Of a stretch of DNA of 35,867 nt, positions 1 through 35,867 are shown piece by piece. The stretch covers positions 1 through 35,867 of the forward strand of contig NJBI01000035.1 in the NCBI GenBank assembly GCA_005222975.1, given 5' to 3'. Source of the stretch: Promethearchaeota archaeon Loki_b31 (GTDB lineage: Archaea > Asgardarchaeota > Lokiarchaeia > Sigyniarchaeales > SOKP01). How positions within the stretch are numbered: position 1 is the first letter of the stretch; each line of letters starts with the position of its first letter. The notes under the pieces were generated by a model. It worked only from the letters and a program-made list of their open reading frames with translations, did not search any database and was not told where the DNA came from. The position numbers and the translations under genes are program-made.

Positions 1-133
1 GAATCATATCTTCGCGGAGTTTGGCTAGTTGTGCTTTAATGAAATTTATACTTTTTTGTGTAGCCTTGTTTACCTTAGTGGAAGCCAATCGTTCTTCTAA
101 TTCTTTTATTCGATCTTCGACTTTTTCGGACAT
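1..133 (-). CDS. drg: DRG/Rbg-family (OBG superfamily) GTP-binding protein, N-terminal part (runs off the window edge)
   Basis: Not in the ORF track. ATG at 133 translates as MSEKVEDRIKELEERLASTKVNKATQKSINFIKAQLAKLREDMI, matching the DRG N-terminal pattern I.E.E.E...T..NKAT......LKA.LAKLR. Confidence 0.8.
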   Translation of the reverse strand, partial: MSEKVEDRIKELEERLASTKVNKATQKSINFIKAQLAKLREDMI

Positions 134-250
134 TTTATACCTTTAAAAAAATAATAATGCAAATACAAAAAATTTTTCGAAAATATTTGCTCAAAGAGTT
201 GAATACTAAAAAGAGATAAAAGTAAAAATTAAATTAATTCTGTGAGAAAA

Positions 251-1171
251 TTAATCTGAATGTGCTGAAATTATCAAATCTGCAAAGAGAGACATATCTT
301 TTAATAATATATTTAATTTATCTTGAGATTCTCTATCTAACTCTCCTGTTTTCATTACGAGTACCGAAATAATGTATTTAAAGATATGGAGCTCAATTTC
401 CTTTCCATCCTCGTTCATCCCTTTAAATTGAGCCGAATCAGACATAAAGATGTTCTCTCTTACCGTATTACACGCATCGATGAAATCCCTTAAATCTCCA
501 CGAAGCGTCAAACCACTGCTTACACCTTGAACGTTATGGACTATGACATTTCCAGAAACATCAGAAATTATTATTTTTGCTTTAATTTCTTCTAATTGGC
601 TTTCAGCTTTTTCTACGGATTTTTTCAAATCTTTATATGACGAAATTAATATATCCCGAAAAACCTTGGCTAATTCGTCTTGTTGATAAATGCTCGTTAA
701 CATATAATCAAAATTATAATCTTTAAATATGTCCAAGAAGATTTCCTTAGCACTTTTTACGTTAGTATCAAGTAATTCTTTCTGGTAATCTTCAGTATCG
801 TATTTGTGCAAGAATAAAAAAATTTGCGGCTTCTCGTTGTTTTTACGATGTATATCCAATAATCCCTCAAAATATTCTTTTGCTTGATCGAAGGTTTTTG
901 GGTCGTGTAAATCAACGATACAAATTAATATGTCAGTGCCCTTGAAGATCTCTGGCTTTGAGAAATATTCGGCGCGGTACTGCTCTTGACCGCCAAAATC
1001 GAAAATCCCAACTTGAAGTCCAAGAAAAGGATGCCTTCGAGTTTCATAAAGTATTGTCGGGCTAAGTCTTTTTGTGTCTTCGGGCGTTTTTTCAGCAAAA
1101 GCTACGGAGTAAAGACTTGTCTTACCGCAACCGCCTAAGCCTACTAAACTTATTTTAATAGTACATTTCAC
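251..1171 (-). CDS. Rag/Gtr-like small GTPase with C-terminal roadblock/longin-like domain (eukaryotic signature protein)
   Basis: G1 GLGGCGKTS, G3 DFGGQE and G4 HKYD (HKxD is typical of Rag/Gtr). A ~115 aa C-terminal alpha/beta tail starts IIISDVSGNVI. GTG start. Confidence 0.8.
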   Translation of the reverse strand: MKCTIKISLVGLGGCGKTSLYSVAFAEKTPEDTKRLSPTILYETRRHPFLGLQVGIFDFGGQEQYRAEYFSKPEIFKGTDILICIVDLHDPKTFDQAKEYFEGLLDIHRKNNEKPQIFLFLHKYDTEDYQKELLDTNVKSAKEIFLDIFKDYNFDYMLTSIYQQDELAKVFRDILISSYKDLKKSVEKAESQLEEIKAKIIISDVSGNVIVHNVQGVSSGLTLRGDLRDFIDACNTVRENIFMSDSAQFKGMNEDGKEIELHIFKYIISVLVMKTGELDRESQDKLNILLKDMSLFADLIISAHSD

Positions 1172-1233
1172 CTTTTTTTATTATGTTATTTATAATTCTT
1201 TATTTCATTTATTTTTATTTTATTATTCTAATA

Positions 1234-2733
1234 TTATTTTTTTTCTTTAGGTGTCAATTTAAAGGTTTTTGAAAAAACTTTTCCAAACGCATCAGTTGAG
1301 GCCTCTACTAACACAGTTCCGTAAATTATTTCGTTGCTTTCAGTTTCTAAGGGATATCCTATCTCAATAGTTTCATAAGGGAATAATTCTCTAATATTAG
1401 TTATCCAAGGTTTCTTTTCAAACAATTCTTCGACTGTAGCGATTCTGATTTTGATGTCTTCTAAAAGATAACCTATAGTGTTAGTTAACGAGATTTTTAA
1501 TATTTTTTCATCTTCTTTTACATCTTTAGATACGCGCAAGAATTTTCTAGCCCCAAGCGTTTTCGTAGCAGGTTTCTCTTCTTCAGGCTTAGTCTCAATT
1601 TTCGGGCCCTCTTTCTCCATAGGATCTCTAACGATGAAGACCTTACGTTTTTGAATGTTGTATTGAGAAACTTTTTTAAGTTTAGCCAGAAACAATACTG
1701 CGTTCAAATTTATAGCGTTATAAGGTTCAATTTTAAGATATCCTTTTTTAGCAGCATCTTCCACAATCTCAGATCCAATTCCGGTTCTTGCAAATACTGT
1801 GTTTTTGTTTGTCCCACTACCTACTGAGCCAACAGAAATATCCGCATTTTCGGCGGTCAGATCTGTGCAAAAATTACAACTTGGAGCTTTATACTTATGT
1901 AATTGTTTGATGGAATATGATTTTACTGGTTCTCCCTTAGGGTCATAATATATGTGAAACTTTCCTTTACTAATATCCATTTTAACTACTTTTTTTAAGT
2001 CAATCCCATCTTTTTCGAAAAAGGGATAAAGTGCTTCTGGAGCGAAAGAATCCATACAAAACAAACCTATTTTAAGAATGTGAGCGCGCATAAAATATTT
2101 TAACATTCCCGCTGGAGAACTCATCATCTTATCTACGGCATCGATATTACAAGGCGTACCAACAAAAGCTACTGATCTATAATCTTGTCGTATAGCATCC
2201 ATTAATGCTTCGACAGTTGGAGTGTGACAGTAAATCGAACCGGAAGCTTTTATAGCGTCCTCTTTACTGGTAATTATCTGAGAAACAGGATGCCATGGAT
2301 CACTAGGATCCTTCATTGCAACGATTGCAGCATCAATTAAATGTTCCTCAAATAAATAAATTAATAAAGAGGTCACAGTTCCTCCATCTTGACCCCCTAT
2401 AACTTCTGGTATATCTGTATTCGCTACATATCCTGTCTTGAATTCTCCCATCAGTTGGATAGGGTCTGTTATAGTTCGAGGACATTGGTTATAACAGATC
2501 CCACACCCAGTGCATTTACCTATTAATTTGGGCTGCCCAGCTATAGCGTCCCACTCGAGAACTGGACAAACTGCGGCACATGTCCCGCATTCTGTGCATA
2601 TTCCTGTTCTAACTATCTCCTTCATAAGCATGCCGTAAGAATCTTTCTTTCCCTCGAGTTTCTTTTGAATAAAATCAAAAGAATAATCATATTGAGTAGT
2701 AGGTTGCTCTTTTTCCGTTTGGTTCTCAGTCAT
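1234..2733 (-). CDS. FrhB/FdhB-family (F420-binding beta subunit-like) flavo-Fe-S protein with N-terminal 2x[4Fe-4S] ferredoxin and an extra C-terminal beta-rich domain
   Basis: CTECGTCAAVCP and CTGCGICYNQCP ferredoxin motifs. FrhB motifs GQDGGTVT, VGTPC, IGLFC and CNFCTDLTAENADISVGSVG. A ~130 aa extension follows the FrhB core. Confidence 0.85.
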   Translation of the reverse strand: MTENQTEKEQPTTQYDYSFDFIQKKLEGKKDSYGMLMKEIVRTGICTECGTCAAVCPVLEWDAIAGQPKLIGKCTGCGICYNQCPRTITDPIQLMGEFKTGYVANTDIPEVIGGQDGGTVTSLLIYLFEEHLIDAAIVAMKDPSDPWHPVSQIITSKEDAIKASGSIYCHTPTVEALMDAIRQDYRSVAFVGTPCNIDAVDKMMSSPAGMLKYFMRAHILKIGLFCMDSFAPEALYPFFEKDGIDLKKVVKMDISKGKFHIYYDPKGEPVKSYSIKQLHKYKAPSCNFCTDLTAENADISVGSVGSGTNKNTVFARTGIGSEIVEDAAKKGYLKIEPYNAINLNAVLFLAKLKKVSQYNIQKRKVFIVRDPMEKEGPKIETKPEEEKPATKTLGARKFLRVSKDVKEDEKILKISLTNTIGYLLEDIKIRIATVEELFEKKPWITNIRELFPYETIEIGYPLETESNEIIYGTVLVEASTDAFGKVFSKTFKLTPKEKK

Positions 2734-2902
2734 AGTTAAGTAATCATCAAAAACTCTGTATTAGTTTAATTTATTTGTTTGTAGATCTATGTAATGGAAA
2801 TGGATTACTAATAATAAAATTTATTAAAAAAAATCGCGTGCTTTCGATAAAACAAATCTAAGATAAAATTAACGACGCAGGAGACATCGAAGATGACTTC
2901 GT

Positions 2903-4495
2903 TTATTCTATTTCAAGCTGTTCCTCTATTTTTTTTATAGCATTTGATGCATGAATGCGAACCACTCTAGGAAAATCGTTTACTCGAGAAAGTAGGGCGC
3001 CTAAAGCGTGTTTTCCTCCAAATATTTCTAAAAATTTGATTAAACCTACTTTAACTTTGAAATTTTCGTCATCGCTTCTTTTTAGGTAATCTATTATAAT
3101 TGCTACATCTTTATTTAAAGTTCTTTTTAATTCTATGTCATCATCCTTTACTTTATACCAATTTCTTTGAAAAATGTTATAGATAGCATCTATTGCTACT
3201 TTTTTTATAAGCCAGTATGATTCAGAGCTCTCTAAAACTTCTATTAGGTCGCCAATTGGTTCAATTTTTCCTATTTTTCCAAGAGCGATGATTGTGTTTT
3301 TTTTAACATCTAAATTTCTAATCTTTAATAAACTTCTTAGTGGTTTTACAAATTCCTCATTTCCAATTTCTCCCAAAATAAATGCAATACTTTCTTTGAT
3401 CGTATCGTTATCAGAATTTAAGTACGAAAATAAGGAATCGTAATTAACGTTTTTATTACTCAGATAAATCTTTTTTATTGCATCTATTATGTAAAGCTTC
3501 ATATCCAAATCGGTGTACTCGAAGCTAATATCTTCTATGTCCAATATGCCTAGCATTTCGGGAACTGCCGAGAGGTCCCCGATCTCTCCCAAAGCTTCAA
3601 TTGTAGCTATACTTACTTCGTTATAAATATTGTCTAAATTCTGTGTTAAGAAATCTACAGCATCTATTAACTTTAATTTTCCTGTAAGGGTTATAGCGTT
3701 CTTTTTGACGATAAAATCGTCGCTCAGTAATAATCTAATTACATCCTGGTTAATATCTGAGCCTAATAATTTTAGAATCGAAACCGCAGAATCCATTAAT
3801 TCAGGATCTAATTCTTTTAAAATTCGAGTAATTTCATTTAATAAAAGCTGTTTATTTTGAAACAAATTAGAGATAACTTCTGGATACTTAACTTTTAGAT
3901 AACTATTATCCTCAAAAGAAACGTTAATGCTCGACAATTCATATCCTATAAGTTTAATTATCTCTGATTTGTGTTCATTTGAGATGTTTTCGCTTTTTAA
4001 ATAACTCAACAACGATTTTATTAGAATTTCAGGTCCTATACTTAATAATTGGTTTTTGACAAAGTCTTTAATAGAATTATAATGCGAATCTAATTCATTG
4101 ATAAACAGGTTTATCTGAGGTTCTTCGAATTTTATTTTCTTTATAGCTTTCAATACAGATAATTTGACATCCATATTATCCAATTTCTGTTCCAATATCC
4201 ACATCAATGGCTTTAGAGCTTTCTCAAACCTCAATTTACCTAAAGCTTTCGCAGCTTCGCATTTAATTTCAATACCATCTTCAGATATTAAAACATTTTC
4301 TAACGTGTTAAAGCATTCTTTCTTCAGCGAGGGAACTTCCCTACTTACTAATCCTAAATATTTTACCGCTCCTTTCCTTTTACCGTAATCCTTTTCAGTT
4401 TCAACAATATCAGTTAACAATTTAACTGAATTTTCTAATCCAATTTCTTCCCTTTTCTCAAATATTTCTAGTGGTGAAGATTTCGGATCAAACAT
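2903..4495 (-). CDS. HEAT/PBS-lyase repeat protein
   Basis: Repeated units AAKALGKL, IEALGEIGD, IAFILGEIGN, IIALGKIGK. Confidence 0.85.
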   Translation of the reverse strand: MFDPKSSPLEIFEKREEIGLENSVKLLTDIVETEKDYGKRKGAVKYLGLVSREVPSLKKECFNTLENVLISEDGIEIKCEAAKALGKLRFEKALKPLMWILEQKLDNMDVKLSVLKAIKKIKFEEPQINLFINELDSHYNSIKDFVKNQLLSIGPEILIKSLLSYLKSENISNEHKSEIIKLIGYELSSINVSFEDNSYLKVKYPEVISNLFQNKQLLLNEITRILKELDPELMDSAVSILKLLGSDINQDVIRLLLSDDFIVKKNAITLTGKLKLIDAVDFLTQNLDNIYNEVSIATIEALGEIGDLSAVPEMLGILDIEDISFEYTDLDMKLYIIDAIKKIYLSNKNVNYDSLFSYLNSDNDTIKESIAFILGEIGNEEFVKPLRSLLKIRNLDVKKNTIIALGKIGKIEPIGDLIEVLESSESYWLIKKVAIDAIYNIFQRNWYKVKDDDIELKRTLNKDVAIIIDYLKRSDDENFKVKVGLIKFLEIFGGKHALGALLSRVNDFPRVVRIHASNAIKKIEEQLEIE

Positions 4496-4601
4496 AATAG
4501 AATAAGATTTAATTTTAACAAGTAAATTATTTTATTTTCTTGATTATTTACATTTTAGGTTATTAGCTTATAAAAATATTTTCAATTTAATTGAACCAAG
4601 T

Positions 4602-5282
4602 CTATATAAAATTACCAAAAAAATACTCCATAGATAGATTCCTCGCTTCTTTTAAATGACGATTTACAGCAGATTCTGATATTTTAAAATGTTTAGCTAT
4701 TTGAATTGCACTAATTTTTTTTGGTGATTTAAAAAATCCATTTTTAGCGGCGTAAGAAGCAACCTCTTGTTGTCTTTTTGTGAAATTCGGGAAAGGAATA
4801 GCGGACTTCCAAAGAGTTTCATCAACGCGATCTATTTTATCTAAATCGGTCATTCCAATGATTTTATAATTTTCTGTAAATGAGGAAATAACTTTGAATA
4901 ACTGCTTAATGTATTCATTTTGAGAAATTATATTAATTAATAGATGTTCCTGTGAAATATGAATAGGAAATAGAAAAGCCCACGGTCCAGAATCAACAAT
5001 CGGAAAAAATCCCGAAGTATTATTCTGATTCATAATGCAAATTATTTCGTTTCCAGTTTGATTTAATAAGTGAAAAGACTGTGGATTAAACTTAGTTTTA
5101 ATAAATTCTTCCAAGTTCGTAATTGTATTTGGCTTAAAACTTATTCGTTGAAGAGCAAAGAAGTGGTTTTGGTCGTACTGGAAAGCGTTTAAAATTTCAA
5201 TAAATTCAAGATTTTGCAATAAATCAGCAAATCCCACATATTCTAAAAAATTTCCCGGAATTTGTAATCGTATAATTTTCAT
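4602..5282 (-). CDS. Bat-like (HTH_10) transcriptional regulator
   Basis: C-terminal FTKRQQEVASYAAKNGFFKSPKKISAIQIAKHFKISESAVNRHLKEA is the archaeal HTH_10 signature. Divergent from the SDR gene. Confidence 0.85.
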   Translation of the reverse strand: MKIIRLQIPGNFLEYVGFADLLQNLEFIEILNAFQYDQNHFFALQRISFKPNTITNLEEFIKTKFNPQSFHLLNQTGNEIICIMNQNNTSGFFPIVDSGPWAFLFPIHISQEHLLINIISQNEYIKQLFKVISSFTENYKIIGMTDLDKIDRVDETLWKSAIPFPNFTKRQQEVASYAAKNGFFKSPKKISAIQIAKHFKISESAVNRHLKEARNLSMEYFFGNFI

Positions 5283-5345
5283 TAAATTAAAACTCTGTAC
5301 GAGTAATTTTTTCTTTAATTTGAAGTATCAATACACATTATTATA

Positions 5346-5361
5346 TGTTGCGATCGCAACA
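5346..5361. promoter_or_regulatory. Perfect 16-bp palindrome TGTTGCGATCGCAACA, candidate operator
   Basis: GC-rich perfect palindrome in the AT-rich spacer between the divergent HTH_10 regulator and SDR genes. Confidence 0.55.
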
Positions 5362-5460
5362 ATTCAACTCTTTAGTAGGTATTAATTCTTTTTTTATAGG
5401 GATTTTGTTCTATTTTTAAATTATGAAAAATTTAAATTTAAGGTTAAAGGGGAGAATTAT

Positions 5461-6606
5461 ATGAATGTTTTATTAACAGGAGCATTTGGAAATGTTGGAT
5501 TAAGTACTTTAAAAGAATTACTAAAAAAAGATTATAATGTTAGAGTATTTGAAGTATATAACCGAAAAAATAGAAAATTAGCTAAAAAATTCAAAAACAA
5601 GATTGATATTGTTTGGGGCGACCTTAGAAATAAAGACGACATGGAGAGCGCAGTTAAAAAACAAGATGTTATTATTCATTTAGCAGCCATTATTCCACCG
5701 CTAGCAGATATTAACACAAGCTTAGCTGAATCTGTAAATGTTGGAGGAACTAAAAATTTACTTAATGCGATAAAAAATCAAGCCCAAAAACCAAAATTAA
5801 TTTTTTCTTCTTCAATTGCCGTTTATGGAGATAGATTAGATAACCCAATGATTAAAACTACTGACATCCTTGCTCCAACTCGTGGAGATCATTATGCTTT
5901 GACTAAAATTACTGCGGAAAAATTGATAAGGGATTCGGGTGTAGATTTTGCAATATTTAGATTAACATTTATTGCTTCTGTAGACAAATTAAATATGGAC
6001 CCATTGATGTTCCGTATGCCTTTAGATACTTCAATCGAAATTTGTGATACTAAAGATGTCGGACTAGCGCTCGCTAACGCTGTTGAGTGTGATGAAGTAT
6101 GGGGAGATACGTTCAATCTAGCTGGCGGAGAAAGATGTAGGATAACTTATAGAGAGTACCTTAATGATATGATGGATATTTTTGGGCTAGGTCGAAATTT
6201 TTTACATGAAGAAGGATTTGCTGAAAAAGGCTTTCATTGTGGCTTTTGCGACACCCTTAAATCCGAAAACCTATTACATTACCAAAAACACACGCTTCAA
6301 GATTATTATAAAGAAGTTGAAAAAAAAGTACGAGTGAAAAGACGTTTTGTGCCAATGGTTAAATGGATAATTCGATTGAATCTCTTAAAAAAATCGGAAT
6401 TTTACCGAAGGTTTAAATTTTTTAAGAAAAAAGCTGGAGCTTTTACTATCTCGGAAAATAAATTAATTAGAAAAATCCTTTCAAACAATTTCAATAAGAT
6501 AGAACTATTAGAAAGAAAAATCGAAAAGTTAGAAGAGTTAACTTCTGAATTTGTTGAAAAAAGAAGTATATTAATATCCACAAATCAGAGTCAATCAATA
6601 AGCTAA
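5461..6606 (+). CDS. NAD-dependent epimerase/dehydratase (extended SDR) with C-terminal coiled-coil tail
   Basis: TGAFGNVG Rossmann motif, HLAA, NVGGT, SSIAVYG and YALTK (YxxxK). Confidence 0.85.
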   Translation: MNVLLTGAFGNVGLSTLKELLKKDYNVRVFEVYNRKNRKLAKKFKNKIDIVWGDLRNKDDMESAVKKQDVIIHLAAIIPPLADINTSLAESVNVGGTKNLLNAIKNQAQKPKLIFSSSIAVYGDRLDNPMIKTTDILAPTRGDHYALTKITAEKLIRDSGVDFAIFRLTFIASVDKLNMDPLMFRMPLDTSIEICDTKDVGLALANAVECDEVWGDTFNLAGGERCRITYREYLNDMMDIFGLGRNFLHEEGFAEKGFHCGFCDTLKSENLLHYQKHTLQDYYKEVEKKVRVKRRFVPMVKWIIRLNLLKKSEFYRRFKFFKKKAGAFTISENKLIRKILSNNFNKIELLERKIEKLEELTSEFVEKRSILISTNQSQSIS

Positions 6607-6824
6607 ATTTATTAATCCTCTTGATATAGACTCCTCTTCAAATACTCTTTTTATAATCAAATTTTTTATTACTATTAAAAATTTCCATAGTAAATATTTT
6701 CGGTTTGGTGCTTATTTTACTAATTGCGTTATTAAAATTAACTTATACCGTTAAATAGAAAATAATTTAATATAAATAACATAAGAAATAAAATAACCAA
6801 CAAATTAAATAAAAAAATTAAATC

Positions 6825-6856
6825 TTTCGATATTAGAAGAAGTAAATGTATCGAAA
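6825..6856. promoter_or_regulatory. Inverted repeat TTTCGATA-N16-TATCGAAA upstream of the Sec-hdrA
   Basis: 8-bp perfect arms at 6825-6832 and 6849-6856, about 60 nt before the ATG at 6918. Confidence 0.35.
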
Positions 6857-6917
6857 ATTAATTGACAACTAAATAGAAATTCAAAATTGTAAAATTTGAG
6901 GTGGAGTAAGAAAGAAA

Positions 6918-8858
6918 ATGGAAAAATCTGAAAATCATCGGATTGGATACTATGCATGCCAGTGAGGTATAAATATACGTAGTAAAGTTGATTGCGACGA
7001 GTTAGTACAGTTTGCCAAAGGTCTAGATGGTGTGGTTATTTCAAAAATTCATGCCTTTCTATGAACAGAAAGCGGTCAAAACGAGATAATCAAAGACATA
7101 GAAGAAAAAAACTTAGATTGTATTGTAGCTTCTGCTTGAACGCCTAGGACTCACGAACCAATTTATAGAGGATCGATTGCTAAGACCGCTATGAATCCTT
7201 ACTTTTTTCAAATGGTTAACGTAAGAGAACATTGCTCTTGGTGTACTGAAGATAACGAAGAAGCTTTAGAAAAAGCAAAAATCTTGGTTCATGGCGGAAT
7301 TAATAGAGCAAAATGTTTGGAAGCCGTCCCTGTTAGAACAGTTCCCGTTGAAAAAGCAACCTTAGTTGTTGGCGGAGGAATAGCTGGGATGAACGCTGCG
7401 TTAGACCTAGCCAATGGAGGGATAAAAGTTTATTTAGTCGAAAAAAATACCACGATCGGGGGAAGGATGTCTCAGTTAGATAGAACCTTCCCAACCGACG
7501 ATTGTTCGATTTGAATTTGCGGACCCAAAATGCTTGAAGTCAATCGCCACGAAAATATCGAGATTCTAAGCTATAGCGAAGTGAAAAACGTTGAAGGATA
7601 TGTAGGAAATTATAAAATCACCGTTGAGAAGAAGTCGCGTTATATAAATAACGATTGTAATGGTTGTGGTGCCTGTTCTGAAGTGTGTCCAGTATATACT
7701 TCGAACTATTTTGACGAAAATTTAGGAGTGAGAAAAGCAATAGATATAGCGTTTGGACAAGCAGTACCTTTTTTGTACGACATTAATAGAGATGTATGCG
7801 TTGAATGTTTTAGTTGTGTGGAAGCTTGTGAGTTAGATGCTATTGACTTCAGTCAAGTGCCTGAAGAAGTTATGTTTAATGTAGGAACGATAATAATCGC
7901 AACTGGATGGGATATTTACGAACCATATGGAGAATATGGATACGGAAAGTTCGAAAATGTGATTCAACAAGCCCAACTTGAAAGAATCTTAGCACCGAAT
8001 GGTCCATTAGAAGGACACGTTCATAGAATTTCGGACGCCAAAAAACCTAAGGAGATTGTGTTTATTCAATGCGTAGGAAGTCGTGACACGGAAAGACCTT
8101 ATTGTAGTGGCGTTTGTTGTATGTTATCGTTGAAAAACGGAAAATTGCTTAAAGAAGAATTTCCAGACGCGAACATTACCATCTGCTACATAGATATAAG
8201 AACGAACGAAAAAGGTTTCGAAGAATATTATCAACGAGCTAAAGATTCTGATATCAGGATGATCCGGGGAAAGGTTGGCGAAATTACTGAAGATCCAGAA
8301 ACTAAAAATGTAAATATTCGGGTTTATTCGTCTTTAACTGACGAGATCATTAAAATTAGCGCGGATCTAGTCGTTCTATCTACAGCTGCATTGCCATCAA
8401 AAGGTACGGACCAAATAGCTCAAGTATTAAACCTAGATGTCGATAGAAACGGGTTTTTAACAGAAGCTCACTTTGGATTAATGCCACAAGAGACTAAGGC
8501 TAAAGGAATTTTCATAGCTGGGTTTGCTCAAGGACCAAAAAACATTGCGTATTCGGTTTCTCAAGCAAGAGCAGCTGCAAGTAAAGTAGCTGAATTAACC
8601 GCCCCTGGAAAAATAGATATTGAATTAATAACTGCTGAGGTTTATAAAGAGCTGTGTATTTCGTGTAAAAGGTGCGAAAAAGCATGCCCTAAAAACGCTA
8701 TAAAAGTTGTTCGTGACGAAGGTGCTGTTGTAGACGAGATAAATTGCGATGGGTGCGGGATTTGCGTTACTTGTTGTCCCACTCAAGCAATAGACATTAG
8801 ATATTATCGAGATTATCAACTATTTACTGAAATTGATGGAATTTTAGAAGGAGGTTAA
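6918..8858 (+). CDS. hdrA: Heterodisulfide reductase subunit A, selenoprotein, 646 aa with 4 predicted Sec (U16, U49, U74, U199)
   Basis: One frame from ATG 6918 (GAGGTG upstream) to TAA 8856-8858, interrupted only by TGA at 6963, 7062, 7137 and 7512. Contexts are RIGYYACQUGINI, HAFLUTESGQ, VASAUTPRTHE and TFPTDDCSIUICGPKM; the paralog at 13329 has Cys at each. Also GGGIAG FAD motif, CVGSRD and YCSGVCC, and two ferredoxin domains. Joins track ORFs 7191-7514 and 7530-8858. Confidence 0.92.
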
Positions 8859-8863
8859 ACGGA

Positions 8864-9322
8864 ATGGAGAATAATTATAAAATTGTAATATTTGCTTGTC
8901 TAAAGTGAGGATATAGCGCTGCAGATTTAGCAGGAGTCTCTCGTATGAAATATACAGCATCAGTAAAGATTATTAAAGTAAGATGCACTGGAAGAGTCGA
9001 TGTAAAGCACATCTTATATAGCATAAAAGCTGGAGCTGACGGAGTTATGGTTGTTGGATGACGACCAAATGAATGTCAGTTTAAAGAAGGAAATTTTAAC
9101 GCCCAAAGACATGTTGATTTTGCTAATAGAATTTTGGAAAAGCGAGGATTCGGTAGTCGAAGAGTTAATATGTATTGGCTAAGTAGTGCTGAGGCAGAAA
9201 AGTTTGTTAAAAGCGTCGAGGATGCGTACGAAAAGGTAAAAAGATCTGGACCCAATCCGTTAAAAAGCATGGATATTAAAAAAGTAAAACAAAAAATATT
9301 AACTACTCCCATAGAAGAATGA
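8864..9322 (+). CDS. mvhD: MvhD/VhuD [2Fe-2S] subunit, selenoprotein, 152 aa with 2 predicted Sec (U15, U66)
   Basis: ATG 8864 after GGAGGT. Reads MENNYKIVIFACLKUGYSAADLAGVSR...RCTGRVD...GADGVMVVGURPNECQFKEGN, with TGA at 8906 and 9059 opposite Cys in the paralog at 20526 (CCNWCSY, TGCHIGDC). Joins track ORF 9134-9322. Confidence 0.92.
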
Positions 9323-9341
9323 ATCTTATAAAAAAAATTTA

Positions 9342-9383
9342 GTTATAAGATGACTTACCTTGCGAAGGAGGGAGTCTAATAAT
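9342..9383 (+). promoter_or_regulatory. Putative SECIS element (eukaryote-like AUGA/GA core) downstream of mvhD
   Basis: GTTATAAGATGACTTACCTTGCGAAGGAGGGAGTCTAATAAT folds by hand into a lower stem, U9351.G9374, tandem G9352.A9373 and A9353.G9372, an upper stem CTT(A)CCT/AGGAGG and an apical loop TGCGA. It is a GC-rich spot in an AT-rich spacer right after two TGA-containing genes. Confidence 0.72.
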
Positions 9384-9433
9384 AGTTTAATTTGTTAATA
9401 TGTGCATTTAATAAATAGGTAAATGAAGGAAAT

Positions 9434-10942
9434 ATGGTTCAAGTTGTAAATAGCAAGTTATTTAAGGGAATTTCTCCCAAAGACTTAATGGAGGCTACTT
9501 ATCAAGCTTCGGGAAACTTTCAAGTTAGAGCTTTTTTTGAAGCAAAAGAAGAGATATTGAAAGTAAATAAATTTTCTGAAAACGAATTTTACGAAATCCT
9601 AGATGCTATGATAGAAGCAGAAACTGAGCGTAAATTAGTACTGAAAGAATTAATGGGGAATAAGCCGTTATTTTTAGAGGAAATCGTAAAGATCGTCAAA
9701 GATTTCCCTCCTGAAAATGTTATTGGAGATGTTATATATTTAAAAGAACAGGGGTATGTTCAGGAACATGTGGAAATCAAGACTAAAACGGTTATAAAAA
9801 AAATCAAGGGAGAAGAAAAAGAAGTTGAAGTGAAAGAATTCTTTTATAGGTACCAAGTAAGGGATTTACCAGACGATTTTATTGAGTACTATTTTGAACC
9901 TGTTTCTATAGTTTTTAACGCGGGAGTCTGTTGTCAATGTGGATGGTGCTCTGCGATCTGTCCTGTAAACGCCATTGTAGTAACGGCAGACACTCTTGAA
10001 ATTGACGAAGATATTTGCATGAAATGTGGGTTGTGTTTTTCGGTCTGTCCTCGTTCCTTTTCGATAGATCAAGCTAACGAAAGCATTAAAAAGTTAGACA
10101 AATCTTTAAAATGGTCTGACAAAACTGGAGCTTATATTAACGCTTACTCAGCATCAACGACCAAAGATGATATTAAGAAAGTTCGTCAAGATGGTGGTAT
10201 TGTAACTTCTATCTTGGAATATCTTTTAGATAATAATCTTGTTGATGCAATTGTAGCTGTGCAGCATTCTGAGGAATTATGGAGACCAGAACCTGTAATA
10301 GTAGAAAGTGTGGAAGATTTATATAAAACGGGTGGAACTAAATATGCAAATTCGCCTTCTTTAACCATCATAGATCAATGTAAGAAATACGAGAAGATAG
10401 CTTTCGTAGGAGTGCCTTGCATGATGAAAGCTATAGAAAAGGGGACTATGTTTCCAAGTGGGTTACCATTTTTTAAAAATATTAAATACAAGATCGGTCT
10501 TTTTTGCATGGAATCATTCCCTTACGACGGAATAATTAATTTAGCTAAAGAACAGTTTAATAAGGACATAAACGAACTAACCAAAATGAATATTGGAGGC
10601 GGTAAATTTATAATAAATTTGAAATCTGGAGAGCAAATGGATGTACCACTTAAAGAAGTGCAAAAATACGCGCGTGATAATTGTCATTTTTGTGAAGATC
10701 TAACATCAGATTACGCCGACATTTCTGTAGGATCGATTGGGTCGCAAGATGGATGGTCTTCTGTAATAACGAGATCGAAAGATGCAGATAAACTATATAA
10801 CGATATAGTTAAAGCAGGATTAATCGAATCTAAGAGTTTAAAGGATGTAAAGCCCGGGCAATTTCTAGTTGAAAAAATTGGTGTAAGTAAACGAAAAAAA
10901 TGTAAATCAATAAATTTAAAAGAGAATCAAGATGGACACTAA
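9434..10942 (+). CDS. FrhB/FdhB-family F420-binding subunit with ferredoxin domain and extra ~150 aa N-terminal (winged-helix-like) domain
   Basis: CCQCGWCSAICP, CMKCGLCFSVCP, QDGGIVT, VGVPC, IGLFCMESF and CHFCEDLTSDYADISVGSIG. Confidence 0.85.
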   Translation: MVQVVNSKLFKGISPKDLMEATYQASGNFQVRAFFEAKEEILKVNKFSENEFYEILDAMIEAETERKLVLKELMGNKPLFLEEIVKIVKDFPPENVIGDVIYLKEQGYVQEHVEIKTKTVIKKIKGEEKEVEVKEFFYRYQVRDLPDDFIEYYFEPVSIVFNAGVCCQCGWCSAICPVNAIVVTADTLEIDEDICMKCGLCFSVCPRSFSIDQANESIKKLDKSLKWSDKTGAYINAYSASTTKDDIKKVRQDGGIVTSILEYLLDNNLVDAIVAVQHSEELWRPEPVIVESVEDLYKTGGTKYANSPSLTIIDQCKKYEKIAFVGVPCMMKAIEKGTMFPSGLPFFKNIKYKIGLFCMESFPYDGIINLAKEQFNKDINELTKMNIGGGKFIINLKSGEQMDVPLKEVQKYARDNCHFCEDLTSDYADISVGSIGSQDGWSSVITRSKDADKLYNDIVKAGLIESKSLKDVKPGQFLVEKIGVSKRKKCKSINLKENQDGH

Positions 10943-12044
10943 AACATTTCAGGATTTAATAAAGGAAGTACACGATATAGGCATTTGTCAAGAATGTGGA
11001 GGCTGTGTAAGTTTTTGTAGCTCAGCAGAATATAATGTTATTGGATTTAAAGACCAATATTTGCCTCCAGTATATATTAACGAAGATAAATGCCTCGAAT
11101 GTGGAATATGTTATTATATTTGTCCACAAACACATGTTTTAGACGATGATCTCAACAAAACCTATAATTTTTCTGATTTTTCTTCTATGCCAATCGGATT
11201 TTACGAGGATATATATTCGTGTCAAGCCTCTGATGAGGAATTTTTAGAATATGGAACTGATGGCGGTGTAGTGAACTCAATAATAAATTATTTGATAGAA
11301 AAAAAAATGGTTGATGGAGCAATTGTTTCGAGGACTGAAGCTCCTTTTTCCAGGGAAGCAACTTTTGCCGATAATAAACGTGATTTAATAAGATCTTCTG
11401 GAACTAAATTGGATATCTCGCCTCATTTAGACGAGATACAAAAGTTTAGTACTTATACTCATTCAATTCCAGAATTGAATCATTATAAATTCAAAAAATT
11501 AGCGGTAGTGGGTACTCCTTGCCAATTATATACGATCAGGTGTATGCAAGATTTAGGAGTGACTCCTTCTGAAAATGTTGAGATATGTCTTGGCTTATTT
11601 TGTTATGAAAATTTCTTTTTTGAAAAATCGCAGATAAAGAAATTTGAGAAAGATTTTAACATAAAATTTTCTGACATTGTTAAGATCAACATCAAAGAGG
11701 ATGTGATTTTTAGATTAAAAAGTGAAGGAACAGGAGAAAAAATAATCCATATTCCATTTAATCATTTAAAAGAGTATAAGCGTCCAGCCTGTAACGCTTG
11801 TGATGACTTCACTAATATTTTTGCTGATATCTCATTTGGAGGGTTAGGCTCACCTGATAAATATACTACTGTTATACCTCGAACTGAGAAAGGCAAAAGT
11901 ATTTTATCTCAGGTAATTAATGCTGGAATAATTAATTGTTTAGATTTAGATTCGAATAAAAAAACTAAAATGACTGAGTTAATTTCCCAATTTTCTCAAT
12001 CAAAAATTAAACGTAAAGAAGATTTTATGAAGAATATAATTTAA
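10932..12044 (+). CDS. FrhB/FdhB-family F420-binding subunit with ferredoxin domain
   Basis: CQECGGCVSFC, CLECGICYYICP, GTDGGVV, VGTPCQ, LGLFC and CNACDDFTNIFADISFGGLG. Overlaps the previous gene by 11 nt. Confidence 0.85.
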   Translation: MDTKTFQDLIKEVHDIGICQECGGCVSFCSSAEYNVIGFKDQYLPPVYINEDKCLECGICYYICPQTHVLDDDLNKTYNFSDFSSMPIGFYEDIYSCQASDEEFLEYGTDGGVVNSIINYLIEKKMVDGAIVSRTEAPFSREATFADNKRDLIRSSGTKLDISPHLDEIQKFSTYTHSIPELNHYKFKKLAVVGTPCQLYTIRCMQDLGVTPSENVEICLGLFCYENFFFEKSQIKKFEKDFNIKFSDIVKINIKEDVIFRLKSEGTGEKIIHIPFNHLKEYKRPACNACDDFTNIFADISFGGLGSPDKYTTVIPRTEKGKSILSQVINAGIINCLDLDSNKKTKMTELISQFSQSKIKRKEDFMKNII

Positions 12045-12057
12045 AGAGGAGTCTATT

Positions 12058-13329
12058 ATAACAGAAACAAAAAGAGATATTGAGAGAAAAAAGTTATTTG
12101 GAGATACCTTAGATTATTTAGACAAAATTTATGAACCAGATTTAAGAAAGCTATTAAAGAAATGCTATCAATGCGGTCGATGTAGCGGAGTTTGTCAATT
12201 AAGTAAGGTACAAAAATACACTCCAAGTAAAATTATTCAATTAATTTTAGAGGGTTTTGAAGAAAAAGTATTAAAGAGCGAGGTATTATGGGATTGCCTG
12301 ACGTGTAATTTGTGTCTTGCGATATGTCCAGAGGAAATAAACTTTGCAGATCTTGTTAGAATGGCCAGATATAAGATGAGGCATTCATACAATCAAAATA
12401 TCGATGAATCAATAGCACATAAAGGAATCTATACGACGATTTCAGAAATAATAAGTCGTCCATATATTAATCCAGATAGATCTCTCGAATGGATTCCTAA
12501 GGGTTGTAAAACATCGAGTAAAGGGAATATTTTATATTTTGTTGGTTGTTTACCTTATTTCAATTACGAATTTGATAATTTAGATTCTATAGCAAAAAGT
12601 ACGCTACAAATTTTATGTAAAGTCGAAAAAGAACCAATAGTCGTTTTTAAGGATGAAATTTGTTGCGGACACGATATATACTGGGGTCAAGGAAAGTTAA
12701 AAACATTTATTAAGTTAGCAAAAAAAAATATTGAAATGTTTGAGAAAGCAGGAGTCTTTACTATCGTAACTGCTTGTGCTGAATGCTATAGAACTTTTAA
12801 GATTGACTATCAAAAAATTTTTGAAGATTTTAACGAAAAATTTGAAGTAAAGCATATTATTGAATACATTTATGAGATGTGGAAGGAAGGTAAAATAGAA
12901 TTCATAAATACGAGTAAACTTGAAGAACAAATCCCATTTACATATCACGATCCATGTAGATTAAGCAGGTTTTTACCCAAAGAAAATAATATTACTGAAA
13001 GTGTTCGGGAAATATTTAAGGAATTCAATAAATTAGGTTATAATTTTAACGAGATGGAACATAATAAATCAAACTCTTTATGTTGTGGTGTGAATTCTTG
13101 GATGAATTGTAATGAGAAATCTAAAGCTCTTAGATATAAAAGAATGTTAGAAGCCAAATCTGCTGGTACAGTAATGGTAACCTCTTGCCCGAAATGCCGA
13201 ATACATTTATCTTGTCTCCAAAATGATATCGAAGAAATTTCTTCAATAGAGATATTAGATTTCTCTGAGTTTTTAATAAATCATATTAAAGTTATTGAAT
13301 CCAATAGAAAAAGTGAGGAACAGAAATAA
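12058..13329 (+). CDS. HdrD/GlpC-like Fe-S oxidoreductase (2x[4Fe-4S] plus two CCG domains); start extended upstream of track ORF 12310
   Basis: The frame is open from 12040 and encodes CYQCGRCSGVC and CLTCNLCLAICP; the track start at 12310 cuts the second motif. GAGGAG at 12046-12051 precedes ATA 12058. CCG motifs YFVGC/EICCG/TACAEC and HDPC/LCCG/TSCPKC. TAA overlaps the next ATG. Confidence 0.8.
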   Translation: MTETKRDIERKKLFGDTLDYLDKIYEPDLRKLLKKCYQCGRCSGVCQLSKVQKYTPSKIIQLILEGFEEKVLKSEVLWDCLTCNLCLAICPEEINFADLVRMARYKMRHSYNQNIDESIAHKGIYTTISEIISRPYINPDRSLEWIPKGCKTSSKGNILYFVGCLPYFNYEFDNLDSIAKSTLQILCKVEKEPIVVFKDEICCGHDIYWGQGKLKTFIKLAKKNIEMFEKAGVFTIVTACAECYRTFKIDYQKIFEDFNEKFEVKHIIEYIYEMWKEGKIEFINTSKLEEQIPFTYHDPCRLSRFLPKENNITESVREIFKEFNKLGYNFNEMEHNKSNSLCCGVNSWMNCNEKSKALRYKRMLEAKSAGTVMVTSCPKCRIHLSCLQNDIEEISSIEILDFSEFLINHIKVIESNRKSEEQK

Positions 13330-16300
13330 TGGAAGGGTCGGTATTGGTCATTGGCGCTGGTATTGCTGGAATCCAAACCTCTTTAGATCTAACCGAACTT
13401 GGATTTAAAGTTTATCTTGTAGAAAGATCGCCTTCAATTGGCGGAAGGATGGCTCAACTTGATAAGACTTTCCCTACGAATGATTGTAGCCTCTGCATTT
13501 TAGCTCCGAAAATGGTTGAGGTGTTTAGAAATCCTAATATTGAGCTAATGACTTATCACGAAGTTAAAAAAATTAGTGGAGATGCTGGAAATTTTACCGT
13601 CACTGTTCTAAAAAAGCCTCGTTATCTTGAAGAATCCTTGTGCAAGGGGTGCGGGGATTGCGCAGCAAAGTGTCCTAAAATTGAAGTTCCTAATCTCTTC
13701 GATATGAATCTTGGCAAAAGAAAGTCAATTTATATACCTTTTCCACAAGCGGTCCCTCCAGTATACCTAATTGATCCCGAGCTTTGCCTTAAAATAACTA
13801 AAGGTGTGTGCGGAGTCTGTCAAAAAGTATGTACGGTTGAAGCGATAGATTTTGAGCAAAAACCTCAAGAAATTAAAATTAATGTGGGGGCTATTGTTGT
13901 AGCAACGGGATTTGATATGCCTGCTGAACAATTAAATTCAAGATGGGGGTATCGATATCAAAATGTAGTGAGCGCTTTAGAATACGAAAGAATATTATGC
14001 GCCTCTGGTCCGTTTGAAGGTCATGTCTTACGCCCTAGTGACCAAAAAGAACCTGAGAAAATAGCTTTCATTCAATGTGCGGGCTCAAGGGATTTACATG
14101 AAGGAATTCCTTATTGTTCGTCAGTATGTTGTATGTATAGCGCCAAAGAAGCGATCATAACTCGGGAACACTCAGATAATACTGAATGTTTTGTTTTTAG
14201 ACACGATATCAGAGCATATGGAAAAAACTTTTATGAATTTACCCAAAGAGCTCAAGAAGAATATGGCGTAAAATATTTTCAGACAAAAATAAGTAATATT
14301 GAAGAAGACACGGAAACTAACGATTTAATTATTCGCTATGAAGATTTAAAAAATGGAACATTTAATGATTTCCGAGCTAATTTAGTCGTTTTAGCTACAC
14401 CGTTGGTTCCTACAAAAGGAACAGAAGAATTAGCAAGCATCTTAAAAGTTGAATTAGACAAATACAATTTTTTTAAAGAAAAATCTTATTTTAACAAATC
14501 CTTGTCATCAAAAGGGGGAGTTTTCTTATGTGGTTTCTGTCAAGGACCAATGGACATACCCGAAACTGTTGCTGACGCAAGTGGAGTAGCATCTCAAGTC
14601 GCAATGTTACTAAATTCAGTAAAATTTAACGCAATTAAAGAAAAGAAATTTGATGAACCTGAAAAGGAAGTAAAGATTACAGACGAACCACGTATAGGAG
14701 TGCTTATCTGTCACTGTGGGATTAACATTGGAAAATATGTTGATGTTTCTAGTGCTGTAGATTATGTTAAAACATTACCTTATGTTGTTCATTGTGAAGA
14801 TAATATGTATTCTTGTTCTAGTGATTCCCAAGTAAGAATAAGAGAATTGATAAAAGAACATAATCTTAATAGATTTATCGTAGCTTCGTGTACGCCAAGA
14901 ACCCATGAATCATTATTTCAAGAAACCTGCTTAGAAGCTGGATTAAACAAATATTTATTCGAAATGGTTAATATACGCGACCAATGCAGTTGGGTTCATA
15001 TGAATGAATATGAATTTGCAACTGAAAAATCTAAAGATTTGATACGAATGGCTGTTGCTAAAGCGCGGTTACTAAAACCTCTTACTGAAACAAAATTAGA
15101 TATTACACCAACCGCTTTAATTATTGGTGGTGGTGTAACTGGTATGACTGTTGCCCTCAATCTTGCTAATCAAGGATTTAAAACATATATTGCTGAAAAA
15201 GAAGATAATTTAGGAGGTAATCTTAACAACCTTAATATTTTATATCCAATCCACGAGGAGGCTTCAAAATTTTTAAAAGAGATTATAAACAAAGTTGAGA
15301 AAAATAAAAATATCCAGATTCTTCTCGAGTCAGATATTAAAGAAATTAAAGGATTTATCGGTAATTATAATGTTTCTATTACCGCATTAAATCAAAAAGT
15401 TCACGATTTAAAAGTTGGTACAATTATTATTGCTACTGGAGCTCAAGAGTTAAAACCAGAAGGTATTTTTCAGTATAGCAAAAATAATAAAAATGTACTT
15501 ACTCAATTAGAATTAGAAAAAAGATTGAAAGAAGAGGGTAAATCTTGGCTCGACAACATAAATCGCATAACGATAATCCTCTGTGTCAATTCAAGGCAAA
15601 AGGAAGGAGAAGGAATAACTTATTGCTCAAATATTTGCTGTGGAGTGAGTATTAAAAATATTAGTATTTTAAAAGAATTAAAACCAAACCTCGAAATTGT
15701 TGTTCTGTACAGAGATCTTCAGATGGCTAAAAAGGAGTTTGAAGAATACTATCGTGAACGTAGAAAAGAGGCTATGTTTCTGAGATATGACTTAGAAAAC
15801 ATACCAAAAATAATGAAAAAAAGCGGTAAATCCGAAAAATATCAAGTATCTGTATTTGACACGAATTTACAAGATAATCTTCAATTTGATACAGATTTAA
15901 TTGTATTATCAACTCCTATGATTCCCTCTGACAATTTAGAAGGATTAGCTAGGATGCTAAAAGTACCATTGGATAAAAATGGTTTTTTCTTAGAAGCACA
16001 TGTTAAGCTAAGACCTTTAGATTTTGCTACAGATGGCATTTTTCTAAGCGGATGTGCCCAATGGCCAAAGAACATTCAAGATTCAATTTCCCAAGCTAAT
16101 GGAGCTGCGGGGAGAGCAAGTAGATTTTTAAGTGCTAAAACAATTACAAGCTCAGGATTGATAGCCGAAGTAAACCCGGGAAGATGTATAGGTTGTGGGA
16201 AGTGTGAATCCGTTTGTCCATATAATGCTATTGAACTTAAGGAAGCAATTATGGACTTTGAAGAAATTAGTTTAAAAGTTTCAAAATCCTTTATTAACTC

Positions 16301-16421
16301 AGCACTGTGTAAAGGTTGCGGCACTTGTGCGGCAACATGTCCAAACGGCGCAATATCTGTAAAGCATTATGATTTCGATCAAATTTATGCTATGATAGAA
16401 TCTTATTTACTAGAATCGTAA
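13329..16421 (+). CDS. hdrA: Large HdrA-like protein with two FAD modules (Cys-type), 1030 aa
   Basis: GAGIAG and GGGVTG FAD motifs, TFPTNDCSLC, CAGSRD/YCSSVCC, an internal RIGVLICHCG...CTPRTHE...CSWVH domain, and a C-terminal ferredoxin. Confidence 0.9.
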   Translation: MEGSVLVIGAGIAGIQTSLDLTELGFKVYLVERSPSIGGRMAQLDKTFPTNDCSLCILAPKMVEVFRNPNIELMTYHEVKKISGDAGNFTVTVLKKPRYLEESLCKGCGDCAAKCPKIEVPNLFDMNLGKRKSIYIPFPQAVPPVYLIDPELCLKITKGVCGVCQKVCTVEAIDFEQKPQEIKINVGAIVVATGFDMPAEQLNSRWGYRYQNVVSALEYERILCASGPFEGHVLRPSDQKEPEKIAFIQCAGSRDLHEGIPYCSSVCCMYSAKEAIITREHSDNTECFVFRHDIRAYGKNFYEFTQRAQEEYGVKYFQTKISNIEEDTETNDLIIRYEDLKNGTFNDFRANLVVLATPLVPTKGTEELASILKVELDKYNFFKEKSYFNKSLSSKGGVFLCGFCQGPMDIPETVADASGVASQVAMLLNSVKFNAIKEKKFDEPEKEVKITDEPRIGVLICHCGINIGKYVDVSSAVDYVKTLPYVVHCEDNMYSCSSDSQVRIRELIKEHNLNRFIVASCTPRTHESLFQETCLEAGLNKYLFEMVNIRDQCSWVHMNEYEFATEKSKDLIRMAVAKARLLKPLTETKLDITPTALIIGGGVTGMTVALNLANQGFKTYIAEKEDNLGGNLNNLNILYPIHEEASKFLKEIINKVEKNKNIQILLESDIKEIKGFIGNYNVSITALNQKVHDLKVGTIIIATGAQELKPEGIFQYSKNNKNVLTQLELEKRLKEEGKSWLDNINRITIILCVNSRQKEGEGITYCSNICCGVSIKNISILKELKPNLEIVVLYRDLQMAKKEFEEYYRERRKEAMFLRYDLENIPKIMKKSGKSEKYQVSVFDTNLQDNLQFDTDLIVLSTPMIPSDNLEGLARMLKVPLDKNGFFLEAHVKLRPLDFATDGIFLSGCAQWPKNIQDSISQANGAAGRASRFLSAKTITSSGLIAEVNPGRCIGCGKCESVCPYNAIELKEAIMDFEEISLKVSKSFINSALCKGCGTCAATCPNGAISVKHYDFDQIYAMIESYLLES

Positions 16422-16589
16422 AATTAAAAGCTGAAAAATCATGCCAAAAGCAAAGAGAAAAGTAATAAAACAATTCAACAAATAACTGCTTGAATGCATA
16501 TTTTTTCATTTAATAATACACATGCCAATTAAATGCAATCAGATTGCATTATAGTCCTAGACAATATACGAGAAATTGAGATTTCTAAC

Positions 16590-18161
16590 TTATATTTTCA
16601 GAGCAAATTCTTCATCTATATGTATTGATTTGAATCTTGCGATAGATAAAATTCGGTTAGTAGGGATTGTACAAAAGGTTGTCATCTCACCTTGATGCAT
16701 ATTTGTTGTCATATTATATGTTTCAAAAGATTTAATGATATATTTGGAACCATTTTGGGTTAATACAATCCACCAATAGGGATCCTTGTAAATTTCTATA
16801 ATTCCGACTTTTGGTGTTCTTTTTAATAGTGCTATTCTCGAACTTTCAGGAAGCTCTAAAAAAATCTTTTTCTGAAATAACTCCTTTTCAATACTTTCAT
16901 CACCCGCATCCTTAATTGCAAAAAATGATTGAAATTTGATCTTATCAATTAAGTAACGATTCTTCCGATCGATTAATATCATATTTTTTGTATTATGTTC
17001 TTCCAGTGATAGAATAAATTTGTCTAATACCTTGTCTTGAGTTTTTGGTTTTACATAATCTCTAAGGTTAATATTTCTACTCTCAAACTTCCAATCAATT
17101 TCTCCCTTTAGAAATTCCTTTAATTCAAAATCCATGATTAATTTGATACCTGACATTAATATAATTGTATCTTCGATAAGTCCAGGAGTTTGGGTATAAT
17201 TTTCCAAACTATGTCCGATTTCATTTCGTCTAGTGGCAATTTGGCGAAAATTACTTCGTAGAGATTGAATTGCTTGATTTTCTTGAAGCTCAGGAGAGAG
17301 TCTGTTGATATAATAACTTTTGAAGCGCTGTAAAAGTGAACGTCTAATGTTTCTATCTGATGGAAAGGTCGAATCTTTGAAGGAATTGAGTTGATTTCTC
17401 TTTTCTCCCGTATAATTATGATCCTTAAGATATTGTTCATATTGAGCTCTTAGTTCCTTATGTATAGTGTCTTGTTCTTCCTGAGTCGCTATAACATTAC
17501 CCCATAATTCAGAATAACCTCTTTCATTACTCCAGTTGTGAAAGATTCCTTCAAATGTAGCGAAAGAATAAAAATAATCAATAATCATTGAACTTCCGCT
17601 TTTTGCACTGGCGTGGTTATACATTATAGCCTTCATCTTATCAGAAGGTTTGTATCTGAGCAATTTAATGAGAAGAGGAAAAACTAAATTGTATTTATTG
17701 TATTTTACGTCAAAACTGCTGCTACTATCGCAATTTAACTCAATATCTCTATGAATCGAAATAGGTGCATCTTTATTTATAGTTGAAAAATCCTCAACAT
17801 GGAAAAAAATTCTCGCTTTAAGATTTAAATTGACAAGAAATCGTAAAATAAACAATGAATCTCTAACCCAATCAGAAAGTTCATGATAGAGCTAAATATT
17901 ATCTTCCCAACTTTTTTCGGGTTCGATATCCATGCCTAACCAAATTGAATGAGAGTCTATACCAGGTATAGCTCTGCTTATATCATTTCCTTCAGGTTCT
18001 TGTTCATTCTCGGGTTTAGGTTCGATATTTTTTACATACACTTCTTCGTAAATATAATGAGTTATTCCAATTGTGAAAATAGATTGTGGATATTCACGAA
18101 GAGAGTAGATCCCATAATAGTCATTTTTATCTATAAATTGTACTAAAAAGAAACTTGTCAT
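16590..18161 (-). pseudogene. ApeA/HEPN-like RNase-domain protein (523 codons) interrupted by one in-frame TAG (pseudogene or read-through)
   Basis: Track ORFs 17892-18161 and 16590-17855 share a frame and read ...SWEDNI*LYHELSDWVRDSLFILRF... with no other stop. FYSFATFEGIF helix and RNEIGH (RxxxxH, 17211-17228). Confidence 0.6.
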
Positions 18162-18731
18162 ATTGTTAGATCCCTCTAATACTAAAATTATTGATGATTA
18201 AATATATTTTACCTTGAAGAAAAAGAAGCATAAAAATTGTGGTTTTAATCTAGTAATCTTCATTAAGGAAGCCACACGTCACATAAGTTATTTCTAACTT
18301 TTCTGTTATTTAAACCATTAATTAATACTACAATATTCACATTTATATATGAAAGTCAAACTTTCATATTTTAGGTGTCTCAATACGTTTTATAATATCA
18401 AATTTTTTAATAATAACTAATATAAAAAGTTATTTTTAAATTGAATAAATATTTTAATTAAATATTTCATTTAAATAATATATTTAATGTTTGTACACTC
18501 AAGCTTTCTATTCATTATTTTTATTAACTTTTTATTATAAAAAAAGATTTATGAAATATTATTATTTTAATAATTCTATTTTATATTTTTAAAGAAAATT
18601 AGCATAATTTTTCAAAGATGTATGCCAAATTTGAAGGTATTTATATTTAAATGTTTGCATTTTATTTTATACTACTATAAACTATCAAAAACCACTCAAA
18701 TTATATAAATGCAAAAATTTATATATCTAAT

Positions 18732-20390
18732 ATGGAACGAAAAAATCGAGATTTGTCATGTAGTAGATATCCACAATTTTCCAAACAGAATAATAATCCA
18801 TGTTCTACTGATGAGACTATAGATTTCTATGCAAAAGATAATGATATATGTTCTACTGAAGAACCAAAAAAGTTAATAAATTCACTTATTAGTAAAGCTA
18901 ATAATAAAAAGATTAACCTTAAGGGTTTTATTTTTCTTGCTTCCCAGCCGTATATATCACAAGTAGAACAGACTATTTTTAAAAAAGCTATTATCATGCT
19001 TAATACTTTTATTGATAATGACGAATTTCCAAAATATATACCTACTACAACATTAACTCAATTAATGCTTGACGGAAAAACATATTTAACAAAACAAGAT
19101 CTTGGATTTCAAAAAGCAAAAGAACAATATTACGGAGGTATTATATACGACATTACATGTAAACTACCACTGCAGCTTTTTCCTAATTTTTCAGGAAAGC
19201 ATTATTTAGGACGGACTCATAAAAGAAAAATTAAGCGTTTAATGGAACATATTGATGAGGCATTAAAACCAGAAGATAGCAAAAATAGGTTACTATTACA
19301 AGCTATTCTTATAGCATTAGAACAAGAAGGATATAATATTGTTGAATTACAAAATGAATATAGCTCATTAAACCCATTTTTTAAAAATTTACTGTTAGAA
19401 AGACTTGTTTTGATACTTGTAGAAAAATATTTTGATATATATATTATAGAAATACACACAAATTATCATACTGCTCCTGCTAGAGAAAAATATTACATAA
19501 AAGATTATAAACATTCTGTTCATGACAGAATGACTGTAGGAACAAAAACTCCTAAAGGTCTTAATATGATCGAATCTGGAGGAAGTATTCATAAATATAT
19601 TACTTTACCATTATACGATATTGCATTTATGATTGCATTATGTTATAATGAAACAGAAATTGCGAAGATTATAAATTCTGAATATAAATTAAATTTAAAT
19701 TCCAAACAAATTAGTACCCGAGTAATTGATTTTTTTAAGGGGTTGCAAAATGCTAGAATATTATTTATAAAACCAATATTACAAGAGATCTTAACAGAAT
19801 TTCCCGATATTAAAAGGCGTGATTTTTCTGAAATATTAAAGTATTCTAGAGTTTTTTATCCAGAGTTAGAACTTTTTAAGATTTTTTTTGAAAATCTTAA
19901 TTTTAAACAATTAAAGCAGGTTATGCGACAAAAAGATTTTGATTGGGATAATTTAAAACAACTTGCAGAAGATCTTAGAGATATGACAAAAATTAGAGGT
20001 GTTTCTAAATCTCAATGGATTGAGTGGCTAATAAAAAACGAGTCTAATCTTAATATATGTAATAAAATTGGTTTAAATATAAAAGATAGTCATTCAGCTA
20101 CAACAACTATATCGAGAATTATAAATTCTTCAACAGAATTGATTGGTAGATCAAAAATGGAAGCTGTACGATATTATAGAAGAATAAAAACTATAGATTA
20201 TAAATTACGAGGTAAAACTCTGGAATGGATTTATACTCAGAAGTTTTTTCTTGAAAATATTGGTTTTTGGAATCTAAACAGATTTCATAATAAATTTTTT
20301 GGTTCTATAGTTTCCTATGAAGATTTAGATTCTATGGATATAGAAGAATTAATTAAAATTAAACACAATATTATTAAATATTTAGATTAA
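18732..20390 (+). CDS. GIY-YIG-like endonuclease with long helical (HTH-like) C-terminus
   Basis: GGIIYDIT...HYLGRT...RLMEH...REKYYI...PKGLN follows the GIY/YIG/R/E/N motif order of GIY-YIG nucleases. Confidence 0.6.
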   Translation: MERKNRDLSCSRYPQFSKQNNNPCSTDETIDFYAKDNDICSTEEPKKLINSLISKANNKKINLKGFIFLASQPYISQVEQTIFKKAIIMLNTFIDNDEFPKYIPTTTLTQLMLDGKTYLTKQDLGFQKAKEQYYGGIIYDITCKLPLQLFPNFSGKHYLGRTHKRKIKRLMEHIDEALKPEDSKNRLLLQAILIALEQEGYNIVELQNEYSSLNPFFKNLLLERLVLILVEKYFDIYIIEIHTNYHTAPAREKYYIKDYKHSVHDRMTVGTKTPKGLNMIESGGSIHKYITLPLYDIAFMIALCYNETEIAKIINSEYKLNLNSKQISTRVIDFFKGLQNARILFIKPILQEILTEFPDIKRRDFSEILKYSRVFYPELELFKIFFENLNFKQLKQVMRQKDFDWDNLKQLAEDLRDMTKIRGVSKSQWIEWLIKNESNLNICNKIGLNIKDSHSATTTISRIINSSTELIGRSKMEAVRYYRRIKTIDYKLRGKTLEWIYTQKFFLENIGFWNLNRFHNKFFGSIVSYEDLDSMDIEELIKIKHNIIKYLD

Positions 20391-20525
20391 AAATAAATAA
20401 AATAATCTAATACTACTATTAATAATAAAATTAATGATTTTAATATATACAAACTATGTTAAAAGTACAATAAATAATTTTAAAAACTGGAGTGAACCTT
20501 AATTTCAAATTCTGACACTATTAAT

Positions 20526-20957
20526 ATGTCAAAATCAACAAAAAAGAAAATGAATTGGAATCCAGAGCTAATTACCTTCTGTTGCAATTGGTGCTCTTAT
20601 GCGGGAGCTGATTTGGCAGGGGTTTCTAGATTTCAATATCCACCCAACATGAGAATTGTTAGAGTTATGTGCTCTGGAAGAGTCGAACCTTCTTTTGTTT
20701 TAAAAGCTTTAAAGGATGGAGCAGATGGGGTCTTAATAACTGGGTGTCACATTGGAGATTGCCATTACATAAGCGGTAACGAGTTTACGAAAGAAAGGTT
20801 TGAAAGATTACATAAAATAATAATTAAGCAATTGGGTATAAACGAAAAACGCGTTAGGTTGGAGTGGGTGTCTGCTTCTGAAGGTAAGCTTTTTGCTGAA
20901 TTAATTACAGATTTTACGAACGATATAAAACGATTAGGGCCGTTAAAAGTTTTTTAA
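20526..20957 (+). CDS. mvhD: MvhD [2Fe-2S] subunit, Cys-type
   Basis: FCCNWCSYAGADLAG, VMCSGRV, GADGVLITGCHIGDCHY and WVSASEG. Confidence 0.93.
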   Translation: MSKSTKKKMNWNPELITFCCNWCSYAGADLAGVSRFQYPPNMRIVRVMCSGRVEPSFVLKALKDGADGVLITGCHIGDCHYISGNEFTKERFERLHKIIIKQLGINEKRVRLEWVSASEGKLFAELITDFTNDIKRLGPLKVF

Positions 20958-21043
20958 GAAAATAAAGATGAATTTCTCTTATAATTATTATATTAGTTTT
21001 TTAGTCTTAATCGTTTTGACATTAAATTCAAATTGTTAGAATT

Positions 21044-21121
21044 AGATCATTTCTTTCTGGTAGAATCTTTAATCTTGATCATTAAAACACCTTTTTTGTC
21101 GCAAACAGATCATTTAAACAC
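21044..21121 (+). repeat. Three phased GATCATT direct repeats upstream of the third hdrA
   Basis: GATCATT at 21045, 21077 and 21108 (spacings 32 and 31 bp). Copies 2 and 3 extend to GATCATTAAAACAC and GATCATTTAAACAC (13/14 identical). Confidence 0.45.
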
Positions 21122-21285
21122 AATTCATTATCGAAACTCGCCAAGTTTGGTGCATAATATTTATATAAATGTTTTTACTTATTTATTGATTAACCAAACT
21201 TTTCTTAACTCATTTGTTAAGAATTATTATTTTAAAAAGAAAAGAATTTAAGGTATTTTTAATTCCAAAAGGAGCGTTATGAATA

Positions 21286-24048
21286 ATGGAAGGTTCTGTG
21301 TTGGTTATTGGTGGAGGAATTGCTGGAATTCAAACTTCTTTAGACCTAACTGAGTTAGGATTTAAAGTTTATTTAGTAGAAAAAGAGCCTACAATAGGAG
21401 GTCATATGGCTCAATTCGATAAATTATTTCCCGCACACGATTGTAGTTTATGTGTCCTAGCTCCCAAAATGGTTGCAATATATAAGAATCCTAATATTGA
21501 GCTATTTACTTTATCTGAGGTAAAAATGGTCTCTGAAAGTTCAGGAACTTTTACAGCAACAATAGTTAAAAAGCCACGATATATTGATGAAACAAAATGC
21601 AGAGGATGTGGTGATTGTGCAGCAAAGTGTCCTAAAATTGAAGTTCCTAATCTTTTTGATATGAATTTAGGGAAAAGAAAATCAGTGTACATTCCATTTC
21701 CACAAGCTATCCCTCCAGTTTACCTAATAGATCCTGAATTATGCTTATATTTGAACCGGGAGGTATGTGGGGTTTGTAAAAAGGTTTGCAAAGGTGAAGC
21801 AATAGATTTCAATCAGGAACCTCAGGAGATTAAATTGAAAGTTGGAGCAATTGTAATAGCTACTGGTTTTGATATGTATGGTGAAGAATTATCTGAACAT
21901 TGGGGATATCAATATAAAAATGTTGTTAACGCCTTAGAGTACGAAAGAATCTTATGTCCTACTGGACCATTTGGTGGTAATGTATTACGTCCTAGTGATG
22001 AAAAAGAACCTGATACGATTGTATTCATACAGTGCGTTGGTGCTGGTTATAAAGAAAAAAGCGTTTCGTATTGTTCACGAGTATGTTGTATGTATACTGC
22101 TAAAAATGCAATACTGACAAAAATCTATTCGGAAAACATAAATGTTACTGTTTTTAGGCATAACATCAGAGTTTTTGGTAAAAACTTTTATGAATATACA
22201 AAAGAAGCTCAGGATAATTATGACATTAAATATTATCGCACTAAAATTAAAGAAATTAAAGAAGATTCAGAAACTAATGATTTGATAATTCATTATCAAA
22301 ATTTGAAGACAGGTGAGGAAGAAGAATATAGAGCGAATATGGTAGTTTTAGCGGCACCATTAGTTCCCTCAAAAGGAACAAATGAATTATCAAAAGTTTT
22401 AAATGTCGATCTAGATAATTATAATTTCTTTAAATCAAGATCTTTCATTGATAATTCTTTATCTACGAGAGATAGAATCTTTTTATGTGGACTCTGTCAA
22501 AGCCCAATGAATGTATCAGAAACAGTAAGTCATGCGAGTGGCATAGCAGGACAAGTAGCGGTATTATTGAAAGATGCAAAATATTCGCAGATTACAGAAA
22601 GAGAAATTGGTATATTTCCAAAGGAAGAGGTTATAAAGATTACTCCAAAAGCGTTAATAATAGGCGGTGGAATTTCAGGAATGACCGCAGCATTAAACAT
22701 TGGATCTCAAGGATTTCAAACAATTATTATCGAAAGAGAGAAAATTTTAGGGGGAAATTTAAATCAGATTAATATTATCTATCCTGGTCAACATGCAGCT
22801 TTTGAATTTGTCAAAAGTATTAAAGAGAAAGTTAACAAGCACCCTAATGTCAGCGTGTACTTAGAATCTAAAATTAAGAGTATTGATGGTTCAATTGGTA
22901 ATTATGAGATAAATTTTTTTGATAAAAATGAAAAAACTCATATCGATAAAGTAGGAATAATCATAGTGGCTACTGGAAGTCAAGAATTAAAACCGCATGG
23001 AAATTTTCAATATAGTAAAGAAAATGAGAATATAATTACTTTATTAGAATTGGAATTGAGACTAAAAAAGCAAGATATGACTTGGCTTGATGAAATAAAA
23101 CATATTACAATCATTTTATGCGTAGAATCGAGGCAAAAAGAGGGGTTTTCTTATTGTTCTAATGTATGTTGTAGTAATGCTATTAAAAACATTAAAATCT
23201 TAAAAGAACTTAAGCCAAACCTCGAGATTCTAGTGCTCTTTAGAGACCTTCATATGGCTAAGAAAGAATTCGAGGATATTATGAGTGAAAGAAAAAAATT
23301 AGCTAATTATATGAGATATAATCTTGAAAATTTACCAAAGATAAGTAAAATAAACCCAAATCCTGAAAAGTATAAAATAAACCTATGTGATGATACCAAT
23401 CCTAGTAATATTCTCGATTTTAATACTGATCTTATAATATTATCTACTCCTATGGTTCCACCTGAGGCTATAGAAGATTTATCAAGTATGCTTAATGTTC
23501 CTTTAGATGAAAATGGTTTTTTTATTGAAGCTCATAATAAATTACGACCTTTAGATTTTGCTACAGAAGGTATTTTCATATGTGGTTGTGCTCAATGGCC
23601 AAAGAACATTCAAGATTCGATATCACAGGCAAATGGAGCTGCAGGTCGTGCAAGTAGATATTTAAGTATAAAAGAAATAACGAAGACAAAATTAGAATAT
23701 CTTTCATTTATGCTATCAATTGAGTGTTTCTTCAAAGATATGATTGTAAACCCAGAGAAATGTAATGGATGCGGTCAATGTGTTGAAGTGTGTCAGTTTA
23801 AAGCGATTTCACTCGCAGATTTAAAACAAGAATATGAAGATGTGAGTTTACTTGTTAATAAAGCCTTTATTAATCCTGCTATATGTAAAGGTTGCGGAAG
23901 ATGCGCTGCAGTTTGTCGATTAAAGGCGATTGATGCCAGACACTATGATTTTAAACAAATCTCCTCAGTTATGGATCCCTATTTCTTAAAAAAAGTAAAA
24001 AGTGAAGAAAGCTTGAAAGATAAAGAAGGAATTAGCGCTATGAATTAA
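21286..24048 (+). CDS. hdrA: HdrA-like protein with two FAD modules (Cys-type), 920 aa, lacking the internal Cys-rich domain
   Basis: Colinear with 13329-16421 (MEGSVLVIG.GIAGIQTSLDLTELG..., EAH.KLRPLDFAT.GIF). GGAG SD before the ATG. Confidence 0.88.
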   Translation: MEGSVLVIGGGIAGIQTSLDLTELGFKVYLVEKEPTIGGHMAQFDKLFPAHDCSLCVLAPKMVAIYKNPNIELFTLSEVKMVSESSGTFTATIVKKPRYIDETKCRGCGDCAAKCPKIEVPNLFDMNLGKRKSVYIPFPQAIPPVYLIDPELCLYLNREVCGVCKKVCKGEAIDFNQEPQEIKLKVGAIVIATGFDMYGEELSEHWGYQYKNVVNALEYERILCPTGPFGGNVLRPSDEKEPDTIVFIQCVGAGYKEKSVSYCSRVCCMYTAKNAILTKIYSENINVTVFRHNIRVFGKNFYEYTKEAQDNYDIKYYRTKIKEIKEDSETNDLIIHYQNLKTGEEEEYRANMVVLAAPLVPSKGTNELSKVLNVDLDNYNFFKSRSFIDNSLSTRDRIFLCGLCQSPMNVSETVSHASGIAGQVAVLLKDAKYSQITEREIGIFPKEEVIKITPKALIIGGGISGMTAALNIGSQGFQTIIIEREKILGGNLNQINIIYPGQHAAFEFVKSIKEKVNKHPNVSVYLESKIKSIDGSIGNYEINFFDKNEKTHIDKVGIIIVATGSQELKPHGNFQYSKENENIITLLELELRLKKQDMTWLDEIKHITIILCVESRQKEGFSYCSNVCCSNAIKNIKILKELKPNLEILVLFRDLHMAKKEFEDIMSERKKLANYMRYNLENLPKISKINPNPEKYKINLCDDTNPSNILDFNTDLIILSTPMVPPEAIEDLSSMLNVPLDENGFFIEAHNKLRPLDFATEGIFICGCAQWPKNIQDSISQANGAAGRASRYLSIKEITKTKLEYLSFMLSIECFFKDMIVNPEKCNGCGQCVEVCQFKAISLADLKQEYEDVSLLVNKAFINPAICKGCGRCAAVCRLKAIDARHYDFKQISSVMDPYFLKKVKSEESLKDKEGISAMN

Positions 24049-24103
24049 TTAATAAAAAATTAAACAAAAAAATTAGAGAGTAAATTAAATTTTTTCAACT
24101 TTT

Positions 24104-25318
24104 CTATTTGTTATCAATTTTTTTTACTAATGTATATAGTAGTGTTAGTACAAAAAGTAGTATCAAAGAAACCATAAGAATTATCATATATACTAAGGAA
24201 ATTCCTCCTGAATTAAAAAAAGGTTCATAAATCATTGGAACAAAAGCAATTCCGATAAATTGAAACGCCGTAGTTAAACCCGCGAGAGCACCACGCCTTT
24301 CTATTGATAATGTCTGGCTATAAAACATAACTAATGTCATTAATATTCCCCCCGCGAAACCCATAAAGAGCAGTCCTAAGGAAGTGAACGGAAGCGCTTC
24401 GAAACTGTTATTACCGAAAAATACTAAAATTATATTAGCGATAAATAATGAAATCAATCCTATCGTTAAAGCAAGTTTTACGCCTTTTTTCTTAATAGTG
24501 AATCCAGTTAAAAAACCCCCTAAAAAACCCATTGCTCCGAATAAAGCAATGACTATTCCTGAAATCGTCTCGGGGATTATGTGCGTAAATGATCGCGAAG
24601 TCCAGATTATAGTAGCAATAGAAGTATGTGATAGTAAAAATGCAGATATAACCAATAAGATAACTGGTAAGCGACGAATTTCTTGAGCTAAATTGGTGAA
24701 AAATGCTCGAATTCCTGCATCACTTTTAGTTACTGATTGATTTCTTCTTAATGTAAAAATAATTAGGATTCCTAATACTGAAATACTCAAAAATATTAAG
24801 TACAAATATCTCCAACCTATATTAATTATTAGTCCCGCAAGTAATGGTCCAAAACCGACTCCTAAATTAGCAACAGCACCTAACAAGCCTATTTTCTTGG
24901 AAATTTTAGGTCCGGGAGTGATATCTGTAAGCAAAGCTATTAAAACAGGATTAACAAAACCGAAACCAATTCCCGCTAAGACATTTGCAATAACAAAAAC
25001 TGTCAACGAGAAGGATAACGATGCTACGATCATTCCTATTCCAAAAACAGATAAACCTAAAAGAATCACAGGAAAACGACCTTTAATATCTGAAATAGCT
25101 CCTGAGAATAGTTGAATTAAGGCAAATGGGAACATAAATGATGGAATAGCAATCAATAACGCGCTTGGAATTACTGAAAATTCTAAAGAAAGAACACCAA
25201 ATAAAACTAAAATAACATTTCCTGTTAGGGGACCTAGTGCAAAAAGTATAAAGATAATTACTTCGATTCGCTTTGATGTTTTTTTCGGTTCCATATTCAT
25301 GACGATTAATCTATTCAT
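24104..25318 (-). CDS. MFS transporter (drug/H+ antiporter-like)
   Basis: About 12 hydrophobic segments and motif A GAISDIKGR. Confidence 0.85.
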   Translation of the reverse strand: MNRLIVMNMEPKKTSKRIEVIIFILFALGPLTGNVILVLFGVLSLEFSVIPSALLIAIPSFMFPFALIQLFSGAISDIKGRFPVILLGLSVFGIGMIVASLSFSLTVFVIANVLAGIGFGFVNPVLIALLTDITPGPKISKKIGLLGAVANLGVGFGPLLAGLIINIGWRYLYLIFLSISVLGILIIFTLRRNQSVTKSDAGIRAFFTNLAQEIRRLPVILLVISAFLLSHTSIATIIWTSRSFTHIIPETISGIVIALFGAMGFLGGFLTGFTIKKKGVKLALTIGLISLFIANIILVFFGNNSFEALPFTSLGLLFMGFAGGILMTLVMFYSQTLSIERRGALAGLTTAFQFIGIAFVPMIYEPFFNSGGISLVYMIILMVSLILLFVLTLLYTLVKKIDNK

Positions 25319-25412
25319 TTTTTAACAAGTATACAATAAAAAATATGTGTCTAATATTAAACTCTGTGCATTAAAAGATAAAAATAAAAAAAAAGAGAAA
25401 TATTATTTAGAT

Positions 25413-25886
25413 TTATGAAATTTGAAGCGCGATTTGAGAGAAAAAGGTGGTAACCATTATAACAAACAAAATAGCGCTAGCAAGGATAAGATATATCCGT
25501 CTTGATTTTTCATCAAATTGATCGTTTAGAGCAAAACTAAAAAATGCTATGACAATAAAGAATAATCCGATATTTACCCCTATTCTCGCAATATTTCCGA
25601 CAATAACTACTTGAAAATCCATCCAATAATAAAGAAGAGTAGTTCTTTCAAGCTTTTCGATGTAGTCGTTATAACCATATAATCCTTGCATGTAATTCAT
25701 TTTGTTTTGTTGGTTTTCTATAAGGAACCATGTATAAGCGTTATCTGCGATAGATTTACTGATCATGAGTATTGTACCAAACATTATTGCTACTAATAAT
25801 CCATAAATAAGGAACTTAGTGGCCTTTTTCTTGTCCATTATTGGTAACAAGTCATACAACTTTACTTTTCTATCTTCCGTCCCCAT
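25413..25886 (-). CDS. Hypothetical membrane protein (about 3 TM)
   Basis: 157-aa ORF with three hydrophobic helices, 6 nt downstream of the gene at 25893-26567. Confidence 0.7.
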   Translation of the reverse strand: MGTEDRKVKLYDLLPIMDKKKATKFLIYGLLVAIMFGTILMISKSIADNAYTWFLIENQQNKMNYMQGLYGYNDYIEKLERTTLLYYWMDFQVVIVGNIARIGVNIGLFFIVIAFFSFALNDQFDEKSRRIYLILASAILFVIMVTTFFSQIALQIS

Positions 25887-25892
25887 TTTATA

Positions 25893-26567
25893 TCACCTAA
25901 GATAATTTGCTTTTAAAACTGATATTAAAGCGACCATAAGGTAAATCAAGATAATGAGTACCCCTATTAGAATAAAAATATTATATAACGTTTCTCCTGG
26001 GCCATCTACTTTTATTTGGATGTCAAATAAGACGTTTATATCGGAAGCTGGACCACTATTTGAGCCATAAACGACTACATAGTAATCACCTGGCCAAGAT
26101 ATCAGTGAATAACCAGCTGTATCTCCCATAAATTCTATATAGAAATATATTCCATCGTTAGGCAAAGTTAAGGAATTAGCTTCATCTGTACTTCCTGCGG
26201 GAGAAGTACCATAGCCAAACTTAGAATAAACAAACTGCAAGCCAGTTACTCCGCTAGTAGTACTATTCATACTATAAGCTCTCTGGTACGCGCTGTTAGC
26301 TAAAATTATTATGGTGACAGTTGAATTTGGATAAAAATCAGAAATTACAATTATTAACTTTTGATCTTTATTGAGTGTTACTGGATAAGCGAACGCTTCC
26401 TTCATCCCATCCGCACTATCTTCTTTAATAATTTCAGTTTTACTGTCATAAATAGTCATTTTGTCGAGTACAATCCCAAACACAGGTCCTAGAATTAAAC
26501 AAATTGTTCCAATTCCCAAAATAATGTAAGCAGTCTTCTTTTTTAAAAATCTATTCGTTTTTACCAT
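25893..26567 (-). CDS. Hypothetical membrane protein: beta-rich domain between N- and C-terminal TM helices
   Basis: TM helices at both ends around a Ser/Thr/Gly-rich beta domain (PGDYYVVVY). AGGTG SD upstream. Ends in TGA. Confidence 0.7.
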   Translation of the reverse strand: MVKTNRFLKKKTAYIILGIGTICLILGPVFGIVLDKMTIYDSKTEIIKEDSADGMKEAFAYPVTLNKDQKLIIVISDFYPNSTVTIIILANSAYQRAYSMNSTTSGVTGLQFVYSKFGYGTSPAGSTDEANSLTLPNDGIYFYIEFMGDTAGYSLISWPGDYYVVVYGSNSGPASDINVLFDIQIKVDGPGETLYNIFILIGVLIILIYLMVALISVLKANYLR

Positions 26568-26784
26568 GTAAACACCTTAAAGGTTTTCATTATATTTTTT
26601 GTTAGATTTTAGATGTTATAATTTTAAAGTAGGTTAATTAGAAATAAAAATCTGCTTTTTAATTTTATTAACAGATAAATGAAAAAGCCAAAAATATTTG
26701 TTACAAAACAAATGATATAATAATAACTTAATATTTACATTGTTTCATAGAAATATTATTTTAAAATAGTATGGAGAATTTTTT

Positions 26785-28041
26785 ATGAAAGTTGATATTT
26801 CATATTCTGATTACATGTATGATATCGTTGATACCATTTGTAAGAGATTTGGTCCACGTTATTCATGCAGTCAAGCAGAACGAGATGCTAACCTATGGAT
26901 TAAAGATGAACTAAGCAAATTTTCAGATGAAACATTTATGGATGAATTTGAAACGAGACCTGCCATGTATCCCCAAGGTTTTATTAAAATTGCAGGAATT
27001 TTTGGAGGATTTTCTCCTATTTTTATGATATTTCAATTTCCCCTACCAATATTATCAGCTGTTTTTGTATATATTGGAATATGGGTCTTGTATTCTGAAA
27101 TGATGCTGATGAAGGGATGGATATGGCCATTTTTCAAGAAAAAAACTTCAAGCAATGTATTTGGTATTATCAAGCCTACTGGAGAGGTAAAATTTCGAAT
27201 CATATTTGAAGGTCACACGGATAGTGCCAAGGAGATGAATATAGCAAGTTATCCTCCGAAATTAAGTAAGCGGATTGCCGTAATAGGGTTATATTTCTTA
27301 GTACATACTATTATCTTTTCTTTATGGAAATTCATCTCGCAAATTATTGGAGAACCCTCAATTATATTATACGATTCAGTTATTATCTCTTGGACTATTA
27401 TTGATCTTGTCTACTTTTTATCACTTATTGTAATTTATCCCTTCTTCATTTGGTTATTAAAAGGGTTTTTGGGAAAAACAGTAGTATTAGGAGCGAATGA
27501 TAACTTAGCTGCTACAGCAGTCGCTTTAGCTATAGGTAAATACTTAAACCAAAATAGGCTTAAAAATGTTGAAATCTGGGTAGGATCACAAGGAAGTGAG
27601 GAAGTTGGAGATAAAGGAGCGGGTGCTTTTGTTAAAAAATACGGGGAACAAGGTATATTAGATAATTCTTATACAGTAGTTTTGGAATGTTGTGGGGCTG
27701 CAGAGGCAATGGCAATTATTGAAAGAGACATGCATAGAGCAGTATATGATAAAGAAATAAATCGCTTACTCGATGAGGCCTACAACACAGCAAAAACAGA
27801 AAATCCGGACATCTTGAAGTTAAAAAAAGTGAAACTCAGAATTGGTGCGTGTGATGCGTGTCAATACATTCACAAAGGATACAAGGCTTCTGCCATATTT
27901 GGAGTAGAAGAACATAAAAATAAAGCAGTTAATTGGCATTCGGTCAAAGATGCTCCCGAAAATATTAATAAAAAGGTTCTAAAAGATTTTCTCGAAGTTT
28001 CTTTAAAATTCATAGAACTTGTCGAAAAAAAATATAATTAG
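26785..28041 (+). CDS. Membrane-embedded M28-family metallopeptidase
   Basis: GHTDS, GANDNLA, GSEEVG and a terminal WHS zinc-ligand motif, with inserted TM helices. Confidence 0.85.
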   Translation: MKVDISYSDYMYDIVDTICKRFGPRYSCSQAERDANLWIKDELSKFSDETFMDEFETRPAMYPQGFIKIAGIFGGFSPIFMIFQFPLPILSAVFVYIGIWVLYSEMMLMKGWIWPFFKKKTSSNVFGIIKPTGEVKFRIIFEGHTDSAKEMNIASYPPKLSKRIAVIGLYFLVHTIIFSLWKFISQIIGEPSIILYDSVIISWTIIDLVYFLSLIVIYPFFIWLLKGFLGKTVVLGANDNLAATAVALAIGKYLNQNRLKNVEIWVGSQGSEEVGDKGAGAFVKKYGEQGILDNSYTVVLECCGAAEAMAIIERDMHRAVYDKEINRLLDEAYNTAKTENPDILKLKKVKLRIGACDACQYIHKGYKASAIFGVEEHKNKAVNWHSVKDAPENINKKVLKDFLEVSLKFIELVEKKYN

Positions 28042-28085
28042 ATAAATTAAAAAAAAAGAAAAAACGAAAATTTAGGTCTAAATTG

Positions 28086-29525
28086 TTATTTAAATCCTAA
28101 TTCTCCTAATTTTACTTGGGTTGCTTGGATTTTTTCAGGTGTAAGTTTATACCATTTCCAAAAGACAAATGCGCCGATAAAGATAAAGATAGCAGGAATT
28201 AATCCTAAGTGAATTTGGATTCCCACTGCTGCTGTGGGTGGCTGGATACTTGGATCTCCACCTTCAATAAATCCGGTTAAAGTATGAACGATAGCGAATG
28301 TAAGTGTTTGAGCAATAATTCCTATACGAGCAAAAAACTGGGAAAATCCAACATATACTCCCTCTTCACGTTTGTTAGTAATTACAACAGATTCGTCAAT
28401 TACATCTGACATGACTGGAAAGATCATAAACCAAAATCCTCCAAGGAAGAGACCCCATACAAACATCACAGCAACAACACCCCAATAACTTGTTAAGAAA
28501 AGCAGTGGTAAAGTAGATATTCCTAAACCAATTGCAGAAATTAACATAATCTTCTTGTTATTATTTACTTTATGAGAATATTTAACCCAAAATGGTGTTG
28601 CGAAAATCACTCCGACAAGAAAGGAAGCAAATATTAATGTAGCCATTAAATTAACTGATATGCCCCCCGGTTTGACTATCACATACGCAACAGCATAGTG
28701 TATAGAATTCTGCATCGTAACAATCTGGGATTGATACAGTGTATATATTACCATGTATATCAGGAAGGATTTTTGCTTTAACGCTATAACTAAGGCTTTA
28801 AAAAAGGAATCTCTTTCTGGATTTCTTTCGTAAGTTACAAGATATTTTTCCACAAGATCTTTATCTTCTCGAAATCCAGGGATTGCCAAAAGCATTCCAA
28901 GTAGACATATTAAAGCAACTACGACTCCTTGTACAATAAATGATTGCAAAACTACATCTGGAGTTGCATCGCCTGGGTATTTAAAAATTAAAGGAGGTAC
29001 TAATGCTCCTAGCGCTACTCCAATTACACCGATTGGGATATAGATTCCACTAGCGACTCTTCGTTCTTTAATGGACCTATATTTCTCAGGAAACAGTGCC
29101 ATAAAGTTAACAAAATAGAGTGAATGAAATGTATCAAATAAACACATTGTAAAAAGCAACCATGCAAATATAATCCATGCACCAGATGCGGGATCTGTCA
29201 CAGGTGGCATATATACAATTATGTAACTGGCACATAAAGGTAGTCCTCCAAGTAACAACCAAGGAAATCTCCTACCAATTTTCTTTGTAAACTTAAATGG
29301 ACGGTTAGTTAAGTATCCAATAAAAGGATCGTTGACCATATTATATAAGGCAAATATAAATGTCGCTAAAAATATGATCCATACATCTAAACCGATAACA
29401 GCTTCGTAATAAAAGAACACTGTGGCCATAAATGCCATATTTATGAATTCTCTTGCCATGCTACCCGAACCATAAGATGCCATATTCAATTTGCTATGAT
29501 GAACTTCTAACTCATCTTCTCCCAT
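28086..29525 (-). CDS. MFS glycoside-pentoside-hexuronide (MelB-like) transporter
   Basis: NDPFIGYL.....KIGRRFPW and DVIDE......REEGVY motifs; about 12 TM. ATG 29525 preferred over the track TTG at 29537. Confidence 0.88.
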   Translation of the reverse strand: MGEDELEVHHSKLNMASYGSGSMAREFINMAFMATVFFYYEAVIGLDVWIIFLATFIFALYNMVNDPFIGYLTNRPFKFTKKIGRRFPWLLLGGLPLCASYIIVYMPPVTDPASGAWIIFAWLLFTMCLFDTFHSLYFVNFMALFPEKYRSIKERRVASGIYIPIGVIGVALGALVPPLIFKYPGDATPDVVLQSFIVQGVVVALICLLGMLLAIPGFREDKDLVEKYLVTYERNPERDSFFKALVIALKQKSFLIYMVIYTLYQSQIVTMQNSIHYAVAYVIVKPGGISVNLMATLIFASFLVGVIFATPFWVKYSHKVNNNKKIMLISAIGLGISTLPLLFLTSYWGVVAVMFVWGLFLGGFWFMIFPVMSDVIDESVVITNKREEGVYVGFSQFFARIGIIAQTLTFAIVHTLTGFIEGGDPSIQPPTAAVGIQIHLGLIPAIFIFIGAFVFWKWYKLTPEKIQATQVKLGELGFK

Positions 29526-29754
29526 TGTTAATACCAATTTCTTTTTATTTTTTAATTTAAAATAAGTTGTAATTAAATTATTAGATTTTAATGTTTATTA
29601 AATTATTAGTTTTTATAAAATATTCAATATTTTCATATGAATTAATCCATAATCAAGCTTTTTCTTCATCGTTACAGTTCAAAAAGAATTTATTTTTACA
29701 TATTTCAGTCACTAAAATTAAAGCATTTAATTAACTATACAAATTGTAATAAAT

Positions 29755-31053
29755 ATGACAACTAAACCTAACATTATACTTTTCATAACACATGATCAAG
29801 GGCAATTTTTAGGCTGTTACGATACACCTACAACACCAAATTCTTTACAGACGCCTAATCTGGATAAACTTGCTAAAGACGGAATACGATTTACGAATTA
29901 TTTTTGTACAGCACCTCAATGTTCACCAAGTCGAGGAAGTATTTTAACATCGCTATATCCTCACCAACACGGGTTAATGGGACTCGTTAACCTGGGATGG
30001 ACTTTACCACATAGCAATAAAACATTACCAATGTATCTTAGAGAAAACGGATACACGACCCATCTGCTTGGATTACAACACGAAAGTAGAGATGTAACTA
30101 CATTGGGTTACGATTCTTTTAGTAAACGGATGAAAGACTATAAATACGATACTAAAAGAATGGAAAAAGAATATCTAAAATTTTTTAGAGACCATAAAAA
30201 CGATGAGAAGCCATTTTTTCTAAATATCGGTACAATAGAAAATCACCGTCCTTTTATTATATGGAGCGAAAAGGTTGATCTAAAAACAGTAAAAATGCTT
30301 CCTTTCTTACCTGATGATGAAAAAATTCGAGAGGACCTTAGCTTATTCTATGGAATTATTAAACCCGTTGATAGAGTTATTGGAAAGATAATCGAAGTGC
30401 TAGAAGAGACAGGTTTGAGGAATAAAACTCTTTTTATTTATACAACGGATCATGGAAGCCCTTTTCCAAGAGCAAAATGTACTTTATATGACCCGGGAGT
30501 AAAGACACTTCTAGTGATGAATTGGCCTGATTCTCCCTTATTTAACGATGGAAAGATTTTTGATCAAATGATTAGTAACATCGATCTCTTACCTACATTA
30601 TTAGATAGCATCGGAGCTATAATTCCAGATATTATTGAAGGGAAAAGTTTTCTTCCTATATTGAAAGATAAGACTATACCATTCAGAAAGGAAATCTTTA
30701 CGGAAAAATCCTTTCACGAGATATACGACCCCATCCGGAGCGTTAGAACTAAAAAATATAAATATATTCATAATTTTGAGAAGTCTGAATATTTATATCA
30801 AATGCCTTTAGACATAGAGAGAGGTCTTTCTGGACAAGTCTTAAAAGAAAAAATAAAGCATGAGAGAGTTGAAGAAGAACTTTACGACTTGGAGAAAGAT
30901 CCTAACGAAGCTAAAAATCTTGTTAATAACCCCGCCTATGAAAAAATCCTATTCGAATTAAGGCAAAAACTACTAGATTGGATGAAAGAAACTAATGACC
31001 CGCTTTTAAAAGGTAAAATTAATGATGAACGACTAATATCCCGCAAATTATAA
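29755..31053 (+). CDS. Cys-type sulfatase (S1 family, sulfamidase-like)
   Basis: PNIILFITHD, CSPSRGSILT (CxPxR formylglycine motif), TTDHG and ELYDLEKDP.E..NL. Confidence 0.9.
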   Translation: MTTKPNIILFITHDQGQFLGCYDTPTTPNSLQTPNLDKLAKDGIRFTNYFCTAPQCSPSRGSILTSLYPHQHGLMGLVNLGWTLPHSNKTLPMYLRENGYTTHLLGLQHESRDVTTLGYDSFSKRMKDYKYDTKRMEKEYLKFFRDHKNDEKPFFLNIGTIENHRPFIIWSEKVDLKTVKMLPFLPDDEKIREDLSLFYGIIKPVDRVIGKIIEVLEETGLRNKTLFIYTTDHGSPFPRAKCTLYDPGVKTLLVMNWPDSPLFNDGKIFDQMISNIDLLPTLLDSIGAIIPDIIEGKSFLPILKDKTIPFRKEIFTEKSFHEIYDPIRSVRTKKYKYIHNFEKSEYLYQMPLDIERGLSGQVLKEKIKHERVEEELYDLEKDPNEAKNLVNNPAYEKILFELRQKLLDWMKETNDPLLKGKINDERLISRKL

Positions 31054-31206
31054 TATGAAAAAAAAGATGGTAATAATTCAAATTTTTATTTTAAGATTGC
31101 AATAATTCATTGAAATTCTTGTTAAATAATATGTCAATATGCATTTAGATAATATAGAGATATATCGAATCGATCGTAAAAGAAACGTTTCACGAAGTGA
31201 AAAAAA

Positions 31207-32361
31207 CTGACTGAAAAATTATACTGGGACAATCCCTATGATATTAATTTTGATGCCGAGATAGTTGATATTAATAAGGAGGGAATAATCCTTAATAGAA
31301 CTTTATTTTACCCTGAAAGTGGGAACCAAATTAGCGATAGGGGGATTCTCATAAAGGAGGGTACCGAATTCAAAGTGGATTTTGTGTCGAAGAAAGATGA
31401 TTTTATAATCCATCATATATCTAATAGTTATCACGATCAGTTAAAACTAGGAGACAAAATTGAGGGAAAAATCGATTGGGATTATAGGTTTGGGATAATG
31501 CGAGCGCATTCTTCCCAACATATTTTATCAGCTATTTTCAAAAATGAATACAATATCGATACAATGCGAGCAAATATATCTTTTGAAGAAGTTGTTCTAT
31601 ATATTTCTAAGAGTGTAAATAAAGATGAACTTGAAAATGTTTTTCAACAATTTAGTAGATTTTGTACTATTGAAAATCTACCATTTAAAAGTAAATTAAT
31701 TTCTCATGATGGCTCTGAAGACTTAAATAATATTATTAGAGGAAAAATCCCGGAAGAAAAAATGTTAAGAGTAATAGAAATAGAGGACTATGACATTAAT
31801 TGCTGTGGAGGGACTCATGTCAGAAATTCTGTTGAAATTGGATCTATATATTTTTTCGAAATTAAAAAAGGAAGCGAATTCAAGTATCATCTTGGAAAAA
31901 GGGCTATTAAGATGCTGACAAAAAATAATATCGAAATTATAGATTTAGCAAGTTCACTAAATATTCCCATTAATGCATTCCCTCTTACTTTTAAAAATCA
32001 AATCTATAAACTTAGAGATGAAAATGAAGGTTTATCTTTAAAAATATTAGAATTGATTTCAAATTCCCCCACTACAATTCTCAACGGCGTTAAGATTGGG
32101 ATTTTAAATTTTGATATTAATTTTAAACTCTTATCAAAAAAATTTAAGGATTTTTCTCCAAATTATCTTCTAATAATAGAAAAAGGCGAAAATAATATAC
32201 AAATCCTTTCCAATAACGAAAATATCAAAGCAAACGATATTATTCAAGATCTTATCAAAAAATATGGTGGAAAAGGGGGAGGAAGTCCCAGATCGGCTCA
32301 AGCAACCTTGGAGAATGAACTTAAAGATATAATTTCTGAATTACAATTATTATTTATTTAG
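31207..32361 (+). CDS. alaX: AlaX alanyl-tRNA editing protein with C-terminal DHHA1/C-Ala domain; start extended upstream of track ORF 31375
   Basis: The frame is open from 31201 and reads (L/M)TEKLYWDNPY...F.A.I...TLFYPESGNQISDRG, the standard AlaX N-terminus. HSSQH and CGGTH zinc motifs; GGKGGG. Confidence 0.85.
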   Translation: MTEKLYWDNPYDINFDAEIVDINKEGIILNRTLFYPESGNQISDRGILIKEGTEFKVDFVSKKDDFIIHHISNSYHDQLKLGDKIEGKIDWDYRFGIMRAHSSQHILSAIFKNEYNIDTMRANISFEEVVLYISKSVNKDELENVFQQFSRFCTIENLPFKSKLISHDGSEDLNNIIRGKIPEEKMLRVIEIEDYDINCCGGTHVRNSVEIGSIYFFEIKKGSEFKYHLGKRAIKMLTKNNIEIIDLASSLNIPINAFPLTFKNQIYKLRDENEGLSLKILELISNSPTTILNGVKIGILNFDINFKLLSKKFKDFSPNYLLIIEKGENNIQILSNNENIKANDIIQDLIKKYGGKGGGSPRSAQATLENELKDIISELQLLFI

Positions 32362-32383
32362 TATCATTTCTTATTTGATAATC

Positions 32384-34351
32384 ATGGATATTGAAAAATT
32401 CTTAGATGATGTTCTTACAGAAGTAAACGGGCAGAGAGCATGGGATTGGGTTGCAAAGCTTTCTCAATTTAGCAGAATACAAGCCTCTAATGGATATCAT
32501 GAGAGCCTTGAAGAAATTAAAAGAGAATTAGAGAACATCGGGTTTAATGATATTGAGCATTTTAAGTCTCCAGCTGATGGAAATACAGTAATTTGGGGGT
32601 ATGAGGCACCTTACCAATGGGAAATTGAATCAGGTGAACTATGGATTACTGAGCCTGAAAGTGTAAAACTCTGTGATTTTAATGATATACAAACTTCTAT
32701 AATCACACATTCAAAGTCATGCGATGTTATCGCAGAAATCATAGATATAGGAATAGGTGATAAACAGGAAGATTATGAAAAGCACAATATTGAAGGTAAA
32801 ATTATATTGATATCATCTTCAACCTATATGTATCATCCATATATCGAGAATTCTGGGGCGTTAGGGGTAATTTTTTATCCTGATTTGAAAAGGACCAGAT
32901 ATAACTTTGACCGCCGCATTTATAATAGCTTTTTTACTACAGAGAAAAGAATGAGTAATGCTAAATTCGGCTTTAGTATTTCGTATAACCAGGCAATGCA
33001 TTTGAAAGATTTGTTAGAAAAAGGATCTGTTAAAGTCCATGCTAAAATTAAGGCTGAGTTTATAGAAGGTAATTTAGAAGTATTAAGCACTTCCGTTCAA
33101 GGAAAAGAATTTCCTGACCAAGAAATCATTATTATTGCACATTTATGCCATCCCCTCCCCAGTGCCAATGATAATGCTAGTGGAGCCGCAGGTTTATTAG
33201 AGCTAGCAAGGGCTTTTAAATATTTGATGAATAAAAATATTTTAGAAATACCAAAACGAACAATTAGATTTGTATGGGTGCCAGAATTTAATGGAACTGT
33301 TCCCTGGATGAAGTTTCACGAAGAAGAAATCAGAAAAGTATTAGTTTGTATAAATTTAGATATGATAGGAGAACATCCACTTAAGATCGGATACCCTTTG
33401 GAAGTTAATTTAACTCCACGATCCATTCCTTCAATTCTTAACGATATAACTTCATATTTTGTAAAAAGAATTGCTGATCACCCTAAGGGAATTGCAATCA
33501 ATGGAACTAAAATTCCAATGTCCTACAGGCTTAGAAATTTTGATGGAGGTAGTGATCACATTCTATTTACAGATTTCTATTTCTCAATTCCTTCACTTAT
33601 GTTTGGCCATGAAGATCTTCATTATCATTCTTCAATGGATACAGTGGAGTATTGTGATTCAACCGAATTAAAAAGAGTTATCTCAATGGCTATGAGCATA
33701 TCCTATATATTTTCAATCTTCGATAAAGACATTACTAAAACAGTTTGGCCAATATTACATCAAGGGATATTTACTAGAATTGGAAAAGCAATCAATCTAA
33801 TGGAGAAATTATATTTATCTATAGCCACTCCAGAAAATCGATTAACAAAAGAAATTATAACCGAATTTTTCTTATTGGGAAATGATATTTTAGAATCATG
33901 CTTTCAATATGAATTAAAGTCTTTAGAATGGATGAAACGCATTGATTCATCCCCAAATGCTCTTTCACTTATAGAATCAACAGAAGCTGAAATCAAACAA
34001 ATATTTAGGTTTCAGAAATTAAGATGGAAAGAACAAATAGCTTTTAAAGAAGAAGAAGGAATAAATTCGGAAAAATTTAATAATACTTATGAACCAAACT
34101 TCGATGGACCTTTTCTTGTTGGTCACTTATTTAAATTATACAAAATGCCACTATTTAAAGATTTAATAGAGGAATTGAAGTATGAATTCTTAGGTCCAAT
34201 TAACGAGTTGATCAATTTAATATGTAAGGGCTATAATCTTTTAAGAACTGCTAGCTTTATGTCATTAGAATATGAGACTATTATAACTCCAAGCAAGATA
34301 CTAGATTTGGTTAATCATCTGGAAGATGAAAAATTAATAAGGAGGATTTAG
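32384..34351 (+). CDS. M28-like aminopeptidase with PA-type insertion (DUF4910-like)
   Basis: AHLCH, SANDNASG, WVPE, NLDMIG, GSDH and YHSSMD. ATG 32384 preferred over TTG 32375. Confidence 0.82.
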   Translation: MDIEKFLDDVLTEVNGQRAWDWVAKLSQFSRIQASNGYHESLEEIKRELENIGFNDIEHFKSPADGNTVIWGYEAPYQWEIESGELWITEPESVKLCDFNDIQTSIITHSKSCDVIAEIIDIGIGDKQEDYEKHNIEGKIILISSSTYMYHPYIENSGALGVIFYPDLKRTRYNFDRRIYNSFFTTEKRMSNAKFGFSISYNQAMHLKDLLEKGSVKVHAKIKAEFIEGNLEVLSTSVQGKEFPDQEIIIIAHLCHPLPSANDNASGAAGLLELARAFKYLMNKNILEIPKRTIRFVWVPEFNGTVPWMKFHEEEIRKVLVCINLDMIGEHPLKIGYPLEVNLTPRSIPSILNDITSYFVKRIADHPKGIAINGTKIPMSYRLRNFDGGSDHILFTDFYFSIPSLMFGHEDLHYHSSMDTVEYCDSTELKRVISMAMSISYIFSIFDKDITKTVWPILHQGIFTRIGKAINLMEKLYLSIATPENRLTKEIITEFFLLGNDILESCFQYELKSLEWMKRIDSSPNALSLIESTEAEIKQIFRFQKLRWKEQIAFKEEEGINSEKFNNTYEPNFDGPFLVGHLFKLYKMPLFKDLIEELKYEFLGPINELINLICKGYNLLRTASFMSLEYETIITPSKILDLVNHLEDEKLIRRI

Positions 34352-34361
34352 ATACAATCTT

Positions 34362-35675
34362 TCATTCTAAATTGATAAATCCTTGGTTAATTTTTAGCAT
34401 TTCTTCAAACATTTCTTCGGCTTTTGATGCGTTTCCTATGGTTGGGTCCAACAGTAAAGCTTGAAATGCAATATCCTTTGATTTTTTAAGAATTGCTTCT
34501 ACTACTAAGTCTTGAACTGAAGCTTGATTGCGTAGTAATGCTGCTAACCCTTTTGGATAATCTCCAAGCTTAATTGCCTTTAATCCGCTCTTAGTAACAA
34601 TTGCAGGGCATTCCACAACTAAATCGCGAGGTATATTAGTAATTACATCCTCGTTCGGTAAATTTACTGAAGCCTCTTCATGATTAGAATCAGTTTTTAT
34701 ACCTTCAATAATAGGAATCGCTCTTTCATAATCGGGTTTTACAAGACGCGCACCTTTTCCTCTTTTTATTGACTTTTGGATTCTTCTTCCAATTAACAAT
34801 GTGAGACCTTTATAACCGTTATAAAACGCTCTTACTCCCTCGATGTTTGCTTTTTCCCAACCCCACGATATATACTCTCCATAATGGGAATCTTGCGTAT
34901 ACGGAATGTACCCAAACTTTTCAAGGATGTATTTAATCAAATCAACATCGTAGGGGAATCCAATAACGTTACTCAGATATTCCGGAGCCCTTTTTCTAAG
35001 ATCAGGATACGCATCTTTATTCTTATCAATATACCGTATTGATAGGAGAACACCAAAATGATTTAATCCTCCAGCTCTCATCTCAAGATTAGAAAGTGGA
35101 GTGTTAAGTATCTTGGAATAATGACGTACAAATCCAGGAAATTCGTGACATAAACCCACAAAATTTATCGAAGGAAATTTTCGCTTGATAGCTAAACAGA
35201 TTCTACTCATAGGATTTGAATAATTAATAACAAAGGCATCAGGGCAGATTTTATTGATGTCATCACAAATTTCGAGGATCGGAGGAATCACTCGTAATGA
35301 ATGAAATAATCCTCCCGGACCTCCATTTTCGCCCATAACTTGTTTATTGCCATACTTACGAGGAGTTTCGTAATCTAAATCAAACCATTTAAATCTTGGA
35401 CCGACTTCTATAGAATTTATTATAAAAGTAGCATTTTTCAAAGCTTTTTTCCTATCAATTGTGAACTCTAGTTCAAAATCCAAATGTTTCTGCTCGATTG
35501 CATCTTTACACGACTGGGTTACTAAATCTAAGTTAGTCTCATTGATGTCATGCAAACTTATTGTAGAACCTTGTAAAACATCGCTATTAATTATACTCCC
35601 AACTGAACCCAATCCAAATTGTAAAGAGCCAGCTCCAATTATTACAATCTTTTCCTTTTTTGTCAAATTCTTCAT
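34362..35675 (-). CDS. Family 4 glycoside hydrolase (NAD+/Mn-dependent alpha-galactosidase/alpha-glucosidase, MelA-like)
   Basis: IIGAGS, GENGGPGG, NYSNP, GLCHE, GLNHF and VVECP. ATG 35675 preferred. Ends in TGA. Confidence 0.9.
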   Translation of the reverse strand: MKNLTKKEKIVIIGAGSLQFGLGSVGSIINSDVLQGSTISLHDINETNLDLVTQSCKDAIEQKHLDFELEFTIDRKKALKNATFIINSIEVGPRFKWFDLDYETPRKYGNKQVMGENGGPGGLFHSLRVIPPILEICDDINKICPDAFVINYSNPMSRICLAIKRKFPSINFVGLCHEFPGFVRHYSKILNTPLSNLEMRAGGLNHFGVLLSIRYIDKNKDAYPDLRKRAPEYLSNVIGFPYDVDLIKYILEKFGYIPYTQDSHYGEYISWGWEKANIEGVRAFYNGYKGLTLLIGRRIQKSIKRGKGARLVKPDYERAIPIIEGIKTDSNHEEASVNLPNEDVITNIPRDLVVECPAIVTKSGLKAIKLGDYPKGLAALLRNQASVQDLVVEAILKKSKDIAFQALLLDPTIGNASKAEEMFEEMLKINQGFINLE

Positions 35676-35867
35676 TCTTGAATGTCTAATTAAATTAAGT
35701 AACATATTTAATTAGAAAGTAAAAAACTTATGAATTTTCTAATAAGTCATACAAAGATTTCACCACAAAATCTTCTTTTTTAACTTTTAAATAAACTGGT
35801 TCAGATGAGTATATTAATTCTAAATTTTTTAACGAAATAAGTCGAGTTTCATTTGGTTCCATGGAAA

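Follow-up and report, generated by a model that had tools for sequence, protein, structure and literature searches.

Described selenocysteine-rich HdrA systems

HdrA proteins of Loki archaea with several selenocysteine (Sec) residues were described by Mariotti et al. (2016, Mol Biol Evol 33:2441, PMC4989117), who reported up to four Sec, drawn from five possible positions. In that account hdrA and vhuD form an invariable tandem, in which one element, the lokiSECIS, is common to up to six UGAs over ~2 kb (PMC4989117). The lokiSECIS was described as a 9-bp stem with an 11-nt apical loop, at times overlapping the stop codon (PMC4989117); hdrA was found never to end in UGA, and the tRNA-Sec was found to carry a 31-nt intron in its T-loop (PMC4989117). 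A survey published in 2024 reported 1,439 Asgard selenoproteins, among them HdrA and FrhD/VhuD pairs with a common eSECIS-like element (PMC11227280).

The locus analysed here lies in a 35,867-nt stretch of DNA from Promethearchaeota archaeon Loki_b31, referred to below as the window. It is another genome's copy of the arrangement described in 2016, and the finding is as such already known. With the published Loki pairs it shares an HdrA with several Sec, one of them at the canonical site near residue 200, directly followed on the same strand by a vhuD with two Sec, as well as one AUGA...GA SECIS after vhuD, an hdrA stop codon other than UGA, and the 31-nt T-loop intron of the tRNA-Sec. Nothing essential is different; two minor points are an apparent second insertion, located in the D-loop, of the tRNA-Sec candidate found here, and a fifth HdrA Sec in a few relatives (site 297 or 300), which is one above the 2016 maximum. 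An earlier note on this DNA had implied that an HdrA with four Sec was novel, and this implication is not supported, as up to four Sec in Loki HdrA had been published in 2016 (PMC4989117). As a discovery the locus adds little: HdrA with several Sec, its pairing with vhuD and the eukaryote-like SECIS common to both were all central to the 2016 paper.

The methanococcal HdrA and VhuD of structure 9sfi share with the present pair the fold, the domain order, the CxxU Sec beside the FAD and both VhuD Sec positions. The methanococcal HdrA differs in having one Sec, with Cys at the three N-domain sites, and a SECIS of the euryarchaeal type. Its host is a methanogen using CoM-S-S-CoB, whereas Loki archaea are, to our knowledge, not known to make this compound. 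Methanosarcina HdrA2, an HdrA-MvhD fusion (NF040770), is collinear with the pair, HdrA covering positions 1-641 and VhuD positions 647-773 of 777, and the FrhB-like genes that follow hdrA-vhuD in the window recall the F420H2-linked HdrA2B2C2. Here, in contrast, there are two separate, Sec-containing genes, and the score reached was 772 bits against a curated cut-off of 1100. HdrA also remained under the curated cut-offs of the two CoB-CoM HdrA models of NCBIfam (594 vs 1400 bits for NF041778 and 597 vs 1300 bits for NF041891). These low scores arise in part because the models, of ~770 positions, include an MvhD-like C-terminus, which is here the product of a separate gene. Fold and architecture identify the protein as an HdrA. 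A more distant likeness is that to vertebrate selenoprotein P, which also has many UGA/Sec codons per message and a 3' SECIS acting at a distance; that protein is, however, unrelated, and it has two SECIS elements, a eukaryotic SBP2-dependent machinery and a monocistronic message.

The hdrA reading frame and its in-frame UGA codons

The hdrA gene (6918-8858, + strand) was translated as 646 codons followed by a TAA stop at 8856-8858. Exactly four in-frame TGA codons were present, at codons 16, 49, 74 and 199, and neither TAA, TAG nor a frameshift was found inside the gene, which reproduces the uninterrupted frame, with TGA only at 6963, 7062, 7137 and 7512, that had been claimed from the letters of the DNA. 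Three of the four codons lie in the N-terminal part: codon 16 (6963-6965, + strand; motif CQU) was aligned to Cys13 of PDB 5ODC chain A, codon 49 (7062-7064, + strand; motif FLU) to Cys46 and codon 74 (7137-7139, + strand; motif SAUTP) to Cys71 of the same structure. Codon 199 (7512-7514, + strand; motif DCSIU) forms part of a CxxU pair beside the FAD and was aligned both to Cys197 of 5ODC and to the Sec (X) of 9sfi_A. The equivalence of U199 to the single methanococcal Sec, which had been proposed earlier, is thereby borne out, and the view that the three N-terminal Sec come in addition to this canonical one is likewise supported.

The product has the four-domain architecture of HdrA: a Cys/Sec domain stands at the N-terminus, a thioredoxin-reductase-like domain binds FAD, a ferredoxin domain is inserted, and a 2x[4Fe-4S] ferredoxin domain forms the C-terminus; Pfam marked an FAD/Rossmann motif and two ferredoxin-type (Fer4) regions. 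Compared with the solved HdrA structures, the protein was matched over its whole length by every one of them, residues 5-644 at E = 2e-199 (9sfi_A) and 6e-195 (5odc_A), which is far beyond chance. Judged by its sequence, hdrA is a real and intact gene for HdrA, an electron-bifurcating flavoprotein, with four selenocysteine codons. Under translation table 11 the same region is broken into a 107-aa ORF (7191-7514) and a 442-aa ORF (7530-8858), and the public annotations indeed give HdrA as pieces of 442 aa and 100/107 aa, so that gene callers split the gene as the earlier note had anticipated. As public calls of this HdrA are mostly wrong, consisting of fragments devoid of the motif for FAD binding, and as vhuD goes uncalled, metabolic reconstructions of these archaea miss the Hdr module that is their richest in Sec.

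The conservation of the four codons was followed in two sets of relatives. In the close set, for which 40 related genomes were searched, orthologues at 80-95% identity were obtained from 22 same-genus genomes; all 22 had TGA at sites 16, 74 and 199, while site 49 was TGA in 17 and TGT/TGC in 5. The wide set was drawn from species-representative genomes and held 80 orthologous loci at 75-95% identity, mostly from Promethearchaeota or Promethearchaeia MAGs. Here TGA was found at site 16 in all 77 orthologues covering it, at site 74 in 78 of 78 and at site 199 in 80 of 80; site 49 was split between TGA (54 orthologues) and the Cys codon TGY (24). Expressed as patterns over the four sites, 54 loci were UUUU, 23 were UCUU and 3 were incomplete at the 5' end. 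The sole variable site of the four is site 49, whose exchanges over the 80 loci were between Sec and Cys only; the conservation of TGA or Cys in Asgard relatives, on which the selenoprotein claim of the earlier note could be checked, agrees with that claim. The hdrA stop codon of the same 80 orthologues was TAA in 64, TAG in 16 and TGA in none, which with the window copy gives TAA/TAG in 81 of 81.

Selection on the two sides of the last TGA was compared by the method of Nei and Gojobori in 13 gap-free orthologues. Upstream of that codon (codons 1-198) dN/dS was 0.04-0.22, and downstream of it (codons 200-646) 0.03-0.12; these comparably low values indicate that the upstream part is translated. 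Genome-wide, TGA was found to end 154 of 1434 long frames, which points to a local recoding and not to a genome-wide change of the code.

The vhuD gene, the SECIS element and the reading of the UGAs

Five nucleotides past the hdrA stop begins vhuD/mvhD, a gene of the FlpD family (8864-9322, + strand; Pfam E = 1e-43), with 152 codons followed by a UGA stop (9320-9322). Two internal UGAs were assigned as Sec codons, U15 (8906-8908, + strand) and U66 (9059-9061, + strand), both aligned to Sec (X) residues of 9sfi_K; U15 was also aligned to Cys16 of M. marburgensis MvhD. Gene calling with the standard code leaves vhuD uncalled. Wherever sequence past the hdrA orthologue was available, in 22 loci, the hdrA-vhuD order was kept in all of them. 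Neither the two-Sec vhuD nor the common SECIS appears in the earlier note.

A SECIS element of the Loki type was located at 9319-9353 (+ strand). It comprises an AUGA core (9319-9322), a 9-bp stem (9323-9331 with 9343-9351), an A-rich loop of 11 nt (9332-9342) that starts with AAAAAA, and a closing GA (9352-9353), and the last three bases of its AUGA motif are the UGA stop of vhuD. The element is enclosed in a larger fold (9305-9375, + strand) with a lower stem of 9305-9310 with 9370-9375 and a small side hairpin on the 3' side; for the 81-nt region a minimum free energy of -15.1 kcal/mol was calculated (z = -2.3). In a strict search, the AUGA-9bp-11nt-9bp-GA arrangement was recovered after vhuD in 18 of 22 orthologous loci; in the other 4 this pattern was not found by the same search, and variant cores or loops are possible there. 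In the alignment of the orthologues 93.5% of the stem was paired, with 3 pairs (9 cells) altered on both sides, while in registers shifted by 1-3 columns the pairing was at most 55%.

The loose form of the SECIS pattern gave 26 matches genome-wide, mostly AT-rich noise, and was convincing only behind the hdrA-vhuD pairs on C17, C61 and C90. At gathering thresholds Rfam returned nothing in the window, and no Loki SECIS model fired. A SECIS of the bacterial type inside the hdrA coding sequence was also considered and was rejected, as no significant fold follows any of the four UGAs: in the 60 nt after each of them the local fold was no better than that of shuffled sequences (z = +0.5, -0.1, -0.8 and +0.9). 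Between the two genes, the spacer of 5 nt is too short to accommodate a SECIS.

The genes of the Sec pathway were found elsewhere in the genome. SepSecS is present (383 bits), and so is an elongation factor EFsec, whose best NCBIfam match was selB and which contains the Pfam archaeal-SelB domain III (aSelB_III); a PSTK-like gene scored 140 bits, under the NCBIfam curated cut-off, and there are two adjacent selD genes with one in-frame TGA in each. About 55 nt upstream of SepSecS, a candidate tRNA-Sec surfaced only in a permissive scan beside that gene. Its UCA anticodon lies in a CUUCAAA anticodon loop, its acceptor stem is 9 bp long and its discriminator is G, and it bears an insertion of 31 nt in the T-loop and a second one, of roughly 35 nt, in the D-loop. 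ARAGORN reported it as SeC(uca) only after both insertions had been removed in silico. Searched genome-wide, the Rfam tRNA-Sec model returned ordinary tRNAs only (Arg, Gly and Leu). With SepSecS, SelB/EFsec, the PSTK-like gene, two SelD and the intron-bearing candidate tRNA-Sec, the Sec machinery that a selenoprotein reading calls for is present. ARAGORN also reported a 'tRNA-SeC' at C59 c[34501-34681] whose intron is 90 nt long; this hit was rejected, since its acceptor stem is of 7 bp and it resembles another intron-bearing tRNA.

We consider it very probable that hdrA and vhuD form one selenoprotein operon, in which a single lokiSECIS directs the insertion of Sec at all six internal UGAs. 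The two genes would most likely be carried on one mRNA, and the lokiSECIS, eukaryote-like in form, would recruit the archaeal Sec elongation factor together with Sec-tRNA(UCA). The six internal UGAs, four in hdrA and two in vhuD, extend over ~2.4 kb and would all be read as selenocysteine; the farthest lies 2,356 nt upstream of the SECIS, in the other cistron. That one SECIS should serve all six is suggested by the fact that no other element is present. The UGA within the SECIS core would terminate vhuD. The predicted product is a full-length HdrA of 646 aa, paired with a VhuD bearing both Sec of the methanococcal VhuD. In this HdrA, U199 would replace the CxxC cysteine beside the bifurcating FAD, and of the four cysteines conserved in the mobile N-terminal [4Fe-4S] (HA3) domain, three would give way to U16, U49 and U74; the chemical role of these Sec residues is one that we infer.

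Several other explanations of the UGAs were weighed against this one. One possibility is that they terminate translation, and that the functional products are the annotated fragments, namely the 442-aa C-terminal HdrA from 7530 with or without small N-terminal peptides. The public annotations match these fragments exactly and a Met codon is found at 7530; a product starting there would, however, begin at codon 205, and would be devoid of the GGGIAG dinucleotide-binding motif (residues 152-157) and of the whole N-terminal domain. Purifying selection on codons 1-198 equal to that on the remainder of hdrA, and the retention of the TGAs in 80 species, with Cys as their only substitute, also speak against termination, which we regard as very unlikely. 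An additional scenario, that of a pseudogene in decay or of errors in the assembly, would be the usual interpretation of four stops in one gene. It is contradicted by the absence of frameshifts and of other stops, by the occurrence of TGA at the same positions in independent assemblies of 80 species, and by the dN/dS of 0.04-0.22 upstream of the last TGA, and is hardly credible; the earlier judgement that decay is implausible was sound.

It may also be asked whether the UGAs are read as Cys or Trp, by near-cognate suppression or a lineage-wide code change, and not as selenocysteine. Since every UGA stands at a Cys position, insertion of Cys would also be functional. Yet TGA serves as a terminator of long frames in this genome, and of vhuD itself; the Sec pathway is complete, a conserved and covarying SECIS adjoins the genes, and three of the six positions correspond to experimentally modelled Sec in the methanococcal homologues. 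The reading as a standard amino acid is accordingly as improbable, in our estimation, as that of termination. The UGAs of hdrA are, as far as sequence can tell, selenocysteine codons and not marks of decay.

Sec residues in the Hdr structure and the other HdrA copies

Set against the Hdr structures of 2017-2026, the Sec positions are not scattered; they fall on the mobile N-domain cluster, on the CxxC by the flavin and on VhuD. The only N-domain cysteines kept in all five solved HdrAs are Cys11, Cys13, Cys46 and Cys71 (5ODC numbering). The counterpart of Cys11 in the present protein is C14, which is Cys in 80 of 80 orthologues. In the crystal structure, as summarised by Chadwick et al. (PMC9012536), the N-terminal [4Fe-4S] cluster of HdrA is bound by N-domain cysteines and by Cys197 of the partner subunit. 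In recent cryo-EM work the same cluster appears as the mobile 'shuttle' cluster HA3/A3, and the Cys-Sec197 feature was seen in M. maripaludis (PMC13518236). MvhD Cys16 adjoins the Cys202/Cys205 pair in state 1. Mariotti et al. (2016), writing before the structure was solved, had described these cysteines as not involved in cluster coordination (PMC4989117).

With the N-domain cysteines and Cys197 as the HA3 ligands, as summarised by Chadwick et al., at least three of the four ligands would be Sec when U199 is ligated. We therefore advance, as a tentative proposal, that all four HdrA Sec may converge on HA3, so that at least three of its four ligands would be selenolates and a nearly all-selenium Fe-S cluster might tune bifurcation; on balance we lean slightly against this being the case. 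More broadly, on this reading, five of the pair's six Sec (U16, U49, U74 and U199 of HdrA and U15 of VhuD) appear to map onto the mobile gating module. If this is true, the Sec sites would lie in the mobile gate through which the bifurcating FAD alternates between electron input and low-potential output. The placing of its Sec makes the natural variant a useful probe of gating in electron bifurcation. Of the results presented here, only the assignment of the four Sec to the HA3 ligand set was not found in the literature searched.

Neighbouring the pair in the window are two genes of the FrhB-like type, one with a CCG domain (HdrB/D-like; 12310-13329) and one for a fused double HdrA of 1030 aa (13329-16421); neither an hdrC gene nor a hydrogenase gene was found in the window. 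The gene at 32375-34351 was considered as the HdrA paralogue in the window and was rejected, as it is an M28 peptidase gene. The Cys matches that the earlier note had reported between the four UGA sites and an in-window paralogue were all found to be real, but they are spread over the two HdrA modules of the fused protein: CHC, YSC and ASCTP stand in an N-domain-like segment of the second module, and CSLC sits in the first. With these motifs in separate modules, the four matches do not lie in one contiguous HdrA unit. A single-unit paralogue elsewhere in the genome, on C87, is all-Cys, with Cys at all four sites. Across the four other HdrA paralogues of the genome the Sec positions are nested, with Sec at 16 and 199, then additionally at 74, and then, as in the window copy, at 49 as well.

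Selenocysteine-containing hdrA copies and their orthologues

Two further pairs of Sec-containing hdrA and vhuD genes were found in the Loki_b31 genome (GCA_005222975.1), both on the reverse strand. The first, on contig C61 (150028-151956), carries three Sec codons in hdrA, and the second, on contig C17 (23262-25187), carries two; an element resembling the Loki-type SECIS that follows the window's vhuD lies downstream of each, at about 149552 and about 22759, respectively. A fourth Sec-containing hdrA copy is located on contig C23, where a pattern search found no vhuD.

A few orthologues contain a fifth HdrA Sec beyond the usual four: locus L027 (codon 300) and three more loci (codon 297 or 300) among the 80 orthologous hdrA loci from species-representative genomes. 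Both sites correspond to a CxxCxxC ligand position in the inserted ferredoxin domain of HdrA, and the five-Sec proteins exceed by one Sec the maximum per HdrA quoted by Mariotti et al. (2016; PMC4989117). One more orthologue has Cys at site 49 and an additional Sec at position 613, in the C-terminal ferredoxin domain, so that its total is four.

In public collections this HdrA is represented mostly by fragments of 442 aa (window positions 7530-8858) and 100/107 aa (7191-7514), which are either labelled 'heterodisulfide reductase subunit A' or unnamed, and only one record in the protein cluster has the full 646 aa. When vhuD (8864-9322) is read with the standard code, it yields no ORF of at least 80 aa.

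tRNA-Sec and selD

The tRNA-Sec gene is found on contig C59 (31980-32135; positions 1123-1278, + strand, of locus L004), with a UCA anticodon, a 9-bp acceptor stem, G73 and an encoded CCA. It appears to be interrupted by two insertions, one of ~35 nt in the D-loop and one of 31 nt in the T-loop, the latter being an intron already known from Loki (PMC4989117). SepSecS lies ~55 nt downstream, and EFsec ~3.2 kb away on the opposite strand. Two tandem selD genes, each with one in-frame TGA, are located on the reverse strand of contig C34 (55676-58070); several Sec-containing SelD copies were reported in 2024 for Loki and Thor archaea (PMC11227280).

Neighbouring genes in the window

Directly 3' of the SECIS, two FrhB/FdhB-like genes overlapping by 11 nt occupy 9434-12044 (+), and their products may serve as electron-input subunits of the Hdr module, replacing hydrogenase. 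In the first, an N-terminal extension of ~160 aa, with no Pfam match, precedes the ferredoxin motif. The gene at 13329-16421 (+) encodes two HdrA modules fused into one 1030-aa protein. Its first module has the CxxC equivalent to Cys197 and lacks the N-terminal domain; its second retains the N-domain cysteines (CHC, YSC, ASCTP) and lacks the Cys197 equivalent, a complementary 'self-heterodimer' pattern as in the ANME HdrA3/4 described by Chadwick et al. (2022; PMC9012536).

The window also encodes, at 251-1171 (-), a small GTPase of the Gtr1/RagA family (Pfam E = 2e-24), a eukaryotic-signature protein consistent with an Asgard origin of the contig.

Follow-up and report, generated by a model that had tools for sequence, protein, structure and literature searches.

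The hdrA–mvhD locus of the lokiarchaeal genome studied here is very probably an ordinary member of the hdrA-vhuD/mvhD tandem published for Lokiarchaeia (Promethearchaeia), with one SECIS element predicted to serve all six of its in-frame UGA codons. The element lies at 9305–9375 of the 35,867-nucleotide window (the whole stretch of DNA analyzed; all features described below are on its forward strand). An earlier note on this DNA had proposed a single downstream, eukaryote-like SECIS for six UGAs in two cistrons. This element does appear to be the sole recognizable signal, but the position and the fold that had been given for it were wrong.

Selenoprotein genes and the Sec machinery

The first gene, hdrA (6918–8858), encodes a heterodisulfide reductase subunit A-like protein of 646 residues when TGA is translated as selenocysteine (Sec, U), and ends with a TAA stop at 8856–8858. 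The product matches the Fer4, Pyr_redox_2 and FAD/FAD-oxidoreductase families of Pfam, and the reading frame is kept in 12 orthologues of 81–95% identity. There are four Sec codons. The first (6963–6965; residue 16, in the motif CQUG) aligns with Sec in three Sec-containing paralogues, with cysteine in three Cys paralogues and with Sec in 12 of 12 orthologues. Residue 49, encoded by the second (7062–7064), is a cysteine in six of six paralogues, and the orthologues are divided between Sec (7) and cysteine (5); this is the only residue at which the 12 orthologues toggle between the two. The third (7137–7139; residue 74) corresponds to Sec in the C61 paralogue, to cysteine in the others and to Sec in 12 of 12 orthologues. 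The fourth (7512–7514; residue 199) occupies the canonical Sec position of HdrA, reported near residue 200 (Mariotti et al. 2016, Mol Biol Evol 33:2441, PMC4989117). It falls in the motif CSIUIC, with Sec in four of four Sec paralogues and cysteine in the Cys paralogues, where the column reads CSxC. The protein combines the HdrA domain set with a UGA at the canonical cysteine near residue 200, as expected of a Sec-containing HdrA. Two T6 runs, near 7204 and 7771, are also present within hdrA and could terminate part of its transcripts early.

The second gene, mvhD (also vhuD or frhD; 8864–9322), encodes a protein of 152 residues belonging to the FlpD family (PF02662 at 1.1e-43). It contains two Sec codons. 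The first (8906–8908; residue 15, in CLKUG) is aligned with Sec in three Sec paralogues and with cysteine in seven Cys paralogues, and the second (9059–9061; residue 66, in VGU) lies in a column that is Sec in the Sec paralogues and cysteine in the Cys paralogues. An FlpD domain with two UGAs about 50 codons apart at conserved cysteine positions is the pattern of Sec-containing VhuD/MvhD/FrhD proteins, and each of 22 same-genus mvhD orthologues likewise has two TGA codons. All six in-frame UGAs, four in hdrA and two in mvhD, align with a conserved cysteine or Sec in paralogues and almost certainly encode selenocysteine. The two genes are separated by a gap of 5 nt between the hdrA TAA and the mvhD ATG (8864). 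The mvhD Shine-Dalgarno sequence GGAGGT (8850–8855), read directly from the sequence, lies within the 3′ end of hdrA. The 5-nt gap and the Shine-Dalgarno position had both been given before and check out.

The genome, whose closest relatives are Promethearchaeota/Promethearchaeia MAGs, also encodes the Sec machinery. SepSecS is present (match at 1e-114), together with a PSTK-like gene (9e-41, below the NCBIfam cut-off). Adjoining the SepSecS gene, a local scan located a candidate tRNA-Sec whose anticodon is UCA and whose T-loop carries an insertion of 31 nt, in agreement with the description by Mariotti et al. (2016). Due to this insertion, the candidate scores 28 bits against an Rfam gathering score of 47, and genome-wide runs of ARAGORN and Rfam returned no tRNA-Sec above cut-off. 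TGA closes 154 of 1434 long open frames, of which 150 close within 100 codons. TGA is thus a usual terminator of long frames, indicating that UGA has not been reassigned.

Structure and conservation of the SECIS element

A covariance model (R1) built from nine in-genome lokiSECIS elements, run with filters off over the 35.9-kb window, gave one match, at 9316–9356 (51.1 bits, E 4.5e-10); all remaining matches scored at most 17 bits. The earlier note, which had proposed a covariance-model scan, had placed the element about 35 bases too far downstream. The sequence features published for lokiSECIS (PMC4989117) are all present at 9319–9353: an AUGA followed by a stem of 9 bp, an A-rich loop of 11 nt with AG at its end, and a GA. 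The core AUGA (9319–9322), which forms the 5′ half of the G.A quartet, includes the mvhD stop UGA (9320–9322) and is unchanged across 11 elements of this genome and 22 from orthologues. The 3′ half of the quartet (GA, 9352–9353) is GA or AA in every aligned element, AA being found in the VhuU-type element of the same genome (C87:124931–124965). Between the two halves, helix II and its loop (9323–9351), identified by pattern scan and by model R1, consist of nine Watson-Crick pairs out of nine (9323–9331 with 9343–9351) and the apical loop AAAAAAUUUAG (9332–9342). The loop starts with at least five adenines and ends in AG, matching the published consensus, and the terminal AG is invariant in alignment A2.

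The complete element extends beyond this core to a three-helix structure (9305–9375; 106.7 bits with model R2), and unconstrained minimum free energy folding gives the same fold (-15.1 kcal/mol, z -2.1). Helix I is formed by ACUCCC (9305–9310), within the last mvhD codons, and GGGAGU (9370–9375). Helix III is a mini-hairpin (9358–9368) that pairs CCUU (9358–9361) with AAGG (9365–9368) around a GCG loop. In an alignment guided by the model and biased towards its structure, 93.7% of cells are paired in the three-helix fold across 62 distinct sequences, compared with 41–62% when the partners are slid; covariation is seen in eight of nine pairs of helix II and four of four pairs of helix III (87.4% of cells paired), while both sides change in six of six pairs of helix I (95.9% of cells paired), which occurs in 16 distinct versions among orthologues. 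A hairpin of at least 4 bp is found at the helix III site in nine of nine in-genome elements (null 0.43, tail 5e-4). For helix I, tests on the nine paralogous elements gave a weak signal by duplex-energy permutation and a modest one in a position-restricted test (tail 0.017, at least 6 bp); we therefore rely on the orthologue covariation for this helix. MAFFT combined with RNAalifold on end-trimmed elements recovered helix II alone, as the 3′ parts were misaligned.

An frhB-like gene (9434–10942; Pfam FrhB_FdhB_N and FrhB_FdhB_C) follows the element and is syntenic in all orthologous loci, where it always starts 32–66 nt past the SECIS. The spacer between the SECIS and this gene is AT-rich, with runs of T5–T7 in 25 of 44 sequences. 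The earlier note had set its hairpin inside a longer operon, which is a possible reading of this arrangement. A search for contigs encoding the frhB-like protein gave no match.

A probable single element for six UGAs

The earlier note had found no second AUGA/GA element, and our searches of hdrA, mvhD and the 5′ leader for SECIS of the Loki, eukaryotic, methanogen and bacterial types agree. Rfam at gathering score returned no matches in the whole window. At E up to 10, it returned no SECIS family in 6600–9500 and only chance-level matches, such as a C/D-box snoRNA model over 9305–9375 (E 6.5). The methanogen GAA/A two-stem pattern is absent from 6600–9450, and relaxed K-turn patterns detected nothing besides 9319–9353. 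The bacterial type would have a stable hairpin immediately 3′ of each UGA; in 60-nt folds none of the six is followed by one (z -0.8 to +1.5), in accord with the earlier note. Each of 43 orthologous loci has one R1 match (38–52 bits), located after mvhD, with no recurrent R1 match inside hdrA or mvhD. Similarly, the four Sec-containing hdrA–mvhD pairs of this genome have exactly one element each, at locations ranging from overlapping the mvhD stop to 12 nt past it, and the three paralogous pairs are likewise free of a second SECIS of the tested types. Two further pattern matches (C88 and C19) were dropped, since model R1 missed both at E up to 1. TGA-containing ORFs that precede hdrA in paralogues C17 and C23 are of low complexity and have no Pfam match, and were judged non-coding.

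The earlier note had proposed a compact hairpin at 9342–9383 as the SECIS, with AUGA at 9350–9353 facing GA at 9372–9373. This segment does form a stable fold in isolation (-9.3 kcal/mol, z -2.6), and 9350–9353 happens to read AUGA. However, this AUGA consists of the last AU pair of helix II and the true 3′ GA, and the corresponding site in orthologues reads GGUGA, GGCGA, GACGA, AGAAGA or AUAAC. The proposed 3′ GA sits in helix I, where the comparative fold pairs 9370–9375 with 9305–9310, and elsewhere the sequence is GGGGGU or UGGGGU. The two motifs assigned to the core are swapped in orthologues for CGA, AGA or UAA and for GGGGGU or UGGGGU, respectively. In addition, a 7-bp stem with a 3-nt loop departs from the lokiSECIS consensus (PMC4989117). 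The segment merges the true 3′ GA, the helix III mini-hairpin and the 3′ strand of helix I, and the conserved core is AUGA 9319–9322 with GA 9352–9353. We consider it extremely improbable that 9342–9383 is the SECIS. A similarly negligible probability attaches to the UGAs being true stops in a decaying hdrA pseudogene or gene fragments, or being read through or reassigned without a SECIS. Translation with table 11 does break hdrA into fragments, but the frame is otherwise intact, and the UGAs fall exactly at cysteine columns and are conserved in the orthologues. Moreover, four such gene pairs occur in one genome with a SECIS accompanying each, and UGA is a working stop genome-wide in the presence of the Sec machinery.

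The statement that there is one SECIS refers to the absence of others under models of known SECIS types, which an element of unfamiliar form would escape. This scope of the models leaves a small probability that hdrA has a recoding signal of its own, of such a form and located in the gene or its 5′ leader, with 9305–9375 serving mvhD only. The paralogous locus C17 has a weak R1 match about 150 nt upstream of hdrA (18.9 bits, E 0.05) that could be read in this way, but it folds as a simple hairpin whose loop is 5 nt, and it has no counterpart in the present locus or in the 43 orthologues. RNAz, applied to these genes by Mariotti et al. (PMC4989117), detected no further conserved structure, and residue 49 of HdrA toggles between Sec and Cys with no local element present.

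We thus favor a single shared element. Most likely, hdrA and mvhD share one mRNA, on which each is translated from a separate Shine-Dalgarno sequence. The earlier note had pointed to the TAA stop and re-initiation between them; with separate Shine-Dalgarno sequences these would present no special hurdle. A SECIS presumably works on the mRNA rather than on the history of one ribosome. The single Loki-type, eukaryote-like SECIS, overlapping the mvhD stop codon, would bring in the Sec-specific elongation factor and its Sec-tRNA(Sec) by way of a putative binding factor. It would act in cis and at long range on ribosomes that have paused at one or another of the six UGAs, located 260 to 2356 nt upstream. 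Both co-transcription of the two genes and service of the element to the hdrA codons are implied by this scheme and are likely.

Comparison with known SECIS systems

The class of shared SECIS elements is already known, having been published in 2016 and 2024. In Lokiarchaeota, HdrA and VhuD were described with one lokiSECIS after VhuD that is common to both, for as many as six UGAs spread across about 2 kb (Mariotti et al. 2016). The present locus has the same gene order, very short gap, multi-Sec HdrA, two-Sec VhuD and single element after the second gene, and the element itself has the same AUGA, stem, apical loop and GA. Loki HdrA was reported with five Sec positions in PMC4989117, of which four are found here, and there is otherwise no difference of substance. 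In Asgard archaea, hdrA and frhD are always neighbors and share one eSECIS-like type I structure, whose model includes a lower stem and an internal loop, and whose AUGA frequently shares bases with the stop UGA (Huang et al. 2024, ISME J 18:wrae111, PMC11227280). Relatives of the present genome, such as isolate bin41, fall within the lineage surveyed in that study. The locus illustrates no new principle, and its value is that of a clean six-UGA example with exact element coordinates. The shared SECIS is of wider interest as the leading argument from sequence that the archaeal relatives of eukaryotes already possessed long-range Sec recoding of the eukaryotic style, and it would be a record case of one element for six UGAs across more than 2 kb.

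The element shares with the eukaryotic SECIS (type I, kink-turn, in the 3′ UTR) the AUGA...GA quartet and the adenines of the apical loop. It would also share the kilobase-range action and the ability of one element to serve several UGAs. It differs in its shorter upper stem, in having no Rfam SECIS family match at E up to 10, and in overlapping the end of a coding region on a prokaryotic bicistronic unit. A homologue of SBP2 was not found in Lokiarchaeota (PMC4989117). The vhuD-hdrA genes of Methanococcales and Methanopyrus belong to the same selenoprotein families, and their VhuD also has two Sec under one 3′ element. In M. maripaludis reporters, the distance between UGA and SECIS has no strict limit (PMC9622424). 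In contrast to the Loki locus, each methanogen gene was described with its own SECIS, and HdrA with one Sec (PMC4989117); the GAA/A-type element of methanogens is absent here.

The covarying three-way junction is the only detail that may be undescribed. The main text of PMC4989117 shows the 9-bp stem, loop and core only, with helix I and the 3′ mini-hairpin absent, and in the main text of PMC11227280 the 3′ side of the internal loop bears no hairpin corresponding to helix III. With covariation from 62 distinct sequences behind it, the three-helix architecture could be of use in probing experiments, in designing reporters and in looking for the binding protein. Tentatively, the Loki-type SECIS may be a conserved three-way junction resembling a k-junction, with helices III and I forming part of the platform for the predicted binding factor, and it might act between cistrons if the frhB-like genes are co-transcribed. 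In a k-junction, the non-bulged strand of a kink turn (3-nt bulge, tandem G.A pairs) carries an additional helix (Wang et al. 2014, PMC4005666; Li et al. 2023, PMC10573300). In the Loki element, a 5′ linker of 7–10 nt precedes the G.A pairs, rather than a 3-nt bulge, and the element may best be described as resembling k-junctions rather than belonging to them. What the two would share is topology only: helix II stands on a G.A/A.G core, helix I closes the junction, and the 3′ strand bears a third helix, which in the Loki element is backed by covariation.

Selenocysteine codons of hdrA and mvhD

With TGA read as Sec, the plus strand of the window encodes a 646-residue hdrA product with ferredoxin-type 4Fe-4S and FAD-oxidoreductase domains (6918–8858), followed by a 152-residue MvhD/VhuD/FrhD protein (8864–9322; PF02662, 1e-43). 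The sequence confirms the junction described in the earlier note: the mvhD start ATG (8864) lies 5 nt beyond the hdrA stop TAA (8856–8858), and the mvhD Shine-Dalgarno sequence GGAGGT (8850–8855) is inside hdrA. The four in-frame TGAs of hdrA start at 6963, 7062, 7137 and 7512; the two of mvhD start at 8906 and 9059. In a protein alignment of this pair with three other Sec-type pairs and Cys-type paralogues, all from the same genome, the six positions correspond to columns that are Cys or Sec in every sequence. HdrA residues 16, 74 and 199 are encoded by UGA in all 12 full-length orthologues (81–95% identity). On this sequence evidence, the six UGAs are Sec codons rather than breaks in the frame, and the noted occurrence of six such codons in two cistrons is real.

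Residue 49 (7062–7064), a ligand position, is encoded by UGA in seven of the 12 orthologues (L060–L072) and by a Cys codon (UGY) in five, a pattern that suggests a recent exchange of Sec and Cys at this site. Cys-type hdrA and mvhD copies are located in the same window (13329–16409 and 20526–24048, the latter with mvhD at 20526–20957, then a 920-residue HdrA-like protein at 21286–24048), such that Sec and Cys isoforms are encoded side by side.

The genome encodes SepSecS (1e-114) and a PSTK-like protein (9e-41). The SepSecS gene (C59:32358–33515) is ∼230 nt downstream of a candidate tRNA-Sec (C59:32015–32131, equivalent to L073:216–332, plus strand), which has the anticodon UCA and, in its T-loop, an insertion of 31 nt that brings it below the Rfam gathering score. 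An insertion of this kind was described for Lokiarchaeota tRNA-Sec by Mariotti et al. (PMC4989117). ARAGORN instead calls a doubtful intron-bearing tRNA-SeC on the opposite strand (C59:34501–34681). TGA ends 154 of 1434 long open frames, 150 of which close again within 100 codons; UGA is otherwise a stop in this Sec-using genome. For the neighbouring frhB-like gene, the closest relatives in public data are MAGs of Loki-type Asgard archaea (Promethearchaeota/Promethearchaeia). The isolate bin41, cited in a 2026 review, is also among the public relatives of the window.

Position and architecture of the SECIS element

In the published lokiSECIS, AUGA precedes a 9-bp stem that carries an 11-nt loop (adenines first, AG last), and GA follows the stem (PMC4989117). 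In a whole-genome pattern scan, 9319–9353 fits this description exactly (AUGA, AUCUUAUAA, AAAAAAUUUAG, UUAUAAGAU, GA). Similar elements lie no more than 12 nt past the ends of the three other Sec-mvhD genes, and five more were found elsewhere. A covariance model built from these nine elements (R1), run with filters off on the 35.9-kb window, gave a single strong match (9316–9356; 51.1 bits, E 4.5e-10), all others being at or below 17 bits. The UGA of the SECIS AUGA is the mvhD stop codon, an overlap common in Lokiarchaeia (Huang et al. 2024, PMC11227280). Every sequence-testable defining feature of lokiSECIS is present in the window element. The second-best R1 match (11602–11650, plus strand; 17 bits, E 0.1), comprising AUGA, stem, 19-nt loop and GA inside a second frhB-like gene, is most likely due to chance.

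The earlier note had placed the SECIS at 9342–9383. R1 and the orthologues show that this hairpin was misplaced by ∼35 nt and misfolded, the true core being 9319–9353. The proposed fold merges the true GA, helix III (a 3′-side mini-hairpin) and the 3′ half of helix I (the closing helix). Neither of its core motifs is conserved: its "AUGA" (9350–9353) combines the final AU pair of helix II, the 9-bp main stem, with the true GA, and its "GA" (9372–9373) falls within helix I.

Judged from orthologues, the SECIS is larger than a stem-loop. Helix I pairs ACUCCC (9305–9310, the last mvhD codons) with GGGAGU (9370–9375), and helix III, which pairs CCUU (9358–9361) with AAGG (9365–9368), separates the 3′ GA from helix I. 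This three-way structure is the unconstrained minimum-energy fold of 9301–9380. Helix I has 16 different versions in 22 orthologues, including ACCCCC/GGGGGU, ACUCCUGU/AUAGGAGU, AGCUCCC/GGGAGCU and GCCCCUUA/UAAGGGGU. In an alignment of 62 distinct sequences to a 71-position three-helix model (R2), which is biased towards the structure since it was fitted to the model, 93.7% of cells pair, compared to 41–62% with slid partners, and both sides change in six of six pairs of helix I, eight of nine of helix II and all four of helix III. A hairpin of at least 4 bp occurs at the place of helix III in all nine unrelated SECIS of the genome (null 0.43). Helix III is the only part of the element that was not found in the main texts of Mariotti et al. 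and Huang et al. 2024.

In every orthologous locus, the next gene is frhB-like; it starts 32–66 nt past the SECIS, with a purine-rich GAAGGA or GGAUGG upstream of its ATG. By sequence, the SECIS may be either 3′-terminal or, as in the longer operon of the earlier note, intercistronic. The intervening spacer is AT-rich and poorly conserved, with T5–T7 runs in 25 of 44 sequences and at most T3 in the window (9376–9433). Many orthologous spacers have UUUU immediately after helix I and a T5–T7 run mid-spacer; by their sequence, these could be archaeal terminators.

Search for a second signal and other elements in the genome

The covariance scan suggested earlier did return one strong R1 match (9316–9356), but not at 9342–9383; on the plus strand of 6600–9315, R1 had no match at E up to 10 with filters off, and Rfam gave no SECIS match in 6600–9500 at E up to 10. 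A relaxed K-turn pattern returned only 9319–9353 (2.6 matches expected in shuffles), and the methanogen GAA/A pattern had none. Each of 13 full orthologous and three paralogous loci, scanned with filters off, and each of 43 further orthologous loci contains one match of 38–52 bits after mvhD. Other matches in these loci reach at most 19 bits and recur at no fixed place; the best, upstream of the hdrA of the C17 paralogue, is a plain hairpin whose loop has 5 nt. The claim that there is no second SECIS thus stands in these scans and loci, as does that of no convincing hairpin after individual UGAs, since the 60 nt downstream of each fold no better than shuffles.

Elsewhere in the genome, a lokiSECIS at C46:32388–32422 (L013:2089–2123, plus strand; 42.6 bits with R1) lies 8 nt after a 161-residue ORF (L013:1595–2080) that lacks a Pfam match and has two UGAs next to each other (motif GCUU); from its sequence, its product may be an uncatalogued selenoprotein. 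Another (C28:15767–15801, or L011:3068–3102, plus strand; 38.2 bits) is 20 nt after a 69-residue zinc-ribbon-like ORF (L011:2838–3047; CPFC...CQNC) that has faint Pfam zinc-ribbon matches only and would require four UGAs as Sec. On the minus strand, C34:17887–17921 (L012:301–335; 48.6 bits), in which helix III is present and helix I is not clear, follows a 66-residue ORF (L012:345–545, minus strand) with a hydrophobic stretch, one UGA in GGIUPC and no Pfam match. No convincing selenoprotein ORF was found upstream of a strong element at C87:31031–31065 (L015:2032–2066, plus strand; 47.7 bits), the only one nearby being a 37-residue CxxC...CxxC ORF (L015:1878–1991).

Proposed mode of action and comparison with known systems

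As read from the sequence, hdrA and mvhD probably form one message, each cistron being started by its own Shine-Dalgarno sequence. From the 3′ end of this message, the SECIS would serve ribosomes at each of the UGAs with Sec-tRNA and the Sec elongation factor, over distances of 260 to 2356 nt. To finish mvhD, a ribosome would have to open helix I, and probably the core too, such that the availability of the SECIS may be tied to translation of mvhD. For the methanogen SECIS in Methanococcus maripaludis, a different element, action over distance with no strict limit was demonstrated, but only up to 679 nt (PMC9622424). Helix III confers on lokiSECIS the topology of a k-junction; however, this likeness is a resemblance only, because the 5′ linker is 7–10 nt in lokiSECIS and 3 nt in the k-junction. 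The published VhuU exception, a lokiSECIS with an AA core, is matched by the AUGA...AA of C87:124931–124965 (L016:2032–2066, plus strand), where the stop UGA of a small VhuU-type ORF (L016:1883–2086; motif DCULSCAAH), downstream of a [NiFe]-hydrogenase large-subunit gene, lies within the AUGA. The interpretation given in the earlier note is essentially the published one, and the class is therefore already known: the hdrA-mvhD arrangement reported by Mariotti et al. was also found across Asgard archaea by Huang et al. 2024 (PMC11227280).

Follow-up and report, generated by a model that had tools for sequence, protein, structure and literature searches.

A canonical lokiSECIS core within a probable three-way junction behind the hdrA-vhuD gene pair of Promethearchaeota archaeon Loki_b31

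The hdrA-vhuD locus and its SECIS core

The window analyzed here is a 35,867-nt stretch of DNA from Promethearchaeota archaeon Loki_b31 (assembly GCA_005222975.1; positions 1 to 35,867 of contig NJBI01000035.1, or C90). Its G+C content is 31.5%, and the 3.52-Mb assembly from which it comes consists of 99 contigs and is 92% complete. Two neighboring genes on the forward strand contain in-frame TGA codons, and the locus carries a canonical, already published Lokiarchaeota-type SECIS at the end of the second gene. By position in the window, the genes and the parts of the core are:

6918-8858, + strand: hdrA, with four in-frame TGA codons (6963, 7062, 7137, 7512) and a TAA stop
8864-9322, + strand: vhuD/mvhD, with two in-frame TGA codons (8906, 9059) and, by translation, a terminal TGA at 9320-9322
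9323-9351, + strand: P2, the SECIS stem-loop, 9 bp (9323-9331/9343-9351) with an 11-nt loop (9332-9342), as in the MFE fold
9352-9354, + strand: non-bulged core strand, G9352 and A9353, then C9354 (position -1n)

With TGA translated as U, hdrA stays open over 646 codons and encodes an HdrA-like product with FAD/NAD and 4Fe-4S domains (Pfam). The gene has no 3' UTR of its own, and the gap between it and vhuD measures 5 nt. The vhuD product is assigned to FlpD (Pfam PF02662, 148.5 bits), and the stop TGA of the gene (9320-9322) sits within the AUGA of the SECIS. Downstream, a frhB-like gene starts at 9434, so that any 3' signal must fall in or near 9323-9433. DNA nearly identical to window positions 8600-9700 is present in metagenomes of marine sediment, cold seeps and the subsurface, from at least 14 studies, and four metatranscriptome libraries contain it too.

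Folding of the whole intergenic region gives two adjoining hairpins, the first of which is 9323-9351. The lokiSECIS format comprises AUGA, a 9-bp stem, an 11-nt loop in which the first five bases are A-rich and the last G is preceded by A, and then GA (Mariotti et al., 2016, PMC4989117); these elements have been classed as the Asgard eSECIS-like type I (Huang, Xiao & Zhang, 2024, PMC11227280). The core at 9319-9353 matches every published feature, including the position directly behind the coding sequence. AUGA (9319-9322) lies directly 5' of stem P2, the nine pairs of P2 are all Watson-Crick, and the A-rich apical loop, AAAAAAUUUAG, starts with AAAAA and ends in AG. Three A columns of the loop and the terminal AG are invariant in the alignment A1. 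A further 100 elements were collected from relatives. Among 109 elements, the dinucleotide that follows the stem is GA in 97 and AA in 12. The published VhuU lokiSECIS likewise uses AA for GA (PMC4989117), as does the vhuU element of the present genome.

Alignment A1 was used to build R1, a covariance model of the core (35 nt), which was run alongside a pattern scan. The window core scores 46.3 bits with R1. Both searches point to exactly nine sites in the 3.5-Mb genome, with R1 scores of 38.8-46.3 bits, the next best match reaching 18.9 bits; the contig of the window has a single hit. All nine sites sit behind genes with in-frame UGA: four hdrA-vhuD pairs (contigs C90, C17, C23 and C61), vhuU, a Prx-like gene whose redox box is UU, and three small ORFs. 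The genome encodes 11 FlpD/MvhD genes, four with two TGA codons and seven in Cys form, and the element lies downstream of all four of the former and none of the latter. It is this association with TGA-containing genes that suggests a role of the element in Sec insertion at UGA. One of the Cys-type MvhD genes is found in the window (20571-20939, + strand), adjoining Cys-type hdrA genes, and others occur at six further places in the genome. Cys paralogues of MvhD that have no SECIS are thus present beside TGA-containing MvhD in the same genome, and therefore the Sec and Cys isoforms coexist.

A SECIS as such is ordinary for a Lokiarchaeia-like genome. R1 hits were obtained in 131 of 131 sampled genomes of the family to which the window belongs, and in none of 19 sampled genomes from three sister families of the same order. 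The Rfam SECIS models (SECIS_1/RF00031 and relatives) give no hit above the gathering score over the window, and none at E <= 10 in 9250-9450; earlier SECIS tools are reported in the published lokiSECIS papers to miss such elements. Compared with eukaryotic SECIS, the window element has a shorter upper stem. It shares its 3' UTR location with the euryarchaeal SECIS of Methanococcales and Methanopyrus, and the methanogen VhuD element also has AUGA together with GAC or AAC, matching the conserved C that follows GA here (PMC4989117). However, the euryarchaeal elements are built on a GAA_A bulge and a run of G/C pairs, both of which are absent from the window element.

A closing helix and a side hairpin around the core

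The core is enclosed by further structure. Past the 3' GA, each of the nine genomic elements has first a short hairpin (P3) and then a strand that complements sequence a few bases 5' of AUGA and would form with it a closing helix (P1). In the window the parts are:

9305-9375, + strand: the whole SECIS three-way junction (71 nt), with P1, the k-turn core, P2 and P3
9305-9310, + strand: 5' strand of P1, ACUCCC, in the last vhuD codons, pairing with 9370-9375
9317-9322, + strand: bulged k-turn strand, G9317 (position -1b), loop A9318-A9319-U9320, G9321 and A9322
9358-9368, + strand: side hairpin P3, CCUU/AAGG (9358-9361/9365-9368) with the loop GCG
9370-9375, + strand: 3' strand of P1, GGGAGU

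The pair G9317:C9354 and a 3-nt loop (9318-9320) belong to the k-turn core. Infernal placed the G of the window at 9314; position 9317 is preferred because it gives the usual 3-nt loop. Judging from the motif, G9321.A9353 and A9322.G9352 would form tandem sheared pairs. The layout recurs among the relatives: P1, a linker of 1-6 nt, G, N-A-U, G-A and P2 come first, and G-A-C, a linker of 0-4 nt, P3 (3-8 bp), another linker of 0-4 nt and the 3' strand of P1 follow. The G two bases 5' of AUGA is found in 103 of 109 elements and the C after GA in 102 of 109. In 91 of 107 elements P3 has GC in its loop or in the pair that closes it, and this loop is often GNRA-like. The strands of P1 differ among paralogue classes while their complementarity is kept, amounting to 75 distinct strand pairs; examples are ACUCCC/GGGAGU (window), CCGAA/UUCGG, GCUAGAA/UUCUAGC, UGUAUAUGG/CCAUAUAUG and AACACCCAA/UUGGGUGUU.

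For a quantitative comparison, 95 elements (alignment A5) were aligned to R2, a model of the three-way junction made from six gap-free seeds, on which window positions 9302-9383 score 86 bits. A second seed of 22 sequences aligned with MAFFT was out of register and was dropped. The pair counts on A5 lean toward the structure to which Infernal fitted the alignment, and the elements are kin and not independent; read with this in mind, the six pairs of P1 are paired in 94.3% of cells and the four of P3 in 90.1%, all with compensatory changes in both helices, and the G:C pair is paired in 100% (GC 90, AU 2, CG 2, GU 1). P2 is paired in 95-96% of cells in A1 and A5 (96.4% on the 95 elements of A5), with compensatory changes at eight of nine pairs in A1 and at all nine in A5. 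The first P2 pair departs from the standard ones in 31 of 95 elements, in keeping with the 3b.3n position that it would take in a k-turn. The second pair of the C helix is AU in 39 elements and UA in 14 and is paired in 73%. All 20 pairs of A5 change on both sides, and the covariation score is 0.666 compared with at most 0.136 for slid controls. At the level of aligned sequences, P1, P2, P3 and the G:C pair are therefore backed by covariation.

Alignment-free comparisons gave a similar separation. When 5' flanks were swapped between elements and the parse was re-optimised, a P1 score of at least 15 was reached by 50% of native elements vs. 9% of flank-swapped ones, and none of the 16 flanks taken from other cluster representatives reached the P1 score of the window. 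Against shuffles, 17 cluster representatives gave p = 2e-4 for P1 and p = 3e-8 for P3. Single-linkage clustering at 60% had merged 73 elements into one cluster, and the test on 17 representatives is therefore conservative. RNAalifold, run on 107 elements and their flanks as aligned by plain MAFFT, recovered P2 alone; this is because the linkers vary in length and leave P1 and P3 out of register, so that a structure-aware alignment is needed. The three-way architecture is accordingly a well-supported refinement of the lokiSECIS model.

How far does it depart from what has been described? P1, the G:C pair and P3 do not feature in the models described in the texts of the published papers compared here. 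Huang et al. (2024, PMC11227280) model the core, upper stem and loop only and cite the k-junction paper for the GA_AA pairing alone, and a 2026 review repeats the same core-only SECIS models. Within the open literature covered, no account was found that joins SECIS with a three-way or k-junction architecture, though an earlier depiction may exist. The k-junction was defined by Wang, Daldrop, Huang & Lilley (2014, PMC4005666), and the window element resembles it in topology, the side hairpin P3 being inserted in the non-bulged strand: this third helix follows GA-C within 0-4 nt, and it covaries. The sequence G N A U G A ... G A C is compatible with the trans sugar-Hoogsteen G.A pairs and the kink of a k-junction, and with a third helix coaxial with the C helix. 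There are also differences. The core is separated from the third helix by a C helix of 1-3 bp and linkers of 0-4 nt, and the element is thus not identical to the TPP k-junction, since the C helix and the short linkers set P3 apart from the loop. Eukaryotic SECIS, for their part, have a helix I and an internal loop where the lower part of the window element is a three-way junction.

Is the core hairpin (9319-9353) nevertheless the whole of the SECIS? P1 and P3 could be conserved for other roles, such as protection or definition of the mRNA 3' end or as a folding aid for the A+U-rich k-turn, and not be read by the Sec machinery. Published models do recover Asgard SECIS from the core alone, and the sequences of P1 and P3 vary freely except for the GC in the P3 loop. 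Moreover, even under a permissive geometry a few elements (e.g., the one on contig C34 and its orthologue) are without any P1, while in the Prx-like class P1 is merely short or A+U-rich. On the other hand, P1 and P3 go together with the core at nine of nine genomic loci, where the preceding genes are unrelated, and in the 95 aligned elements, with fixed short spacing, and retention of GC in most P3 loops suggests a contact rather than mere stability. A core acting alone is on balance unlikely. The junction as a whole is the preferred reading, and it can be extended, though here we remain tentative and would put the case a little below even: lokiSECIS may be a k-junction-like three-way junction in which both P1 and P3 are required and are read by an archaeal SECIS-binding factor, the helix I and internal loop of eukaryotes being the remnant after loss of P3. 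The conserved closing helix and side hairpin refine the model of an element that connects Sec decoding in archaea with that in eukaryotes.

Other readings of the same RNA

A first-pass annotation of this DNA had proposed a compact, eukaryote-like SECIS 23 bases further downstream, with AUGA opposite GA, tandem sheared G.A pairs between two helices and a short upper stem:

9342-9383, + strand: compact fold, not supported as a structure

The letters are as cited, with AUGA at 9350-9353 and GA at 9372-9373, and so is the competing register GACUU/GAGUC (9352-9356/9372-9376) that the annotation had mentioned. It had also rightly recognized an AUGA...GA element of the eukaryote-like or lokiarchaeal kind; a PatScan-like pattern for the methanogen-type GAA/A SECIS (Huang et al., 2024) has no hit in 9290-9433. 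The place and the anatomy of the element were wrong. The proposed AUGA combines A9350-U9351 of the stem with the GA that truly follows it, the proposed 3' GA lies within the closing helix P1, and the element is a full-size lokiSECIS (9319-9353), not a short-stem variant. The upper stem can be drawn as an interrupted 6-bp helix (9354-9356/9369-9371 and 9358-9360/9366-9368) with the loop UGCGA, of which the real part is the side hairpin P3.

Could the compact fold nonetheless act as the SECIS, or as a second conformer by which the canonical one is switched off? It does place tandem G.A pairs between two helices, and it is the MFE structure of the isolated 49-nt piece (-12.1 kcal/mol, z = -2.29; 6 of 200 shuffles fold equally well). 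It is not distinguished from chance, however: the genome contains 409 GA/GA motifs of this kind flanked by helices, about 1.6 times the shuffled count. The lower helices of the compact fold must displace the 9-bp stem P2, and in a 92-nt context their mean pairing probability is 0.01 vs. 0.94 for P2; the three-way junction, at -15.1 kcal/mol, is 3 kcal/mol more stable. On the 95 elements of A5 these lower helices are paired in 53-54% of cells, at the background of 38-54% set by slid controls, and only four pairs of the fold are conserved, those in common with P3. Its loop is a symmetric 2x2 GA/GA loop that has no 3-nt bulge, and the motif is therefore not a kink-turn. Lack of a similar element at other selenoprotein genes was among the outcomes that the annotation had named as refuting its proposal, and this is the outcome found: the other eight selenoprotein loci of the genome carry the canonical element and are unable to form the compact fold. 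A functional compact fold, already largely refuted by comparison, is extremely improbable. The compact eukaryote-like variant does not exist, and its description is a mis-registration of the lokiSECIS.

A further reading would be that the RNA is unrelated to selenocysteine and is a C/D-box-like k-turn RNA, i.e., an L7Ae-binding sRNA or RNP site. The best weak Rfam hits are indeed to C/D snoRNAs, and snoR21 matches exactly 9305-9375, with a terminal stem that corresponds to P1. Its 22.8 bits, however, fall far short of the gathering score, which is 45; neither a RUGAUGA C box nor a C'/D' set is present, and all sites of the element follow genes that contain in-frame UGA. The weak snoRNA hits reflect the same combination of k-turn and terminal stem, and there is scarcely any likelihood that this is a C/D-box RNA.

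Decoding of the UGA codons and further selenoprotein candidates

The explanation that best fits the locus, and which we regard as very probable, is a canonical lokiSECIS core set in the 71-nt three-way junction (9305-9375), most likely serving the six UGA codons of hdrA and vhuD. According to Mariotti et al. (2016, PMC4989117), a single lokiSECIS is present per hdrA-vhuD pair with none between the genes, it attends to up to six UGA over about 2 kb, and its AUGA doubles as the stop codon. In the mechanism that we propose, one hdrA-vhuD transcript would carry the SECIS. In RNA libraries of related strains, both the hdrA/vhuD junction and vhuD-SECIS-frhB are spanned by contigs; these contigs, which do not give strand or ends, are weak evidence, compatible with cotranscription and not proof of it. 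The junction may then present a k-turn and an A-rich loop to the archaeal Sec machinery, comprising SelB and a putative k-turn binder; SBP2 has been reported absent from archaea. Sec-tRNA(Sec) would most likely be directed to the six UGA located 260, 413, 1807, 2182, 2257 and 2356 nt upstream. The UGA within AUGA would be spared and terminate vhuD, since it belongs to the structure itself and lies too near for recoding. Both the kink and the recoding are predicted here. Readthrough of this stop (9320-9322) would meet a UAA two codons on (9329-9331).

With respect to the Sec machinery, the genome encodes SepSecS (382.8 bits). Searches of the 92%-complete assembly with Aragorn and Rfam found no tRNA-Sec above the Rfam cut-off. 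Candidates were rejected: the top matches to RF01852 are tRNA-Arg, tRNA-Gly and tRNA-Leu, and an SeC call made by Aragorn contains a 90-nt intron.

The locus offers a clean example of one SECIS most likely serving six UGA in two cistrons, up to 2.4 kb away. P1, the P3 loop and the G:C pair provide targets for finding the archaeal SECIS-binding protein and for improving SECIS search tools, and better tools would also reveal small selenoproteins that homology searches miss.

Three small ORFs with in-frame UGA accompany lokiSECIS sites in this genome. On contig C28 (15537-15746, + strand), an ORF without annotation encodes a 69-aa zinc-ribbon protein (CPFC...CQNC). It contains four in-frame TGA, at residues 25, 47, 49 and 59, in part within the motif HGUTUVICTYGDVPU, and ends 23 nt ahead of the lokiSECIS at C28:15767-15801. 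The sole database homologue of the protein is 68% identical and shows W at all four TGA positions, and the TGA codons are therefore conserved. We take it as a candidate for a new micro-selenoprotein with several Sec residues; the seven families listed for Asgard archaea do not include it. The ORF on contig C34 (17931-18122, - strand) encodes a protein of 63 aa that has a single transmembrane helix and bears the motif GG(I/G)-U-x-C; the SECIS of this ORF, at C34:17887-17921, has P3 and no clear P1. Most of the 26 homologues of the protein are called as 47 aa, ending exactly at the TGA, and two longer calls give W at the TGA followed by conserved sequence; the protein is a candidate membrane-anchored micro-selenoprotein. 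Finally, the lokiSECIS on contig C87 (31031-31065, + strand, 43.2 bits) may belong to a 37-codon zinc-ribbon-like ORF that ends in TGA 43 nt upstream or to an overlapping frame with an internal TGA.
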